Of a DNA stretch of 64,000 nt, positions 1 to 64,000 are shown piece by piece. How positions within the stretch are numbered: the stretch's first letter is position 1; each line of letters opens with the position of its first letter. The notes below the pieces were generated by a model that was given only the letters and a program-made list of their open reading frames with translations, ran no database searches and was not told where the DNA came from. Origin of the DNA: Actinomycetes bacterium (GTDB lineage Bacteria > Actinomycetota > Acidimicrobiia > Spongiisociales > ZC4RG35). The translations under genes were made by a program, and so were the position numbers. The DNA lies in the NCBI GenBank assembly GCA_003242515.2, contig QGUS02000002.1, positions 5,491-69,490 on the forward strand. The letters run 5' to 3'.

Positions 1-125
1 CTCACCGCCACGGCGTGGAGATGCCCATCGCCGAGCAGGTAGGCAGGGTGATCGCCGGAGAGGTGCACCCGAGGGAGGCGATGCTCCTACTCATGACCCG
101 GCAGGCCAAGCCGGAGACGACCTGA
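1..125 (+). CDS. gpsA: 3' end of NAD(P)H-dependent glycerol-3-phosphate dehydrogenase (gene starts upstream of window)
   Basis: Frame 3 reads HRHGVEMPIAEQVGRVIAGEVHPREAMLLLMTRQAKPETT* with TGA at 123-125. The pattern MPI..V..V..G...P.EA...LM.R..K.E matches remembered GpsA C-termini. Only 41 codons are visible. Confidence 0.5.
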   Translation, partial: HRHGVEMPIAEQVGRVIAGEVHPREAMLLLMTRQAKPETT

Positions 126-188
126 AACCGGCGGGCATATCCCGGGGTTCTCCACGGTTGACGCATACCGGACTTCGAAGAGGCATCT

Positions 189-1121
189 GTGACGCGACTC
201 ATTCAGACCAGCCACGGCACCAACACCGGCGCCTTCACGCCGATCGACTGGGCCATGTTCGGGGCCCTCGGCCTCATCTGGGGCTCCTCGTTCCTGCTCA
301 TGGCCATCGGCCTCGACGCCTTCCACCCCGGCTTCGTCGCCCTGCTGCGGATCGTGGCGGCGGCGGTGTTCCTCTGGTCGCTCCCCCAGGTGCGCCGCAC
401 GCGGGTCGACCGTGAGGACATCGGGCGGATCGCGCTGATCGGCCTGACCTGGGTCGCGGGGCCATTCACCCTCTTCCCGCTCGCACAGCAGTGGATCTCC
501 TCCGGCACGGCCGGCCTGATCAACGGGACCACCCCGATCTTCACCGCCATCGTGGCCTCGGTCCTGCTCCGCACCCTGCCCGGCCGGCTGCAGAGGGTCG
601 GCCTCGTCCTGGGCCTGGCCGGCGTGGTGCTCATCGCCTGGCCGTCGATCAACGCGGGCAGCAACCAGGCCCTCGGGATCCTCCTGGCCCTCCTGGCCGC
701 GGCGTCATACGGCCTCTCAATCAACCTCTCGGTGCCCCTCAACCAGAAGTACGGCTCCCTGGCGACGATGAGCCGGGTCATCTGGACGGCGCTGCCGATG
801 GTCCTCCCCTTCGGGATCTATGGGCTGACCCGGTCGGAGTTCGCCGTCCCGTCGTTCCTGGCGACCACCGTCCTGGGCGTCGTCGGCACGGGCCTGGCGT
901 TCATCCTGGCGGGCCGGATCGCCGCGTCGGTGGGCGGGACCCGCAGCTCCTTCACAGCCTACGTGATCCCGGTGGTGGCCCTGGTCCTCGGTGCGATCTT
1001 CCGCGACGAGACGGTGAACCTGATCTCGGTGATCGGCATCGCCCTCGTGCTGACGGGTGCGTTCCTCGCCTCCCGCAAGGAGCGTCCCGCGGTCTTGGAG
1101 ACCGAGCCCGCCGCGGCCTGA
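189..1121 (+). CDS. EamA/DMT-family transporter
   Basis: 310 aa with a GTG start at 189. Polytopic hydrophobic profile with two EamA-like halves (GLIWGSSFLLM..., GTGLAFILAGR...). High GC3. Confidence 0.75.
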   Translation: MTRLIQTSHGTNTGAFTPIDWAMFGALGLIWGSSFLLMAIGLDAFHPGFVALLRIVAAAVFLWSLPQVRRTRVDREDIGRIALIGLTWVAGPFTLFPLAQQWISSGTAGLINGTTPIFTAIVASVLLRTLPGRLQRVGLVLGLAGVVLIAWPSINAGSNQALGILLALLAAASYGLSINLSVPLNQKYGSLATMSRVIWTALPMVLPFGIYGLTRSEFAVPSFLATTVLGVVGTGLAFILAGRIAASVGGTRSSFTAYVIPVVALVLGAIFRDETVNLISVIGIALVLTGAFLASRKERPAVLETEPAAA

Positions 1122-1124
1122 GGG

Positions 1125-2030
1125 CTAGGCCGCAGCGCGGCGGAGCGCCCGGACCGCCAGGTCGCGATCGCCGAGACGGCGCCGCAGCTCCCGCTCCAGG
1201 CCGCCGATCGGATACAGGTTCTGTGGCGCACGAGGGTCCTTGTGCAGGGCCGAGGCGAACCGGGGCAGCGTGGCGGTGATCCGGTTGGCGGCCCGTGCGG
1301 CGTCGGCCACCGGCTGGTCGGCGCTCACCTCGCACCGGACCAGGCCGCCCGCCGGACCCGGGGCCGTGGCGAGCCGCATGTACCAGGAGAAGCGGCTCCA
1401 GTTCTGCGACGTCAGGAACAGAGGAGTGCGGGCCCCGACCGGCAGTCCGGCGAGAAGCCCCCTCAGCTCCATCGGCAGGTACTGGACCCGCTGGGTCTTC
1501 ACGTAGCCGACCGCGTCGGGGATGTCACGCACATGGGACAGTGGCCCGTCGACTACCACCAGGTCCGCTCCCCCGACCTGCCTGGCCACCCGGGCCTCCA
1601 GGTCGCCCAGGCGCTGCTGGATCCCCAGCCACAGCTGCTCGGCGGTGGTGCCCTTCGTGGCCTTCACCCCGTAGGTGCCCACCGAGGTGACCACGTCCCG
1701 GGCCGCCGTGGCGGTGAAGAGACCGCGCTCCACTACGGCCGCCTCCAGGCGGGCCGACCCGCCACGACAGACCACGGCGCCGGCGGCGTAGGTGGCTGCG
1801 AGGGAGAAGGCCGGGAAGTCCGGGGGCTGCTCGATCCAGACGGTTGCGTCCACCCGACGGACGCCGTCCACGAACAGCAGGTCGCCCACGGGGTCGGCGT
1901 CGGTCTCCAACGGCTGCCACCGGTCGGCGGGCAGCTCGACAGAGACGTCGACCTCGGCGCTGGCGTCCTCCAGCTCGGAGTCGGTCGGCGCCCCGTAATC
2001 GGAGTCCCACGCCTCGACCGTGAACCTCAC
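1125..2030 (-). CDS. nurA: NurA-like nuclease (301 aa), last gene of the herA-mre11-rad50-nurA cassette
   Basis: An in-frame GTG at 2030 overlaps the sbcC stop (GTGA, 2027-2030). The upstream part of the 448-aa track ORF is Arg/Pro/Gly-rich junk. The product VRFTVEAWDSDYG... carries Asp-Gly motifs (LLFVDGVRR, LVVVDGPLSH) and FSWYMRL...LVRCEV blocks resembling the NurA family. Its position after rad50 matches the archaeal operon. Confidence 0.5.
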   Translation of the reverse strand: MRFTVEAWDSDYGAPTDSELEDASAEVDVSVELPADRWQPLETDADPVGDLLFVDGVRRVDATVWIEQPPDFPAFSLAATYAAGAVVCRGGSARLEAAVVERGLFTATAARDVVTSVGTYGVKATKGTTAEQLWLGIQQRLGDLEARVARQVGGADLVVVDGPLSHVRDIPDAVGYVKTQRVQYLPMELRGLLAGLPVGARTPLFLTSQNWSRFSWYMRLATAPGPAGGLVRCEVSADQPVADAARAANRITATLPRFASALHKDPRAPQNLYPIGGLERELRRRLGDRDLAVRALRRAAA

Positions 2031-4402
2031 GCCACCTCCCTCACCTCGGAGCCCTTCGGCCCGCGGTGGACCTCGAAGCGGACCGGCGCCCGCTCCGCCA
2101 GCTCCTTCACGTGTGTGATCACGCCCACCATCAGCCCCCTGGTCCCGGCCAGGTCCTCGAGCAGCGAGGCGACCGTGTCCAGGGTCTCCTCGTCGAGGGT
2201 GCCGAAGCCCTCGTCGAGGATGACGGCGTCGAGGCGGGCCTCGCCGTGTGCGGCGTGGATCTCCGCGAGGGACAGGGCGAGCGCCAGGGAGACCAGGAAC
2301 GTCTCGCCGCCGGAGAGGGTCGTGACGGGGCGCAGCTCGTCGGCGTTGCGATGGTCGACCACCTCGAAGACACCGTCGTCGACCGTGAGGGAGTAGCCGC
2401 CGTCGGACAGCTCCGCCAGCAGCTCGTTGGCGCCGGCGACCAGGCTGCGCAGCGCCCCGCCCATCATCCACTTCTCGAACCCGTCGGCGCGGAGATGGTC
2501 GGCCAGGGCCTTGGCGACAGCCGCCTCGGACGATGCCCCCTGGATCTCCTCCTCCAGACGCGCCGCCTCTGCGATCGAGCCCTCCGCGAGCTCCAGGGAG
2601 TGACGGGCCCGCTCCAGGGCGCGGGTCACGCTGGAGAGGACGGAACCGGCGACCACCACGTCGTGTGCGGCCAGAACGTCGGCGATCTCCTCGAGACGTC
2701 GGTCGACGGTCTCCTGAACCCCCACCGCCCTGGCACGCGCCTCCTCGACGGCGGTGCGGACCCGGGACAGCTCGTCGTCACGCCAGGCCAGCAGCTCCTT
2801 CCACTGCACGGCCACGTCGTCGCTCTCGGAGACGGGTGGCTTGAGGTCGGCGACGGAGTCCCGGGCGCGCTGGAGCTCACGGCCCAGCGAGCGCTGCTGG
2901 TCGACCAGGTCCTCCCGGCGTCGGCGCGCCGCCTCCGCCGCCCGGCGGGCCTCCTCCTCTGCCTGGCGCAGCCCGGCGAGCCTCTCCCGGCACCCGGCCA
3001 GGACGCCTTCGAGCCGCTCCAGCTCATCGTCGTCGGGGACGCCCGCCAGGTCGGCGTCCAGTGCGGCGAGCCGGGCCTCCAGCCCGGATGCCTCCGCCTC
3101 GAGACGCGTCACGCCCTCCCGCTCCTTCGCCGCCACCGCCCTGGCCTCGGCGACGGCCCTCTCGGCTCGGGCGAGATCCTCCTCGAGGCCCTCGAGGTCG
3201 GCAAGGGCCTCCAGCTCGGGGAGCTCGGCGACCTCCTGGCGGCACACCGGGCAGGCGGCACCTGCCACCAGGGTCTCCGCCAGGGCGTGGGCGGCGTGGC
3301 CCATCCGGGTCTCGTCGAGCAGCCTCCTGGCGGCCGCAGCCGCCTCCTCGGCGGCGGCCAGCTCCTCCTCCCGTGCGGCGAGTGCCCGACGGGCGGGATC
3401 GAGGTCGAGCTCGGCGAGCCGGGCGGCGACGTCCTCACGCTCCCGGCGGAGACGCCGCTGCGCCTGGAGCGTCCCGGCGTCGGGCAGGCCGGACATCTCC
3501 TCCTCGACGGCGAGACGGTCCCTGGTCACCCTGGCGAGCTCGTCTTCCGCACCGGCGACGGCCTCGGCGGCCTCCGCCGCCATGCGCGCCAGCTCGTCGA
3601 TGCCCTCGGGCAGGTCGAGGCGGGAGAGGCGGGTCACGGCGTCGTCGAGGCGCTCCACCTCCGCGGAGGCCGCGTCCAGGCTCTTCTTCAGGTCGGCGAG
3701 CTCCTGCTCCCACCCGGCAGCCCCGGACTCGAGCTTCTCCAGCGACGCCACCCGCTCCCTGAGGGCGTCGATCTCCTCGGCCGGGGGCACCTGCAGGCTC
3801 TCCAGCCGTGCCCGGGCCACATCGACCCGCGCGTCCGCGGCTGCCTTTCGCTCCCGGGCGAGCTCCCGCACCTTCGTGTAGACGTCCATGCCGAGCAGGC
3901 CGCGCAGCAGGTCCTGACGCTCCTTCGGCGTGGCGTGCAGGAACCGGGCGAAGTCGCCCTGGGGCAGGACCACGGTCCGGGTGAAGTCGTCGAACCCGAG
4001 CCCGAGGAGGACCTCCACGCCCTCGGTGACCGCGGCGGCGCCGTCGTGGAGGACCTGGTCGCCGTGCTGGAGCCGCGCCTCGCGTACCGACGCCCCGCCG
4101 CCCGCGGTCCGGCGGACCTCCCTGACGGCGGTGAAGACGGAGCCGTCGGCCTCGAAGTCGAACCGGACCCGGCACCGGTCCGCGCCGGCCGAGATCACGG
4201 GCGCCACCTCCCGCTGACCCAGCCGCGGGATCCGTCCGTAGAGGGCGAAGATCATGGCGTCGATCAGGCTCGACTTCCCCGAGCCGGTCGCCCCGGACAG
4301 CGAGAAGAAGGCGGTGTCGGTCTCCAGGGCGCGGGCGAAGTCGACGACGACCCTGCTCCGGAACGCCGAGAAGCCCTCCATCTCGATGCGGACGGGCCTC
4401 AT
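2027..4402 (-). CDS. sbcC: Rad50/SbcC-family DNA repair ATPase (791 aa)
   Basis: ATG at 4402 overlaps the sbcD stop (ATGA). N-terminus is MRPVRIEMEGFSAF. Walker A SGATGSGKSS; long Ala/Glu/Leu/Arg coiled coil with a CPVC zinc hook (3242-3253); signature LSGGETF; Walker B AVILDEGFGTLD. The track ORF (to 5341) is a 5' over-extension. Confidence 0.85.
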   Translation of the reverse strand: MRPVRIEMEGFSAFRSRVVVDFARALETDTAFFSLSGATGSGKSSLIDAMIFALYGRIPRLGQREVAPVISAGADRCRVRFDFEADGSVFTAVREVRRTAGGGASVREARLQHGDQVLHDGAAAVTEGVEVLLGLGFDDFTRTVVLPQGDFARFLHATPKERQDLLRGLLGMDVYTKVRELARERKAAADARVDVARARLESLQVPPAEEIDALRERVASLEKLESGAAGWEQELADLKKSLDAASAEVERLDDAVTRLSRLDLPEGIDELARMAAEAAEAVAGAEDELARVTRDRLAVEEEMSGLPDAGTLQAQRRLRREREDVAARLAELDLDPARRALAAREEELAAAEEAAAAARRLLDETRMGHAAHALAETLVAGAACPVCRQEVAELPELEALADLEGLEEDLARAERAVAEARAVAAKEREGVTRLEAEASGLEARLAALDADLAGVPDDDELERLEGVLAGCRERLAGLRQAEEEARRAAEAARRRREDLVDQQRSLGRELQRARDSVADLKPPVSESDDVAVQWKELLAWRDDELSRVRTAVEEARARAVGVQETVDRRLEEIADVLAAHDVVVAGSVLSSVTRALERARHSLELAEGSIAEAARLEEEIQGASSEAAVAKALADHLRADGFEKWMMGGALRSLVAGANELLAELSDGGYSLTVDDGVFEVVDHRNADELRPVTTLSGGETFLVSLALALSLAEIHAAHGEARLDAVILDEGFGTLDEETLDTVASLLEDLAGTRGLMVGVITHVKELAERAPVRFEVHRGPKGSEVREVA

Positions 4403-5532
4403 GCCTCCACCTCCGCCAGCAGCTCGGCGAAGAGGGAGACCACGGGCTCGTCGAGGGCGCCCCGCTCCTCCAGGTAGCGGCGGAACGCCTCGTGGGGGGC
4501 CAGGTTCTCGGCGTGGTCGGCCTCGGTCCCGGCCCTCTTCGTCTCCCTGGCGGCCAGCACGACGTCCACGGCGCCGGGGATCGCCTCCCGCACCTCGTCG
4601 GCCAGGCCGACCCGGGCGGTCTCGGTGAGGATCACCTTCACATAGGCGTCCTCGAGCTCGTCGCGGCGGGACAGCACCTCGTCCAGGGAGCCGCGGACGG
4701 TGACCAGCCTGCGGCCGGCCATGAGGGTCACTTCGGTGGCCCGGGACGGCTTGCCCGGCTCGGCCTCGACCAGCAGGACGCCCTTGCGGTCCTCCACCTC
4801 GCCGAAGTCGAGCTGGAGCGGCGAGCCGGAGTACCAGACGGCGCCGGGGTGGGGCATCCGCTGCTGGCGATGGAGATGGCCGAGGGCCACGTAGGAGAGG
4901 TGGCCCGGGAACGCGGAGGCCGGGATGGCGTACCCGAAGATGTGCGCCTCGCGCTCGCCTCCCCCGTGGCTGGCGCCGAAGACGGTGAGGTGGCCCACCA
5001 GGACGTTGACGGTGTCGTCGCCCATGTCCGCCGTGAGGCTCTCGATGATCCGGCGGAGGCGGTCCTCGTAGGCGGCGGCGTGCTCGCCGGGGTCGTTCCC
5101 CATGATCTGCTCGACCTTGACGATGCCCCGCTGGGAGACGAACGGGAGCAGGCCGACCCGCACCCCCAGATCCTCGAGGTGGACTGCGCCTCCGGCGCCG
5201 GGCGGCCTGGGCAGGCCGAGGGCGGTGACCCGGCTCATCTCGAGCAGCGGGGCCACCGCATCGATGCGGGCGGCGTTGTCGTGGTTGCCGGCGACGACCA
5301 TCACCGGCGCCACCCGGGAGAGGTCGAGGAGGGCCCGCCACACGATCTCCTCCGCGACCGCGGTGGGCGAGCCGGTGTCGAAGAGGTCACCGGCGACGAT
5401 CACGAGGTCGACGGAGTTCTCCTCGGCCACCGTCACGATCTCGGCGAGGACGGCGCGGTGCTCGTCGGATCGGTCCCGCCCCCGGATCCTCTTCCCGACG
5501 TGCCAGTCGGAGGTGTGGAGGATCCTCATCAC
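4399..5532 (-). CDS. sbcD: Mre11/SbcD-family nuclease
   Basis: Metallophosphoesterase motifs ILHTSDWHVG, IVAGDLFD, VVAGNHD, GHLH. The start (GTG 5532 or ATG 5529) overlaps the herA stop (TGA 5531-5529). Confidence 0.9.
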   Translation of the reverse strand: MMRILHTSDWHVGKRIRGRDRSDEHRAVLAEIVTVAEENSVDLVIVAGDLFDTGSPTAVAEEIVWRALLDLSRVAPVMVVAGNHDNAARIDAVAPLLEMSRVTALGLPRPPGAGGAVHLEDLGVRVGLLPFVSQRGIVKVEQIMGNDPGEHAAAYEDRLRRIIESLTADMGDDTVNVLVGHLTVFGASHGGGEREAHIFGYAIPASAFPGHLSYVALGHLHRQQRMPHPGAVWYSGSPLQLDFGEVEDRKGVLLVEAEPGKPSRATEVTLMAGRRLVTVRGSLDEVLSRRDELEDAYVKVILTETARVGLADEVREAIPGAVDVVLAARETKRAGTEADHAENLAPHEAFRRYLEERGALDEPVVSLFAELLAEVEA

Positions 5533-7184
5533 AGACCCTCGAACGGGTCCTCCGGCCCGGTCGGTGCCGGCCGGACCGCCTCGTCGGCCCGGGTCGCCCA
5601 GGACGGGAAGGGGAACTCGACCACCAGGGGCACCGGGATCTCCGGCTGGGTGAGCAGCATCGTCCCCGGCTTGAGGATCGTGGCCCTCTGCCGGTGGGCG
5701 CCGGGGAGGAAGCCGTACTCCTCGCGGGACGCCTCCGCCGAGTCGAGACGGCCGACCACCCGGATGGACGAGTTGGCGATGATCCGCCGCTCCACCTCGG
5801 ATGCCGTCTGCTGCGCCCCGATCAGGATCACGCCGAGGGACCGGCCGCGCTCGGCGATGTCGAGGAGGATCTCCTTGATCGGGCTGTAGCCGTCACGAGG
5901 GGCGTACTTGTTCAGCTCGTCGAGGACGACCAGGAGCATCTCGGAGGTCTGCCCGGCCTTCTCCTTCTCCTCGAAGGCCTTGCGCAGCGTGACGCCGACC
6001 ACGAACCGCTTGGCCCGGTCGTTGAGGTTGTGGATGTCCACCACGGTCACCTGCGACTCGAGCCGGATCTCGTGGCGCTCCGGGGAGGGGACGTCGGAGC
6101 GGATCAGCCGCTCCACGTGCCGGACCGACCCCTGGAGCCGGCGGACGAAGGCGTTGATGGTCCCGGTGCCCTGGGCGGGGCCGGCCCAGCGGTGACGGTC
6201 GTCCTCGGATTGCACCCGCTCGCAGACGAAGTCGACCAGCTCCCGGAACCTCCGCAGCGTGACCCCCTCGATCTTCACCGCTCCGTTCCCGGTCCCCTCG
6301 GCCTCCTTGAGCCGGGCAGTGACGTTCTGCACCACCGTCACGTACTGGGCCCGGTCGTCCTCGATGTCGGCGAAAAGGAACGGGAGCAGCTCCTCCCTGC
6401 AGAAGCGATCCAGGCTCCAGAAGAACGAGGTGACGTCGGAGCGGGAGTTGACGTCGGCGGTGGCGTTGGCGTCGCCGGCCCGCGGCGGGGCGTATAGCGA
6501 CACCGACCCGAACGGAGCCGCGGGCAGCCCCAGGGTCTCGTAACGGACGCGCTGCTCCTCGTCGAGCTTCCGGTTGGGCCGGTCGAGGTGGAGCAGGTCC
6601 TCGCCTTTCACGTTGAAGATCAGCGCCTTGGTGTTGACCGCGGCCGCGCCCAGGACGCCCGAGTTGAAGAGGGAGTGGAGCAGGAAGGTGGCGTAGGAGG
6701 TCTTGGTGGCAACGCCGGAGATGCCGGAGATGTTGATGTGGGCACCACGGGCGCCGTTGATGAACTCCAGATTGACCCACACCGGCTCGCCGTCGCGGGT
6801 GAGCCCGACGGGCAGACGCCGCTCCATGCGGTCGAAGAAGAGGGCCCGGTCACGCAGCTCGCCCCGGGCGATCTCCACGGGCTGGCCGGGACGGGGCGGG
6901 ACGAAGATCTCCGGCTCGAAGCGGGTGGCGGCGACCAGGGCGGCCTCGGTCACCTCGGCGGGGAGCACCCCGTCGGCGATGAGGAACACGTCGGAGTCGA
7001 ACCTGGCGCCCTCGTGACGGGCCACCACCTGGCTGACGGTGCCGAAGACCCGCACCACCTCCCCGTCGGGGAGGACGCGCTCCAGGGCCACCACGTCGTC
7101 GAGCTGGAGGTACTCGCCTTCGGAGACCCCCACCCAGAACTCCATCGGGGTGGCGTCCTTGGTCCCGAGGACCCGTCCGACCAT
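5529..7184 (-). CDS. herA: HerA-like (DUF87/FtsK-HerA superfamily) ATPase
   Basis: N-terminal barrel-like segment MVGRVLGTKDATPMEFWVGV...VVRVFGTV. P-loop-like GISGVATKTS. Walker B MLLVVLDELNKYAP. The start is set at ATG 7184; ATG 7271 is an alternative. It is the first gene of four overlapping genes. Confidence 0.7.
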   Translation of the reverse strand: MVGRVLGTKDATPMEFWVGVSEGEYLQLDDVVALERVLPDGEVVRVFGTVSQVVARHEGARFDSDVFLIADGVLPAEVTEAALVAATRFEPEIFVPPRPGQPVEIARGELRDRALFFDRMERRLPVGLTRDGEPVWVNLEFINGARGAHINISGISGVATKTSYATFLLHSLFNSGVLGAAAVNTKALIFNVKGEDLLHLDRPNRKLDEEQRVRYETLGLPAAPFGSVSLYAPPRAGDANATADVNSRSDVTSFFWSLDRFCREELLPFLFADIEDDRAQYVTVVQNVTARLKEAEGTGNGAVKIEGVTLRRFRELVDFVCERVQSEDDRHRWAGPAQGTGTINAFVRRLQGSVRHVERLIRSDVPSPERHEIRLESQVTVVDIHNLNDRAKRFVVGVTLRKAFEEKEKAGQTSEMLLVVLDELNKYAPRDGYSPIKEILLDIAERGRSLGVILIGAQQTASEVERRIIANSSIRVVGRLDSAEASREEYGFLPGAHRQRATILKPGTMLLTQPEIPVPLVVEFPFPSWATRADEAVRPAPTGPEDPFEGL

Positions 7185-7279
7185 CTTCTCGCTCACGGCG
7201 GCGAGGGTAGAGCCACCGGCTGACAGAAATGGAGCACCGGGCGCCTCGATGGGCCGCCTGGACGCGGCCATCGACACCA

Positions 7280-7292
7280 GGTACCAAGTACC
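7280..7292. promoter_or_regulatory. Inverted repeat GGTAC-caa-GTACC ending 3 nt before the mgs ATG
   Basis: Read directly at 7280-7292. No Shine-Dalgarno sequence lies between it and ATG 7296. Confidence 0.3.
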
Positions 7293-7295
7293 CGG

Positions 7296-8423
7296 ATGAG
7301 CCTGATCGTCTTCCCCTTCAAGCGTGAGGACCCCGCCGTGGTGGAGTCCAACCTGCGCACCGCCGCCCGACACCCCCGGGTGGAGGCGGTGTGGGCCGTG
7401 GCCGCGGGCGAAGGTGAGGACCTGGACACGGTCGCCGTCATCGGTCGGCAGGTCGCCGCCGACGAGGGCAAGCCCGTCGAGGTGTTCCCCCAGGAGCGGA
7501 TCGGGAGGTTCCGGTCAGGCAAGGGCGACGGGATGAACACGGCGCTCCGTCACGCCGCCACTGCCGGGTCCGAGCGTGTCCACTTCTACGACGCCGACAT
7601 CACGAACTTCGGGCCCGACTGGATCGACGGGGCCGAGGATCGCGCCGACCGGGGGCACGCCATCGTCCGGCACCGGTTCCCCAGAGCGGCCACCGACGCC
7701 ATGATCACCTGGATGGTCACCCGCCCGGGCCTGGCCATGCTGTTCCCGGGGACCCTCCTCCCCCGTCTGGGCCAGCCGCTGGGCGGCGAGCTGCTGTTGT
7801 CCGGCGAGGCGGTCGCCCGCCTGGCGAGCGATCCCCTGGTGACCGCCCGCTCGGACTGGGGCATCGACACCGTGATCACCTACACCACCTCCGCCATGGG
7901 GCTGCCGCTGTACGAGCACCTCGTCCCCACGGGGAAGCGCCACGCCCTCTACGGGTCGCTCGACGAGATCCGCACCATGGTCCTCGAGTGCCTGGACGCG
8001 GTCCGCTCCCTGCGCGGGCTCCCCCGGCCCGACTCCTCCTGGGACGCCGACCCGCCCGCACCCGTCCCCGAGGACCTGAAGCGGACGGTCGCCTACGACG
8101 TGACCCGGACCGAGGCCCTGCTCACCGCGGCGTGGACCGAGGAGGAGGTGGCGCTGGCGGAGGGGATGCCCGAAGCGCGGGCCATCCTCGCCAACCGCGA
8201 CCGCCCCAACTACCTATTCATGGACGCGGAGCTCTGGGGAGGGGTCCTCCGCATCCTCTTCGACCGCTTCGTCCTCGGTGACCCGGCGTGGGAGGGCCTC
8301 GCCTTCCGGCTCTGGGCGATGCGGGTCCTCTGCTACACGACGACCGTGGCCACACGGGGATACGACGCCGCCATGGAGTACCTGGAAGGGACGATCCGGG
8401 ATTACGAGACCCGGCCCGCCTGA
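7296..8423 (+). CDS. mgs: Mannosylglycerate synthase-like glycosyltransferase (GT78 type, single-step pathway)
   Basis: MSLIVFPFKREDP..., RSGKGDGMNTALR, FYDADITNFGPDWI, RHRFPRAATDAMITWMVTR, QPLGGELLL, RSDWGIDT, GKRHALYGSLDEIRTMVLEC and GDPAWE...RVLCYTTTVATRGYD track, block by block, my memory of Rhodothermus marinus MGS. Confidence 0.7.
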   Translation: MSLIVFPFKREDPAVVESNLRTAARHPRVEAVWAVAAGEGEDLDTVAVIGRQVAADEGKPVEVFPQERIGRFRSGKGDGMNTALRHAATAGSERVHFYDADITNFGPDWIDGAEDRADRGHAIVRHRFPRAATDAMITWMVTRPGLAMLFPGTLLPRLGQPLGGELLLSGEAVARLASDPLVTARSDWGIDTVITYTTSAMGLPLYEHLVPTGKRHALYGSLDEIRTMVLECLDAVRSLRGLPRPDSSWDADPPAPVPEDLKRTVAYDVTRTEALLTAAWTEEEVALAEGMPEARAILANRDRPNYLFMDAELWGGVLRILFDRFVLGDPAWEGLAFRLWAMRVLCYTTTVATRGYDAAMEYLEGTIRDYETRPA

Positions 8424-8442
8424 GGCTTACCATCTCGCCCCC

Positions 8443-8901
8443 ATGAGCACCGCAGTCGTCATCCTCTTCGGCCTGCTCGGCGGCCTCGCCGGGGCCATCC
8501 AGTCTCAGGCCCTCGGCTTCATGGAGGGCAAGGTGGGAACGCTCGCCTCCACCTTCGTCACCTACGGCCTGGGAGGCGCCGCGGTCGGCCTCGTCATGGT
8601 GGCCCTCGGCGGCGACAGGTGGTCGGAGCTGCGGTCGCTCCCCTGGTGGGTTTACACCGCCGGGATCCTCGGCCTGTTCGTGGTCGCCACCCTCGGGATG
8701 ACCACCGCCCGGCTCGGGCTGGGCGCGGGGCTGACGCTCTTCACCAGCGCCAACCTGGTGATCGCCGCGGTCATCGACCACTTCGGGTGGCTCTCCGCCG
8801 AGGTGAGGTCGCTCGACGTCCGCAGGGCGGCGGGCATCCTCCTGGTGGCGCTCGGCACGTGGCTCGTGGTCGGCGGGACCACCCCGTCGGCTACCAACTG
8901 A
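8443..8901 (+). CDS. DMT-superfamily small membrane protein (DUF606/YdcZ-like)
   Basis: ATG at 8443. 152 aa with about 5 TM helices (MSTAVVILFGLLGGLAGAIQSQ...). The upstream part of the track ORF overlaps mgs. Confidence 0.55.
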   Translation: MSTAVVILFGLLGGLAGAIQSQALGFMEGKVGTLASTFVTYGLGGAAVGLVMVALGGDRWSELRSLPWWVYTAGILGLFVVATLGMTTARLGLGAGLTLFTSANLVIAAVIDHFGWLSAEVRSLDVRRAAGILLVALGTWLVVGGTTPSATN

Positions 8902-8964
8902 GCCGACCCCGGCATGCCCCCGGCCGGCAGCGGGTAGATCCCGGGCCGAGACCGAGGAGGTCAC

Positions 8965-9216
8965 ATGCCGAAGGACCGGCCCACCATCGAAGACGACGAG
9001 CGCTACGAGGCCCTGCGGGAACAGGGGATGAGCAAGCGCAAGGCCGCCCGGATCGCCAACACCGACGCCACCGTCGCCGGGAGGCGCGGCGGCAAGGCGA
9101 AGCCCTACGAGGACTGGACCAAGGAGGAGCTCTACGCCAAGGCCCGCAAGGTCGGGATCGAGGGGCGCTCCTCGATGAACAAGGGCGAGCTCATCGCCGC
9201 ACTCCGGCAGGGCTGA
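8965..9216 (+). CDS. Small protein with a Rho-N/SAP-like C-terminal domain
   Basis: GAGGAGG sits 5 nt before the ATG. The C-terminus KEELYAKARKVGIEGRSSMNKGELIAALRQ fits the Rho termination factor N-terminal domain pattern. Confidence 0.65.
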   Translation: MPKDRPTIEDDERYEALREQGMSKRKAARIANTDATVAGRRGGKAKPYEDWTKEELYAKARKVGIEGRSSMNKGELIAALRQG

Positions 9217-9243
9217 CGGTTTCACTCTCCGCGGTCACGGGTA

Positions 9244-9732
9244 GTGATCGTCGTGAGTTCGAGTGAATCCGTCCCCCATGCACCCCACCAGGTGATCGCC
9301 GTGCTCGACGATCCCGCCGAGGCGCAGGCCATCATCGCCGACCTGGAGGACCGGGGGATACCCCCGCAGGCGATCTCCCTGATCGACCCTGCTTCCACCA
9401 TCGACGCTTCGACCGACGGTGCGATCGCCCCGACCGTCATGTTCGGGATGATCGCGGGCCTCCTCGCCGGCGGGATCCTCGGCCTGGCCGCCGACGCATG
9501 GATGGCCATGGACCTGAGCCGGCCGCTGGCCGTCACCCTGGGTGGTGTCGCAGGCGCTTCCATCGGGACCGTCGCCGGCGGGCTGCGGGCCAGGCTGGGC
9601 TCATCCTCCCGGGAGCGGCGCGAGACCCCCCTCGCCGTGGGCGTGCACCATCCCGACCCGACCGTCGTCGACTCGGCGGAGGACGTCATGGCCGCGCACC
9701 GGCCGATCCGCCTCCACCGTCAGGACCGCTGA
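9244..9732 (+). CDS. Hypothetical stress-type protein (YflT-like N-domain plus Gly-zipper membrane segment)
   Basis: High GC3. HQVIAVLDDPAEAQAIIADLEDRGIPPQAISLID resembles the YflT/general stress protein 17M domain. This is followed by the glycine-rich hydrophobic stretch MFGMIAGLLAGGILGLAADAW. The start is GTG 9244 or 9253. Confidence 0.45.
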   Translation: MIVVSSSESVPHAPHQVIAVLDDPAEAQAIIADLEDRGIPPQAISLIDPASTIDASTDGAIAPTVMFGMIAGLLAGGILGLAADAWMAMDLSRPLAVTLGGVAGASIGTVAGGLRARLGSSSRERRETPLAVGVHHPDPTVVDSAEDVMAAHRPIRLHRQDR

Positions 9733-10475
9733 GCCCTCACGGTCGCGTAGAGCATCCGCGCACCGATCACCAGCACGAACACCCCAAACAGCCGGGACAG
9801 GTTCGCCCCCGACAGCCGCAGGGCCAGGCTCGCCCCGATCGGAGAGCAGACCACCCCGGCTACCGCCATCACGGCGGCGTCGATGAGGCGCACCCTCCCG
9901 TGCTTGAGGTTGACGCGCGTCCCGGCCAGGGCCGTGAAGCCGATGGCGAGCAGGGAGGTCCCCTCGGCCGAGTGCTGGCTCATCCCGAGGAAGAACACCA
10001 TGGCCGGGACCATCACCACGCCGCCGCCGATCCCCGCCAGACCCGAGGCGATGCCGGCCACCATGCCGATCAGCAGGCCGATCAGGACGGCCAGAGGCCG
10101 CTGCGGCTGCATGCCGACCGAGGGCTCCCCGCCGATGGCCAGGGTGATGCCGGCGACGATGAGGATCACGATGAAGATCACCCGGAGTGTGCGGGCGGGG
10201 ATGCGGTTCATCCAGTTGGCCCCGAGCGTGGAGCCGATCATGCCGCCCGCCCCGAGCACGAGGCCTGCGACCGGGTCCACCTCACCCCCGATCCCGAACC
10301 GGACCACTGCGGCGATCGAGATGAGGATGATGGCGGCGAGCGAGGTGGCGTGGGAGCGGTGCTGGTCGAACCGGGCGAGGCCCGCGAGCAGCGGGACCAT
10401 GATGAACCCGCCGCCGACGCCGAAGAAGCCGCTGAACAGCCCGGCGATGGCGCCGATGAGCAGAAGCTTCCACAT
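9720..10475 (-). CDS. TauE/SafE-family sulfite/anion exporter
   Basis: ATG at 10475 (MWKLLLIGAIAGLFSGFFGVGGGFIMVP). A second GIGGGVVMVP repeat is typical of TauE/SafE. Confidence 0.8.
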   Translation of the reverse strand: MWKLLLIGAIAGLFSGFFGVGGGFIMVPLLAGLARFDQHRSHATSLAAIILISIAAVVRFGIGGEVDPVAGLVLGAGGMIGSTLGANWMNRIPARTLRVIFIVILIVAGITLAIGGEPSVGMQPQRPLAVLIGLLIGMVAGIASGLAGIGGGVVMVPAMVFFLGMSQHSAEGTSLLAIGFTALAGTRVNLKHGRVRLIDAAVMAVAGVVCSPIGASLALRLSGANLSRLFGVFVLVIGARMLYATVRAQRS

Positions 10476-10588
10476 GGAAGCACCCAGGCGGCTCTCTCCA
10501 GATCCGGTCAAGACGCCGCCAGCCTAGAGGCCCGGCGGGAAGCCCTTGTCATCTCCCTCCCCGAAGGCGTAGGTTCGCCGAGGTACCG

Positions 10589-11098
10589 ATGACCGAGAGC
10601 ACCGCACCACCCATCGTCACCGCCGACCGGCCGCTCCGGGGCGTGGGCCGCTGGCTGCGGCTGGTCGCCCTGTTCGGCTTCGTCCTTCCCTTCATGACGG
10701 TGTCCTGCATGGGCCAGGAGGTCGTGAAGCCGACGGGGATCGAGCTGGCGTTCGGCCTGGAGAGCGAGATCGCCCCCGAGTTCGCCGAGCTCGGGGAGAT
10801 GCCCGATGGCGACCGCCAGGTGGAGTCGGAGGTGCTCGCCGGCCTGGTCGTGCTCGTCGCCGCGGTCGTCGCCGGGTTCGCCGGGGCGCGCCGGCTGGCC
10901 ACCGTCCTGGGGGTGGGCGCCGGCGCGGTCCTCCTCTACTGGTGGAGCCAGACCACCTCCGACCTCCCCCGCGAAGCAGCCTTCCTCCTCGACGTCTCGG
11001 TGGGGCTGGGCCTGTGGATCGTCTGGCTGCTCATACTGGCGGCGACCACCATCGACATCGTCGACTACATGGGCGCGAGACGGGAGACACCGGCATGA
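10589..11098 (+). CDS. Hypothetical 4-TM membrane protein
   Basis: 169 aa with high GC3 and four hydrophobic helices. The stop overlaps the next gene's start (ATGA, 11095-11098). Confidence 0.5.
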   Translation: MTESTAPPIVTADRPLRGVGRWLRLVALFGFVLPFMTVSCMGQEVVKPTGIELAFGLESEIAPEFAELGEMPDGDRQVESEVLAGLVVLVAAVVAGFAGARRLATVLGVGAGAVLLYWWSQTTSDLPREAAFLLDVSVGLGLWIVWLLILAATTIDIVDYMGARRETPA

Positions 11099-11535
11099 AG
11101 GTGTGGACTATCGGCTTCACCAGGAAAGGAGCCGCCGAGTTCTTCGGCGCGCTCCGGGACGCCGGGATCAGACGGGTGCTCGACATCCGCCTCCAGAACA
11201 CGAGCCAGCTGGCCGGGTTCACCAAGAAGGACGACCTGGAATGGTTCCTCGCCGAGTTGATGGGGGCCGGGTACGTCCACGAGCCGCTGCTCGCGCCCGA
11301 CGAGGAGGCCTTCAGGCAGTACCGGGCGGGGGAGATCGACTGGAAGGGTTTCCGCAAGGCCTACATGAAGACGGCGGCCGAGCGGCAGATCGAGACGGCC
11401 ATCGACTGGCCGAAGCTCCTCCGCAAGCGCACGGTCCTCCTGTGCTCCGAGCCCGACGCCGAGCACTGCCACCGCCGCTTCATCGTCGACTACCTGGCGG
11501 CGAAGGGCCTCGACCTCGAGGTGGTGGACCTGTGA
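11095..11535 (+). CDS. DUF488-family protein
   Basis: MKVWTIGFTRKGAAEFF...VLDIRL...VLLCSEPDAEHCHRRFI matches the DUF488 pattern (TIGHS..., CAE..CHR). It has 4-nt overlaps on both sides. Confidence 0.7.
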   Translation: MKVWTIGFTRKGAAEFFGALRDAGIRRVLDIRLQNTSQLAGFTKKDDLEWFLAELMGAGYVHEPLLAPDEEAFRQYRAGEIDWKGFRKAYMKTAAERQIETAIDWPKLLRKRTVLLCSEPDAEHCHRRFIVDYLAAKGLDLEVVDL

Positions 11536-11975
11536 TCGCCGTCACCGTCGACACGGTCGTGTTCGTGCCGCGACCCGCCGGCGTCTCGGTCCTCCTCGTG
11601 GAGCGCCGCTTCCCGCCCTACCAGGGGGCGTGGGCGCTGCCCGGCGGATTCGTCGAAGAGGGCGAGGACCTGCCCGAAGCTGCGGCCCGGGAGCTGGCAG
11701 AGGAGACCGGGATCACGGGGCTGGACCTCCGCCAGCTCGGGGCGTACGGGACGCCGGGACGCGACCCGAGGGGCCACACGGTGTCGATCGTCTACTGGGC
11801 TATCGCCGACCCGTCGATCGCTCCCGAAGCGGGTGACGATGCGGCGAAGGCGTCACTGGTCCCGGTGGACGAAGCCCTGGCCGATCCCGGCCGGATGGCC
11901 TTCGACCACCACCGGATCCTCTCCGACGCCTACGCCGCCTGGACTCAGAACAGGAACGAAGCCAGCGCCCGGTAG
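11532..11975 (+). CDS. NUDIX hydrolase
   Basis: GTG at 11532 overlaps the DUF488 stop (GTGA). Nudix box GGFVEEGEDLPEAAARELAEETGI. Confidence 0.8.
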   Translation: MIAVTVDTVVFVPRPAGVSVLLVERRFPPYQGAWALPGGFVEEGEDLPEAAARELAEETGITGLDLRQLGAYGTPGRDPRGHTVSIVYWAIADPSIAPEAGDDAAKASLVPVDEALADPGRMAFDHHRILSDAYAAWTQNRNEASAR

Positions 11976-12748
11976 CCGGCGAGCGGGTCCTGGCCCAGCA
12001 CCTGGACGCACACGTGGTCGGCTCCGGCCCCTATGTGCCGGCTCAGGGCGGCGGCCACGGCGGCGGGGTGGCCGGTGAGCACCAGTGCCTCGATCAGCCT
12101 CTCGCTCCCCTCCAGGTCCGACTGGTCCCATCCCTCCCGCAGGAGGTTGGCGCGGTAGTTCCGGAGACGCAGGTACCGCTCCACGTTGGGGCGGGCCAGC
12201 CGCTCCCACTCCTCCCGGTCGAGGACGACCTTGTGCTCCGGGGCGAGGAAGGAGCCCGGCCCCATCACCTCTCGGGCCATCTTCGTGTGCGCCGGCGTCG
12301 TCAGGTAGGGGTGGGCGCCGTAGGTCCGCGTGGCCGCCAGCTTCAGAGCCCTGGGACCGAGGGCGGCCAGGATGATCCGGTCGGAGGGGACACCCTCCGC
12401 CTCCACGCGGTCGAGGTACTCGACCATGGTTTCGTAGGGGTTGCGGTACTCGGCGGTGGCCTCGGGGTGGCCGATGCCGAGGCCCAGGTAGAACCGGCCG
12501 GGGTGCCGCTCCTCGATCCGGTGATAGGAGCGCGCGACCTCCGCGGGGTCGGCCCTCCACATGTTCACGATGCCCGTCGCCACCGGGACGCGGCTGGTGG
12601 CCGCGATCAGGGCCTCGACGGCCTCGAGGTCTGCGGACGGCGAACCGCCCGCCCAGATCGCGCCGTAGCCCATGTCCTCGACGGCCGCGGCGTCTTCAGG
12701 AGTCCAGTCACCGATGCGGCGCCATGCGCCGTACTTTCCGAACGTCAC
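11945..12748 (-). CDS. LLM-class F420-dependent oxidoreductase
   Basis: 267 aa. MTFGKYGAWRR...GAIWAGGSP...YLGLGIGHPE is typical of the luciferase-like F420 family. Confidence 0.7.
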   Translation of the reverse strand: MTFGKYGAWRRIGDWTPEDAAAVEDMGYGAIWAGGSPSADLEAVEALIAATSRVPVATGIVNMWRADPAEVARSYHRIEERHPGRFYLGLGIGHPEATAEYRNPYETMVEYLDRVEAEGVPSDRIILAALGPRALKLAATRTYGAHPYLTTPAHTKMAREVMGPGSFLAPEHKVVLDREEWERLARPNVERYLRLRNYRANLLREGWDQSDLEGSERLIEALVLTGHPAAVAAALSRHIGAGADHVCVQVLGQDPLAGYRALASFLF

Positions 12749-12758
12749 GCGGCCGAGG

Positions 12759-13331
12759 CTACCGCCGTCCGTCGAGAACCTTCCAGGCCCCCGGGAGGAG
12801 CACGCCCGCGGCGACCGCCTTGACCAGGTCTCCCATCACGAAGGGCGCCACGCCCCTGGCGATGGCGTCCCCGGGGGTCATCCCCGTGGACGCCATCAGC
12901 CCCGTGACACCGAAGACGTAGATGACCGCGGAACCGGCGAGGAACGCCAGGGCCATGGAGCCGAAACGGCGGTCGTGCCCGCGCTCGGCGGCCCGGCCGA
13001 TCAGGGCCGCGGCGAAAGCGAACCCGACGATGTAGCCGCCCGTGGCCCCGGTCATGACCTCCCAGCCGGACCGCCCGTCGCTGAAGACGGGGGCGCCGGC
13101 GATCCCCGCGGCGACGTAGAGGAGCTGGCCGGCCGCGCCGAGCCTCCAGCCCAGGGCGGCGCCGGTGAGCAGGACCGCGAAGGTCTGGCCGGTGATCGGC
13201 ACGGGCGTGAAGCCGAGATGGATGCGCCCCTGGGCGGCCACCGCGGTGAGGGCGGCGGCCGCGACGACGAGGGCGACCGCGGCGAGACGGCTGGAACGGG
13301 CGATGCGATGGGTGATGACGGCTGTGGTCAT
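12759..13331 (-). CDS. bioY: Biotin transporter BioY
   Basis: PVPITGQTFAVLLTGAALG...AGIAGAPVF...TGATGGYIVGFAFAA is the BioY signature pattern. GAGGAGGA lies upstream of the ATG. Confidence 0.8.
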   Translation of the reverse strand: MTTAVITHRIARSSRLAAVALVVAAAALTAVAAQGRIHLGFTPVPITGQTFAVLLTGAALGWRLGAAGQLLYVAAGIAGAPVFSDGRSGWEVMTGATGGYIVGFAFAAALIGRAAERGHDRRFGSMALAFLAGSAVIYVFGVTGLMASTGMTPGDAIARGVAPFVMGDLVKAVAAGVLLPGAWKVLDGRR

Positions 13332-13373
13332 GACGTCCTCCTCTGGTGTCAGACCCGCGGAACGCCGCGGAAG

Positions 13374-14207
13374 TTAACCCGCCGCGATCAGCGCCAGGGC
13401 GACCAGGGTGAGGAACACCCCGGCCACCTGGACCGGGCGCAGGTGCTCCCGGTCCACGAAGCGTGCGATGGCGACGGTCACCGCGGGTGTCACGGACGCA
13501 GCCATGGAGACCGAGACCAGCGAGCCGACGCGGAGGCCCAGCAGGAGGGCGACGTTTCCGGCCACGTCGAGGAGGCCGTGCGCCGCCGCCAGGCCGAGCG
13601 GGATGTCACGGACCTTCCGCAGCTTCCACGCCCCGCCGAGCCCCAGGGCGAGCATCACGACGATCGTGGCGCCGCGGGCGGGTATCAGGGGGAGGAGGTT
13701 GGACGCCGCCCCGGTCCGGCTGATGATCACCGTGTAGCTGCCGAACAGGATCCCGGCGACCACCCCGTACCAGGCGCCGCCACCCTTGACGGTGTCGGTG
13801 GTGGAGGGCCCCCAGGAGCACATTACGATCGCGGGTATCGCCAGGGCGACGCCCGTCCAGGCCAGCAGCGAAGGCCGCTCCCCGAGGACGACCCCGGAGA
13901 CCACGGGGACCACCGCCCCGACCGCGGCTGCCACGGGCGCCACGCTGGCGGCCCGGCCCCGCGCCAGGCCGGCGAAGAGGAGGGCGAGGCCGATGGCCCC
14001 GCACGATCCGGAGATCGCTCCGTAGCTCCAATCGGTGGCGGTGGCCTCGCCGCCGACGACGAGTGCGGTGATGGCGATCAGGGGCAGGGCCACGACGCCG
14101 GCGATCAGAACCACGCCGGGAGCCGGGCCGGAGCGCGAGGCCCTGCCGCCGACGTAGTCGCCGACTCCATAGAGGAGGGAGGTGAGCCCTCCGAAGAGGA
14201 CGCCCAC
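13374..14207 (-). CDS. EamA/DMT-family transporter
   Basis: 277 aa, 10-TM-like. The GTG start overlaps the HIT gene stop by 1 nt. Confidence 0.7.
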   Translation of the reverse strand: MGVLFGGLTSLLYGVGDYVGGRASRSGPAPGVVLIAGVVALPLIAITALVVGGEATATDWSYGAISGSCGAIGLALLFAGLARGRAASVAPVAAAVGAVVPVVSGVVLGERPSLLAWTGVALAIPAIVMCSWGPSTTDTVKGGGAWYGVVAGILFGSYTVIISRTGAASNLLPLIPARGATIVVMLALGLGGAWKLRKVRDIPLGLAAAHGLLDVAGNVALLLGLRVGSLVSVSMAASVTPAVTVAIARFVDREHLRPVQVAGVFLTLVALALIAAG

Positions 14208-14626
14208 TACGCGCTGACGCCCTTCGCGCCCCGCTTCGTGAGGGCCTCACGGATGCGCGCCGCCTCGGACTCGAGGTCGTCCCTCTCGGCGGGACGCGCA
14301 TTGGAGAAGTCCATGTCGTGGACGTCGTCGATCGGGAGGAGGTGGATGTGGAGGTGCGGCACCTCGAGCCCGGCGATCATCAGCCCGACCTTGGCCGGCT
14401 CGTAGACGTCCTGGAGGGCGTGCCCGATCTCGGCCGCCACGGCCATCATGTGGTCTCTGAGGTCGGCGGGACAGTCGAGCCAGTGGTCGACCTCCTCGCG
14501 CGGCACGACCAGCACGTGGCCGGGGCGGAGGGGCGCGATGGAGAGGAACGCCACCGCACGGTCGTCCTTCCAGACGAAGGTGCCCGGCAGCTCCCCTTCG
14601 ATGATCCTGGTGAAGACGGAAGCCAT
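14207..14626 (-). CDS. HIT-family (histidine triad) protein
   Basis: ATG at 14626 (MASVFTRIIEGELP). Histidine triad HLHIHLLP. The rest of the 306-aa track ORF is a 5' over-extension. Confidence 0.85.
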   Translation of the reverse strand: MASVFTRIIEGELPGTFVWKDDRAVAFLSIAPLRPGHVLVVPREEVDHWLDCPADLRDHMMAVAAEIGHALQDVYEPAKVGLMIAGLEVPHLHIHLLPIDDVHDMDFSNARPAERDDLESEAARIREALTKRGAKGVSA

Positions 14627-14661
14627 CGGCGCCAGATTATCCCCCGACCCGGTGAGCGGGA

Positions 14662-15846
14662 TCAGCCCCTGACGGCGACGACCCGGTAGAGGGCCCGGTC
14701 GGTGGTGACGTACATCTCCCCCGCCCCGTCGACACCGAACCCGCTGACACCGCCGTCCGCCCGCCCCACCTGCGGCGTCCAGTCGGTGGCGTCGACGGCC
14801 TGGCCGCCGTCGTACCGGAAGCTGCGCAGGTAGCCGGCGCAGAAGTCGGAGTAGAAGAAGTGACCGTCGATCTCGGGGATCGCGGATCCCCGGTAGACCA
14901 CTCCACCGGTGATGGAGCAGGTTCCGGCGTCGCCGTGCTCCACCTCGACGACCGGCATGACGAACCCGTCGGACGGGCAGGAAGACGACGCGTAGCAGTG
15001 CATCCCCTCCATGACCGGCCAGCCGAAGTTGAGCCCGGGCTCCAGCCGCGCCACGTCGATCTCCTCGTAGCGGTTCTGACCGACGTCGGCGATGTAGATG
15101 AGGTCTCCGTCGATCCAAAACCGCCACGGGTTGCGCAGCCCCATGGCGTAGAGGCTGGCGTCGCCCGTGGCGACGTCGATGGCCACCAGCCCTCCGAGCA
15201 GGGTGTCCGGGTTCTGGCCGTTCCGGTAGCGGTCACCCGACCCCCCGCCGTCACCGAGGCCGAGGATGAGCGTGCCGTCCGGGGCGAAGGCGAGCATCCC
15301 GCCGTTGTGGTTGGACGCGGGCTGGGGCACCTCGAGGAGGCCACGCTCCGACCCGGGGTCGGCCGAGGTCGGCGTTTCGAACACGAACTCCGACACCACG
15401 GTCCGCCCGTCCCCGCCCGAGTAGTGGAGGTAGAAGCGGGTCTCGTCCTCGGGGTGGAGCGCCATGGCGAGGAGACCCTGCTCCCCCCGGTTGCGGATCT
15501 TCCGGGAGATGTCGATCACGGGATCGTCGGCGACGGTGCCGGCCTCCGGGTCCAGGGCCATCACCCGCCCCTCCTTGAGGACGACGTAGGCGATGCCGGC
15601 GCCGGGCCGGGCGACCACCTGGACCGGGAACTCGAGACGGGCGATCTCCTCGTAGGCCAGGGACTGCAGGGGGGCTGCGGGCGGGGTGCTGGTCGTCGCC
15701 CCCGTCGCCGGAGGGGTGCTGGTCGGAGCCGGCGGCGCCGTGGTGACCGAGGTGACCGGGGGGACGGTCGTGGTCGTCGTGTCCGGATCGGCGGAGCAGG
15801 CGGTGACCGCGAGCGCGACGAGGAGGATGAGCCCGGTACGCCTCAT
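14662..15846 (-). CDS. PQQ-dependent sugar (glucose/sorbosone) dehydrogenase-like lipoprotein
   Basis: Lipobox LAVTAC, then a Thr/Pro linker. EQGLLAMALHP, HNGGMLAFAPDG, GLRNPWRF and GWP motifs of soluble aldose dehydrogenases. Confidence 0.8.
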   Translation of the reverse strand: MRRTGLILLVALAVTACSADPDTTTTTVPPVTSVTTAPPAPTSTPPATGATTSTPPAAPLQSLAYEEIARLEFPVQVVARPGAGIAYVVLKEGRVMALDPEAGTVADDPVIDISRKIRNRGEQGLLAMALHPEDETRFYLHYSGGDGRTVVSEFVFETPTSADPGSERGLLEVPQPASNHNGGMLAFAPDGTLILGLGDGGGSGDRYRNGQNPDTLLGGLVAIDVATGDASLYAMGLRNPWRFWIDGDLIYIADVGQNRYEEIDVARLEPGLNFGWPVMEGMHCYASSSCPSDGFVMPVVEVEHGDAGTCSITGGVVYRGSAIPEIDGHFFYSDFCAGYLRSFRYDGGQAVDATDWTPQVGRADGGVSGFGVDGAGEMYVTTDRALYRVVAVRG

Positions 15847-15899
15847 CCCCGCAATCTACCCGGGGGCGCCTGGTCCCAACCGGGCTTAGGCTGGCGCCG

Positions 15900-16676
15900 A
15901 TGCCTCCCCTCCGCTGCCTCGCGCTCCTGGTGATCCTGGCCGCGTGCACCCCGACGGCGGCGCCCACCACCACGACGGGCCATACCCCCGGCACCGTCCA
16001 GGTCCGGGTGGACCGGGTCATCGACGGCGACACCTTCGAGGCGGGCGGTGACCGCTACCGCCTCGAGGGGATCAACGCCCCGGACATGGGCGAGTGCGCC
16101 TACGAGGAGGCGCGGGACCGCCTCGCGGAGGCCATCGAGGGCGCCACGATCGGGATCGTCCCCACCGGGACCGACCAGTTCGGCCGGACCCTCGCCGTCG
16201 TCGAGAGCCCGACCCGGGCGAACCTCGACCTCGTAGCCTCCGGCCTCGCCATCGCCACCACGGCCGATGGCGGCGTCCCGTCCGAGTTGCTGTCCGCAGA
16301 AGAGGAGGCCCGGGACGCCGGTCTGGGCATGTGGGGCGACTGCGGGGCGACCGGGGAGATCCCGCCCGTGTCGATCATCGGCGTCGACGCGAATCCGCCC
16401 GGCCCCGACGAGGACGCCCTCGATGGAGAGACCGTGACCATCCGCAACGACGGCGGCTCCCCCGTCGATCTCTCGGGCTGGATGCTCCGGGACGAGTCGT
16501 CCGTCCATCGCTTCACCTTCCCCGAGGGGACGGTCCTCGCGCCCGGCGAGAGCATCACCGTCACCTCCGCCGACCGGGGGTGGAGCCCGGGCGACAGCCC
16601 CGTCTGGAACAACGGCGGCGACATGGCGCTCCTGCTCGACGGGGACGGCCGGGTCGTCGACCGGTTTCGGTACTAG
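15900..16676 (+). CDS. Secreted lipoprotein: thermonuclease (SNase) domain fused to a lamin-tail domain
   Basis: Lipobox ILAAC. SNase block VIDGDTFEAGGDRYRLEGINAPD...FGRTLA. LTD block NPPGPDEDALDGETVTIRNDGGSPVDLSGWMLRD...FTFPEGTVLAPGESITV. Confidence 0.75.
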   Translation: MPPLRCLALLVILAACTPTAAPTTTTGHTPGTVQVRVDRVIDGDTFEAGGDRYRLEGINAPDMGECAYEEARDRLAEAIEGATIGIVPTGTDQFGRTLAVVESPTRANLDLVASGLAIATTADGGVPSELLSAEEEARDAGLGMWGDCGATGEIPPVSIIGVDANPPGPDEDALDGETVTIRNDGGSPVDLSGWMLRDESSVHRFTFPEGTVLAPGESITVTSADRGWSPGDSPVWNNGGDMALLLDGDGRVVDRFRY

Positions 16677-16724
16677 GCCCGCCGGCGACGGCATTAGGCT
16701 CCGGCCACGGGAGAAAGGACAGCG

Positions 16725-17183
16725 ATGGGCTTCATGGACACCCTGAAGAAGTGGTTCGGCCAGGCCAAGGAGACCGCGGAGAAGGCCGCACCGTACGTGG
16801 AGAAGGCCAAGGAGGCCGCCTCCGAGGCGGCCGGGAAGGCGAAGGAAGTCGCCGAGGACGTGGCCGAGAAGGCCGCACCCTACGTCGAGAAGGCCAAGGA
16901 GGCCGCGTCCGACGTGGCCGAGAAGGCCAAGGAGGTCGCCTCCGACGTGGCCGAGAAGGCCGCACCGTATGTCGAGAAGGCCAAGGAAGCGGCCGGTGAC
17001 GTCGTCGAGACCGTCAAGGAGAAGATCGAAGATGTCAAGGAGTCCGTGATCGACAAGGCGGACGACGCGGACGACGCCGCCGACACGGCCGCCGAGGCCG
17101 CGGGCGACGCTGCCGAAGCCACAGAGGAAGCCGTCGCAGAGGTTGCCGACGCCGCCGAGGAAGCGGCCGGCGAAGAGGGTTGA
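16725..17183 (+). CDS. LEA-like / apolipoprotein-like amphipathic repeat protein
   Basis: 152 aa made almost only of A/E/K/V/D. Contains three 29-aa repeats AEKAAPYVEKAKEAAS(E/D)... and an acidic tail. GGAGAAAGGA lies upstream of the ATG. Confidence 0.6.
   Translation: MGFMDTLKKWFGQAKETAEKAAPYVEKAKEAASEAAGKAKEVAEDVAEKAAPYVEKAKEAASDVAEKAKEVASDVAEKAAPYVEKAKEAAGDVVETVKEKIEDVKESVIDKADDADDAADTAAEAAGDAAEATEEAVAEVADAAEEAAGEEG
16776..17036 (+). repeat. 3 x 87-nt in-frame tandem repeat inside the LEA-like gene
   Basis: Units start at 16776, 16863 and 16950 (gc[gc]gagaaggccgcacc[gc]ta[ct]gt[gc]gagaaggccaaggag...). Copies differ mostly at third positions. Confidence 0.85.
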
Positions 17184-18373
17184 TCCCTTTGACGGACCGG
17201 GTCTCTGCACGTCTGGCCGGCCTGCCCGGCTCGGCCACTCTCGCCATGAGCGCCAAGGCCCGCGAGCTGCGGGCCCAGGGCCGCGAGGTCATCTCGTTCG
17301 CGGCCGGCGAGCCCGACTTCCCCACCCCGGAGCACATCCTAGCCGCCGCCTCCCGGGCCCTCCACGACCCGGCGAACCACCGCTACACGCAGAACTCGGG
17401 CCTCCCCGCCCTGCGTGAGGCCATCGCCGAGACCACCAGGGTGTACTCGGGGATCGAGGTGGACCCATCCCAGGTGATCGTCACCAACGGCGCCAAGCAG
17501 GCGATCTTCGACGTCTGCGCCGCACTGTTCGACCCGGGTGACGAGGTCCTCGTACCCGCCCCCTACTGGGTCACCTACCCGGCCTCCATCGGTCTGGCCG
17601 GCGGCACCTCCGTGCCCGTCCCGTCGCTGCCCGAGACCGGGTTCAAGGTGACGGCCGAGGACCTGGAACGCGCCAGGACCTCCAGGACGAAAGCCCTGAT
17701 CCTCGTCTCCCCCGGCAACCCCACCGGCGCCGTCTACTCCGAGGAGGAACTCGCCGAGATCGCCAGGTGGGCCAACGAGAATCGCATCTGGGTGATCTCC
17801 GACGAGATCTACCAGCGCCTCGCCTACTTCCATCCGGAGTCGGCCCCGTCGATCGCCGCCAACGGCGCCGACCCGGACCGGCTCGTCCTGGTCAACGGAG
17901 TAGCCAAGAGCTATGCCATGACCGGCTGGCGTGTCGGGTGGGCCATCGCCCCGCCGGACGTGGTGGCGGCCATGGAGCGGTTCCAGTCCCACGCCACCGG
18001 CAACGTCTCCAACGTCTCCCAGCAGGCGGCGATCGCCGCGCTCACCGGCCCGCAGGACACGGTGACCGCGATGAAGGAGGCCTTCGACCGCCGCCGCCGG
18101 CTGATGTACGAGATGGTGACGGCGATCCCGGGGGTCACCTGCCGGGAACCGGAGGGGGCGTTCTACGTGTTCCCCGACTTCAGCGCCCACCTCGGTGACC
18201 GCTGGGCCACGACCGACGACCTCGCCCTGGCCATCCTCGGGGAGGCCGGAGTCGCCACCGTCTCGGGCGAGTCGTTCGGCATGCCCGGGTTCCTCCGCCT
18301 CTCGTACGCCACCAGCGACGAGGAGGTGGAACGGGGCATGACCGCGATCACCGAACTGCTCGCCAGGGGCTGA
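17180..18373 (+). CDS. Pyridoxal-phosphate-dependent (aspartate-type) aminotransferase
   Basis: Class I aminotransferase pattern: GEPDFPTPEHI, Y..N.G.P.LREAIA, NPTGAVY, SKSYAMTGWRVGW (PLP lysine), RLSYA. The TTG start at 17180 overlaps the previous stop; TTG 17189 is an alternative. Confidence 0.85.
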   Translation: MIPLTDRVSARLAGLPGSATLAMSAKARELRAQGREVISFAAGEPDFPTPEHILAAASRALHDPANHRYTQNSGLPALREAIAETTRVYSGIEVDPSQVIVTNGAKQAIFDVCAALFDPGDEVLVPAPYWVTYPASIGLAGGTSVPVPSLPETGFKVTAEDLERARTSRTKALILVSPGNPTGAVYSEEELAEIARWANENRIWVISDEIYQRLAYFHPESAPSIAANGADPDRLVLVNGVAKSYAMTGWRVGWAIAPPDVVAAMERFQSHATGNVSNVSQQAAIAALTGPQDTVTAMKEAFDRRRRLMYEMVTAIPGVTCREPEGAFYVFPDFSAHLGDRWATTDDLALAILGEAGVATVSGESFGMPGFLRLSYATSDEEVERGMTAITELLARG

Positions 18374-18414
18374 CCGGAGGCCCGCCCTGGAACGCGGGTT
18401 TACACTCGGTCGGG

Positions 18415-19491
18415 ATGGAGCCCGGGATGCAGGCCAGAGCGATGTTGCTCGTCGAGCCGCGCCACTTCGCGCCGACGACTCTCGAGCTCACCCCGGCCGA
18501 GGAGGGCGGCTGGCTGGCCGTCGAGGCGACGGGTATCTCCGGCGTCGACGTCCAGCTGTGGAAGGGCGAGGCCCCCGACATCATCTACCCGCTGGTGCCG
18601 GGTCACCAGATCGTCGGCCGCGTCGCGGTGAAGGGGCCGAGCATCCCCTACCCGGTCGGGACCCGGGTGGTGGTCGAGCCGACGATCCGCTGCGGCATCT
18701 GCATGCGGTGCCAGCTCAACCTCTCCACCTGCTCGGGCCGCAAGCCCACCAACTCCTACGGGCGCATCCCTTCCTCGGAGCCTCCGGGCCTCTGGGGCGG
18801 CATGGCGGAGTACGTCTACCTCGACCCCAACGCCAGGCTGCATCCCGTCACCGACGACGTCCCTGCCGAGGTGGCGACCTTCGTCCATCCCCTCGCCACG
18901 GGTTACACCTGGGCGGTCGAGCTCCCCGCGCTGCAGCCGGGTGAGAGCGTCCTGATCCTCGGCCCCGGCCCGCGCGGCCTCGCCTGTCTCATCGCCGCCA
19001 AGGCCGCGGGCGCCAGCTGGGTCGGCATCACGGGTCTGACCCACGACCGCGACCGTCTCGAGCTGGCGAAGAAGCTGGGCGCCGACATGGCCGTCGACGC
19101 CGAGACCGACGACATCGCCGCCGAGATCGCGTCCCATCTCGGCCGGAGGCCCGACGTGGTCATCGACGTCACCTCCGACGACCCGGAGGCCCTCTTCACC
19201 GCCCTCGACCTGGTCCGGACCGGCGGCCGGGTGATCCTCGCCTCCACCAAGGGCAACCGGGCGCTCCACTTCCTCTCCGACGTGATCGTGGCGAAGCAGC
19301 TCACCCTGAAGGGCGCGATCAGCGCCACCCTCGTCGGCTACCAGTGGGCGACCAAGCAGCTCGAGTCCGACCCGCGCATCGACGACCTGGTGTCGCACCA
19401 GTTCCCGCTCTCCGAGGTGGCGCGGGCGATGCAGGCCGCGGCCGGCCTCCTCGGGCGCGACGAGCTGATCTCCGTCGCCGTCACCTTCTGA
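18415..19491 (+). CDS. Medium-chain dehydrogenase/reductase (zinc-ADH family) with an atypical active-site motif
   Basis: Structural-zinc cluster CGICMRCQLNLSTC. Rossmann motif ILGPGPRGLA. GHQIVGRV replaces GHE..G.V. Confidence 0.7.
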   Translation: MEPGMQARAMLLVEPRHFAPTTLELTPAEEGGWLAVEATGISGVDVQLWKGEAPDIIYPLVPGHQIVGRVAVKGPSIPYPVGTRVVVEPTIRCGICMRCQLNLSTCSGRKPTNSYGRIPSSEPPGLWGGMAEYVYLDPNARLHPVTDDVPAEVATFVHPLATGYTWAVELPALQPGESVLILGPGPRGLACLIAAKAAGASWVGITGLTHDRDRLELAKKLGADMAVDAETDDIAAEIASHLGRRPDVVIDVTSDDPEALFTALDLVRTGGRVILASTKGNRALHFLSDVIVAKQLTLKGAISATLVGYQWATKQLESDPRIDDLVSHQFPLSEVARAMQAAAGLLGRDELISVAVTF

Positions 19492-19498
19492 GGCGGGC

Positions 19499-20743
19499 GT
19501 GACGGGCCTGCCGGCGCGGCGTTCGGTGTGGTCCTGGGTCATCTACGACCTGGCCAACACGATCTTCGCCCTGGGCGTCGTGGGCCTCTACATCCCCGAA
19601 TGGATGGGCGACGTCGGCCGCCCCGACAGCCACCTCGCCGCGGTCCAGATCGCAGCCGCGATCGTGGTGGTGTTCCTGGCCCCATGGGCCGGCGCCCGGA
19701 CCGATGCCACCGGCATCCGCCTGCCGGCTCTCCGCCTCACCACGCTGGTGGCGGTCGCGGCCACCTTCTTCCTCGACACCGGCCCCGAGCCGCTGACGCT
19801 GGTCCTGCTCTTCGTCGCCATCGTCGGCGTGAACACGGGCTCGGTCGTCTACGACGCCCTCCTGGTGGAGGTGAGCACCCCGGAGAACCGCGGCTGGGTC
19901 TCCGGACTGGGCGTCGGCATGGGCTACCTCGGATCCTTCGTCGGTCTCGGCATCGGGCTCGTCGCCCACGACGTCCTCGGCTGGGGCCACGCCGGGACGT
20001 TCCGCACCCTCGCCCTGGCCTTCCTGGTCTTCTCGATCCCCGCCTTCGTGTGGGTCGAGGAGCACCCCCGTCCGACCCCCGACCCGAAGCCCGGGCTCGG
20101 CGACGTCGCCCGCCGCGTGGTGGCCGCCTGGGGAACGGCCCGCAGATACGACGGGGTGACCCGGTTCCTGGTCGGCCGCTTCCTCTACACCGACGCCATC
20201 AACACGCTGCTGGCCGGATTCCTCGCCCGGTACGTGATGGAGGAGCTGGAGATGACCAGCACGGACGTCAGCCTGCTGCTCGGCTCCGCCATCGCCGCGG
20301 CCATCGCCGGAGGCCTCGGCGCCGCCCGCCTGCTCGACCGGGTGTCCCCGGTGCGGATGCTCCGCATCGTGCTGGTCGTCTGGGTGGTGGGCCTGCTGGC
20401 CGTCGTGGCGGCCGGAGTCAGCGGGACCCGGAGCCTGGCCTGGGTGCTCGGGCCGGTGGGCGGTGTCGCCCTCGGCGCCACCTGGGCGGCCGACCGGGTG
20501 GTGATGACCCGCATCTCCCCGCCCCGGCACCTCGGTGAGTTCTACGGCCTGTACGCCACGGTCGGCCGGTTCGCCACCATCCTCGGCCCGCTGATCTGGG
20601 CGCTCGTCGTCGACTTCGCCGGCTGGGGCCGCAGCGCGGCCATGGGCGTGCTCGGCCTGCTGGTTGCCGCGGCCTGGTGGGTGCTGCGGAAGGTGGACGA
20701 CGGGCCTCGCACCTGGGCGCCCGGGGACCTGGTTCAGAGATAG
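19499..20743 (+). CDS. MFS transporter (UMF1/Atg22-like)
   Basis: GTG start. SWVIYDLANTIFALGVVGLYIPEW is typical of the UMF1 family. About 12 TM helices. Confidence 0.7.
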   Translation: MTGLPARRSVWSWVIYDLANTIFALGVVGLYIPEWMGDVGRPDSHLAAVQIAAAIVVVFLAPWAGARTDATGIRLPALRLTTLVAVAATFFLDTGPEPLTLVLLFVAIVGVNTGSVVYDALLVEVSTPENRGWVSGLGVGMGYLGSFVGLGIGLVAHDVLGWGHAGTFRTLALAFLVFSIPAFVWVEEHPRPTPDPKPGLGDVARRVVAAWGTARRYDGVTRFLVGRFLYTDAINTLLAGFLARYVMEELEMTSTDVSLLLGSAIAAAIAGGLGAARLLDRVSPVRMLRIVLVVWVVGLLAVVAAGVSGTRSLAWVLGPVGGVALGATWAADRVVMTRISPPRHLGEFYGLYATVGRFATILGPLIWALVVDFAGWGRSAAMGVLGLLVAAAWWVLRKVDDGPRTWAPGDLVQR

Positions 20744-21729
20744 TCGGGCCGGGTCCCGTAGGTGAGGTGCTGCTCCACCGCGTACGGGATGGGCAGCCCT
20801 TCGAGGCTGTAGGGGCCCCGCACCAGTCGCCGGCCCAGCTCGGCGAACCAGGTGTCGTTGGCGAAGGGCCACGGCCACGCCCGGATGCCGACCCTGGCCC
20901 CGACGATGCCGCCCACGAAGGCGGCCAGGGGGCTGCCCCCGATGCGGGCCGCCTGCTCCACCGTGAGGTGGGGCCGCTCGTTGGCCACCGCGGCGAGGAG
21001 CATCCCGGCCTGCACGGCCTGCAGCGGGTCGCTCACGTCACCGCCCACCACCTCGAGCGCCTCCTGCCCGTCGGTGACGCCGACGTGCCCGAGCAGGCGC
21101 TTCAGCGAGTCCTCCAGGCCGGCGAGTCTCGGGGCGTCCGCACCGTCCGGGTCGATGACCTCGATGGCCGGGATCACGACCTCGGCCACACCGGAGATCA
21201 GGTCCATCCCCGACTGGGCGTAGCTGAGCGCGGCGGCCGCGGCGGCCGCCATGACGCATGCCGCCACCGTGCCGGGCTCGCGGTCGAAGATCTCACAGAG
21301 CGCCAGGGTCTCGTCGACGAGGCGGTCCGGGTGCTTCCGGAACGCCACTCCCACCACGACGGCCCGGGAGAGCCCGTCGTTCGAGGGCGCGTCGTTGGGA
21401 CCGATCTCCCCTGCCCGGGCGCGGTCGAGCCAGGCTCGGAACGATGGGGTCTCGGCGCGGTAGACGGGCTCCTCGTCGAGGGAGCCGTCGAGCTCGAGGA
21501 TCGCCGCCCGCAGGCCGTCCCGCCTGATCCGGCCGTGCTCGATCAGCTCGTAGGCGATGACCGCGGCCTGGGCGGTGATCGCCGAGTAGCCGAGCTCCCA
21601 GGCGCCGCCGGCGGTGTCGCCCGCTGCTATGCCGAGGATCGCCCCGTCGCCCTCGCCGTTGACGAGTCGGAACAGGGGGGCGTGCGGATGCCGCTCGGGC
21701 TCCTGGCTGGTCGTAGACGGGTCTTCCAC
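20734..21729 (-). CDS. ADP-ribosylglycohydrolase-family protein
   Basis: N-terminal ILGIAAGDTAGGAWELG fits the G.a.GDAlG.p.E motif. About 330 aa with a helical, Ala-rich profile. Confidence 0.55.
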   Translation of the reverse strand: MEDPSTTSQEPERHPHAPLFRLVNGEGDGAILGIAAGDTAGGAWELGYSAITAQAAVIAYELIEHGRIRRDGLRAAILELDGSLDEEPVYRAETPSFRAWLDRARAGEIGPNDAPSNDGLSRAVVVGVAFRKHPDRLVDETLALCEIFDREPGTVAACVMAAAAAAALSYAQSGMDLISGVAEVVIPAIEVIDPDGADAPRLAGLEDSLKRLLGHVGVTDGQEALEVVGGDVSDPLQAVQAGMLLAAVANERPHLTVEQAARIGGSPLAAFVGGIVGARVGIRAWPWPFANDTWFAELGRRLVRGPYSLEGLPIPYAVEQHLTYGTRPDYL

Positions 21730-21764
21730 GAGTTGGCAGCGTACATCGGTACCCTCGCACGCAA

Positions 21765-22691
21765 GTGGCTCGTATCGCCGTCATCGCCAACCCCGTCGCC
21801 TCACAGTTCACCGGCGGCGCCCACCGCGACGTCATGTCGGCCCTCTCCTCGGCCCACGAGGCCGTCGCCATGTGGCCGTCGTCGGCCACCGAGGCGTCCG
21901 AGATGGCCGCTGCCGCGGCCGCGGACGGGTTCGACGTGGTCGTGGCGATGGGCGGTGACGGCATGGTCCATCACGTCTCCCAGGGCCTCGTCGGCACCCC
22001 GGCCGCGCTCGGGATCGTGCCCGCCGGGACCACGAACGTGGTGGCCCGTCTCCTCGGGGTCCCGTCCAAGCCCGCCAGGGCCGCCCGGTTCATCGCCTCC
22101 GACCAGCCGCCCGTCCCGATCGGGGTCGCCACCATCGTGGTCCCCCGGGGGTCGATCGAGACGACCCACCACGCCATCTTCGCCTGCGGCGCCGGTCTCG
22201 ACGCCGAGGTGGTCTCCCGGGCCGACCAGGATCCCTACCGGAAGTACCGGTTCGGGTCGATCCACTACATGCGCACCGCCGTCGGGGTCGCCCTCGGCAA
22301 GTTCGCCTCCCGGAAGCCCCACGTGACGGTCGCCACGGAGGGCTACGAGACGGTGGCATCGACGGTCCTGGTCCAGTTCCGCGACGTCTACACCTTCTTC
22401 GGCCGGATCCCGCTCCGCATCTCCGACTCGGCCCCGGCCCCGATGACGGTCTTCACGCTCGACCGCATCCGCCGCACCCGGGTTCCCCAGATCGCCTTCG
22501 ACGCGGTCTTCGGGAGGGACCTCACGAAGATCAAGGGCGCCGAGGTCTGGGAGGAGGTCGACCGGCTCGAGCTGCGGGCCGACCCGCCGATGTCGCTCCA
22601 GGCGGACGGCGAGAGCCTGGGCCTGGCGGAGGCGGCGACGATCGCCTGGAGCCCGAGCGCGCTGCGGGTGATCGCAGCCCACCGCGCCTAG
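21765..22691 (+). CDS. Diacylglycerol/lipid kinase family protein
   Basis: IAVIANP...DVVVAMGGDGMVHHV...LGIVPAGTTNVVAR are DAGK catalytic-domain motifs. GTG start. Confidence 0.8.
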   Translation: MARIAVIANPVASQFTGGAHRDVMSALSSAHEAVAMWPSSATEASEMAAAAAADGFDVVVAMGGDGMVHHVSQGLVGTPAALGIVPAGTTNVVARLLGVPSKPARAARFIASDQPPVPIGVATIVVPRGSIETTHHAIFACGAGLDAEVVSRADQDPYRKYRFGSIHYMRTAVGVALGKFASRKPHVTVATEGYETVASTVLVQFRDVYTFFGRIPLRISDSAPAPMTVFTLDRIRRTRVPQIAFDAVFGRDLTKIKGAEVWEEVDRLELRADPPMSLQADGESLGLAEAATIAWSPSALRVIAAHRA

Positions 22692-23203
22692 CGGCGGCTG
22701 AAGTTCGACGAGACCTTGATCTCCCCGTTGGGGACGAAGTGGACGACGCCGTCGTCGTCCCGCAGCACCGTGACCCGGAGTTGCACGTCCTCGACCACCC
22801 CGGTCACGCCGATGAGCTCCACGCGGTCCCCCACCGCGTACTGGTCCTCCGACAGGATCACGAAGCCGGCGAGCACGTCCCGCACCAGATTCTGGGCCCC
22901 GAAGCCGATGCCCGCGGCGACCGCCGCGCCGACGGCGACGAACGGGGTGAGGCTGAGCCCCCAGATCTCGAAGAGGCTCAGGATGGCGACGACCGTGACC
23001 ACGATGTTCACCACCCGGCGCATCAGCATCCACCAGGTGGTCGCACGGCGGGCGTTGCGGGGGTTCTTCTGCTCGATCCTCGCCACGGTGCCGCTTCCCA
23101 GGCGCCGTGCCAGGAACGAGACGCCGAAGGCCATGACGAGGACCGCCGTCGATCGGATCAGTGGTGCCATCCAGGACCGCTCCAAGAGGGCCAGGTCTTC
23201 CAT
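22688..23203 (-). CDS. Small mechanosensitive channel (MscS family)
   Basis: 171 aa. GAAVAAGIGFGAQNLVRDVLAGFVILSEDQYAVGDRVE...VTGVVEDVQLRVTVLRDDDGVVHFVPNG is the MscS TM3/beta-domain signature. Confidence 0.8.
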   Translation of the reverse strand: MEDLALLERSWMAPLIRSTAVLVMAFGVSFLARRLGSGTVARIEQKNPRNARRATTWWMLMRRVVNIVVTVVAILSLFEIWGLSLTPFVAVGAAVAAGIGFGAQNLVRDVLAGFVILSEDQYAVGDRVELIGVTGVVEDVQLRVTVLRDDDGVVHFVPNGEIKVSSNFSRR

Positions 23204-23237
23204 GGGGCGAGGTTAGAGGCGTCCTCCGGCGGGCCGC

Positions 23238-24413
23238 TCAGGTGTCGACGAAAGAGCGCAGGCGGGCGGCCTCGACGGCCAGCTCCGCCACCTGGGCCAG
23301 GGCCCGGGCCCGGGCGGTGACCACGGCGGTCACGGGCGCCAGCAGCGCCTCCACCTCCCGGCGGGCCTCCCCGTACCGGGCGGGCTCGGCCTTGCGCCGT
23401 CGGAACAGCGACCGGGGCTCCTTGAAGGCGGCGACGACACGCTCCACCCCCTCGGGCAGGGCGGCGCCGGCCCTGACGATCCGCCGTCCCGGCTCCCCTC
23501 CCACCCGGCCAGCCACGTCGTCCACGAGCCTCGTGAGGGAGTCGACGGCCCCCTTGCGGTCACCGACCAGCACGCAGGCGACGGCGAAGTCGAGGGCGGG
23601 CGCCATCAGGTCCCGATAGCCGACGGGCTTGCCGATGGCGGCCTCCATCTCGGTGGCGGCCTGGCCCAGGTCGATGATCAGCTTGCGGTACAGGGTCTCC
23701 GGCCACCCGGCCAGGGAGGCGAGGGCGGCGAGCAGGTCGTCGACGCCGGTCGGCGGCAGGTCGGGCGGCACCGAGGTACGGATGATGCGCGGCTCGGTGA
23801 TCCCGTCCTCGCGGAGCGCCTCGGCCAGGTCCGCCTCGACTGCCGCCGCGTCGTCAGGGCCGAGGCGGTCCACCTGGTTGAGGACGAAGAGGAACTGCGA
23901 CTGATAGCCGGCCAGCTCCCGGAGGTAGCGGTGGTGCAGGGCCGCGTCCCGGTACTTCTCGGGATCGACCACCCACACCAGCACGTCGATGCGGGGGAGG
24001 ATCCGCTCCACCCGGTGCCGGTTGGCGACCACCACGGAGTCGGTGTCGGGCAGGTCGATGAGACAGAAGCCGGAATGGGAATGGGTCACCCGGGTGGCGA
24101 TGCCGAGGAGGTCGAGGTAGCCGTCGAAGGAGGACCCGTAGGCGCCCGGTATCGCGGCTACGGGCTCCGAGGTCGTCGGCCTGATCTGCCCCACCGGAGC
24201 GGCCTCGCTCCCGACCAGGGCGTTGAACAGGCTGGACTTGCCCGAACCGGTGCCGCCCGCCAGCGCTACCACCAGCGCGTCCTCGGGATGATCGAGCCGG
24301 ACCCGGGCGTCGTTGATCAGCCGGGCCACCGACTCCATCTCCCCGATGGCTTCCCGGGTCGCCGCCAGCGCCAGGTCGGCGGTGTCCAGGAGCCCGGTCA
24401 GGGCCTCATGCAT
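23238..24413 (-). CDS. P-loop GTPase, paralogue B of an overlapping pair (dynamin/YfjP-like, helical C-terminus)
   Basis: G1 GGTGSGKSSLFNAL, RPTTS (G2), DLPDTDS in the G3 position, NQVD (G4), then about 200 aa predicted helical. Confidence 0.7.
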   Translation of the reverse strand: MHEALTGLLDTADLALAATREAIGEMESVARLINDARVRLDHPEDALVVALAGGTGSGKSSLFNALVGSEAAPVGQIRPTTSEPVAAIPGAYGSSFDGYLDLLGIATRVTHSHSGFCLIDLPDTDSVVVANRHRVERILPRIDVLVWVVDPEKYRDAALHHRYLRELAGYQSQFLFVLNQVDRLGPDDAAAVEADLAEALREDGITEPRIIRTSVPPDLPPTGVDDLLAALASLAGWPETLYRKLIIDLGQAATEMEAAIGKPVGYRDLMAPALDFAVACVLVGDRKGAVDSLTRLVDDVAGRVGGEPGRRIVRAGAALPEGVERVVAAFKEPRSLFRRRKAEPARYGEARREVEALLAPVTAVVTARARALAQVAELAVEAARLRSFVDT

Positions 24414-25755
24414 CGACCAGCTGCCGCGCAGCCGCCAGGTCGGCGACGCGCTCCCGAAGCTCAGCGGGGTCGGATGCGCCCGTTCCGGTCTCCCACACCC
24501 CGGCCAGCCAGTCTCCGACCTCCCGCCACACCCCGGCCAGCCCGGCCTCGAGCCCGCCGCGGGCGTCGTCGCCCCACTCGGGGTCGGTGAGGGCGGCAGC
24601 CGCGCCCCTGGGGTCCATCGAGTCGAGCCATGACCGGACCGCCTTCTCGATCAGGGGCAGGGCCCGCTCCGACACGGCGGAGAGCCCGCCCGCCCGGGCG
24701 AGGAGGGCCTCGGCGTGGGTGAGCACGTGGTCGGTGAGCCTCCCGTGCACCTCCGCCACCAGGCCCGAGGCGAGCGTCTCGGTGGAGCCCCGGCCCAGAA
24801 CCCTCCCCAACAGGCTCTCGGCGCGGATGACGGCCCACTCGCGTGCGGGGTCAGCCTGGACGGAAGGGCCCGTGGCGAAGGCGTCGCGGAGCCGTTCCCC
24901 GAACCCGGCGGCCTCGGCGGCGACCGTCTCCAGGCGGTCCGCCAGGGAGGCGGCCTGGTCGAGGGTGTTGCCGAAGACCCGCTCCGCCGTGTCGGCGGCG
25001 TGCTCCCGGCGCGTCCTGGCGACCTTGTACAGGCGGAGCCGCAGCTCCCGCACCGCCGGGGCGGGGAGCCGTTGGGCGCCGGAGACGAGATGGTGCTCGG
25101 GCACCCGCACCGGGGCGACATCGAGCCCGGCTGCGCGGAGCCGCGCCGCGAAGTCGGTGACCACGGCGCTGCCGCCGGGACCGAGGCGGTTGATGACGGG
25201 AACGACGGTGGCGCCGCGGGACATGGCGCGACGCAGCACCTCCCAGGGCACGGCATCGGCGTAGCGGCTCGCGGAGACCACGAAGACGACGATGTCGGCC
25301 CGGTCGATCAGCGCCTCGGCGATCACGCGGTGCCGGGTCGCGGTGGAGTCGATGTCCGGTGTGTCCACGAAGGTCATGTGCTCGAGGACGGGCGCCAGGC
25401 CGGTCCTCATCTCGGCGTCCAGGTCGCCCGCCACCTCGGCTCCGTGGTCCGGGTCGCCGGTGAGGACGAGCGGACGGGAGGTGGTCGGGCGGAGCGCCCC
25501 CGCTGCGGTCAGCTCCAGCCCGGTGAGCGAGTTCACCAGCGTCGACTTGCCCGAACCGGTCGGCCCGGCGAAGACGACGAGCAGCGGCCTCTCGGGCTCG
25601 GCAAACCTCGGGATCAGATACTCACGGATCGCCGTCGTGACACGATCGCGGGTCACGACCAGGTCGTGTTGGCCGAGGACGGACGCAGCCCTCAGGTCGA
25701 GACCCTCCAGGGTCCCGGCCAGCCGTTCCAGCGCGGCTACGAGGGGCGCAGACAC
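24406..25755 (-). CDS. P-loop GTPase, paralogue A of an overlapping pair
   Basis: GTG start at 25755. G1 GPTGSGKSTLVNSL, RPTTS, DTPDIDS in the G3 position, VINRLG where G4 is expected, and a long helical C-terminus. It overlaps paralogue B by 8 nt. Confidence 0.7.
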   Translation of the reverse strand: MSAPLVAALERLAGTLEGLDLRAASVLGQHDLVVTRDRVTTAIREYLIPRFAEPERPLLVVFAGPTGSGKSTLVNSLTGLELTAAGALRPTTSRPLVLTGDPDHGAEVAGDLDAEMRTGLAPVLEHMTFVDTPDIDSTATRHRVIAEALIDRADIVVFVVSASRYADAVPWEVLRRAMSRGATVVPVINRLGPGGSAVVTDFAARLRAAGLDVAPVRVPEHHLVSGAQRLPAPAVRELRLRLYKVARTRREHAADTAERVFGNTLDQAASLADRLETVAAEAAGFGERLRDAFATGPSVQADPAREWAVIRAESLLGRVLGRGSTETLASGLVAEVHGRLTDHVLTHAEALLARAGGLSAVSERALPLIEKAVRSWLDSMDPRGAAAALTDPEWGDDARGGLEAGLAGVWREVGDWLAGVWETGTGASDPAELRERVADLAAARQLVDA

Positions 25756-25848
25756 ATGCCGATTGTGCCACGACCCGGGAGGTCAACCTGCCCAACCCGG
25801 TCCATCGCCCGGATGGAGCCTCAGCCGCGCCGATTACCTTTCGAGGCG

Positions 25849-27225
25849 ATGACCTATTTCCTCGAGCCTGACCGGGCGACCCGGGAGGCCTGGGTCCGCC
25901 TCGTCTCCGACTACCTGAACGACTACTTCGACGCTGCTCCCGGAATGGACGCCTACGACGGCGACGCCGACTCCGGGGTCCTGGCACGGCTCCGCCGCCC
26001 GCCTGCCGAGACCGGACGCGACCTCGCCGAGGTGCTGGCCGACATCGAGGCCGGATCGGAAGGCGGGATCCTCCACCCCTCGGGCGGCCACCTCTCCTAC
26101 ATCCCCAACGCCGGCCAGTTCACCGCCGCTCTGGGGGAGTTCCTCGCCGCCGGCCTCAACCGCTACACGGGCATCGCCTACTGCGCCCCGGGTCTGGTCG
26201 CCATCGAGCACTCCGTCGTCGACTGGATGACCTCGCTCTTCGGACTGGGGCCGGATGCCGCAGGCGTGCTGCTCTCCGGCGGCTCCATGGCCAACTTCAC
26301 GGGGGTGGTCACCGCCCGCAGCGTCAAGCTCGGCGACGACTTCACCAGGGGCCGCATCTACCTGACCGCCCACACCCACCATTCGGTCGCCAAGGCGGCC
26401 CGGCTCGCCGGGTTCCGTGCCGACCAGATCGTGAAGGTCGCGGTCGACGAGGACCGCCACATGGACCCTGAGGCCCTGAGGGAGGCGATCCGCGCCGACC
26501 GGGCCGCCGGGCACGACCCGTTCCTCGTGGTTGCCTCCGCCGGCACCACCGACACTGGAGCGGTAGACGACCTCCACGCCATCGCCGACGTCGCCGCCGA
26601 GGAGGGCCTGTGGCTGCATGTCGACGGCGCCTACGGCGGGTTCTTCATCCTCACGGATCGGGGCCGGTCCCGCCTCGACGGGATCCAGCGGGCGGACTCG
26701 CTCGCGGTGGACCCGCACAAGGGCATGTCGCTCCCGTTCGGGTCCGGCGCGGTCCTGGTCCGCGACGAGTCCGCCCTGGTCGACGCCCATCTCGGCCGCG
26801 GCGCGTACCTGAAGGCGGAGGACGAGTACATGGGGCTGCGGGACATCGCTTCCCTCGGCCCGGAGCTGAGCCGCCCGTTCCGGGGCATGTCGGTCTGGCT
26901 CCCACTCCAGCTGCACGGCGTGGCGCCGTTCCGTGACGCCCTCGACCGCAGCCTCGACCTCGCCGCGTATGCCTACGACCGCCTGAAAGGCATACCGGGG
27001 CTGGAGAAGGTGTGGCGTCCCGACCTGTCGATCGTGGCATTGCGCTTCGCCGACGACGAGGTGGGCCGGAAGGCGATGGAACGGGTCAACTCGGAGCGGA
27101 AGGCGCACCTCTCCCCGACGATCGTCGAGGGCCGGTTCGTGCTCCGCATCGCCGTGCTCAACCGGCGCACCACCGAGGAGCACATCGACCACGTCGTCGA
27201 AGTGATCGCCGAAACCCTGGCCTGA
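25849..27225 (+). CDS. Group II pyridoxal-dependent amino-acid decarboxylase
   Basis: SGGSMANF, HVDGAYGG and DPHKGMSLPFGSGAVLV (PLP lysine). The start is ATG 25849, with ATG 25813 as an alternative. The 5' 1.1 kb of the 836-aa track ORF is antisense junk over the GTPase genes. Confidence 0.8.
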   Translation: MTYFLEPDRATREAWVRLVSDYLNDYFDAAPGMDAYDGDADSGVLARLRRPPAETGRDLAEVLADIEAGSEGGILHPSGGHLSYIPNAGQFTAALGEFLAAGLNRYTGIAYCAPGLVAIEHSVVDWMTSLFGLGPDAAGVLLSGGSMANFTGVVTARSVKLGDDFTRGRIYLTAHTHHSVAKAARLAGFRADQIVKVAVDEDRHMDPEALREAIRADRAAGHDPFLVVASAGTTDTGAVDDLHAIADVAAEEGLWLHVDGAYGGFFILTDRGRSRLDGIQRADSLAVDPHKGMSLPFGSGAVLVRDESALVDAHLGRGAYLKAEDEYMGLRDIASLGPELSRPFRGMSVWLPLQLHGVAPFRDALDRSLDLAAYAYDRLKGIPGLEKVWRPDLSIVALRFADDEVGRKAMERVNSERKAHLSPTIVEGRFVLRIAVLNRRTTEEHIDHVVEVIAETLA

Positions 27226-27236
27226 CCCTGGCCCGG

Positions 27237-27261
27237 AACGCGTACCGCCGCCGGTAGCGTT
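27237..27261 (+). promoter_or_regulatory. 10-bp stem (1-nt bulge), CCGC tetraloop hairpin between the decarboxylase and paralogue 1
   Basis: AACGC-G-TACCG ccgc CGGTA-GCGTT at 27237-27261. It starts 12 nt after the stop and ends 9 nt before ATG 27270. There is no U-tract. Confidence 0.35.
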
Positions 27262-27269
27262 CTCCCTGC

Positions 27270-28913
27270 ATGGTCACACCGGAGACGTCCGGCCGCGGCC
27301 GTCCCGGAGGGACCCGAGCCAGGGTGCTCGGCCTCGGGATGCTCTGCCTCGTCGCCGGAGCGGCGGCCATCTCCGGCCTGACCCGGCCCACCACACCGGA
27401 GACGGCGGACACCACTTCCACAACCGTTCCGCGCGTCGCCGCGCCGTCTACGACCACGACCCGGCCGCGGCCTCACATCCAGGCCCTCGGGCCGCCGATC
27501 GACTGGCTGTTCAGCAACACCTTCACGGACCGGCGGGTCGTCGGCGCCGCGGCGCGTGACGACGGGATCTACCTCTTCACATCTAGCCGCGCCCGCAAGG
27601 GCCTCGACGCGTGGAGGACCCGGGGCCGTGCCAGCTGGTCGCTCCTCGGCACCATCGCCGAGCTGTTCCGGCCCGAGGGCGTGCTCGAGGCGGGCGCCGG
27701 ATTCGTGGCCTACGGGACGGACCGGCTCGGACAGGCGGTGGTCTGGTCCTCGGCCGACGGGATCGCCTGGGACCGGCACCCCCTGCCCGTCGGAGACCAC
27801 GCTCCGAGCAGCGTCTGGTTCCAGGCCGCCACGACGCACGGCGATCTGGTCGTGCTCGCCGTCGTGGAGTGGCACGACCCGGTGCAGGCGGCCGTGAACC
27901 GGCGCTACCCCGGCTTCATGGGGTGGCTGTTCGAGGACCCGGCCGGGGAGACGCTGGTCGGGATCTCCGGGCCGCTCGGGATCGGGATGGCCGTGAGACC
28001 CGAAGACCTGGGCGTCGACCCGGCGAACCTTCCCGAGACGACGGGCCGCCTGACGATCCACTCGGGCCGACCGGAGGAGGGCTCCTGGCACCGGATCGTG
28101 GAGTCGGAGACCAGAGGGTTTCTGCCCCTCGTCCACCAGCTACTGCCCGGACCGGATGGGCGGATCTGGATGGTGGGCACGACGCCCAAGGCTTCGACCG
28201 ACGGCGTCACTTGGGAGCCGATCGCCCAGGTCCCCTATCCATCGTTGGTGCATCCCTGGAACGGCAGATACGTCCGAAAGGGCTGGGACATCTACGGCAA
28301 CCTCCGCATCGAGGTCTCCGAGGACCTGAGGAACTGGGAGCTGATGTTCCAGCCGTCGCTGACGGCCTTCCCGTGGTGCTGTGGCAGCGTCGAACGGTCC
28401 GAGACGCTCTTCACGGGACCCGGAGGGATCGGCTTCACCGGATTCGACGCGCACTTCGCGACCCAGGACAGGGGCGCCGTCATCCTGGCACGCGACGGTT
28501 ACCGCCTCGACCTCGCCGGCGGCATGCACGGGCCGGCCCTGTTCCGCGAGGACACGATGATCGCGGAGTACGTGCCCGAGCTCGCCGACCCGGACCGGCC
28601 GCTGTTCCGGGTCGAAGACGACACGGTGGTGTTCCTCGACCCTGACACGCGCGAGGATCTGGTGGCCTTCGCCATCGAGGAGATCGAGGAGCACGCCAAC
28701 GCCTGGGCGGACTCGTACCGAATGGTCCCGATCCGTGAGACCCACTTCCTGTTCTTCTCCCCGGACGGCGAGGACTGGACCAGCCACGACGTCAGCGGCA
28801 TGGTGCCACTGAGGGAAGAGGTCCGGTTGCTGATCGGCCGTGACCGGATCCTGCTCATGGGGGACGGCCCCGATGGGGCCGTGGTGTGGGTCGGAATTCC
28901 GCCGGGTCGATGA
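27270..28913 (+). CDS. Uncharacterised membrane-anchored protein with Asp-box-like motifs, paralogue 1
   Basis: 547 aa. Basic N-terminus, one TM helix (VLGLGMLCLVAGAAAISGL) and a Thr/Pro linker (TTSTTVP..STTTT). The ~450-aa ectodomain has S-x-D-G-x-x-W motifs (SADGIAW, STDGVTW, SPDGEDW). High GC3. Confidence 0.65.
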   Translation: MVTPETSGRGRPGGTRARVLGLGMLCLVAGAAAISGLTRPTTPETADTTSTTVPRVAAPSTTTTRPRPHIQALGPPIDWLFSNTFTDRRVVGAAARDDGIYLFTSSRARKGLDAWRTRGRASWSLLGTIAELFRPEGVLEAGAGFVAYGTDRLGQAVVWSSADGIAWDRHPLPVGDHAPSSVWFQAATTHGDLVVLAVVEWHDPVQAAVNRRYPGFMGWLFEDPAGETLVGISGPLGIGMAVRPEDLGVDPANLPETTGRLTIHSGRPEEGSWHRIVESETRGFLPLVHQLLPGPDGRIWMVGTTPKASTDGVTWEPIAQVPYPSLVHPWNGRYVRKGWDIYGNLRIEVSEDLRNWELMFQPSLTAFPWCCGSVERSETLFTGPGGIGFTGFDAHFATQDRGAVILARDGYRLDLAGGMHGPALFREDTMIAEYVPELADPDRPLFRVEDDTVVFLDPDTREDLVAFAIEEIEEHANAWADSYRMVPIRETHFLFFSPDGEDWTSHDVSGMVPLREEVRLLIGRDRILLMGDGPDGAVVWVGIPPGR

Positions 28914-28950
28914 CCGCTGCCCGATAGCCTGCACCCGACGGAGGTACCGG

Positions 28951-30609
28951 TTGACCGCCCCTATCCCGGACACACCTCATGAGACGGCGGGCCGGCAGAC
29001 ACCGCCGGGTCGGCGGAGACTCGCCCTGGGGGCCGCGCTGGCGCTGGTCGCAGGTGCGGCAGCCCTTTTCGCAGCGACCCAGCCGGGCCCGCCGCCGCAG
29101 GCGGTGGAGACCACCACGACGACCGTGGCCCCGCCTCTGGTCACCACCACGACGCTCGGTGTGGAGCTTCAGGGCGAGCCGCTCGAACTGCAGGTGGCGG
29201 CTGAGCTCGATCGGGTAGGGATCCCGAACCGGATCGCACAGCTCGCCAGTGGCGAACTGCTCCTCGTCGGCTACGAGTACGGGTGGGGGGAGAGCCGAGC
29301 GGTGCTCCTGTTGTCACCGGACGGGGACCGCTGGCGCGAGGCGGACCTGCCGCCGTTCTCGCCCACCAGCACCTCGGTCGAGGTGATCGATGGGCGGATC
29401 TACGCGTACGGGGCCGGCACCGACGGCCGGCCCGCGATCTGGATCTCGGACGACGCCAGGGAGTGGACCGTGATCCCGGTCGGCGAGGAGCCGGGCTGGA
29501 GGGTGTCGGCTGTCCTGATCGCCGACGACCTGGTCATGGCCGAGTTGTTCGAGGAGGAGGAATCACCGCTCACCGAGGAACTCGTCCGCCGCTTCGGGCC
29601 TTTGGGCCGACATGGCGGGACCGCCAGCGACGGCACGAACGTCTGGGTGATCGTGCACCTCCCGCTCGGGATCCAGATCGCCGAGTTGGCCCCCGAGGAA
29701 CTCGGCCTGACCCCGGAGGATCTGGAGTACCGGGAGAGCCAGACCAGGGTGATGGCCACCACCGACCTGGAACGCTGGTACGAGGCGACACGGCCCCCCG
29801 GAGATGCGACGCGGTGGTACTTCCGGGGCCCGGATGGCGCCCTGTGGGCGACGGCGCCGACCCCGGGGGAGGGACCAGACGCATATGCGACCCGCGACGG
29901 GATCACCTGGGAGCCGCGTCAGTTCGGTGACGGTGCGTCGGCCGGCCGGTTCGACGTCACCGCGATGGCGTTCGACGGCAGCTACCTCGTCGTCCGGGGT
30001 GCACAGGTCGTCTCGGGATCATTGCGGGAGCACCTCGCCCATCCCGACTGGTGGTGGTTCACGTCCGTGACGGGCAACGACCATGGCCTGGTCGCCGTTG
30101 CGTCGCTGCAATACGACCCGCAGCGGGAAACGCTCGTCCGGGAGAACCCGACCTACGAGAAGGCCCACCAGGGCCATCTGATCAGGCTGACGCTCACCGG
30201 CCTCGAGGTGCTGGATCCGGACTCCGGAGATGTGCTGTCGAGGATCGGAACCCGTGGTGGCTCAACGGACGCCCGCTACCGGTTCGACGTGCCCACCCAG
30301 ACCCTGCACCTCCTCGACGGAGAGGGGAGGGAGCTGGTCACCTTCACCGTCGAGGAACTTGCAACCCTCGAGCGGGAGTTCGACATCGCCTCGCAGCCCG
30401 AGGACCTGAAGCCCCCGACGGTCGTCCTGTTCTCCACCACCGATGCCTGCTCCTGGACCGTCCAGGACATCACCGGGACCGTCGGGAGGAGCTTCGTGAC
30501 CGGCAGCGGGGTGATCGACCGCACCCTCTACGTCCTGGCGGCACCCTGGCCGGAGCTGCAGCAGGGCCAGGTCCTCCGTGCGGAACTGCCAGACGGCTCC
30601 GGCTGCTGA
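28951..30609 (+). CDS. Uncharacterised membrane-anchored protein with Asp-box-like motifs, paralogue 2
   Basis: The start is set at TTG 28951, 6 nt after GGAGG (28940-28944). The track ATG at 28840 would overlap paralogue 1 by 74 nt. TM helix LALGAALALVAGAAALFA and a TTTTT linker. Motifs SPDGDRW, SDDAREW, TRDGITW, TTDACSW. Confidence 0.6.
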   Translation: MTAPIPDTPHETAGRQTPPGRRRLALGAALALVAGAAALFAATQPGPPPQAVETTTTTVAPPLVTTTTLGVELQGEPLELQVAAELDRVGIPNRIAQLASGELLLVGYEYGWGESRAVLLLSPDGDRWREADLPPFSPTSTSVEVIDGRIYAYGAGTDGRPAIWISDDAREWTVIPVGEEPGWRVSAVLIADDLVMAELFEEEESPLTEELVRRFGPLGRHGGTASDGTNVWVIVHLPLGIQIAELAPEELGLTPEDLEYRESQTRVMATTDLERWYEATRPPGDATRWYFRGPDGALWATAPTPGEGPDAYATRDGITWEPRQFGDGASAGRFDVTAMAFDGSYLVVRGAQVVSGSLREHLAHPDWWWFTSVTGNDHGLVAVASLQYDPQRETLVRENPTYEKAHQGHLIRLTLTGLEVLDPDSGDVLSRIGTRGGSTDARYRFDVPTQTLHLLDGEGRELVTFTVEELATLEREFDIASQPEDLKPPTVVLFSTTDACSWTVQDITGTVGRSFVTGSGVIDRTLYVLAAPWPELQQGQVLRAELPDGSGC

Positions 30610-30648
30610 TCCGGCCCTATCCGGCCGCGGCGGTACCGTGACGCCCGG

Positions 30649-32241
30649 ATGGGTGAGGCACCAATGCAGCACGACCGGCGGCATCGCCGCGCCGTCGCCG
30701 CAGGCGCGGGCCTCTTCGCCATTATCGCCGGGCTGCTCGCAGTGAGTGTCCTCACACAACCCGGGCCGGCCTCCACGACCACCACGGCCCCGGCCGGCAC
30801 CACGACCACCGCCGCGGTGGTGCCCGGCGGTGAGCTCCTCGCGTTCGAGACCATGGGTCTCGACGGCTCCCCCATCGTGATCGCACCGGTCCCCACCGGC
30901 GAGACGGTCGTCGTGGTCGCCTCACCCGACGGGTCGGTGGAGGCCATGGCCACCACCGGGGGCCCGTGGGAGCATCTCCCCTCCCCCGTGGAGGAGGGTG
31001 CCGTCGTAGCGGCGGGCGCCACCGTGCCCGACGCAGTCGTGCTCCACGGACACGACGCGTCCGGCGCAACCGCGATCTGGCTGAGCCGGGACGGCCGGTC
31101 CTGGCAGAAGGCCGTGGTCGACCCGTCCGGACGCCGCTCGGTGGTGGGTGTCGCCGGCGGCGGGGCCCTGATCTTCTCCTGGGGGCTGGAAGACGGCTGG
31201 AGGCTCCTCGACGCCGCGCTCGTGGAACGCATGGGCCCGGCAGGCCGCCGGTACCAGCTCTTCTCCCAGGGCGACGGCCCGGCGGAGGTGCTGGCCCAGA
31301 GCCCGCTCGGGCTCCCCATCGGCCGGTTCACCCTGGACGAGCTGGGAGTCGACCCGGCCGACCTCGAGACCGGTGTGCAGTGGGCCATGGCCAGCCGCGA
31401 CGGCGTGGAATGGACGGAGGCCGCCCTGCCCGACGACAGGTTCCCGTCCAGCCCCTTCGCCGGTGACGACGGGAGGGTCTACGACATCGACGTGGAGGGG
31501 CTCCTCCTCTCCACCGGAGACGGCCTCACCTGGGTGGAGGAGGCGGTCATAGGCGCACCCGGCATCGTCATCCAGCCGTGGCGGGGCTGGCTCTCCCACG
31601 GGCCGGACCCGATCCTCTGGGCCAGCCGGGACGCGTCCGCCTGGCGCGAGATCGACCTGGGCCCCCTGTTCGCCGAGCCCGAACTGTGGAAGCTGGGTGG
31701 CGTGGCTGCGGGCGACGCCGGACTGGCCGTGGTCGCGATGCAGCAGTCGGCGATCGGCGAGCCCCGGCCGGCGACCGTCGAGGCACGCTACGGGCAGCAC
31801 CTGGTCCGGGTCACCGACGCGGCCGTGGAGGTGGCCGCACCCGGCGGGGAGACCCTCGTGTCCATCCCCCGGACCGCAGTGGCGCCCGACCCCCGGGTGT
31901 CGTTCGACCCCGCGGCCCAGGAGGTGACCATCGGCGACGACGCGGGCACGCCGCTGATCACCCTGTCCATCGAGGAGCTGGGACGGCTCGAGGACGAACA
32001 CGAGGACGCCGCCATGGGAGCCGCTCCGGAGATCGCCTCCGCCCTCCTCACCTCCCCCGACGGCTGCGCCTGGACCACCCAGGAGCTCGGCGTCGGCCCC
32101 GGTCGGACCATCCACGACGTCCGCATCGTCGGCGCCCGGGTGTTCCTGGTGATCGGCGGGACCTTCCGGCTCGACCGCACCGAACTGTGGTGGGCCGACC
32201 TCCCGGCCGGCGGCGGGGCCGGGGACTGCCCGCTGGAATGA
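30649..32241 (+). CDS. Uncharacterised membrane-anchored protein with Asp-box-like motifs, paralogue 3
   Basis: 530 aa. TM helix AGAGLFAIIAGLLAVSVL and linker STTTTAPAGTTTT. Motifs SRDGRSW, SRDGVEW, TGDGLTW, SRDASAW, SPDGCAW. The stop overlaps the next start (ATGA, 32238-32241). Confidence 0.65.
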   Translation: MGEAPMQHDRRHRRAVAAGAGLFAIIAGLLAVSVLTQPGPASTTTTAPAGTTTTAAVVPGGELLAFETMGLDGSPIVIAPVPTGETVVVVASPDGSVEAMATTGGPWEHLPSPVEEGAVVAAGATVPDAVVLHGHDASGATAIWLSRDGRSWQKAVVDPSGRRSVVGVAGGGALIFSWGLEDGWRLLDAALVERMGPAGRRYQLFSQGDGPAEVLAQSPLGLPIGRFTLDELGVDPADLETGVQWAMASRDGVEWTEAALPDDRFPSSPFAGDDGRVYDIDVEGLLLSTGDGLTWVEEAVIGAPGIVIQPWRGWLSHGPDPILWASRDASAWREIDLGPLFAEPELWKLGGVAAGDAGLAVVAMQQSAIGEPRPATVEARYGQHLVRVTDAAVEVAAPGGETLVSIPRTAVAPDPRVSFDPAAQEVTIGDDAGTPLITLSIEELGRLEDEHEDAAMGAAPEIASALLTSPDGCAWTTQELGVGPGRTIHDVRIVGARVFLVIGGTFRLDRTELWWADLPAGGGAGDCPLE

Positions 32242-33134
32242 ACGCCAGCCCGCCCTTGTTCGCCAACGCGATGCCCGACCGCAACGCCCCGCGCTTCGGC
32301 GTCTTCGTCACGCCGTACAACGACCCACCGCGCCACGCCGTCGAACTGGCGAAGCATGCCGAACAGGTCGGGCTCGACCTGGTGACCTTCCAGGACCATC
32401 CCTACCAGCCCCGCTTCCACGACACGGTGGCCCTGCTCGCATGGACGGGCGCCGAGACGGAGCGGATCCGTCTGGCGAGCGCCGTCCACGTCCTCCCCCT
32501 GCGCCGGCCCGCGGTGCTGGCGAAGCAGGCCGCCACCATCGACCTCCTCAGCGGCGGACGCTTCGAGCTGGGCCTCGGGGCGGGCGGCTTCTGGGACGCG
32601 ATCGAGGCCATGGGCGGGCCGAGGCGGACGCCGGGTGAGGCCGTGGCGGCCCTGGACGAGGCCATCGACGTGATCCGGGGCCTGTGGGACACGGAGTCCC
32701 GCGAGCGCCTCGAGGCCGGTGGCCAGCACTACCGGGTGTCCGGGGCCAAACGCGGCCCGGCGCCGGCCCACGACATGGAGATCTGGGTCGGGGCCTACGG
32801 ACCGAAGATGATGGGCCTGATCGGACGGAAGGCAGACGGGTGGCTTCCCAGCATCGGCCGGGTGCCGTTCGACGAGTTGCGGGAGCGCGCCCGCCAGCTC
32901 GACGAGGCCGCGGTCGCCGCGGGACGGTCACCGGCGGAGATCCGGCGCATCGCCAACCTCGGCCTCGGAGAGTCCGCTTTCGACCCCGGGCGGCTGGCCG
33001 ACCTGATCGTGGCGCTGGCCCGTGAGCTGCGGTTCTCCACGTTCACCCTCGCCACCGATGATCCGGCCGTCATCGAGGCCTATGCGACACTGGTCGCCCC
33101 AAGAGCGAGAGCAGAGATCGGAGTGAATCCATGA
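32238..33134 (+). CDS. LLM-class flavin/F420-dependent oxidoreductase
   Basis: ATG at 32238. FGVFVTP...GLDLVTFQDHPY...DLLSGGRFELGLGAGGFW is a luciferase-like pattern. The 5' part of the 518-aa track ORF is an over-extension. Confidence 0.75.
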   Translation: MNASPPLFANAMPDRNAPRFGVFVTPYNDPPRHAVELAKHAEQVGLDLVTFQDHPYQPRFHDTVALLAWTGAETERIRLASAVHVLPLRRPAVLAKQAATIDLLSGGRFELGLGAGGFWDAIEAMGGPRRTPGEAVAALDEAIDVIRGLWDTESRERLEAGGQHYRVSGAKRGPAPAHDMEIWVGAYGPKMMGLIGRKADGWLPSIGRVPFDELRERARQLDEAAVAAGRSPAEIRRIANLGLGESAFDPGRLADLIVALARELRFSTFTLATDDPAVIEAYATLVAPRARAEIGVNP

Positions 33135-33784
33135 CCCAACCCGTCCGCATCGACGTCTGGTCCGACGTGGTCTGCCCCTGGTGTTACATCGGCAAGCGCC
33201 GGCTCGAGGCGGCGATCGACATGCTGCCCGGGGACCTGGCGGCGGACGGTGTCCAGGTCGTGTACCACAGCTTCCAGCTCGCCCCGGACATGCCCACCGA
33301 CGTGGACATGAGCGCCCTCGACTACCTGGTCGCCTACAAGGGCATCGACGAAGGCCGGGCCCGGGCCATGCAGCGGCACGTCACCGGCATCGCCGCCTCG
33401 GTGGGGCTCGCCTACGACATGGAGAACGCGAAGGCGGCCAACACCCACCTCGCCCATCAGTTGATCCACCACGCTGCCGAGCAGGGCGCCCAGGCCGAGG
33501 TCGCAGAGCGCGTCTTCCGGGCCCACTTCGCCGAGGCCCGCCATGTCGGCGACCTCGACACCCTGGTGGCCATCGCCGGCGAAGCCGGTCTGGAGCCGGA
33601 GGCGGCACGAGACGCCCTCGAGACCGGGATGTACGCGGACGCCGTGGAGATGGACAAGGACCTCGCCGCCCGCATCGGGATCCAGGGCGTCCCCTTCTTC
33701 GTCTTCGATGGGAAGCTGGCCGTCTCCGGGGCGCACGAGCCCGGGACGCTGGTCGATGCGATCCGCCAGGCCCGCCAGGTCTGA
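33131..33784 (+). CDS. DsbA/FrnE-like thiol oxidoreductase (no signal peptide)
   Basis: IDVWSDVVCPWCYIGKRRLE (CPWC active site) and GIQGVPFFVFDGKLAVSGA. ATGA overlap with the LLM stop. Confidence 0.8.
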   Translation: MTQPVRIDVWSDVVCPWCYIGKRRLEAAIDMLPGDLAADGVQVVYHSFQLAPDMPTDVDMSALDYLVAYKGIDEGRARAMQRHVTGIAASVGLAYDMENAKAANTHLAHQLIHHAAEQGAQAEVAERVFRAHFAEARHVGDLDTLVAIAGEAGLEPEAARDALETGMYADAVEMDKDLAARIGIQGVPFFVFDGKLAVSGAHEPGTLVDAIRQARQV

Positions 33785-33800
33785 GGGTCAGGAGACCGCG

Positions 33801-34538
33801 ATGAAGCCGGTGGTGGGCATCACGGCGTGGCGCCGGACCCTCACGACCGCCTTCGGGCCCGACCGCCTCCACACCATCGCCTGCGACTACACGGAGTCAC
33901 TGGAACGGAGCGGCCTGGCCCCCCTGGTGTTCCCGGCCGGGCTGTCGCCGGACGACGCCCCGCGACTGGTCTCCCGGGTCGACGGCGTGCTGCTGTCGGG
34001 CGGCGAGGACGTGGACCCCTCCTTCTACGGGCAGGAGACCGTCCACAGCCGCAACTGCGACCCGGAGGTCGACCGCTTCGAACTCGCCGTGATCGAGGCC
34101 GCCCGTGAGCTGGGCAAGCCCCTCCTCGCCATCTGCCGCGGCCTCCAGATCCTCAACGTGGCCTTCGGCGGCACGCTCCACCAGGAGGTGACCAGCCCCG
34201 GCGGCGTCCACGACACCATCGCGGGGGCCACGCCCGAGGAGATGCATGCCCGGCGCCACGAGGTGTCGTTCCCGGACGGCTCCCTGCTGGCCGCCCTCTA
34301 CGGGGCCGCGTCGGCGGCCGTGAACACGCTCCATCACCAGGGGATAGACCGGCCCGGCGAGGGCCTGACCGTCGAGGCCGTGGCCGCCGACGGCCTGATC
34401 GAGGGCATCCGGCACGACGGCGACTGGTGGGCGGTCGGCGTCCAGTGGCACCCCGAGAAGCTGGAGGGCGACCACCAACGGATCTTCACCGCGTTCCGCG
34501 AGGCGATCGATCAGTCGAGGAGCCGCGAGGCGGTCTGA
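33801..34538 (+). CDS. Gamma-glutamyl-gamma-aminobutyrate hydrolase-type peptidase C26 / class I glutamine amidotransferase
   Basis: GGAG lies 6 nt before ATG 33801. GVLLSGGEDVDP, LAICRGLQILNVAFGGTLHQ (nucleophile Cys), HHQ, VQWHPE. Confidence 0.85.
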   Translation: MKPVVGITAWRRTLTTAFGPDRLHTIACDYTESLERSGLAPLVFPAGLSPDDAPRLVSRVDGVLLSGGEDVDPSFYGQETVHSRNCDPEVDRFELAVIEAARELGKPLLAICRGLQILNVAFGGTLHQEVTSPGGVHDTIAGATPEEMHARRHEVSFPDGSLLAALYGAASAAVNTLHHQGIDRPGEGLTVEAVAADGLIEGIRHDGDWWAVGVQWHPEKLEGDHQRIFTAFREAIDQSRSREAV

Positions 34539-35290
34539 CCCTCGGGGCATTCCTCGAGGACCGGGCACCAGGAGCACCAGGGGCCCCCGTAGCGGTCGGC
34601 GTCCCCGCCCCGCTCCCAGGCCGTGCGCAGCGACGAGACCATCTCCGCCACCTCCTCCGCCACCGACCGGGCCGTCTCCCAGGTCGGGGTGTCCCGGTAG
34701 ACCTCCCCGCTGCGGACCGACAGCGCCTCCACGGCGGCCGGAAGCTCTCCACGGGCGAGCGCCCAGAGCATGGCGTAGAACCCCATCTGCGCCTCGGGAT
34801 CGTGCACGCCGCCCGTCTTCCAGTCGACGAGGCGCACGCCCCCATCGTCCTCGAACACGGCGTCGACCACGCCGACGAGGGTGATCCCGGCGTCGGGCAA
34901 GGGGTGCTCCAGTGACACCTCCCCCTCCCGGAACCCCCCGGCGGGGAGCATCCGGAACCGGCGGTAGAGGTCCCGGGCCTCATCGAACAGCGGCTCCAGG
35001 TCGGACATCTTCCTCAGGCCCGCCTCGGCCAGCCGGAACTTGAGGTTCGTGGACCCGATCTCCTGCCGGCACACCATCGCGAACTCCTCCTCCGGGATGG
35101 GCCCGTCGGTCAAGTGCCGCTTGAAGAGACGATGGGCGAGGCTGCCGGCGAACGAGTGCCTTGACTCCGGGGGATGGAGGCCCCGCAGCCGCGCCTCGGC
35201 GTTTCCCGGGCACCGCTTCCAGTTCTGGAACGTCGAAGCGGATATGCGGAGGGCGTCACCGGGGACGACCTCGGGGAAGACGAGATTCAT
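34511..35290 (-). CDS. Cas4/AddB-type PD-(D/E)XK nuclease with a 4-Cys cluster
   Basis: ATG at 35290 (MNLVFPE). First Cys in WKRCP. VDAVFE...RLVDWKTG (D..E/D-x-K). QMGFYAMLW (QxxxY). C-terminal CSWCPVLEEC. The remainder of the 740-aa track ORF is antisense to VanW. Confidence 0.7.
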   Translation of the reverse strand: MNLVFPEVVPGDALRISASTFQNWKRCPGNAEARLRGLHPPESRHSFAGSLAHRLFKRHLTDGPIPEEEFAMVCRQEIGSTNLKFRLAEAGLRKMSDLEPLFDEARDLYRRFRMLPAGGFREGEVSLEHPLPDAGITLVGVVDAVFEDDGGVRLVDWKTGGVHDPEAQMGFYAMLWALARGELPAAVEALSVRSGEVYRDTPTWETARSVAEEVAEMVSSLRTAWERGGDADRYGGPWCSWCPVLEECPEGQTASRLLD

Positions 35291-35386
35291 CGGAGGTGGA
35301 GCGTATATGCGGGAATCGACCGTTCCGCATGTCTCGACGGGGCAACTACCATCCGCGATCCACGGTCGATCCGGGCGACCGTCCTC

Positions 35387-37318
35387 ATGAACCGAAATCA
35401 CTTCCTGTTCCGCGTCCATCCTCTGCTCGCGGCCGTCACCGTGGTGGGGGCCGCGATGGCGTTGCTCCTGGCCTGCTACGGGCTGACCCGCTGGGCGTCC
35501 CAGGGCGAGGTGATGGGCCGGGTCGTGGTCGGGGACGTGCAGCTCGGCGGCCTCAAGGAGGCGGAGGTCGAGCGGGAGCTCGTCGACCTGCAGGAGCGGC
35601 TGCTCACCCGCCAGGCCACCTTCACCATCGGCGGCCGCCCGGTCACCCTCGACCCCACTTCGGCCGGTCTCAGCGTCGACGTCCAGGGAATGCTCGAGGA
35701 CGCCATGGCGGTCGGCCGGGAGGGCAACGCCATCTACCAGTTCCTCTGGTGGCTCAAGCACATCTTCTCCACCGTCGAGGTCCCCGTGCAGGGCAGCCTC
35801 GATCCCGGCGCCCTGGCGGCGGTCTTCGACGACTGGGACGCCCGGGTGATCGCCGAGCCGGCCAGCCAGGGGACCGTCCAGATCGTCGACGGCAAGCCGC
35901 AGCCCGTGTACCCGAGAACCGGCATCGGCGTGGACCGGGAGAAGGCGGCCCGGATCGTGGAGCAGGCGCTCCTCGACGTGGTGCCCGGGAACCACGACCT
36001 GCCGACCATGGTCATCGTCCCCTCGCTCACCGAGGAGGACATCGACCGCGCCGTGGCCGAGGCCGAGCGGCTGGTCGGGCAGCCGATCACCCTGGCGCAC
36101 GAGCGCGGATCCGTGCGGTTCACCCCGGCACAGCTCGCCGCCGCCTACCGGCCGGTGCTCGAGGACGGGACCGACCCGCACCTGGAGCACACCTTCGACC
36201 CGGAGGTGATCGACTCCTACCTCGACGAGGTGCGGAGCAAGTTCGAGGCGCCGCCCGTGAACGCCCGGTTCCGGATCGATGGCGACTCGATCTCCATCGT
36301 CCCCGGGCGCTATGGAACCCGAATCGACGAGGAGGCCACCGTCCAGGCCCTGCTCGAGGCCGGGCTCAGCGAGAGCCGCCGCGGCACGCTCCCCGTGGTG
36401 GAGGGCGCCCGGCCCGAGGTGACCTCCGACGACCTCGAGGCGCTCGACATCAGGCACCTGGTCGCCCAGTTCACCACCTACCACGCGTGCTGCGAGCCCC
36501 GGGTGACCAACATCCACCTGATCGCCGACGAGGTGGACGGCGTCATCGTCCGCCCCGGCGAGACCTTCTCGCTCAACGGGTACGTGGGCGAGCGGACCAC
36601 GGAACGGGGCTACGTCCCGGCGCCGACCATCGTGGGGGGCAAGCTCGAAGACACCGTGGGCGGCGGCGTCAGCCAGTTCGCAACCACGCTCTACAACGCG
36701 ATCTTCTGGGCCGGGCTGCAGGACGTGGAGCACTCACCCCACAGCTGGTACATCAGCCGCTATCCCGAGGGCATCGAGGCGACCGTCAACTGGACCCAGC
36801 CCGACCTGAAGTTCCGGAACAACACCAACAGCGCCATCCTGATCGACACCCAGTACACGAACACGTCGATCACCGTCCGGATCTTCGGCAACAACGACGG
36901 CCGTGTCATCAAGGGCGAGCACCGCTCCGGTGATGGCAGGTCGCGGATCACCGTCGTCAACGCCGGCGGCCCGAACGCCCGGGTGGTCGAGGCGACGGTG
37001 AGCGAGCGGCAGAACTTCCGTGAGCCGCCCGCCCCCCGGTATGAGGCCGACGCCTCGCTGGGTGTGGACCAGACCGTGACCGTCCAGTCGCCGGCACAGG
37101 GATGGACGGTCGTGGTGACGCGACGGATCCTGGTGGGCGGCCAGGAGGTCGAGAAGCAGACCTGGAACGTCGTCTACCGGCCGCAGCAGGCCATCTACCG
37201 GGTGCATCCGTGCAAGGTGCCCGGGACCTCCACGGCGTGCCCGACCACCACCACGTCGCCGCCCCCGTCGACGCCACCGCCGAGCGAAGGCGGTGGTGGT
37301 GGCGGCGACGGGGACTGA
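35387..37318 (+). CDS. VanW/YoaR-family protein (membrane anchored)
   Basis: ATG at 35387. N-terminal TM helix. VanW core FSLNGYVGERT...GY..AP.I..G......GGGVSQFATTLYNA. Thr/Pro/Gly-rich C-terminal tail. Confidence 0.8.
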   Translation: MNRNHFLFRVHPLLAAVTVVGAAMALLLACYGLTRWASQGEVMGRVVVGDVQLGGLKEAEVERELVDLQERLLTRQATFTIGGRPVTLDPTSAGLSVDVQGMLEDAMAVGREGNAIYQFLWWLKHIFSTVEVPVQGSLDPGALAAVFDDWDARVIAEPASQGTVQIVDGKPQPVYPRTGIGVDREKAARIVEQALLDVVPGNHDLPTMVIVPSLTEEDIDRAVAEAERLVGQPITLAHERGSVRFTPAQLAAAYRPVLEDGTDPHLEHTFDPEVIDSYLDEVRSKFEAPPVNARFRIDGDSISIVPGRYGTRIDEEATVQALLEAGLSESRRGTLPVVEGARPEVTSDDLEALDIRHLVAQFTTYHACCEPRVTNIHLIADEVDGVIVRPGETFSLNGYVGERTTERGYVPAPTIVGGKLEDTVGGGVSQFATTLYNAIFWAGLQDVEHSPHSWYISRYPEGIEATVNWTQPDLKFRNNTNSAILIDTQYTNTSITVRIFGNNDGRVIKGEHRSGDGRSRITVVNAGGPNARVVEATVSERQNFREPPAPRYEADASLGVDQTVTVQSPAQGWTVVVTRRILVGGQEVEKQTWNVVYRPQQAIYRVHPCKVPGTSTACPTTTTSPPPSTPPPSEGGGGGGDGD

Positions 37319-37322
37319 TCCC

Positions 37323-37709
37323 CTACTCGGCCGCCGCTTCGGCCTCTGTGGCCTCGTCCACCCCGGCAGGCTCTCCAGGGGCGCCGTCGGCCCCCGGGGC
37401 GTCCGGGTAGTACCGCAGGAACAGACGGGTGGCCTCGGTCACCTGGCCCTTCGCGGACTCGTCCCAACCCGAAGGACGCCGGATGGTCACCTGGTTCTGG
37501 AGGACGTAGACGTGGTCGATGCCCAGCCCCAGGTCGAAGAGCTTGGTCGCGAGCAGCCCGGGCATGCCGGTCCCGGGGTGCGCGGGGCTGATTGCCTGGC
37601 CGTCCTGGCCGGTGAGGCTTCGATTGATGTCGAGGAGCAGGATGTCACCCAGCTCCTTCATCTGCCGTATCTCGACGTTCTGACCCATTGGCCGGGGATC
37701 GTAACTCAC
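37323..37709 (-). CDS. Small protein, possible Nfu/NifU N-terminal-like domain
   Basis: The GTG at 37709 overlaps the pyk stop (GTGA); ATG 37688 is an alternative. LLATKLFDLGLGIDHVYVLQNQVTIRRPSGWDE resembles the Nfu_N pattern LA..LF...gV..Vf...n.iTV.k...W. Acidic tail. Confidence 0.4.
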   Translation of the reverse strand: MSYDPRPMGQNVEIRQMKELGDILLLDINRSLTGQDGQAISPAHPGTGMPGLLATKLFDLGLGIDHVYVLQNQVTIRRPSGWDESAKGQVTEATRLFLRYYPDAPGADGAPGEPAGVDEATEAEAAAE

Positions 37710-39133
37710 CGGCCGAGCTGACCGGAAGGCTCGCCGATCCGGTGCACCTTCACCAGGTTGGTCGATGCCTTCACGTTCGGCGGCACGCCCGCCACCATCA
37801 CCACGACCTCGCCGGTCGAGACGACGCCCTCGCCCTCCAGGAGCTTGGCGGCCTCGCTCATCTCCTCGTCGGTCGATCCCCTCCGGTCAAACGGGTGGGG
37901 GGTGACGCCCCAGTAGAGGGCCATGCGGTTCCGCGTGCTCTCCGACGGGCTGAACGCGTAGATGCGGCGCTCCGGGCGGTACTTGGAGATTAGGCGGGCG
38001 GTGGATCCCGTCTCGGTGAAGGCGACGATGTACCTGGCGCCCACGTTCCGGGCCACCTGGGCGGCGGCCTGGGCGACGGCGGACGCGACGTCGTTCTCGT
38101 CGGCCACGAACGGCACCGGCCCGGCGCCGGGCAACGTGCCCTCCTCCACCGTCCGGCAGATGCGGGCCATGGTGGCGACGGTCTCGACCGGATAGGCGCC
38201 GACCGCGGTCTCGCCCGAGAGCATCACGGCGTCGGTGCCGGACATGACGGCGATGGCCACGTCGGTCACCTCGGCGCGGGTGGGCCTCGGGCTGTGGGTC
38301 ATCGACTCGAGCATCTCGGTGGCGGTGACGGTGAGCCGACCCTGGGCGTTGGCCCGGTCGAGGATGTCACGCTGGATCAGGGGCAGGCGCTCGAGCGGCA
38401 TCTGCACGCCGAGGTCGCCACGCGCGACCATGACGCCGGCGGAGGCGGAGATGATCTCGTCCAGGTTCTCGAGCGCCCTGGCCAGCTCGATCTTGGAGAT
38501 GACGGGGACGTCGCCGGCGAGCGCCTTCACGGCCTCCACGTCCCCGCGGGTGCGGACGAAGGAGGCGGCGACGTAGTCAACCCCCAGCCTCCGGCCGAAC
38601 TCGAGATCGGCCTCGTCCTTGGGGGTGACGTTGGAGGTGGCGAGGACGCTGTCGGGGAAGGAGACACCCTTGTGGTCGGAGAGGATGCCGGGCGTCGTGA
38701 CGACTGCCTTGAGCCGCTCGCCGTCGGAGTCGGTGACCTCCAGCTCGATCAGTCCGTCGGCGAGGATCACCCGGTGCCCGGGCTTGACGTCGCGGCCCAG
38801 CCCCTCGTATCCAATAGGGATGCGCCCGGGGCCGCCCTCCCAGGCGTCGTTGAAGAGCTCCACCTCGGCGCCCCGTTCCAGGGACACCTCTCCGGCGGGG
38901 AACACCCCGACGCGGATCTTCGGCCCCTGGATGTCCTGGATGACGGCGACGGGGCGCCCGGCCGCGGCCGCGGCGTCCCGCACCCAGCCGATCAGCCTGC
39001 CGTTGGACTCGTGGTCGCCGTGTGAGAAGTTGATCCGGGCGGCATCCATGCCGGCCTGGACGAGGGCCGCGATCCGGTCCGGAGAGGCGACCGCGGGCCC
39101 CAGCGTGGCGATGATCTTCGTCTGGCGATGCAC
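37706..39133 (-). CDS. pyk: Pyruvate kinase
   Basis: GTG start. [37 protein letters not shown]. Confidence 0.9.
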
Positions 39134-39142
39134 GCCGCCAAC

Positions 39143-40591
39143 TTAACCGTCGGAGCCGACGGCCTCTCTGATCAGCTCGTTGACCAGACGCGGGTCGGCC
39201 TTGCCGCCGGTCTCCCGCATCACCTGGCCGACGAGGAAGCCGATGACCTTGTCCTCGCCGGAGCGCAGGCGCTCGACGGCGTCCGGGTTGGCGTCGAGCA
39301 CGCGGCGCACCGCGCCCTCCAGGGCGCCCCGATCGGAGACCTGCACCAGGTCCCTGGCCTCGGCGACCTGCCTGGGCTCGCCCTCCCCGGCGAGCACGCC
39401 TTCCAGGACCTCCTTGGCGGCCGTGGCGGAGACCACTCCCTCGTCGACGAGGGCGATCAGCGCCGCCAGCCGCTCCCCCGTCAGCTCCGCGGGCTCGGTG
39501 TCGGTGCGGCGCATCCAGGCCGTCACCTCGCCGGTGAGCCAGTTGAAGGCGGCGAGCGCCGGGGCGCCCGCGGCCACGGCCTCGTCGAAGAGGTGGCGGA
39601 TGGTCCTGGCGGAAGAGGACAGCATGGCCGCCGCCTTCGGGTGGAGCCCGAGCGTGGCGTACCGCTTCCGGCGGGCCTCCGGCAGCTCCGGGAGGGAGGC
39701 GCGGATCTCCTCCACCCAGGAGGGCGGGACCACCAGCGGGACGAGGTCGGGGTCGGCGAAGTAGCGGTAGTCGGAGGAGCCCTCCTTGGTCCGCATCGAT
39801 TGCGTCTCCCCAGCCTCCTCGTTCCAGTGCCGGGTCTCCTGGACGATCTGCTGGCCCGCCTCCACCGCCGCGATCTGGCGGCGGATCTCGTAGTCGACGG
39901 CCCGCTCCAGCGACCGGAACGAGTTCATGTTCTTGATCTCGACCTTGGTGCCCAGCGTGTCGGACCCGGCGGGCCGGATGGAGATGTTGGCGTCGAAGCG
40001 GATCGACCCCTCCTCGAGCCGGGCGTCGGAGACCCCCAGCTCGGCCACGATGGCGCGCAGCTCCTGGGCGTAGGCACGGGCCTCGGCGGCGCTGCGGATG
40101 TCCGGCCGGGAGACGATCTCGACCAGCGGCACGCCGGACCGGTTGAAGTCGAGCAGCGTCTCGGAGGCCGAGTGGATGCGGCCGCCGTCGCCGACATGGG
40201 TGGACTTCCCGGTGTCCTCCTCCATGTGGGCCCGCTCGATGCCGATCCGGCGGGTCTCACCGTCGAGCTCGATCTCGAGGTAGCCGTCACGGCAGACGGG
40301 CACGTCGAACTGGCTGACCTGATAATTCTTGGGCAGGTCGGCGTAGAAGTAGTTCTTGCGGTGGAAGACCGACCGCTCGGTGATCTCGCAGTTGAGCGCG
40401 AGGCCGATGGCCACGATGCCCTCGATCGCTTTCCGGTTGGGGACCGGCAGGGCACCGGGCAGGCCGAGGCACACCGGGCAGATGTTGGTGTTGGGCTCGG
40501 CGCCGAAGTCGACGGCGCACCCGCAGAACATCTTCGACCGCGTCGAGAGCTCGACGTGGGTCTCGATGCCGATGACCGCTTCCCAACTCAT
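39143..40591 (-). CDS. gatB: Asp/Glu-tRNA amidotransferase subunit B
   Basis: [21 protein letters not shown] and C-terminal GatB/YqeY domain. ATGA overlap with gatA. Confidence 0.95.
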
Positions 40592-42054
40592 CCGGCCACC
40601 ACCGGGATCTCGGGACGGGCGTCGAAGCCGGCGAGGCGCTCCACCTCGGCGGCCACCCGGAACATGACCTCCTCACCGAGCGACGGGGCCATCACCTGCA
40701 TGCCGATGGGCAGGCCCAGCTGATCGAGGCCGATCGGCACGGACATGGCCGGGTCGCCGGCGAGGTTGGACGGGATCGTGCAGATGTCGGAGAGGTACAT
40801 GGCGAGCGGATCGTCGAGCCGGGCGCCGGCCGGGAAGGCCACCGTCGGGCTGGTGGGCGAGACGAGGGCGTCCACCTGTGCGTAGACCCGGGCGAGGTCG
40901 GCCCGGATGGCCGCCCGCACCCGCTGGGCCTGCCCGTAGAAGGCGTCGTAGTAGCCCGCCGAAAGGGCGTAGGTGCCGAGGAGGATCCGGCGGGTGACCT
41001 CCGGTCCGAAGCCCTGGCCGCGGGTCCTCGCCATCATCTCCTCGGTGGTCTCGCCGTCCACCCGGAGGCCGTACCGGACGCCGTCGAAGCGGGCCAGGTT
41101 CGATGAGGCCTCGGCAGGGGCGATCAGGTAGTAGGCGGAGAGGGCGATCTCGAACGAAGGCAGGGAGACCTCCACGATCTCCGCACCCTGGCGGGCCAGG
41201 CCCTCCACCATGGCAGCCACGGCCTGCTCCACGGCGAGCTCGTAGCCCTCCCCGGAGAGCTCCTTCACGACGCCGATGCGGAGGCCGTCGACGCCGGCGT
41301 CGAGCGACCGCCGGACCTGCGGGTACTCCCCGGCATAGGAGGTGGAGTCCTTCGGGTCGTGCCCCCAGATCGCCTCGAGGAGCAGGGCGGCGTCCTCGAC
41401 GGTGCGGGTGATGGGGCCGATCTGGTCGAGGGAGGAGGCGAAAGCGATGAGGCCGTACCGGCTCACGGTGCCGTAGGTCGGCTTGACGCCGACGGTGCCG
41501 GTGAGGGCGGCGGGCTGGCGGATGGAGCCGCCGGTGTCGGACCCGAGGGCGCCGAGAGCGGACCCCGCGGCGACCGCCGCGGCGGAGCCGCCCGACGAGC
41601 CGCCCGGGACCCGGGTGATGTCCCACGGGTTGAAGGACGGCCCGTATGCGGAGTTCTCCGTGGAGGAGCCCATGGCGAACTCGTCGAGGTTGGTCTTGCC
41701 GACGATCACGGCGCCGGCCTCGCGGAGCCGGCTCACGACCGTCGCGTCGTAAGGGGGGATCCACCCGGCGAGGATCTGCGAGGCGCAGGTCGTCTCCATG
41801 CCCCTGGTGCAGAGGTTGTCCTTCAGGGCGATGGGGATCCCGTGCAGCGGGCCCCGGTCGTTGCCCGCGGCCAGGTCGGCGTCGGCGGCCTCGGCGGCGA
41901 CCCGGGCACCGTCGTGGTCGATGTTGAGATAGGCGTGGAGCTGCGCCTCGGTCATCTGGGCGCGCTCCAGCACGCCGTCGAGGAGGTCGGCGGCGGTGAG
42001 GGAGCCCTCCCGGAGCGCGCGGGAGGCAGCGGCGATGGTGTCGGGGATGCTCAT
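40588..42054 (-). CDS. gatA: Asp/Glu-tRNA amidotransferase subunit A
   Basis: Amidase signature [14 protein letters not shown] and [15 protein letters not shown] overlap with gatC. Confidence 0.95.
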
Positions 42055-42338
42055 TGCTCCAGGGCAGGAGGGACGACGAAGAACCCGTCACGGCTCTCGG
42101 GTGCGGCCGCCAGGACCTCGTCCCGGTCGAGGGACGCCGCCACCTCGTCGTCGCGGAACACGCCCTCGATGCCGAGGCCGTGGACGGAGCCGACCTCCGG
42201 CTCACCCTCGAGGGCCTGGACGCGGGCGGCGTGCTCGAGGATGACCCCGAGCTGGCTGCGGTAGGTCTCCATCTCCTCGGGGGTCAGCTCGAGGCGAGCC
42301 AGACGCGCCACATGGGCGATGTCGATGTCGACGGGCAC
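42051..42338 (-). CDS. gatC: Asp/Glu-tRNA amidotransferase subunit C
   Basis: GTG at 42338 ([22 protein letters not shown]). 95 aa. The longer track ORF is an over-extension. Confidence 0.8.
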
Positions 42339-42388
42339 GGCGGCGATTGTATTGCCGGGCCGGAGGTTGGTCTCCGCTTTGTCCCCGG

Positions 42389-42889
42389 TCAGGCCCCGAC
42401 CTCCTCCAGGGCGCCCGTGTCGACCCGGTACACGAAGCCCCTGATGCGGTCCCGGTGCGGGACGAACGGGTCCTCGCGGAGGCGGCGCAGGGAGCGGGCG
42501 ACGGCCTCGTAGGGGTCGGAGAACGAGTGAAGCTCCCATGCCGGCCGGAGACCGGTCTCGGTCTCGAGGGCGGCGAGGAACGACGGCTCGTCCACCTTCT
42601 CCAGGCCGCAGTCGGTGTGGTGGACGAGGATGACCTCCCTGGTGCCGAGCAGCCGCTGGCTGAGGCAGAGGGATCGCACCACGTCGTCGGTGACGACGCC
42701 CCCGGCGTTCCGGATCACGTGGGCCTCTCCCTTGCCCAGGCCGAGCATGGCGAAGATGTCCATGCGGCTGTCCATGCAGGCGACGACGGCGAGCCGGAGC
42801 CGGGGCTGGACCGGGAGGCCGGCGTCGGCGAAGCGCTCCTGGTAGGCCCGGTTGTTGGCGAGCAGGCGGTCGGCGTGCGGTCCGCTCAC
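42389..42889 (-). CDS. Beta-class carbonic anhydrase
   Basis: GTG at 42889 overlaps the dapE stop (GTGA). Zinc-ligand motifs CMDSR and HHTDCG. Confidence 0.8.
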
Positions 42890-43917
42890 TCCAGCACCTC
42901 GGTGAGCGCGGCGTAGGCCCACTCGAGGTCGTCGATGCGCACCGACTCGCCCGGCTTGTGGGCGAGGGCGGTCTCGCCCGGCCCGAAGTTGATCGCGGGC
43001 ACACCGCGGGCGGCCAGCTGGGCGACGTCGGTCCAGCCCTGCTTGTGGGCGATCGTGGTGTCGGCGGCGACCACCAGGCGCTCGAACAGCGGGTGGTTCA
43101 CCGCCGGGTAGGCGGCCGGGGCGGCGTCGGAGACCTCGAAGCCATCGGCGGCGGCACAAACCGATCGGAGGTGCTCGATGGCCTCTTCGGTCGTCCGGTC
43201 CGGGGAGAACCGGTAGTTCACGTTGAGCTCGAAGCGGGCGGGGATCACGTTGTTGGCCACTCCGCCCTGGGCCCGGGTCACCGAGATGACCTCCTTGAAC
43301 GGCAGGCCCTCGATCTCGTGGAGCTCGGGCTGCCGGGCGTCCATCTCGGCGAGGAAGCCGGCGGCCTTGGTGATGGCGTTGCGGCCCTGCCAGGGCCGGG
43401 CGGAATGAGCCGCCTCGCCCTCGAACCAGACCCGGGCGTTGACCACGCCCTGGCACCCGGCGTGCACCTCGCGGTTGGTCGGCTCCATGACGATGGCCGC
43501 CTCGGCCTCGACCAGGTCGGGGTGGGCGTCGAGGATCGGGGCGAGCTGGTTGCCGGAAAGCGATCCCTCCTCGCCGGCGTAGAAGACCCCGACCACCCTG
43601 TCGGTGCCGAGGTCCTCCAGGACATGGATCATGACGGCCAGTCCGCCCTTCATGTCCGTCGCCCCGAGGCCGTGGACCCGGTCCCCTTCGATCCTCGCCC
43701 CCGGCTCGCCTTGCAGCGGCACCGTGTCGGTGTGGCCGACGAGGAGCACCTTCCCGGGAGCGGGGTCGCCGATCACGACCGAGTCCAGCACCGCATGGAC
43801 GGGGGCCTTCCCCCTGAAGCGCTCGGAGATGGCGGCCTGGATCTGCTGCTCCTGGCCGGTGGGCGAGGGGATGTCGACCAGCCAGACGAGGGTGTCGACG
43901 AGAGAGGACGCGGACAT
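42886..43917 (-). CDS. dapE: Succinyl-diaminopimelate desuccinylase (M20 peptidase)
   Basis: [30 protein letters not shown] and M20 dimerisation-domain pattern. Divergent from dapD. Confidence 0.8.
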
Positions 43918-43980
43918 GCGCGGAACGGTACCGCCCCCGCCGGGCGGCCCAAGCCCGGGGCGGGGCTAGCCTGCCGCCTC

Positions 43981-44880
43981 GTGACCAGATTCACGGCAAC
44001 AGGCATCGCAACCCTCTCCGCAGAGAAGGTCCTCGACGTCTGGTACCCGGACCCCACCTCCACCGACGCCTCGGCCGTCTCCGACCTGGTCGGGGAGGAC
44101 CCGGTGCGCGGGGTGACCCGGAAGGTGGTCACGGTCACCGTCGACACCGAGACGGCCCCGGCCTCTCCCGAAGACGCGTACCTGCGGCTGCACCTGCTGT
44201 CGCACCGGGTCTGCAGGCCGAACGAGATCGCGATGGACGGGATATTCGGGGTGCTCAACAACGTCGTCTGGACCTCCGATGGCCCGTGCGACCCGGACCG
44301 GTTCCCCGCCGTGAAGGCCCGGCTCATGGCCGAGGGCAGGCACCTCACCGTCCACAGCGTCGACAAGTTCCCCCGGATGCTCGACTACGTGGTCCCGTCG
44401 GGCGTGCGCATCGCCGACGGCGCCCGGGTGCGTCTCGGCGCCTACCTGGGCGAGGGGACGGTGGTGATGCACGAAGGGTTCGTGAACTTCAACGCCGGCA
44501 CCCTGGGCACCTCCATGGTGGAGGGCCGGATCTCCGCGGGTGTGGTGGTCGGCGACGGCTCCGACATCGGCGGCGGAGCCTCGATCATGGGGACGCTGTC
44601 CGGCGGCGGCAAGGAGAAGGTCAGCATCGGGGAGCGCTGCCTCCTGGGCGCCAACTCCGGCATCGGCATCTCCCTGGGCGACGACTGCGTGGTCGAGGCC
44701 GGCCTCTACGTGACCGCCGGAACGGTCGTCACCCTCCCCGACGGGAAGACCGCAAAGGCGCGTGAGATGTCGGGGATCTCCGGCATGCTGTTCCGGCGCA
44801 ACTCGGTGACCGGCGCGGTCGAGGCCCTGCCCCGGGAAGGCTCCTGGGGCGGCCTCAACGAGGCCCTCCACAAGAACTGA
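43981..44880 (+). CDS. dapD: Tetrahydrodipicolinate N-succinyltransferase (actinobacterial type)
   Basis: GTG at 43981. [11 protein letters not shown], then hexapeptide repeats ([24 protein letters not shown]...[16 protein letters not shown]). Confidence 0.8.
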
Positions 44881-44980
44881 GGCACGGTCGGCCCGGTGGC
44901 GCTCGGGCCCCGCGGCCCCTGTACCGGTATCCGGTGGGGCGGCCGTCCGCCCGGAGAACCTTCCCCCGTCGACTGCACCG

Positions 44981-45412
44981 ATGGAGGACAAGGGGACGGG
45001 GGCAACTACGGTTGGAGCCATGCCGTACCGGCTGATCTATCTGGGGCTCGCGCTGTTGGGAGCCGCCGCGATCATCTTCGGTTTCCTCTTCTACAAGGAG
45101 GGCCAGCCCGCCGAGTACCCGGGCGCCCTCGTGTCCGTGCACCCCGCCCCCGGATCGATGGTCCCGCCGCAGACCGTCCTCGAGGTGGTGCTCCCCGTCG
45201 GCTACAAGGCGCAAATCTGGGTGGACGGGTGGCCCATCACCGATTTCACCTTCGTCGACGCCACCGGCGTCCACCGCTGGGCGCCCTCCCCGTCCAACCC
45301 CAACATCCAGTCCTGGTCCAACGGGACGCACCGCGTCCGGATCACCTGGGACACCTACGCCGGGCTACCCGACCCCGGGGAGTACGAGTGGGACTTCCGG
45401 GTCGGCGGCTGA
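44981..45412 (+). CDS. Hypothetical membrane-anchored small protein
   Basis: High GC3. One TM helix (LIYLGLALLGAAAIIFGFLF) followed by a ~90-aa beta-rich domain. The start is ATG 44981 or 45020. Confidence 0.45.
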   Translation: MEDKGTGATTVGAMPYRLIYLGLALLGAAAIIFGFLFYKEGQPAEYPGALVSVHPAPGSMVPPQTVLEVVLPVGYKAQIWVDGWPITDFTFVDATGVHRWAPSPSNPNIQSWSNGTHRVRITWDTYAGLPDPGEYEWDFRVGG

Positions 45413-45413
45413 G

Positions 45414-47546
<2,133 letters not shown>

Positions 47547-47548
47547 TC

Positions 47549-47713
47549 ATGCCCGTCCGAAGGAGCAAGGACTCGAAGGGCCCCTACTACCGCTGGGGCG
47601 ACTCCGGGAAGAAGTATCACTACGAGCCCGGGAACGCGAAGAGCCGGGAGCAGGCGAGGTCAAAGGCCGAGAAGCAGGGCCGCGCCGCGCGAGCGGCCGG
47701 CTACGAGGGCTGA
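47549..47713 (+). CDS. 54-aa basic small protein (absent from the ORF track)
   Basis: GAAAGGAGG lies 5 nt upstream of ATG 47549. MPVRRSKDSKGPYYRWGDSGKKYHYEPGNAKSREQARSKAEKQGRAARAAGYEG*. 49 of 53 third positions are G/C. Confidence 0.6.
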   Translation: MPVRRSKDSKGPYYRWGDSGKKYHYEPGNAKSREQARSKAEKQGRAARAAGYEG

Positions 47714-47771
47714 CGGGTTTCCCCCCACCCCTGCAGGGGTAGGTACCCCACCTACGAACGAGGAGTTCACC

Positions 47772-47972
47772 ATGGAAGACGCTTCCAAGCTCAAGTGGGA
47801 AGGTCGCTGGGATCAGGTCAAAGGCAAGGCCCGCGAGATGTGGGGCGAGCTGACCGATGACGACGTCGACGTCGCCGAGGGCAACGTCGAGCAGTTGATC
47901 GGGAAGATCAAGGAGCGCACCGGTGAGACCGCGGAGACGATCCGCGAGCGTCTCAGCAGGCTCTCCGACTGA
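47772..47972 (+). CDS. csbD: CsbD-family general stress protein
   Basis: KWEGRWDQVKGKAREMWGELTDDDVDVAEGNVEQLIGKIKERTG is the CsbD pattern. GAGGAG lies upstream of the ATG. Confidence 0.85.
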   Translation: MEDASKLKWEGRWDQVKGKAREMWGELTDDDVDVAEGNVEQLIGKIKERTGETAETIRERLSRLSD

Positions 47973-47993
47973 CACGGCTTCGAGCCCGAAAAA

Positions 47994-48027
47994 GAGAAGA
48001 GGAGCCCCGGGAGGGGCTCCTCTTCTC
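47994..48027. terminator. Bidirectional intrinsic terminator between convergent csbD and the RRM gene
   Basis: Perfect 15-bp stem GAGAAGAGGAGCCCC / GGGGCTCCTCTTCTC with loop GGGA. On the minus strand it is followed by TTTTTC. Confidence 0.7.
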
Positions 48028-48044
48028 GTTGGTCGAAGGTTGGA

Positions 48045-48311
48045 TCAGCGCGACTCGCGCTCCCGTGCCTTGTTGACGGTGAGCTTGCGCCCGCCTAGAT
48101 CGGCCCCGTCGAGGGCGTCGATGGCCCTCTGGGCCTCGCCTGCGTCGGGCATCTCCACGAAGCCGAAGCCACGGGATCGGCCGGTGTCCCGGTCGGAGAC
48201 GACCTGGGCCCGGGCGACGGTGCCGTAGCGACCGAAGGCCTCCTCGAGATCGCGGGAGGTGGTGCTGTACGCCAGATTCCCGACGTAGATGTTGGTGTTG
48301 GCCATTGCCAT
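48045..48311 (-). CDS. RRM-type (RNP-1/RNP-2) glycine-poor RNA-binding protein
   Basis: ATG at 48311 with AGGAAG upstream. RNP-2 NIYVGNL and RNP-1 RGFGFVEM. 88 aa. Confidence 0.85.
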   Translation of the reverse strand: MAMANTNIYVGNLAYSTTSRDLEEAFGRYGTVARAQVVSDRDTGRSRGFGFVEMPDAGEAQRAIDALDGADLGGRKLTVNKARERESR

Positions 48312-48465
48312 TTCACTTCCTGAAACCGTCACACTGACTACCACGCCCCGCCCGTCCGGCACCCTGGCTGGGTACGGGGCGGCAACATCCACCTGACGGT
48401 TTCGAGGGTGAAATGAGGCGCGACGCACGAGGCGTCCTCCGGTCAGTCTACGCCCGGGCCCCTCG

Positions 48466-49209
48466 CTATGGGCGGGTTCCCGTGAAAACCCTCGTCTCGT
48501 ACCCGATCCGGTGCGGCGCCCCGGACGCGGCCACCACCCCGGCGATCCCGTCGAGCACCCGCTCGCGGACCTCCGGGTCGAGGGCGATGTGGTCGCTGTA
48601 GGACGCGTACAGGGACCTCACCTGTGAAGGTGACAGCTCCGCGGTCCAGTCGAAGGTGGTGAGGCGCACGTCCGAGAACCCCCACCGCGCCAGGTCTTCC
48701 GTCCACGCCCGGGAGTCCCTCCTCCGGATCCGCTCGTCGTCGTCCTCGAGCAGATGCGGGGCATGCCGGCGGTACACCTCCGTGAAGGGCCCGTAGCGGT
48801 CGTACAGCACGTTCCAGATCAGCGCCACCACCCCGCCCGGACGCAGCCACTCCATGACCCGCCGGCCGGAGGTGTCGCGGTCGAGCCAGTGCCACACCTG
48901 GCCGCCGAACACGAGGTCGACGGGCCCATCCGGGCCCGGCCAGTCCTCGAGGGAATCGACCACGACCGTCACCCAGGTCAGACGCTTGGCCTCCAGGACC
49001 GCCGCCATGGCCGGATCGGGCTCGATGGCGGTGATCTCCAGACCCTCCCGGGCGAACGCCTCGGTGGTCTTCCCGGTCCCGGCGCCCACCTCGACCGCCC
49101 TGGACACCCCGGTCAGACCCAGGACGAAGTCAGCGGCCTCCACCGGATATCCCGGTCGCGAGGCCTCGTAGTCCTCAGCGGCGCTGCCGAAAGATGTCGC
49201 CCGGTTCAT
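48466..49209 (-). CDS. Class I SAM-dependent methyltransferase
   Basis: ATG at 49209 overlaps the mnmA stop (ATGA). Motif I VEVGAGTGKTT and post-I LEITAIEPD. The rest of the 561-aa track ORF is an over-extension. Confidence 0.75.
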   Translation of the reverse strand: MNRATSFGSAAEDYEASRPGYPVEAADFVLGLTGVSRAVEVGAGTGKTTEAFAREGLEITAIEPDPAMAAVLEAKRLTWVTVVVDSLEDWPGPDGPVDLVFGGQVWHWLDRDTSGRRVMEWLRPGGVVALIWNVLYDRYGPFTEVYRRHAPHLLEDDDERIRRRDSRAWTEDLARWGFSDVRLTTFDWTAELSPSQVRSLYASYSDHIALDPEVRERVLDGIAGVVAASGAPHRIGYETRVFTGTRP

Positions 49210-50252
49210 CTCTCCGTCGCGACGATGATGCCACCACCCAGCACGCGGTCGCCGTCGTAGAAGGCGACCGTCTGGCCGGGGGCGATCCCCTCCTGCGGCT
49301 CCTCGAAGACGACCGTGTCGCCGGCGAGCACCGCCGGCACCGGCTCGCCGTGCGCCCGGTACTGGACGGTCACCCCGCCCGAGACGGGCTCGTGGGTGAA
49401 GGTGACGTCCCGGAGCCGCACCGACCCGACCCGCAGGTGCCGGCGCGGCCCGATCACGACGGTGGCCGTGTGCGGCTGGATGTCCACCACGTAGCGGGGC
49501 TCCCCGAGCGCGACGCCGAGCCCGCGGCGCTGACCGATGGTGAACCCGGCGATCCCGTCGTGCTCGCCGACCACCCCGCCGTCGACGTCGACGATCGGGC
49601 CGGGGACGAAGGCCTCCGGAGCGGTCTTCCTGAGGAACCCCCGGTAGTCGCCCTGGCCGACGAAGCAGATGTCCATCGATTCCGGCTTGTCGGCGGTCCT
49701 GAGCCCCAGGTCGGCGGCGATCCGCCGGACGTCTGCCTTGGTCATCTCCCCCACCGGGAACCGGGTCACCGCCAGCTCGGACTGGGTGAGCATGGAGAGG
49801 ACGTACGACTGGTCCTTGGCGCGGTCGGCTCCCCGCCGCAGCTCCCACACCCCGTCCGACTCCACCGCGCGCGCGTGGTGGCCGGTCACCAGGAGGTCGC
49901 AGTCGAACTCGTCGAGACGCCGGAGGAGCCGGTCGAACTTCACGGTCCGGTTGCACTCGATGCAGGGGTTGGGCGTGCGGCCGGAGGCGTAGTCGGAGAC
50001 GAACCGGTCGACGACGCCGTCCCGGAACTCGTCGGTGTAGTCGAGCACGTAGTACGGGATGCCGAGGGTGGCCGCCACCCGCCGGGCGTCCTCGGAGTCG
50101 GCGAGGGTGCAGCAGCCGGCGGTCGGCATCTCGCCGTCCGGCCCCGACCACAGCTTCAGGGTGACGCCGATCACCTCGTGGCCGGCCCGGGTCATCAGGG
50201 CGGCCGCCACCGACGAGTCGACGCCGCCCGACATGGAGGCGAGCACCCTCAT
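49206..50252 (-). CDS. mnmA: tRNA 2-thiouridine(34) synthase
   Basis: PP-loop SGGVDSSVAA, NPCIECN and CFV motifs. ATGA overlap with the upstream cysteine desulfurase gene. Confidence 0.9.
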   Translation of the reverse strand: MRVLASMSGGVDSSVAAALMTRAGHEVIGVTLKLWSGPDGEMPTAGCCTLADSEDARRVAATLGIPYYVLDYTDEFRDGVVDRFVSDYASGRTPNPCIECNRTVKFDRLLRRLDEFDCDLLVTGHHARAVESDGVWELRRGADRAKDQSYVLSMLTQSELAVTRFPVGEMTKADVRRIAADLGLRTADKPESMDICFVGQGDYRGFLRKTAPEAFVPGPIVDVDGGVVGEHDGIAGFTIGQRRGLGVALGEPRYVVDIQPHTATVVIGPRRHLRVGSVRLRDVTFTHEPVSGGVTVQYRAHGEPVPAVLAGDTVVFEEPQEGIAPGQTVAFYDGDRVLGGGIIVATER

Positions 50253-51433
50253 CGCAGGGCCTCCACGGCCTCGACGAGGAGGGCGGCGGCCTCCCTCGCC
50301 TCGTCCTGGGTGGTGGTCCAGCCGAAGCTGAAGCGGACCGACTCCCGCACCTGCTCCCTGGTCAGCCCCATGGCGGTCAGCACGTGCGACACGCTCGGGG
50401 CGCCGGACTGGCAGGCGGCGCCGGCCGATGCGGCCACCCCCGCCTGGTCGAGGCGGATGAGGAGCGACTCGTTGCGCACGCCCGGGATGCGGAGGTTGGA
50501 GTGCTGGGGGCTGCGCGGAGCGCCGGCGCCGTTGACCACGGCGTCCGGGACCCGGTCGCAGACCAGCTTCTCGAAGTCGTCACGGATGCCGCCCACGACC
50601 GCGACGAAGCGGGAGTGGTCGTCGGCGGCGATATCGAAGGCCGCGGCGAAGCCCACGGCCAGGGCCACGGGCGTGGTGCCGGACCTCCGGCCGGCCTCCT
50701 GCCCGCCGCCGTGGATCACGGGCTCGAGACGCACCCCGCCGCGGACGACGAGGACGCCGGAGCCCTTGGGCCCGCCGAACTTGTGCGCCGAGAGCGAGGC
50801 GAGGTGGACGTGCTCGGTCACCACCGGGTCACCCGGGTGGGCCTGGACGGCGTCGGTGTGGAACAAGACCCACGGCCGCTCCTCCGCGACCCGCCGGGCC
50901 AGGCCGGCCACGTCCTGGACGACGCCGGTCTCGTTGTTCACCGCCATCACCGAGACGAGGCCGGTCCCGGTGTCGATGGCGTCGATGAGCTCGTCCGGGT
51001 CGACCAGCCCGTCGGGCCCGACGCCCACCCGGCGCACGGGGAGGCCCAGGCGCTCGAGGAAGGCGACGCTCTCCAGCACCGCCTCGTGCTCGGTGGCGAC
51101 GGTGACTACGCCGCGCCGGTCCCCGGCCAGGGCCACGCCCTTGACGGCCAGGTTGTCGCACTCCGTGCCGCCCGAGGTGAACACCACCTCCGACGGCCGG
51201 ACCCCGAGCCTGGCGGCTACCCGCTCCCGCGCCTCCTCCAGCGCGTCCTTGGCGCGCCGGGACACACCGTGGATCCCGGAGGGGTTGCCGAAGCGATCCG
51301 AGGCGAACGGCTCCATGGCCTCCGCGACGCCGGGGCGCATCGGGGTGGTGGCGGCGTGGTCGAGGTAGATCAAGTCACCACCAATTGTGTCAGGAAGCCG
51401 CGGCTGTACCCTGCCGGCGGTGGCCCGCCTCAC
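50249..51433 (-). CDS. iscS: Cysteine desulfurase (IscS/NifS class V aminotransferase)
   Basis: YLDHAATTP, FTSGGTE.DN, SAHKFGGPKGSG (PLP lysine), SAGAACQSG (active Cys). The true start may be TTG 51373, which would avoid overlap with the divergent gene. Confidence 0.85.
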   Translation of the reverse strand: MRRATAGRVQPRLPDTIGGDLIYLDHAATTPMRPGVAEAMEPFASDRFGNPSGIHGVSRRAKDALEEARERVAARLGVRPSEVVFTSGGTECDNLAVKGVALAGDRRGVVTVATEHEAVLESVAFLERLGLPVRRVGVGPDGLVDPDELIDAIDTGTGLVSVMAVNNETGVVQDVAGLARRVAEERPWVLFHTDAVQAHPGDPVVTEHVHLASLSAHKFGGPKGSGVLVVRGGVRLEPVIHGGGQEAGRRSGTTPVALAVGFAAAFDIAADDHSRFVAVVGGIRDDFEKLVCDRVPDAVVNGAGAPRSPQHSNLRIPGVRNESLLIRLDQAGVAASAGAACQSGAPSVSHVLTAMGLTREQVRESVRFSFGWTTTQDEAREAAALLVEAVEALR

Positions 51434-51851
51434 CGTCTCCCGTCATCTCGACCATCTCGCCGCGGCCGTCTGGGACCGTCTCGCCGACCTGGAGGGCCAC
51501 GCCGGGTGGATGAGCGACGCGGAGCGCATCACCTTCACCAGCGATACCCGCCGCGGGGCCGGCGCCTCGATGATCGTGCGTACCCGGGTCGGGCCGTTCC
51601 GGACCGACGACGTGTTGGAGGTCACCGACTGGGACGAGGGGCGGTCCATCACCGTCCGCCACGGCGGCACGGTCACGGGCATCGGCGTCCTCCGCGTCGA
51701 CCCCGAGGGCACCGGCAGCCGCGTCACCTGGACCGAGGAACTGCGGTTCCCCTGGTGGCTGGGCGGGCCCGTGACCGCTTGGCTGGCCGCGCCGGTGCTG
51801 CGCCGCGTTTGGCTGCGCAACCTGGAGAACCTGGCACGGTCGATGGGCTGA
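51387..51851 (+). CDS. SRPBCC-family (START/polyketide-cyclase-like) protein
   Basis: About 145 aa with W...D.E....WM...E pattern (WDRLADLEGHAGWMSDAE). The start is ATG 51387 or GTG 51420. Confidence 0.6.
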   Translation: MSGSRGCTLPAVARLTVSRHLDHLAAAVWDRLADLEGHAGWMSDAERITFTSDTRRGAGASMIVRTRVGPFRTDDVLEVTDWDEGRSITVRHGGTVTGIGVLRVDPEGTGSRVTWTEELRFPWWLGGPVTAWLAAPVLRRVWLRNLENLARSMG

Positions 51852-51854
51852 GGC

Positions 51855-52622
51855 TCAGACGCCCCTGAAGTTCGCCTCGCGCTTGCCGACGAACGCGTCG
51901 ACGCCCTCCCGGGCGTCCTCGCTGGCGAAGGACTTCTGGAACTCCTCGGCCTCCACCGCCATGCCCTGGTCGAAAGGCAGGCGGCCGGCGTTGAGCGCCC
52001 GCTTGGCGGCGCCGATGGCGTAGGTGGCCTTCTGCGCCCACTCGGCCGCGTCGGCCAGGGCCAGGTCGAGGAGCTCGTCCACCGGAGCCACCTTGTCGGC
52101 GTACCCGATGGCGAGGGCCTCCCGGGCGTCGATGTGACGGCCGGTCAGGACCAGCTCCTTGGCCTTCTGGTAGCCGACGAGCCGCTGCAGCCGCTGCGTG
52201 CCGCCGGCGCCCGGGATGATGCCGAGCAGGATCTCCGGCTGGCCGATGCGGGCGTCCTCGGAGACGTACCGGAAGTCGGCGCCCATGGACAGCTCGCACC
52301 CTCCGCCCAGGGCGAAGCCGTGGACCGCGGCGATGGTGGGCTTGTCGAGGTTCTCCAGGGCGGCGACCGCCTCCGTGAGCTTGTTGGCGCTGGGGACCCG
52401 GCCCTCGCCGGAGTCCATGAGCTCCTTGAACTCCTTGATGTCGGCGCCGGCCGCGAAGTGGGGCTTGCCGGTGACGACCACGGCCCGGATCGCCGGGTCC
52501 TGGCAGGCGGTGAAGGCCTCGAGCAGCTCGGTGGCGAGCTGGGCGTTCAGTGCGTTGACGGGCGGGCGGTCGAGCCGGACGAGAGCGACCGCGTCGTGGA
52601 TCTCGACGGTGACGAACTCCAT
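51855..52622 (-). CDS. Enoyl-CoA hydratase/isomerase (crotonase) family
   Basis: LDRPPVNAL, VVTGKPHFAAGADIKEF, IAAVHGFALGGGCEL. Confidence 0.85.
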   Translation of the reverse strand: MEFVTVEIHDAVALVRLDRPPVNALNAQLATELLEAFTACQDPAIRAVVVTGKPHFAAGADIKEFKELMDSGEGRVPSANKLTEAVAALENLDKPTIAAVHGFALGGGCELSMGADFRYVSEDARIGQPEILLGIIPGAGGTQRLQRLVGYQKAKELVLTGRHIDAREALAIGYADKVAPVDELLDLALADAAEWAQKATYAIGAAKRALNAGRLPFDQGMAVEAEEFQKSFASEDAREGVDAFVGKREANFRGV

Positions 52623-52631
52623 GGCGAGACC

Positions 52632-55364
52632 TTACGCGGTGCGCACCCGGGAGGCCACCGCAGGCAGGTCCCTCGGCCCCGTGCCGGCGACCGGCTCGAC
52701 CCGCATGCGGGCGTCGACCACCACGACCCCCTTGCCGGGCTCCAGCACCTTGACCGGGTTGAGGTCCATCTCCTGCAGCTCGGGCATCGCCGAGATGATC
52801 CCCGACACCCTCACCAGGGCCTGCTCCAGGGCGGCCATGTCACCGAGCGGCTGGTTGCGGTACCCCTGCAGCATCTTGTGGCCCTTGATCTCCCGGACCA
52901 TCTCCCGGGCGTCCACGTCGGTGATCGGGTGGATGCGGAAGGCCACGTCCTTGAGCAGCTCCACGTAGATGCCGCCGAGGCCATAGGCCACCAGGGGCCC
53001 GAAGTTCGGGTCCTGGGTCATGCCGATCAGCACCTCGTGGCCCCCGCGGATGAACTCCTGGATGAGGGCGCCCTGCGGGTCGGGAACCACGGAGGTCACC
53101 TTCCGGTAGGCCTCGGCCACGGCATCCGGCCCTTCCACGCCGAGGACCACGCCGCCGACGTCGGACTTGTGTACCGCCGACGGCGAGATCACCTTCACCG
53201 CGACGGGCCCGCCCATCTCCCCGGCGGCCTTGCGGGCGTCCTCCTCGGAGGCGACGACCCGGCTCTTCGGGAACCGCAGGCCCGCGGCGCCGAGGATGGC
53301 CTCGATCTCGTAGGACTCGAGCCAGCCGCCCTTCTCGCCCAGGCGCTTCAGGGCGACGTCGACGCCCTTGCGGATCTCCTCCTCGGCTTCGTCGTCGAGA
53401 CGGTGCTCCGAGCCGGCCTCACGCTCCCGCCACTCCCCGTAGGCGACGGCCCGGGTGAGGGCGAGCGCCGCCGTCTCGGGGAAGGTGTAGCTGGGGATCG
53501 TCCGCTGGCCCTCGCCACCGACGAGCATCTCCTCGGTGCGGGCGTAGTGCATGAACACCGAGAGCAGGGTCACGTCGCCGTCGTAGCGGTCCTGGCAGCG
53601 GCGCAGGGCGGCGGCGATCTGCTCGGCGCCCTCCGGGGTGGTGGGCACGTAGATCACGATCACGGCGTCCACCTCGCCCGACTCCAGCATCAGCGAGATG
53701 ACGTGCTCGTAGTGGTCGGGGCCGCTGGAGGCGATCATGTCGACCGGGTTGGCGATGGCAGCCTCGGCCGGCAGCGCCTCGCCGATCTTCGCCTGCAGCT
53801 CCCGGGAGAGCGTCACGACCTCCAGGCCGTTGGACTCCAGGGCGTCCACGGCGAGGATTCCGGGCCCGCCGGCGTTGGTGACGATGCCGACCCGCCGGCC
53901 CTTGGGCACCGGCTGGTTGGCGAGGAGGCTCGCCGCGGCGAACATCTCCTCCAGGGTGTCCACCCTGATGACGCCGGTCTGCCGGAAGAGGGTGTTGACC
54001 GCCACGTCGGAGGACGCCAGGGCGCCGGTGTGCGACGACGCCGCCCGGCTGCCGGCCTGGGTGCGACCCGACTTCACGGCGATGATCGGCTTCTTCCGCG
54101 AGACCCTGCGGGCGATGCGGGAGAACTTCTTCGGGTTGCCGAACGACTCCAGGTAGAGGGTGATGACGTCGGTCTGGGGGTCGTCCTCCCAGGCGAGGAG
54201 CAGGTCGTTGCCGGAGACGTCGGCCTTGTTGCCCACCGAGACGAACTGGCTGATGCCGATGGAGTGCTGGGTGGCGTAGTCGAGGATGGCAATCCCGAGG
54301 GCGCCCGACTGGCTGAGCATCGCCACGTTCCCCGCCGGCGGGTAGATGGGGGCGAAGGTGCCGTTGAGACGGGCCGACTCGGCGGTGTTGAGCAGGCCCA
54401 TGCAGTTGGGGCCGATCATCCGCATGCCCTTGTCACGGACGATCTTCAGCAGCTCCGCCTCGCGCTCCGCACCCTCCGGGCCGGTCTCGGCGAAGCCGGC
54501 GGAGATGACCACGATGCCGCGCACGCCCTTCTCGCCGCACTCGCGGGCGACGTTGAGGACGAACTTCTGGGGGACGACGATGAACGCGAGGTCCACCTCG
54601 TCGGGGATGTCGAGCACCGACGAGTAGGCACGGACCGACCGCACCACCTTCGCCTTGGGGTTCACCGGGTAGACCGGGCCGGTGAAGCCGGTGTTGAGGA
54701 TGTTGGCGAACAGACGGCCGCCGATCGAGGTCGGGTCGGTGGACGCGCCGATCACGGCGACGGACCGCGGGAAGAACATGGGGAGCAGGGAGGCGGCGAC
54801 GGCGCGGCGCTCGTGCTCGGCGGCCGCCTCCAGCGAGCCGGGAGTGACCTCGACGGGAAAGTCGACGGTGTAGACGCCCCGGTCGATGGTGCGGGTCAGC
54901 TCGTAGCCGGAGTTGCGGAACACCCGCATCATCTGGCGGTTCTCGCCGAGGACGTAGGCCCGGAACTGCTTGATGCCGTTGGACCGGGCGTGGTCGGTCA
55001 GCAGCTCGAGGAGGCGGGTGCCGATGCCGCGGCCCTGGTGCTCGTCGACGACGGCGAACGCCACCTCGGCGACGTCGCCACCGGGCATCTCCCGGTCGTA
55101 CCGGCCGACGCCGATGATCTGGCCGTCGGAGACCGCGACCAGCGCCATCCGGTCGTGGTAGTCCACGTCGGCGAAGTCGCGGACCTCCTCGTCGGTGAGG
55201 TCGACCTTGACGGAGAAGAACCTGAAGTAGCGGGACTCGGGGCCGAGGCGCTGGAAGAAGGTCTTGGCCTCGGCCGCGTCCTCGGGGCGCATCGGCCGCA
55301 CGTGGACGACGCCCCCGTCACGAAGGACCACGTCCAGCTCGTAATCGGAGGGGTATGGAGCCAT
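52632..55364 (-). CDS. pat: Protein acetyltransferase, GNAT domain N-terminal to an NDP-forming acyl-CoA synthetase-like region (actinobacterial Pat type)
   Basis: ATG at 55364 (MAPYPSDYELDV). GNAT block VVDEHQGRGIGTRLLE. CoA-binding block SVAVIGAS...VYPVNP. Also succinyl-CoA-ligase-like and ATP-grasp regions. 910 aa. In-frame codons upstream of 55364 have low GC3. Confidence 0.8.
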   Translation of the reverse strand: MAPYPSDYELDVVLRDGGVVHVRPMRPEDAAEAKTFFQRLGPESRYFRFFSVKVDLTDEEVRDFADVDYHDRMALVAVSDGQIIGVGRYDREMPGGDVAEVAFAVVDEHQGRGIGTRLLELLTDHARSNGIKQFRAYVLGENRQMMRVFRNSGYELTRTIDRGVYTVDFPVEVTPGSLEAAAEHERRAVAASLLPMFFPRSVAVIGASTDPTSIGGRLFANILNTGFTGPVYPVNPKAKVVRSVRAYSSVLDIPDEVDLAFIVVPQKFVLNVARECGEKGVRGIVVISAGFAETGPEGAEREAELLKIVRDKGMRMIGPNCMGLLNTAESARLNGTFAPIYPPAGNVAMLSQSGALGIAILDYATQHSIGISQFVSVGNKADVSGNDLLLAWEDDPQTDVITLYLESFGNPKKFSRIARRVSRKKPIIAVKSGRTQAGSRAASSHTGALASSDVAVNTLFRQTGVIRVDTLEEMFAAASLLANQPVPKGRRVGIVTNAGGPGILAVDALESNGLEVVTLSRELQAKIGEALPAEAAIANPVDMIASSGPDHYEHVISLMLESGEVDAVIVIYVPTTPEGAEQIAAALRRCQDRYDGDVTLLSVFMHYARTEEMLVGGEGQRTIPSYTFPETAALALTRAVAYGEWREREAGSEHRLDDEAEEEIRKGVDVALKRLGEKGGWLESYEIEAILGAAGLRFPKSRVVASEEDARKAAGEMGGPVAVKVISPSAVHKSDVGGVVLGVEGPDAVAEAYRKVTSVVPDPQGALIQEFIRGGHEVLIGMTQDPNFGPLVAYGLGGIYVELLKDVAFRIHPITDVDAREMVREIKGHKMLQGYRNQPLGDMAALEQALVRVSGIISAMPELQEMDLNPVKVLEPGKGVVVVDARMRVEPVAGTGPRDLPAVASRVRTA

Positions 55365-55542
55365 GGCCGCAACCTTATTGGCCTGCGGACGCTCCGGCCC
55401 AGCGGCCGGCGTTCCCCACCGTTCGGGAACGATGCCCGCCGCTACACTCCCGCCACGGGGTGGTGCCGGCCGCATCGGGCGCGAGTGGAGGGGTTCCGGA
55501 GCCACACCCGACGACATCGTGGGGCCCGGGTCAGGTTCCTCT

Positions 55543-55560
55543 CCCCTCCCCCACCCACCC
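55543..55560 (-). other. Canonical G-quadruplex motif GGGTGGGTGGGGGAGGGG on the pat coding strand
   Basis: The plus strand reads ccccTcccccAcccAccc at 55543-55560. There are four G-tracts of at least 3 with 1-nt loops. It lies 179-196 nt upstream of the pat ATG. Confidence 0.5.
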
Positions 55561-55609
55561 GGCCCGGGCCCCACGGCCAAACGCCGCCGGGCCATGTCGC
55601 CTGCCGGGC

Positions 55610-57103
55610 TCAGCGGTGGGTCGGGAAGCCGAGGTCGACGCCGCGGTGGATGGGGTCCGCCCACCGGGAGATCACGACCTTCTGCCTCGTGTAGAAGTGG
55701 ACGCCCTCCGGCCCGTAGATGGCGTGGCTGCCGAAGATCGAGTCCTTCCAGCCGCCGAACGAGTAGTACGACAGGGGCACCGGGATCGGGACGTTGATCC
55801 CCACCATGCCGACCTTGATCTCCCGCTGGAACTTCCGGGCCGCGCCGCCGTCGTTGGTGAACACCGCGGTGCCGTTGCCGTACGGGTTCCGGTTGATCAG
55901 GTCGATGGCCGCCTCGAAGCTGTCGATGCGGACCGTGGAGAGGACGGGGCCGAATATCTCGTCCTGATAGATGGTCATGTCGGCGGTGACCCGGTCGAAG
56001 AGGGTCGGCCCGACGAAGTAGCCGCCCTCGTGTCCGGGCACGACGAGGTCGCGGCCGTCCTTGACCAGGACCGCACCCTGGGCGACGCCGGCGTCGATGT
56101 AGGAGCGGACCCGCTCCATGTGCTCCCTGGTGACCAGCGGGCCCATCTCCACGCCGGGCTGGTCGCCCGGGCCGACCACCAGCTTCTCCATGCGGGCGGC
56201 GACCGACTCGACCAGTTCGTCGCCGGCGCGGCCGATGCCGACCACCGCCGAGATCGCCATGCAGCGCTCGCCGGCCGACCCGAACGCGGCCGACACGGCC
56301 GAGTCGGCGGCCAGCTCGATGTCGGCGTCGGGCAGCACGACCATGTGGTTCTTCGCCCCGCCGAGGGCCTGGACCCGCTTGCCGGCCCGGGTGCCCGTCT
56401 CCCATATGTACCGGGCCACCGGGGTGGAGCCGACGAAGGAGACGGCGGCGACGCCCGGGTGGGAGATCAGCGCCTCCACGGCGTCACGGCTGCCGTGGAC
56501 CACGTTGAACACTCCCTCGGGCAGCCCCGCCTCGGCGAGCATCTCGGCCAGAAGGATCGAGGCGGACGGGTCCTTCTCCGACGGCTTGAGCACGAAGGTG
56601 TTCCCGCAGGCGATGGCGATGGGGAACATCCACATGGGGACCATCGCCGGGAAGTTGAACGGCGTGATTCCGGCCACGACCCCCAGGGGCTGACGGATGG
56701 TGAAGGTGTCCACGCCCGTCGAGACCTGGTCGGAGTAGGCGCCCTTGAGCAGGTGGCCGATGTTGCAGGCGAACTCCACCACCTCGAGGCCGCGCTGCAC
56801 CTCGCCGAGGGCGTCGTCGACGGTCTTGCCGTGCTCCGAGGTGATCACCTCGGCGAGCTCCCGGCGCCTCCGGGAGAGGATCTCACGGAAGGCGAACATC
56901 ACGCTCTGACGGGTGCCGATCGACGAGTCGCCCCAGCTACCGAACGCCCGCTGCGCCGCGGCGACCGCGGCGTCGACCTCGGCCTGGGCCCCGTAGACGA
57001 CCTCGGCCGTCTGCCGGCCCGTGGCAGGGTTGAAGACGGGTCCAACGACGCCCGAAGAGCCCTCGGAAGGCTTGCCGTCGATCCAGTGGTGGATCTGCCT
57101 CAT
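55610..57103 (-). CDS. mmsA: CoA-acylating methylmalonate-semialdehyde dehydrogenase
   Basis: 497 aa ALDH fold. ITPFNFPAM.P.WMFP.AIA.GNTFVLKPSEKDP and the C-terminal WK.S.FG pattern are typical of MmsA. Confidence 0.85.
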   Translation of the reverse strand: MRQIHHWIDGKPSEGSSGVVGPVFNPATGRQTAEVVYGAQAEVDAAVAAAQRAFGSWGDSSIGTRQSVMFAFREILSRRRRELAEVITSEHGKTVDDALGEVQRGLEVVEFACNIGHLLKGAYSDQVSTGVDTFTIRQPLGVVAGITPFNFPAMVPMWMFPIAIACGNTFVLKPSEKDPSASILLAEMLAEAGLPEGVFNVVHGSRDAVEALISHPGVAAVSFVGSTPVARYIWETGTRAGKRVQALGGAKNHMVVLPDADIELAADSAVSAAFGSAGERCMAISAVVGIGRAGDELVESVAARMEKLVVGPGDQPGVEMGPLVTREHMERVRSYIDAGVAQGAVLVKDGRDLVVPGHEGGYFVGPTLFDRVTADMTIYQDEIFGPVLSTVRIDSFEAAIDLINRNPYGNGTAVFTNDGGAARKFQREIKVGMVGINVPIPVPLSYYSFGGWKDSIFGSHAIYGPEGVHFYTRQKVVISRWADPIHRGVDLGFPTHR

Positions 57104-57124
57104 GACGGGCCGAGGCTAGCCCGG

Positions 57125-57577
57125 TCAGGACCCGGCTTCCTCGGCGGCGATCACCTCGGCCACGTCCCAGGCGCGGACGCGGGTCGGGGTGATCACGATC
57201 CCCACCGAGTAGTCGGCGGCGAAGCTCTCCGGCGTCCAGCCGAGCGCGGCGATCTGGCCGGCGTACTTGGCCACGTAGTCCGGCCGCCGGTCGGCGGGCG
57301 GCATGTCCGGCTCGATCCGGGCCCGCCCCTCGATGGTGACGCAGCCGCTGGCCTCCCGGTCGCCGCGCATGGTGACGCTGACACGGTCGTTGGCCCGGAT
57401 GGAGGCGAGCCGGGGGGTGTCCGGCCGGTTGTAGACGACGATCTCGTCACCGACGCGGAGGAACCAGACCGGGGCGGTCTGCGGCTGACCCTCCGCCGTG
57501 ACGGCGGTGAGGTGGACGATCAGGGCGCGGTCGAGCGCCTCGCAGACGTCGGGCTTGTCGGTGAGCATGGCACCCAC
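57125..57577 (-). CDS. PPOX-class (pyridoxamine-phosphate-oxidase-like) F420-dependent protein
   Basis: About 150 aa. HLTAVTAEGQPQTAPVWF...DEIVVYN is a split-barrel pattern. Confidence 0.65.
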   Translation of the reverse strand: MGAMLTDKPDVCEALDRALIVHLTAVTAEGQPQTAPVWFLRVGDEIVVYNRPDTPRLASIRANDRVSVTMRGDREASGCVTIEGRARIEPDMPPADRRPDYVAKYAGQIAALGWTPESFAADYSVGIVITPTRVRAWDVAEVIAAEEAGS

Positions 57578-57608
57578 GCTACCGCGGCCCGCCGGGGACG
57601 TTCCCGGG

Positions 57609-59564
57609 TCAGCGGCGCTGCAGGTCCACGACCACGGGGAAGTGGTCCGAGGCCCTGCTCTGGATCACCCCGGCATCGACGGCGACGAGGTCGTCGGTGT
57701 GGAACACGTAGTCGATCCTGTGCTCGGGGTTGGCGGCGTTGGAGGTGAACCCGTCACCACGACCGGCCTCGGCCCAGGAGTCGACCCAGCCGGCAGCCAG
57801 CAGCTCCTCGAGCTGCCTCCAGCCGGGACGGGCGTTGAAGTCGCCCACCAGCACCGCCGGGGTGACTCCACCCCACTCGCTGAGGATCGTCTCGATCTGC
57901 TCGCGGTGCACCGGGTAGAGGTCGCCCTCGGGGTCGGCGTCGTGCGCCTTCGGGTCGTTGACGTGCTGCAGGTGGGTGCTGATGAACAGCAGCCGCTCCG
58001 GCCCCTGGATCATGGCGCCCAGGTAGCCGCGGCGGAGGGGAGTCCCCACCTTCGGGAGGTGCGTCTCGGTGATGGAGACGATCGGGTAGCGGCTGAGGAT
58101 GGCGTTGCCGAAGGTCGGGTCGGTGGTGCCGAAGAACTCGGCGTACGGGTAGCCGAGGCGGTTGGCGAGCCAGAACAGCTGGTCGGCCACGCCGGAGATG
58201 AGCTGGCCCCGGGAGACCTCCTGGAGCCCGACGATGTCCGGCTCGGAGTCCTCGATCGCCCGGGCCACCGCCTCGAGGTCCATGGTGCCGTCCACCCCGT
58301 ACGCGGAGTGGATGTTGAACGACATCACCCGCACCGGATACGACGCCGTGGCCAGGTCGGCGGCCCGGGTGTCGTTGGCGCCGAGCATGCCGAGCAGCGG
58401 CAGCACGGAGGCCACCGCGGCGAACGCCCAGGAGAGGTGGGTGGCGCCCGGGCGGACGGCCTGCTCACCCAGGGCGCCGAGGAGCCCGACGACGCCCAGG
58501 ATCACCGCCACCGCCACCCGGACCTGGGACTGGGTGAAGCCGAGGTTCATGTCGAGGACCACGTAGTAGGCCAGTCCGATGACGACCAGCAGTGTCGACC
58601 CGATGGTCAGGTATGTGGCCGAGGCCCCCACTCCCCCCTCGTAGGTGTCGGGGACGAGGCTGGACCAGACGACGGCCGCCGCGGGGACGGCCAGGACGGA
58701 GAGGATGTCGAAGGCGGTGCCCGGTGTCTCGGCCAGCATCAGGGCGACGGCGAGCACCACGGCCGAGACGGCGGCGACGGGGCGGGCTCCCTCGAAGCGG
58801 GCCAGGATGAGCAGGGCGACCACGTTGAGCAGGGCGATGCGGAGCTGGGTCTGCGCTCCGTCGGCCCCGATCACCTCCGCCGTCCATCCCTGGCTCTGGA
58901 GGATGAGGAACTGGGCGAAGAGGAACGGCCCGAAGGCGATCATCTTCCAGCCCGTCCCCCACAGGACTCCCTCGGTCTCGGCGACCGGGCACGCCCACAG
59001 GGCGTAGAGGGTGAGGACGCCCATGGCGACCACGGCGCCGACCGCCATGGCCCCCGGCTGGTATGCGAGGTCGAGGCCGAGGCCGACCCCGCGGATCGCG
59101 GTGTCGATGGCGAGGCCGAGGATCACGCCGCCGACCAGCGTCTGCCTGCCCATGCTGAGCAGGAGCGGGAGCACGCCGATGAAGGCCCAGGCGGCGATGC
59201 CGGAGCTCCACAGGTCGACCGCCGGCGAGGTGGACACCTGGTTGACCACCCGGCCGAAGACGAGGAGCAGCACCCCCAGCCAGGTGGCGCCCCGGACCGT
59301 GAGGAACCGGGACAGGGCCGGGAAGACGAAGGCGAGGACGAACGGGGCGAGCGAGATGGGCACCAGGTCGAGCACCCCGACGCCGACGGTGTCCCGCAGG
59401 TACCAGGCCAGCGATCCGAACAGGAAGCGAATGCTCTGGGCGCCGAGGGTGAAGACGAGGGCGCCGCAGAGGATCTTCAGGCTCCGTCTCGTGTCTGACG
59501 CTTCGAACACGGGCCTAGACGGTACCCGGCCCCCGCCGGGAAGCGGCGGCCATGGACGCCGCAC
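57609..59564 (-). CDS. Polytopic membrane domain fused to a C-terminal endonuclease/exonuclease/phosphatase (EEP) domain
   Basis: About 400 aa of TM helices, then VMSFNIHS, IVGLQEV, GDFNA, IDYVF and SDHFPV EEP motifs. The start is ATG 59564 or GTG 59510. Confidence 0.7.
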   Translation of the reverse strand: MRRPWPPLPGGGRVPSRPVFEASDTRRSLKILCGALVFTLGAQSIRFLFGSLAWYLRDTVGVGVLDLVPISLAPFVLAFVFPALSRFLTVRGATWLGVLLLVFGRVVNQVSTSPAVDLWSSGIAAWAFIGVLPLLLSMGRQTLVGGVILGLAIDTAIRGVGLGLDLAYQPGAMAVGAVVAMGVLTLYALWACPVAETEGVLWGTGWKMIAFGPFLFAQFLILQSQGWTAEVIGADGAQTQLRIALLNVVALLILARFEGARPVAAVSAVVLAVALMLAETPGTAFDILSVLAVPAAAVVWSSLVPDTYEGGVGASATYLTIGSTLLVVIGLAYYVVLDMNLGFTQSQVRVAVAVILGVVGLLGALGEQAVRPGATHLSWAFAAVASVLPLLGMLGANDTRAADLATASYPVRVMSFNIHSAYGVDGTMDLEAVARAIEDSEPDIVGLQEVSRGQLISGVADQLFWLANRLGYPYAEFFGTTDPTFGNAILSRYPIVSITETHLPKVGTPLRRGYLGAMIQGPERLLFISTHLQHVNDPKAHDADPEGDLYPVHREQIETILSEWGGVTPAVLVGDFNARPGWRQLEELLAAGWVDSWAEAGRGDGFTSNAANPEHRIDYVFHTDDLVAVDAGVIQSRASDHFPVVVDLQRR

Positions 59565-59582
59565 CGCCGCGCACGACCGGGC

Positions 59583-60440
59583 TCAGTGCTCGTGGCCGTG
59601 GTCGGGGAAGTCCGGGTCGTGGTGATGGTGGTGGTGGGTCCGCGGTGCGTAGCCGCCGTCGGGGAGGTACCTCGGCGCCTCGTCGACCACCGAGTCGAAC
59701 CTGAGCCCCATGAGGATCACGCCGGCCGCGCCGGCCTGCTTCGCCCGCTCCTCGGTCTCGGCGAAGATCTCCCACGCCACCTTGCGGCGGGCGTCCGGCG
59801 CCAGGGCGTCGATGCGGGCCTTGAGGGCGTCCGTGGCCGGCACCGCCCCGATCCCCTCCATCCGGTCGATCCACTCGGGGCTGAACGGCGGGATCGCCAT
59901 GAGGTACACCGGCGGGTCGCCGTCCTTCAGGTCGAGGCGGGCCATGTTCTGCTCCACCGTCTCCGGGTCGATGACCGGCCCGGCGACGAAGAACTGCGCC
60001 CCGACCTCGATGCGGCGCCGGAACTGCCACTCCCGGAACCGCGTCGGCATCCCCACCTCGAAGTCCGGGAGGGAGCTCTGCAGCTGCCGGAGGTGCTCCA
60101 CGATCTCGTAGTGGTGCGCCATGTGGTCGATGTGCGGCACGGTGTCGCCGATCACGACCAGGAAGCTGTCGACGCCGTTGCCCAGAGCGCCCCGCACCTC
60201 CGACTCGATGGCCAGGATGTTGCGGTCCCGGGTGGACACCACGACCGTCGGGTGCACCTCGGGGGTGTCGTGGGTGATCCGGGCGGCGAACGCGAACGGC
60301 GAGACCCGGATCTTCCCGAACACGTTGTCGGTGATCAGCACGTGGCTCCAGTGCGGGGTGAGCCGGTGATGCCGCATGTCGGGCAGCTCCGGCGGGTTCA
60401 CCTCCGCGATGCGGATCCACTCACGACTGGCTGTCAGCAA
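59583..60440 (-). CDS. Methylenetetrahydrofolate reductase-like TIM-barrel protein with a His-rich tail
   Basis: By-eye collinearity with E. coli MetF blocks (IRIAEVNPPE~FEFFPP, FLVVIGD~IVALRGD, GAQFFVAGPVID~GANRAITQFFFD, LMAIPPF~IIPGILP). It overlaps the metH 3' end by 20 nt. C-terminus is THHHHHHDPDFPDHGHEH. Confidence 0.55.
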   Translation of the reverse strand: MLTASREWIRIAEVNPPELPDMRHHRLTPHWSHVLITDNVFGKIRVSPFAFAARITHDTPEVHPTVVVSTRDRNILAIESEVRGALGNGVDSFLVVIGDTVPHIDHMAHHYEIVEHLRQLQSSLPDFEVGMPTRFREWQFRRRIEVGAQFFVAGPVIDPETVEQNMARLDLKDGDPPVYLMAIPPFSPEWIDRMEGIGAVPATDALKARIDALAPDARRKVAWEIFAETEERAKQAGAAGVILMGLRFDSVVDEAPRYLPDGGYAPRTHHHHHHDPDFPDHGHEH

Positions 60441-63400
60441 GGCGCTCCTCCCTGGGCTTCCGGGCGACGAAGTACTTCGCCTGCGGGTGATGGCAGATGA
60501 TCGCCGAGGTGGTCTGCTCCGGCTGGTACTGGTAGCCGGTGTCCGCCCCGACGCGGACGCCGATGCGTGAGGCGTCGAGCAGACGCGCCACGGTCTCGTT
60601 GTCCTCGAGGTCCGGGCACGCCGGGTAGCCCCACGAATACCGGCCGCCCCGGTACTGCTGGCGGAACAGGCCGAGGAGGGTCGGGCCGTCCTCGTGGACG
60701 AAGCCCCACTCGGTGCGGACCCGGTGGTGCCAGTACTCGGCGAGGGCCTCGGTCATCTCCACGCCGAGGCCGTGGAGCAGCAGGTAGTCCTGGTAGCGGT
60801 CCGCCTCGAACAGCTCCCCGGTGCGTTCGGAGACCCGCGGCCCCATGGTCACGATGTGGAAGGCGGCGTAATCGACCTCGCCGCTCTCCACCGGGCGGAA
60901 GAAGTCGGCGATGCACAGCCAGGGCTCCTCGGCCTGACGGGGGAAGGAGAACCGGCAGAGCTCCTCGCTCCGGTCGGTGTCCTTCCAGATGATCAGGTCG
61001 TTGCCGTCGCCGTTGGCCGGGTAGTAGCCGTACACCACCTGGGGCACCAGCAGGTCGTCCGTGCGGGCCTTGGCCAGCTCGGCGCGCAGCACCTTCCCGA
61101 GACGCTCCTTGAACTCCCGGTCGGTCTCCCCCGACTCCGGCCGGAACTGCCACTGGTTCCGGAACAGGGCGGTCAGGTTGAGGAACGGGACGATGTCGTC
61201 GAGCGAGATCCCCTTGACCACCCGGCTCCCGATGAACGGCGGCTCGAACACGGGGTTGTCGGTGGCCACGGTCGGCGACCGCCGCGGGGCCTCGGTGGGC
61301 TCCACCCGGTCGAACCGCGATGCCCGCGGCTTCTCCGGCAGAGGGGCCGGCTCGCCGGCCACGATCTTCGCCATGGCCTCCAGGCCGGCGAACGCGTCCT
61401 TGCCGTAGTAGAGCGGGCCGGGGTACCGGCTCCTCAGCTCGGCCTCGACGTAGTTCCGGGTCAGGGCCGCTCCGCCGAGGATGACCGGCACGTGGCCGAG
61501 GCCCCGGCGGACCAGCTCGTCCAGGTTGTCCTTCATGATCAGGGTGCTCTTGACGAGCAGGCCGCTCATGCCGATGGCGTCGGCCCCGGTCTCCTCGTAC
61601 GCCTTGATCATCTCGGAGATCCCGACCTTGATCCCGAGGTTGTGGACGGTGTAGCCGTTGTTGCGGAGGATGATGTCCACGAGGTTCTTCCCGATGTCGT
61701 GGACGTCACCGGCCACGGTGGCGAGCACGACGGTCCCCCGGTTGGCCGAGTCGGCCTTCTCCATGTGAGGCTCGAGGTGGGCCACCGCACGCTTCATGGT
61801 CTCCGCCGACTTGAGCACGAACGGCAGCTGCATCTCGCCGGTGGCGAAGAGGTCGCCCACGACCTTCATGCCCGCCAGCAGGTGCTCGTTGATGATGTCC
61901 AGGGGCTTCCACCCGAGGGCCATGGCCTCGTCGAGGTCGGGGATGATCCCGTTCTGGTCGCCGTCCACGATCCTCCGGGCGAGCCGCTCGCCGAGCGTGA
62001 GCCCCTCGTAGCGGTCCACCTTCTCGTCGACCTCCTCCCTGCCCGACGACAGCTCGATGAGCCGGTGCAGCGGGTCGTAGGCCTCCCGACGGCGGTCGTA
62101 GATCAAGTCGAGGCAGGCCTCACGCTCCTCCGGATCGATCTTGGACAGCGGCTGGATCTTCCCGGCATGGACGATGGCCGCGTCCAGCCCGGTGGCCACG
62201 GCCTCGTGGAGGAAGACGCTGTTGAGCGCACGGCGGGCCCTCGGGTTGAGGCCGAAGGAGATGTTGGAGACGCCGAGGACGGTCCGGGCGCCGGGGATCT
62301 CGGCCTTGATCCGGCGGATGGCCTCGAGGGTCTCCATGGCGTCCCCGCGGAGGTCGTCGTCGCCGGTGGTGAGGGGGAAGGTGAGGGCGTCGAAGAAGAG
62401 GTCCGTGCTGGAGAGCCCGTAGCGCTCGGTGGCAAGCCTGTGGATGCGGTGGGCGATCTCCAACTTGTGCTCGACGGTCCGGGCCTGGCCGGTCTCGTCG
62501 ATGAGGAGGCAGATCACGGCGGCGCCGTGACATCGGGCCAGCCGGAACACCCGGTCGAGGCGTGACCCATCGGCATCGCCCTCCTCGAGGTTGGCGGAGT
62601 TGAGGACGCACCGGCCGCCGAACCGCTCCAGGGCGGCCTGCATCACCTCGGGCTCGGTGGAGTCGATGACGACGGGGGCGGCCACGTCGGTGGCGAAGGC
62701 GGCGGCGAGCCTGGACATGTCCTCGACGCCGTCCCGTCCCACGTAGTCGACGCAGAGGTCGACCAGGTGGGCGCCCTCCTCGATCTGCTCCCGGCCGATG
62801 GCGACGCACCGCTCGATGTCCCCGGCCAGGAGTGCCTCGCGGAACGCCCTGGAGCCGTTGGTGTTGGCGCGCTCCCCGATGATGAGGAAGGAGGTGTCCT
62901 GGTCGAAGGAGACGGGCGAGTAGATGGAGGCGGCGGCGTCGATGACCTTCGGCTGCCGCTCCTTCGGCTTCGCCGGGCGTACGGCCTCGACGACCGCGGC
63001 CAGGTGCTCCGGCGTGGTCCCGCAGCACCCGCCCACGACGCCCACGCCCAGCTCGGTGACGAACCGGCTGAGGTGGTCGGCCAGCTCCTCCGGCGCGAGG
63101 TCGTAGGTCATCTGCCCGTCCACCACCCGCGGCAGGCCGGCGTTGGGGATGGCGGAGACGGGCACCGGCGAGTGCTCGGCCAGGTAGCGGATGGGCTCCC
63201 ACATCTCTGTGGGGCCGGTGGCGCAGTTGAGCCCGATCACGTCGGGACCCACCGCGGCGAGCGAGGCGAGTGCGGCGCCGATCTCGGTGCCGGGGAGCAT
63301 CCGGCCGGTCAGTTCGATGGTCACCTGCACCTGGAGGGGGACCTCCCGGCCGGACGACCGCATCGCCCGGCGGGACCCCTCGATGGCGGCCTTGGCCCCG

Positions 63401-63915
63401 AGCAGGTCGAACTGGGTCTCGATGATCAGCAGGTCGGCCCCGCCGTCGATCAGGCCCGCGGCCATCTCCTCGTAGGCGGTGACCAGCTCCCGGTAGGTGA
63501 CCTGGCCGAGGGTGGCGAACTTGGTGCCGGGACCCATGGATCCGGCGACGAACCGGGGCCGGCCGTCGCGGGCGACGTACCCGTCCACCGTGGCCCGGGC
63601 CACCGAGGCGGCCGCCGAGGCGACCTCGTAGGCGCGGTGGGCGATGCCGTACTCGGCCAGCGTGATGGCGAAGGCGCCGAACGAGTTGGTCTCCACCACG
63701 TCCACCCCGACGTCGAGGAACGACCGGTGGAGCCCGGCGATGACGTCGGGCCGCGTCACGGAGAGGATGTCGGTGCACCCCTCGAACTGGGGGCCACCGA
63801 AGTCGTCCGCGGTGAGGCCCAGACGCTGGAGGTTGGTGCCCGTGGCGCCGTCGAAGATGACGGGCCCTGCTGCGACTGCGTCCAGATAACTCAACGAACC
63901 CTCCCGGCTCGACAT
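60421..63915 (-). CDS. metH: Cobalamin-dependent methionine synthase
   Basis: ATG at 63915 with AAGGGAAG upstream. Contains Hcy-binding, pterin-binding, B12-binding (GDVHDIGKN) and AdoMet-activation domains. 1164 aa. Confidence 0.95.
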   Translation of the reverse strand: MSSREGSLSYLDAVAAGPVIFDGATGTNLQRLGLTADDFGGPQFEGCTDILSVTRPDVIAGLHRSFLDVGVDVVETNSFGAFAITLAEYGIAHRAYEVASAAASVARATVDGYVARDGRPRFVAGSMGPGTKFATLGQVTYRELVTAYEEMAAGLIDGGADLLIIETQFDLLGAKAAIEGSRRAMRSSGREVPLQVQVTIELTGRMLPGTEIGAALASLAAVGPDVIGLNCATGPTEMWEPIRYLAEHSPVPVSAIPNAGLPRVVDGQMTYDLAPEELADHLSRFVTELGVGVVGGCCGTTPEHLAAVVEAVRPAKPKERQPKVIDAAASIYSPVSFDQDTSFLIIGERANTNGSRAFREALLAGDIERCVAIGREQIEEGAHLVDLCVDYVGRDGVEDMSRLAAAFATDVAAPVVIDSTEPEVMQAALERFGGRCVLNSANLEEGDADGSRLDRVFRLARCHGAAVICLLIDETGQARTVEHKLEIAHRIHRLATERYGLSSTDLFFDALTFPLTTGDDDLRGDAMETLEAIRRIKAEIPGARTVLGVSNISFGLNPRARRALNSVFLHEAVATGLDAAIVHAGKIQPLSKIDPEEREACLDLIYDRRREAYDPLHRLIELSSGREEVDEKVDRYEGLTLGERLARRIVDGDQNGIIPDLDEAMALGWKPLDIINEHLLAGMKVVGDLFATGEMQLPFVLKSAETMKRAVAHLEPHMEKADSANRGTVVLATVAGDVHDIGKNLVDIILRNNGYTVHNLGIKVGISEMIKAYEETGADAIGMSGLLVKSTLIMKDNLDELVRRGLGHVPVILGGAALTRNYVEAELRSRYPGPLYYGKDAFAGLEAMAKIVAGEPAPLPEKPRASRFDRVEPTEAPRRSPTVATDNPVFEPPFIGSRVVKGISLDDIVPFLNLTALFRNQWQFRPESGETDREFKERLGKVLRAELAKARTDDLLVPQVVYGYYPANGDGNDLIIWKDTDRSEELCRFSFPRQAEEPWLCIADFFRPVESGEVDYAAFHIVTMGPRVSERTGELFEADRYQDYLLLHGLGVEMTEALAEYWHHRVRTEWGFVHEDGPTLLGLFRQQYRGGRYSWGYPACPDLEDNETVARLLDASRIGVRVGADTGYQYQPEQTTSAIICHHPQAKYFVARKPREERLADSQS

Positions 63916-64000
63916 GGTCTTCCCTTTTGTCGCGAAACGCCGACGGAGGACCATGGGCCGGAGGCCCAGAGGTCACTCATCGTCCAGGCATTGGCACCGT

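What the first reader, a model, noticed from the sequence alone, without database searches (positions are those of the whole stretch)
27270..32241. Three tandem, diverged paralogues of an uncharacterised membrane-anchored protein with Asp-box-like motifs
Three consecutive plus-strand genes (547, ~552 and 530 aa; gaps 37 and 39 nt) share one architecture. Each has a short basic N-terminus, one TM helix, a Thr/Pro-rich stalk (TTTT runs) and a ~450-aa ectodomain. Each ectodomain contains 4-5 S-x-D-G-x-x-W motifs, for example SADGIAW, STDGVTW, SPDGDRW, TRDGITW, SRDGRSW, SRDGVEW and SPDGCAW. These are one residue shorter than the classical SxDxGxTW Asp-box and suggest a beta-propeller.

The paralogues also share non-propeller blocks in the same order:
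- (E/D)(D/E)LG(V/L)(D/T)P(A/E)(N/D)L
- a module ending L(V/I)(A/T)(F/L)x(I/V)EE(I/L)

They are clearly homologous but strongly diverged, so the duplication is old and has been maintained. I cannot assign them to a named family. The array may encode a heteromeric or substrate-diversified cell-surface binding or hydrolase system.
Basis: partly seen in the sequence, partly recalled or inferred. Interest (0 to 1): 0.7.

Follow-up and report, generated by a model that had tools for sequence, protein, structure and literature searches.

The report
Membrane-anchored beta-propeller paralogue array, Acidimicrobiia
Three neighbouring genes encode diverged copies of an unnamed, membrane-tethered cell-surface protein with a propeller-shaped outer domain, found so far only in Acidimicrobiia-type genomes; it most likely binds something rather than acting as an enzyme, and its ligand is unknown.

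Summary
Three + strand genes (27270-28913, 28951-30609, 30649-32241) are real, homologous (about 22-32% identity) and share one architecture. Each has a short basic N-tail, one TM helix, a Thr/Pro-rich stalk and a ~470-aa all-beta ectodomain with 7-residue [ST]xD[GA]xxW motifs. Twelve of the 13 DNA matches to that motif in the 64-kb window lie in frame in these genes.

No Pfam, NCBIfam or PADLOC model matches. An exhaustive HMMER scan still finds a sizeable unnamed family (190 clusters at E<1e-30), mostly full-length proteins of about 520-630 aa. A VanW-anchored genome scan places the lineage in uncultured Acidimicrobiia. The genes sit in one syntenic, variable slot with 0, 1, 2 or 3 copies.

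A deep-alignment AlphaFold model (pLDDT 87) is a beta-propeller. I read it as 7 blades with two family-specific insertions. Profile comparison shows that blades 1-5 are homologous to the widespread BNR-like "PF25852" propellers (99.5%). Residues conserved in at least 90% of members are motif or structural ones, so a hydrolase is unlikely.

Best reading: a non-catalytic, stalk-displayed binding propeller that has duplicated repeatedly. This is a new variant of a known kind, of moderate-to-low interest.

The parts
27270..28913 (+). Paralogue 1 (547 aa, 'A-type': no Cys pair, C-terminus ...VGIPPGR). Closest relative is P0002, which is copy 2 of locus L001.
   Evidence: ORF. GC3 0.90. The N-terminus MVTPET matches the family consensus MVxP(E/D). 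36-38% identical to P0002. In-frame motifs at 27750, 28194 and 28758.
27315..27380 (+). Single TM helix / signal anchor of paralogue 1 (aa 16-37), preceded by a basic tail of about 15 aa.
   Evidence: AlphaFold helix 16-37. Arg residues lie upstream. Some relatives carry a zinc ribbon N-terminal to this helix, which argues that the N-terminus is inside.
27381..27485 (+). Thr/Pro-rich, low-confidence stalk (aa 38-72). It starts with the conserved LTxP.
   Evidence: pLDDT about 50-62 with no secondary structure. TTTT runs are in the translation. P40 is invariant in a 20-sequence alignment.
27486..28910 (+). Beta-propeller ectodomain of paralogue 1 (aa 73-547).
   Evidence: About 37 beta-strands with block-mean pLDDT mostly 85-97. 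Foldseek gives probability 1.0 to propellers. hhalign gives 99.5% to PF25852-type propellers over blades 1-5.
27876..28040 (+). Family-specific insertion 1 (aa 203-257) between strands B and C of the inferred blade 3. It carries the signature PLG-x(9-10)-(E/D)LG.
   Evidence: Helices 204-212 and 244-247 plus three short strands. P235, L236, L247 and G248 are conserved in at least 90% of members. The region has no counterpart in the hhalign match to ordinary PF25852-type propellers.
28461..28724 (+). Family-specific insertion 2 (aa 398-485) between strands B and C of the inferred blade 6. It has seven short strands and a 14-residue helix, and contains TFLDPxTGExLVTFxxEEL.
   Evidence: Secondary structure. 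Conservation. No convincing PDB sequence relative: the only hit under E=0.01 is a designed propeller, with no stretch passing on its own.
28951..30609 (+). Paralogue 2 (552 aa from TTG 28951). Divergent 'B-type' with a Cys in the last motif (TTDACSW) and a C-terminal Cys. It lacks motif 5.
   Evidence: ORF. GGAGG at 28940-28944. Equals P0007. The exact protein is seen in 38 blocks of public assemblies. In-frame motifs at 29314, 29446, 29890 and 30436. Deletion shown.
30649..32241 (+). Paralogue 3 (530 aa; or 525 aa from ATG 30664). 'B-type' with SPDGCAW and a C-terminal ...GDCPLE. Counterpart of L001 copy 3.
   Evidence: ORF. Alternative start (P0008). 36% identity and 254 bits to L001:3834-5510. 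In-frame motifs at 31084, 31393, 31513, 31624 and 32053.

Best explanation
The three genes encode members of an unnamed protein family found so far in Acidimicrobiia-type (Actinomycetota) genomes and metagenomes.

Architecture: each protein is inserted with its short basic N-terminus in the cytoplasm. One TM helix holds it in the membrane. A disordered Thr/Pro-rich stalk of about 35 residues holds the ectodomain away from the membrane. The ectodomain is a BNR/Asp-box-like beta-propeller. I read it as seven blades, closed by the N-terminal strand, with a shortened [ST]xD[GA]xxW motif in the C-D loop of six blades. Two conserved, family-specific insertions sit in the B-C loops of blades 3 and 6, which is the face propellers normally use for ligands.

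Function: the ectodomain acts as a non-catalytic binding module for an extracellular or envelope ligand, either a glycan or a protein/peptide. The insertions form the family-specific binding surface.

Evolution: the gene has duplicated repeatedly within one variable chromosomal slot. The window's three copies are therefore co-expressed, diverged variants with different specificities, not obligate subunits of one complex.

Shown: the genes are real, they are homologous, the propeller fold, the family and its synteny, and the lack of conserved catalytic residues. Inferred: topology, blade count, position of the insertions on the top face, binding function, and diversification.
For: Real coding genes and homology.

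Family:
- 190 clusters at E<1e-30 and 741 at E<1e-10, mostly full-length matches to proteins of about 520-630 aa.
- No Pfam hit to a propeller family above threshold in 74 members.
- No NCBIfam hit for the three window proteins.

Lineage and synteny:
- VanW-anchored loci are Acidimicrobiia MAGs.
- Family genes lie in the same slot with 3 copies (window, L001), 2 (L004/L005, L019) or 1 (L017, L023). L009, L011 and L020 have no ORF of family size between the PLP decarboxylase gene and VanW.

Fold:
- pLDDT 87.2, pTM 0.81, TM helix 16-37 and an all-beta ectodomain.
- Foldseek gives probability 1.0 to the Vps10p propellers of sortilin and SorLA, the sensor propellers of hybrid two-component systems, and phage tail-fibre propellers.
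- hhalign gives 99.5%, E=1.7e-22 to PF25852-type propellers and skips insertion 1.

Non-catalytic:
- Positions conserved in at least 90% of members are W, G, S, P or L residues or the motif Asp.

Binding role by analogy:
- Homologous propellers are fused to Ser/Thr kinases in several proteins (P0163, P0177, P0179, P0182). I take these to be extracytoplasmic sensor domains, but their topology was not checked.
- One is the surface subunit BamH, which has no assigned catalytic role (bioRxiv 10.1101/2025.01.31.636011).

Topology:
- A basic N-tail, plus N-terminal zinc ribbons in six relatives.

Repeated duplication:
- P0003 and its neighbouring copy are 55% identical.
- The two L019 copies are 34% identical to each other, and each is closer to a gene in another MAG.
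- ORF1 and ORF3 have counterparts in L001, whereas ORF2 is an extra divergent copy.

Co-expression:
- Gaps of 37 and 39 nt, no terminator-like site within the array, and 4-nt or 2-nt junctions in L019 and L001.
Against: - There is no experimental data and no ligand.
- Neighbouring genes differ between lineages (luciferase-like oxidoreductase + DsbA, versus FAA hydrolase), so context gives no functional clue.
- Foldseek TM-scores to every solved structure are low (at most 0.29 relative to the query), so no global structural analogue supports a specific mechanism.
- The blade count and the 'top-face' position of the insertions come from the secondary-structure string and motif spacing, not from coordinates. 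A 9-10-bladed Vps10p-like ring is not excluded, because the insertion 2 profile weakly resembles propeller blades.
- Alignment at about 20% identity could hide a conserved catalytic residue.
- The conserved cytoplasmic MVxP(E/D) tip hints at a cytoplasmic partner, which fits signalling better than passive binding.
- Cleavage of the hydrophobic segment as a signal peptide was not tested.
Confidence: 0.5

Rival explanations
1. Extracytoplasmic sensor or co-receptor. The propeller detects an envelope or environmental signal and passes it through the TM helix and the conserved cytoplasmic MVxP(E/D) tip (a zinc ribbon in some relatives) to a cytoplasmic partner such as a kinase, sigma/anti-sigma pair or protease.
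For: - The extreme N-terminus MVxP(E/D)(T/G) and the LTxP after the TM helix are conserved among paralogues that are only about 20% identical.
- Six relatives carry an N-terminal CxxC...CxxC zinc ribbon, and one (P0128) has an 85-aa helical extension.
- Homologous PF25852-type propellers are fused to Ser/Thr kinases.
- Foldseek hits include the sensor propellers of Bacteroides hybrid two-component systems.
Against: - The window proteins have only about 15-20 cytoplasmic residues and no output domain.
- No regulator, kinase or sigma factor is consistently adjacent.
- Copy number varies from 0 to 3 in a variable slot, which is unusual for a dedicated signalling pathway.
Confidence: 0.2
2. Obligate hetero-oligomeric envelope structure. 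The paralogues assemble into one complex, such as a surface lattice, S-layer-like coat or envelope-biogenesis scaffold, in the way propellers serve in BAM (BamB, BamH) or as the assembly factor Ycf48.
For: - Tight tandem arrangement, with a 4-nt overlap in L019 and a 2-nt gap in L001.
- An A-type/B-type pair is conserved between the window and L001.
- The only significant PDB sequence relative is BamH, a subunit of a surface complex.
- VanW and dynamin-like GTPase genes lie nearby.
Against: - Single-copy relatives (L017, L023) and relatives with no ORF of family size in the slot (L009, L011, L020) exist in the same syntenic context.
- Duplications are of different ages in different lineages.
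- Gene order differs: A-B-B in the window, B-A-B in L001.
Confidence: 0.15
3. Surface-tethered glycoside hydrolase of the sialidase, GH74, GH43 or GH32 type, with the paralogues acting on different glycans.
For: - Asp-box-like motifs are typical of sialidases and GH74.
- There are weak, non-significant profile hits to arabinanases and sialidases (E about 0.01-0.05).
- Foldseek lists GH43 and GH32 propellers among many others.
Against: - No Pfam or NCBIfam glycosidase model matches any of the 74 members scanned.
- No Arg, Glu, Tyr, His or non-motif Asp is conserved at 90% or more in alignments of 141, 74 or 20 sequences.
- No sugar transporter or other CAZyme gene was seen in the neighbourhood.
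Confidence: 0.08

Closest known systems
PF25852-type BNR-like beta-propeller proteins. The accession appears in the precomputed Pfam annotations of distant hits; its name is not available in the local Pfam copy. Examples are P0005 and the Spirillospora albida hypothetical protein P0157.
   Same: The blades are homologous and carry the same WxSxDGxxW motif. hhalign gives 99.5%, E=1.7e-22 over blades 1-5. P0005 starts with a lipoprotein-type signal, and several others are fused to kinase domains.
   Different: These proteins are plain repeats of the blade. They lack the PLG...ELG insertion and the TFLDPxTGExLVTF module, the conserved MVxP(E/D) N-terminus, and the TM + Thr-stalk arrangement. True members of the window family carry no PF25852 annotation.
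BamH (Bt3727, DUF6242), the surface lipoprotein of the Bacteroidetes BAM complex; PDB 9HIS/9HJ3 chain H
   Same: It is the only significant PDB sequence match (E=2.3e-7), over SxDGxxW-type blades. It is a surface-exposed propeller with no assigned catalytic role (bioRxiv 10.1101/2025.01.31.636011).
   Different: BamH is a 6-bladed propeller with an N-terminal Ig-like domain, is lipid-anchored in an outer membrane, and is confined to Bacteroidetes (mostly the Bacteroidia class). Pfam DUF6242 does not match the window proteins. Only about two blades align.
Vps10p domain of sortilin and SorLA (Pfam Sortilin-Vps10, PF15902)
   Same: These are the top Foldseek PDB hits (probability 1.0, E about 3e-8). 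They are Asp-box-type blades in the ectodomain of a single-pass membrane protein that binds peptide ligands.
   Different: TM-scores are only 0.20-0.26 with rmsd about 20 A. The Vps10p propeller has 10 blades followed by a 10CC module and a C-terminal TM helix (type I topology; from established knowledge). No window ORF reaches E<=1 for PF15902.
Classical Asp-box (BNR) propellers: bacterial sialidases (BNR_2, PF13088) and Ycf48/HCF136 (PSII_BNR, PF14870)
   Same: A repeated Ser-x-Asp...Trp motif occurs once per blade. Ycf48 is a 7-bladed, non-catalytic assembly factor.
   Different: The motif here is one residue shorter: SxDGxxW against SxDxGxTW. There are no Pfam matches. No sialidase catalytic residues are conserved.

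Membership tests
Unnamed Acidimicrobiia family defined here (alignments A3/A8) | Full-length match to the family profile. The architecture is MVxP(E/D) N-tip, TM helix, LTxP + Thr-rich stalk, and a propeller with six motif positions. | tested here: met
   All three ORFs match the profile end to end (P0001, P0007, P0008: E=2e-194 to 1.6e-175; they were part of the query). Independent members such as P0009-P0035 match at E=1e-77 to 1e-123 over profile positions 1-560. The N-tip consensus is clear in ORF1 (MVTPET), weaker in ORF2 (MTAPIPDT) and absent in ORF3. ORF2 lacks motif 5.
Unnamed Acidimicrobiia family defined here (alignments A3/A8) | Two conserved insertions: PLG-x(9-10)-(E/D)LG, and TFxDPxTGExLxTFxxxEL followed by a helix. 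| tested here: met
   Both are present in ORF1, ORF2 and ORF3. P235, L236, L247 and G248 are conserved in at least 90% of members.
Sialidase / BNR_2 (PF13088) | Score above the Pfam gathering threshold. | tested here: not met
   No hit at E<=1 for the three ORFs. None of the 74 members hits at E<=0.01.
Sialidase / BNR_2 (PF13088) | Classical 8-residue Asp-box SxDxGxTW. | tested here: not met
   All copies use the 7-residue form [ST]xD[GA]xxW. The one apparent exception, LSTGDGLTW in ORF3, also fits the 7-residue form as TGDGLTW.
Sialidase / BNR_2 (PF13088) | Conserved catalytic residues (Arg triad, Tyr/Glu nucleophile pair, acid/base Asp). | tested here: not met
   No Arg, Tyr, Glu or non-motif Asp is conserved at 90% or more in alignments of 141, 74 or 20 sequences.
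Ycf48/HCF136 (PSII_BNR, PF14870) | Score above the Pfam gathering threshold. | tested here: not met
   No hit. Only a distant PF25852-type protein, P0174, hits PSII_BNR.
Ycf48/HCF136 (PSII_BNR, PF14870) | Seven-bladed propeller. | tested here: inconclusive
   Seven blades are inferred from strand order and motif spacing in the model. Coordinates could not be inspected after the scripting machine was lost.
Sortilin Vps10p domain (PF15902) | Pfam match and a global fold match to the 10-bladed propeller. | tested here: not met
   No Pfam hit. Foldseek probability is 1.0, but TM-score is 0.20-0.26 and rmsd about 20 A.
DUF6242 / BamH (PF19755) | Pfam match; N-terminal Ig-like domain plus a 6-bladed propeller; lipoprotein. 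| tested here: not met
   No Pfam hit. The PDB profile match covers only about two blades. The window proteins have a TM helix and no lipobox or Ig-like domain.
PF25852-type propeller | Homology of the blades. | tested here: met
   hhalign probability 99.5%, E=1.7e-22, with 232 aligned columns.
PF25852-type propeller | Reaches that Pfam model's own threshold. | not testable with these tools
   The model is not in the local Pfam copy. The precomputed annotations list '-' for the family members P0001-P0004 and P0097.

The most novel reading that the evidence does not exclude
The family could be an Acidimicrobiia-specific surface-display system. In this reading a conserved membrane module (the MVxP(E/D) cytoplasmic tip, TM helix, LTxP and a possibly O-glycosylated Thr stalk) presents fast-evolving propeller 'heads' with a new architecture of two capping insertions. 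The copies would be gained and lost in a genomic hot spot. That would make them a major variable determinant of what these uncultured bacteria bind, such as nutrient polymers, neighbouring cells or phages, with the conserved cytoplasmic tip coupling them to an unknown partner.
Probability: 0.1. Interest if true: 0.55.

Novelty: new variant of a known kind. Interest (0 to 1): 0.3.

Why it matters
Acidimicrobiia are widespread but mostly uncultured, and little is known about their cell surface. This work defines a sizeable protein family with no database model: 190 clusters (50% identity) at E<1e-30, and 741 at E<1e-10. It comes with a confident structural model, a clear signature and a defined syntenic slot. 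Together these give an entry point for a Pfam/NCBIfam model and for surface proteomics or ligand screening. The fold class and the general logic of a tethered, non-catalytic propeller are familiar, so the finding is useful annotation rather than a conceptual surprise.

Tried and rejected
- The word-index homologue search with the three copies found only four true relatives. The exhaustive HMMER scan was needed to see the family.
- The first AlphaFold run, with 6 sequences, gave pLDDT 72. It was superseded by the 141-sequence run.
The scan with A5 found nothing. Lineage was obtained by anchoring on the neighbouring VanW gene.
- A viral-contig scan found no relative.
- PADLOC gave no hit for the three proteins, so I rejected a defence system.
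- Rfam and tRNA scans of the window were empty.
- The promoter/terminator scan was uninformative, with 0 promoter-like sites and no terminator-like site within the array.
- A profile of insertion 2 alone found no convincing PDB relative. Its best hit was a designed propeller with no stretch passing on its own, and lectin hits were at E>0.1.
- Literature searches for DUF6242, PF25852 and Acidimicrobiia propellers found nothing on this family.
- Twin-arginine export was considered. Some copies have RR before the helix, but it is not conserved, so I rejected it as a family feature.
- A lipoprotein anchor was rejected because there is no conserved lipobox Cys.
- The scripting machine was lost. A tree, per-column statistics and inspection of model coordinates could therefore not be done.

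Full report
**Observation**

The window is about 71% G+C. Three + strand ORFs lie at 27270-28913 (547 aa), 28840-30609 and 30649-32241 (530 aa). Their third-position G+C is 0.86-0.91, like the neighbouring genes, so these are the coding frames.

- ORF2 most likely starts at TTG 28951 (552 aa). A GGAGG sits 6 nt upstream, and an independent gene call in the public protein library has exactly this start (P0007).
- ORF3 may start at ATG 30664 (525 aa, P0008), which follows GGTGAGG.
- ORF1's start at 27270 is supported because MVTPET matches the N-terminus of relatives.

The three proteins align end to end. Identity to ORF1 is 32% and 26% in the three-way alignment, and 25% and 22% in a six-sequence alignment. 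BLASTP of ORF2 against ORF3 gives 28% identity and E=1e-27.

The DNA pattern encoding [ST]xD[GA]xxW occurs 13 times in the whole 64-kb window, against 4.6 expected and a maximum of 10 in 100 shuffles. Twelve of these lie in these three genes, all in frame.

**Family and relatives**

Pfam, NCBIfam and PADLOC give no significant match for any of the three proteins. The word-indexed search of 5.8 billion proteins found only four true relatives, all unnamed and from metagenomes.

An exhaustive HMMER scan of 1.84 billion cluster representatives found 190 clusters at E<1e-30 and 741 at E<1e-10. Most of the best 150 are proteins of about 520-630 aa that match the profile from end to end. Of 74 members scanned individually against Pfam, none matched a propeller family above threshold. 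Two of them had an N-terminal zinc ribbon. The family is therefore real and sizeable, and it has no Pfam model; NCBIfam found nothing for the three window proteins.

**Lineage, synteny and copy number**

Scanning one genome per GTDB species with patterns from the ORF1 subgroup found nothing. Anchoring on the neighbouring VanW gene gave 15 loci. Thirteen are labelled Acidimicrobiia or Acidimicrobiaceae MAGs, one Actinomycetota, and one Acidobacteriota (a bin label that may be wrong).

The surrounding gene order is conserved in these loci and in metagenome contigs: PLP-dependent decarboxylase, a variable slot, peptidase C26, PD-(D/E)XK nuclease, VanW, pyruvate kinase, GatB and GatA. Family genes occupy the variable slot in differing numbers:

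| Copies | Loci |
|---|---|
| 3 | window; L001 (B-A-B order; first copy called from an internal start) |
| 2 | L004/L005; L019 (4-nt overlap between the copies) |
| 1 | L017; L023 |
| at least 1 | L010, L012, L016 (truncated contigs) |
| no ORF of family size | L009, L011, L020 (L009 and L011 have a P450 gene there) |

The genes flanking the array differ. The window and L001 have a luciferase-like oxidoreductase and a DsbA-like gene. L004, L005 and L023 have a FAA hydrolase, with P450 and DUF222 genes upstream. There is therefore no conserved functional partner, and the slot behaves as a variable region.

**History of the duplications**

- ORF1 is closest to P0002, which is L001 copy 2 (36-38% identity).
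- ORF3 is closest to L001 copy 3 (36%, 254 bits).
- ORF2 is a more divergent copy of the ORF3 type: 31% to L001 copy 3, 28% to ORF3 and 26% to L001 copy 1.
- The ORF2/ORF3 type ('B') has a Cys in the last motif and another near the C-terminus. The ORF1 type ('A') has neither.
- In another clade the two neighbouring copies are 55% identical.
- In L019 the two copies are 34% identical to each other, and each is closer to a gene in a different MAG.

Duplication has therefore happened several times at different depths, and single-copy genomes exist. This fits diversification better than an obligate heteromer.

**Structure**

With a 141-sequence alignment, AlphaFold2 models ORF1 at mean pLDDT 87.2 and pTM 0.81.

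- Residues 16-37 form a helix.
- Residues 38-72 have low confidence and no secondary structure. This is the Thr/Pro stalk.
- Residues 78-543 hold about 37 beta-strands and three helices (204-212, 244-247, 469-482).

I placed each [ST]xD[GA]xxW position (W123, W167, W273, W315, W356, W503) between strands C and D of a blade, as in Asp-box propellers (established knowledge). This gives seven four-stranded blades, with the N-terminal strand 78-86 completing the last blade. It also gives two insertions in B-C loops:

- Residues 203-257 in blade 3, carrying PLG...(E/D)LG.
- Residues 398-485 in blade 6, with seven short strands and a helix, carrying TFLDPxTGExLVTFxxEEL.

B-C loops lie on the 'top' face of propellers, which is the usual ligand face (established knowledge), so both insertions probably decorate that face. 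This reading is an inference from the secondary-structure string. The scripting machine was lost, so I could not inspect coordinates. A larger ring is not excluded, because the insertion 2 profile weakly resembles propeller blades.

Foldseek gives probability 1.0 but TM-scores of at most 0.29 (relative to the query) against the PDB. The best hits are the Vps10p propellers of sortilin and SorLA, the sensor propellers of Bacteroides hybrid two-component systems, and WD40-type and glycoside-hydrolase propellers. Against viral models, query-normalised TM-scores reach at most 0.39; the hits are phage tail-fibre propellers and DUF6242-like propellers. The blade type is familiar, but no solved structure shares the overall architecture.

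**Relation to known families**

- A profile search of PDB sequences finds one significant relative, 9HIS chain H (E=2.3e-7), aligned over about two blades. This is BamH (Bt3727, DUF6242), a surface lipoprotein of the Bacteroides BAM complex with a 6-bladed propeller of unknown role (bioRxiv 10.1101/2025.01.31.636011).
- More distant hits in the protein library carry the precomputed annotation PF25852, often together with BNR_2, Sortilin-Vps10 or PSII_BNR. Several are fused to Ser/Thr kinase domains.
- Profile-profile comparison of the family with nine such proteins gives 99.5% probability and E=1.7e-22 over blades 1-5. The alignment skips insertion 1.

The propeller core therefore belongs to the BNR/Asp-box-like superfamily. 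The insertions, the N-terminal module and the 7-residue motif define a separate family.

**Function**

In alignments of 141, 74 and 20 members, the positions conserved at 90% or more are Trp, Gly, Ser, Pro or Leu residues, or the Asp of the repeated motif. They also include the PLG...LG signature and P40 just after the TM helix. No Arg, Glu, His, Tyr, Lys or non-motif Asp is conserved, which argues against a shared active site.

Related propellers are found fused to kinase domains, in a surface complex subunit (BamH) and in phage receptor-binding fibres. I therefore favour a non-catalytic, stalk-displayed binding module, with repeated duplication producing diverged specificities (confidence about 0.5).

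The rivals are:

- A sensor or co-receptor that uses the conserved MVxP(E/D) cytoplasmic tip. Six relatives have an N-terminal zinc ribbon instead. Confidence about 0.2.
- An obligate heteromeric envelope structure. Confidence about 0.15.
- A tethered glycoside hydrolase. Confidence about 0.08.

Topology (N-terminus inside, propeller outside) is inferred from the basic N-tail, the zinc-ribbon relatives and the possible disulfide pair in B-type copies. It was not tested with a predictor.

**Verdict**

This is a previously unmodelled, lineage-restricted family within a well-known fold class. I rate it a new variant of a known kind. It is useful for annotation and as a handle on the Acidimicrobiia cell surface, but it would not surprise a specialist. 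Interest is 0.3.

Noticed in passing
window 23238-24413 (-) and 24406-25755 (-): Two adjacent, overlapping genes encode dynamin-like GTPases (Pfam Dynamin_N and MMR_HSR1). They match the LeoA model weakly in PADLOC (E=3e-10 and 2e-6). They look like a bacterial dynamin-like protein pair lying upstream of the array and divergent from it.
   Followed up: partly
window 32238-33134 (+), 33131-33784 (+): A luciferase-like monooxygenase gene overlaps the ORF3 stop codon by 4 nt and is followed, with another 4-nt overlap, by a DsbA-like thioredoxin-fold gene. This suggests co-transcription with the array. In L004, L005 and L023 a FAA hydrolase occupies this position instead, so the link is not conserved.
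   Followed up: partly
L004 5841-8513 versus L005 2947-4743 + 4756-5631: In L004 the second paralogue is called as an 890-aa fusion with a FAA hydrolase. The near-identical locus L005 has two separate genes (598 + 291 aa). The fusion is probably a frameshift or assembly artefact rather than a real fusion.
   Followed up: no
L004 803-4027, L023 3937-6682, L009 5283-6554, L011 5762-7102: In relatives the slot between the PLP decarboxylase and peptidase C26 also holds cytochrome P450 and DUF222 genes. L009 and L011 have a P450 gene and no ORF of family size. The slot behaves as a variable region.
   Followed up: partly
P0058, P0109, P0125, P0132, P0148, P0153 (N-termini); P0128 residues 1-85: A subset of family members has a CxxC...CxxC zinc ribbon N-terminal to the TM helix. 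One member (P0128) has an 85-residue helical N-terminal extension. Either could couple the propeller to a cytoplasmic partner.
   Followed up: partly
window 27270-27284; 27378-27389 (ORF1 aa 1-5 and 37-40), and the equivalent positions in relatives: The extreme N-terminus MVxP(E/D)(T/G) and an LTxP motif directly after the TM helix are conserved among paralogues that are only about 20% identical overall. The MVxP tip is clear in ORF1, weaker in ORF2 and absent in ORF3. No explanation was found for either motif.
   Followed up: no
window 30445-30447 and 30604-30606 (ORF2); 32065-32067 and 32227-32229 (ORF3): B-type copies (ORF2, ORF3, P0018, P0039, L001 copy 1) have one Cys inside the last SxD(G/A)CxW motif and one Cys a few residues from the C-terminus. 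A-type copies have neither. The pair might form a disulfide that locks the C-terminal strand, which would fit an extracytoplasmic location.
   Followed up: no
window ~30000-30060 (ORF2, around aa 350-370): ORF2 lacks about 14 residues that in ORF1, ORF3 and most relatives contain the fifth SxDGxxW motif. One blade of this copy is therefore probably remodelled.
   Followed up: no
L024, L025, L026 (Logan assemblies SRR10980620, SRR27151691, SRR15110392): The exact ORF2 protein occurs in 38 blocks of public sequencing-run assemblies with the same three-gene arrangement. The source organism has therefore been sampled many times, although it is not a GTDB species representative detectable with the patterns used.
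   Followed up: no
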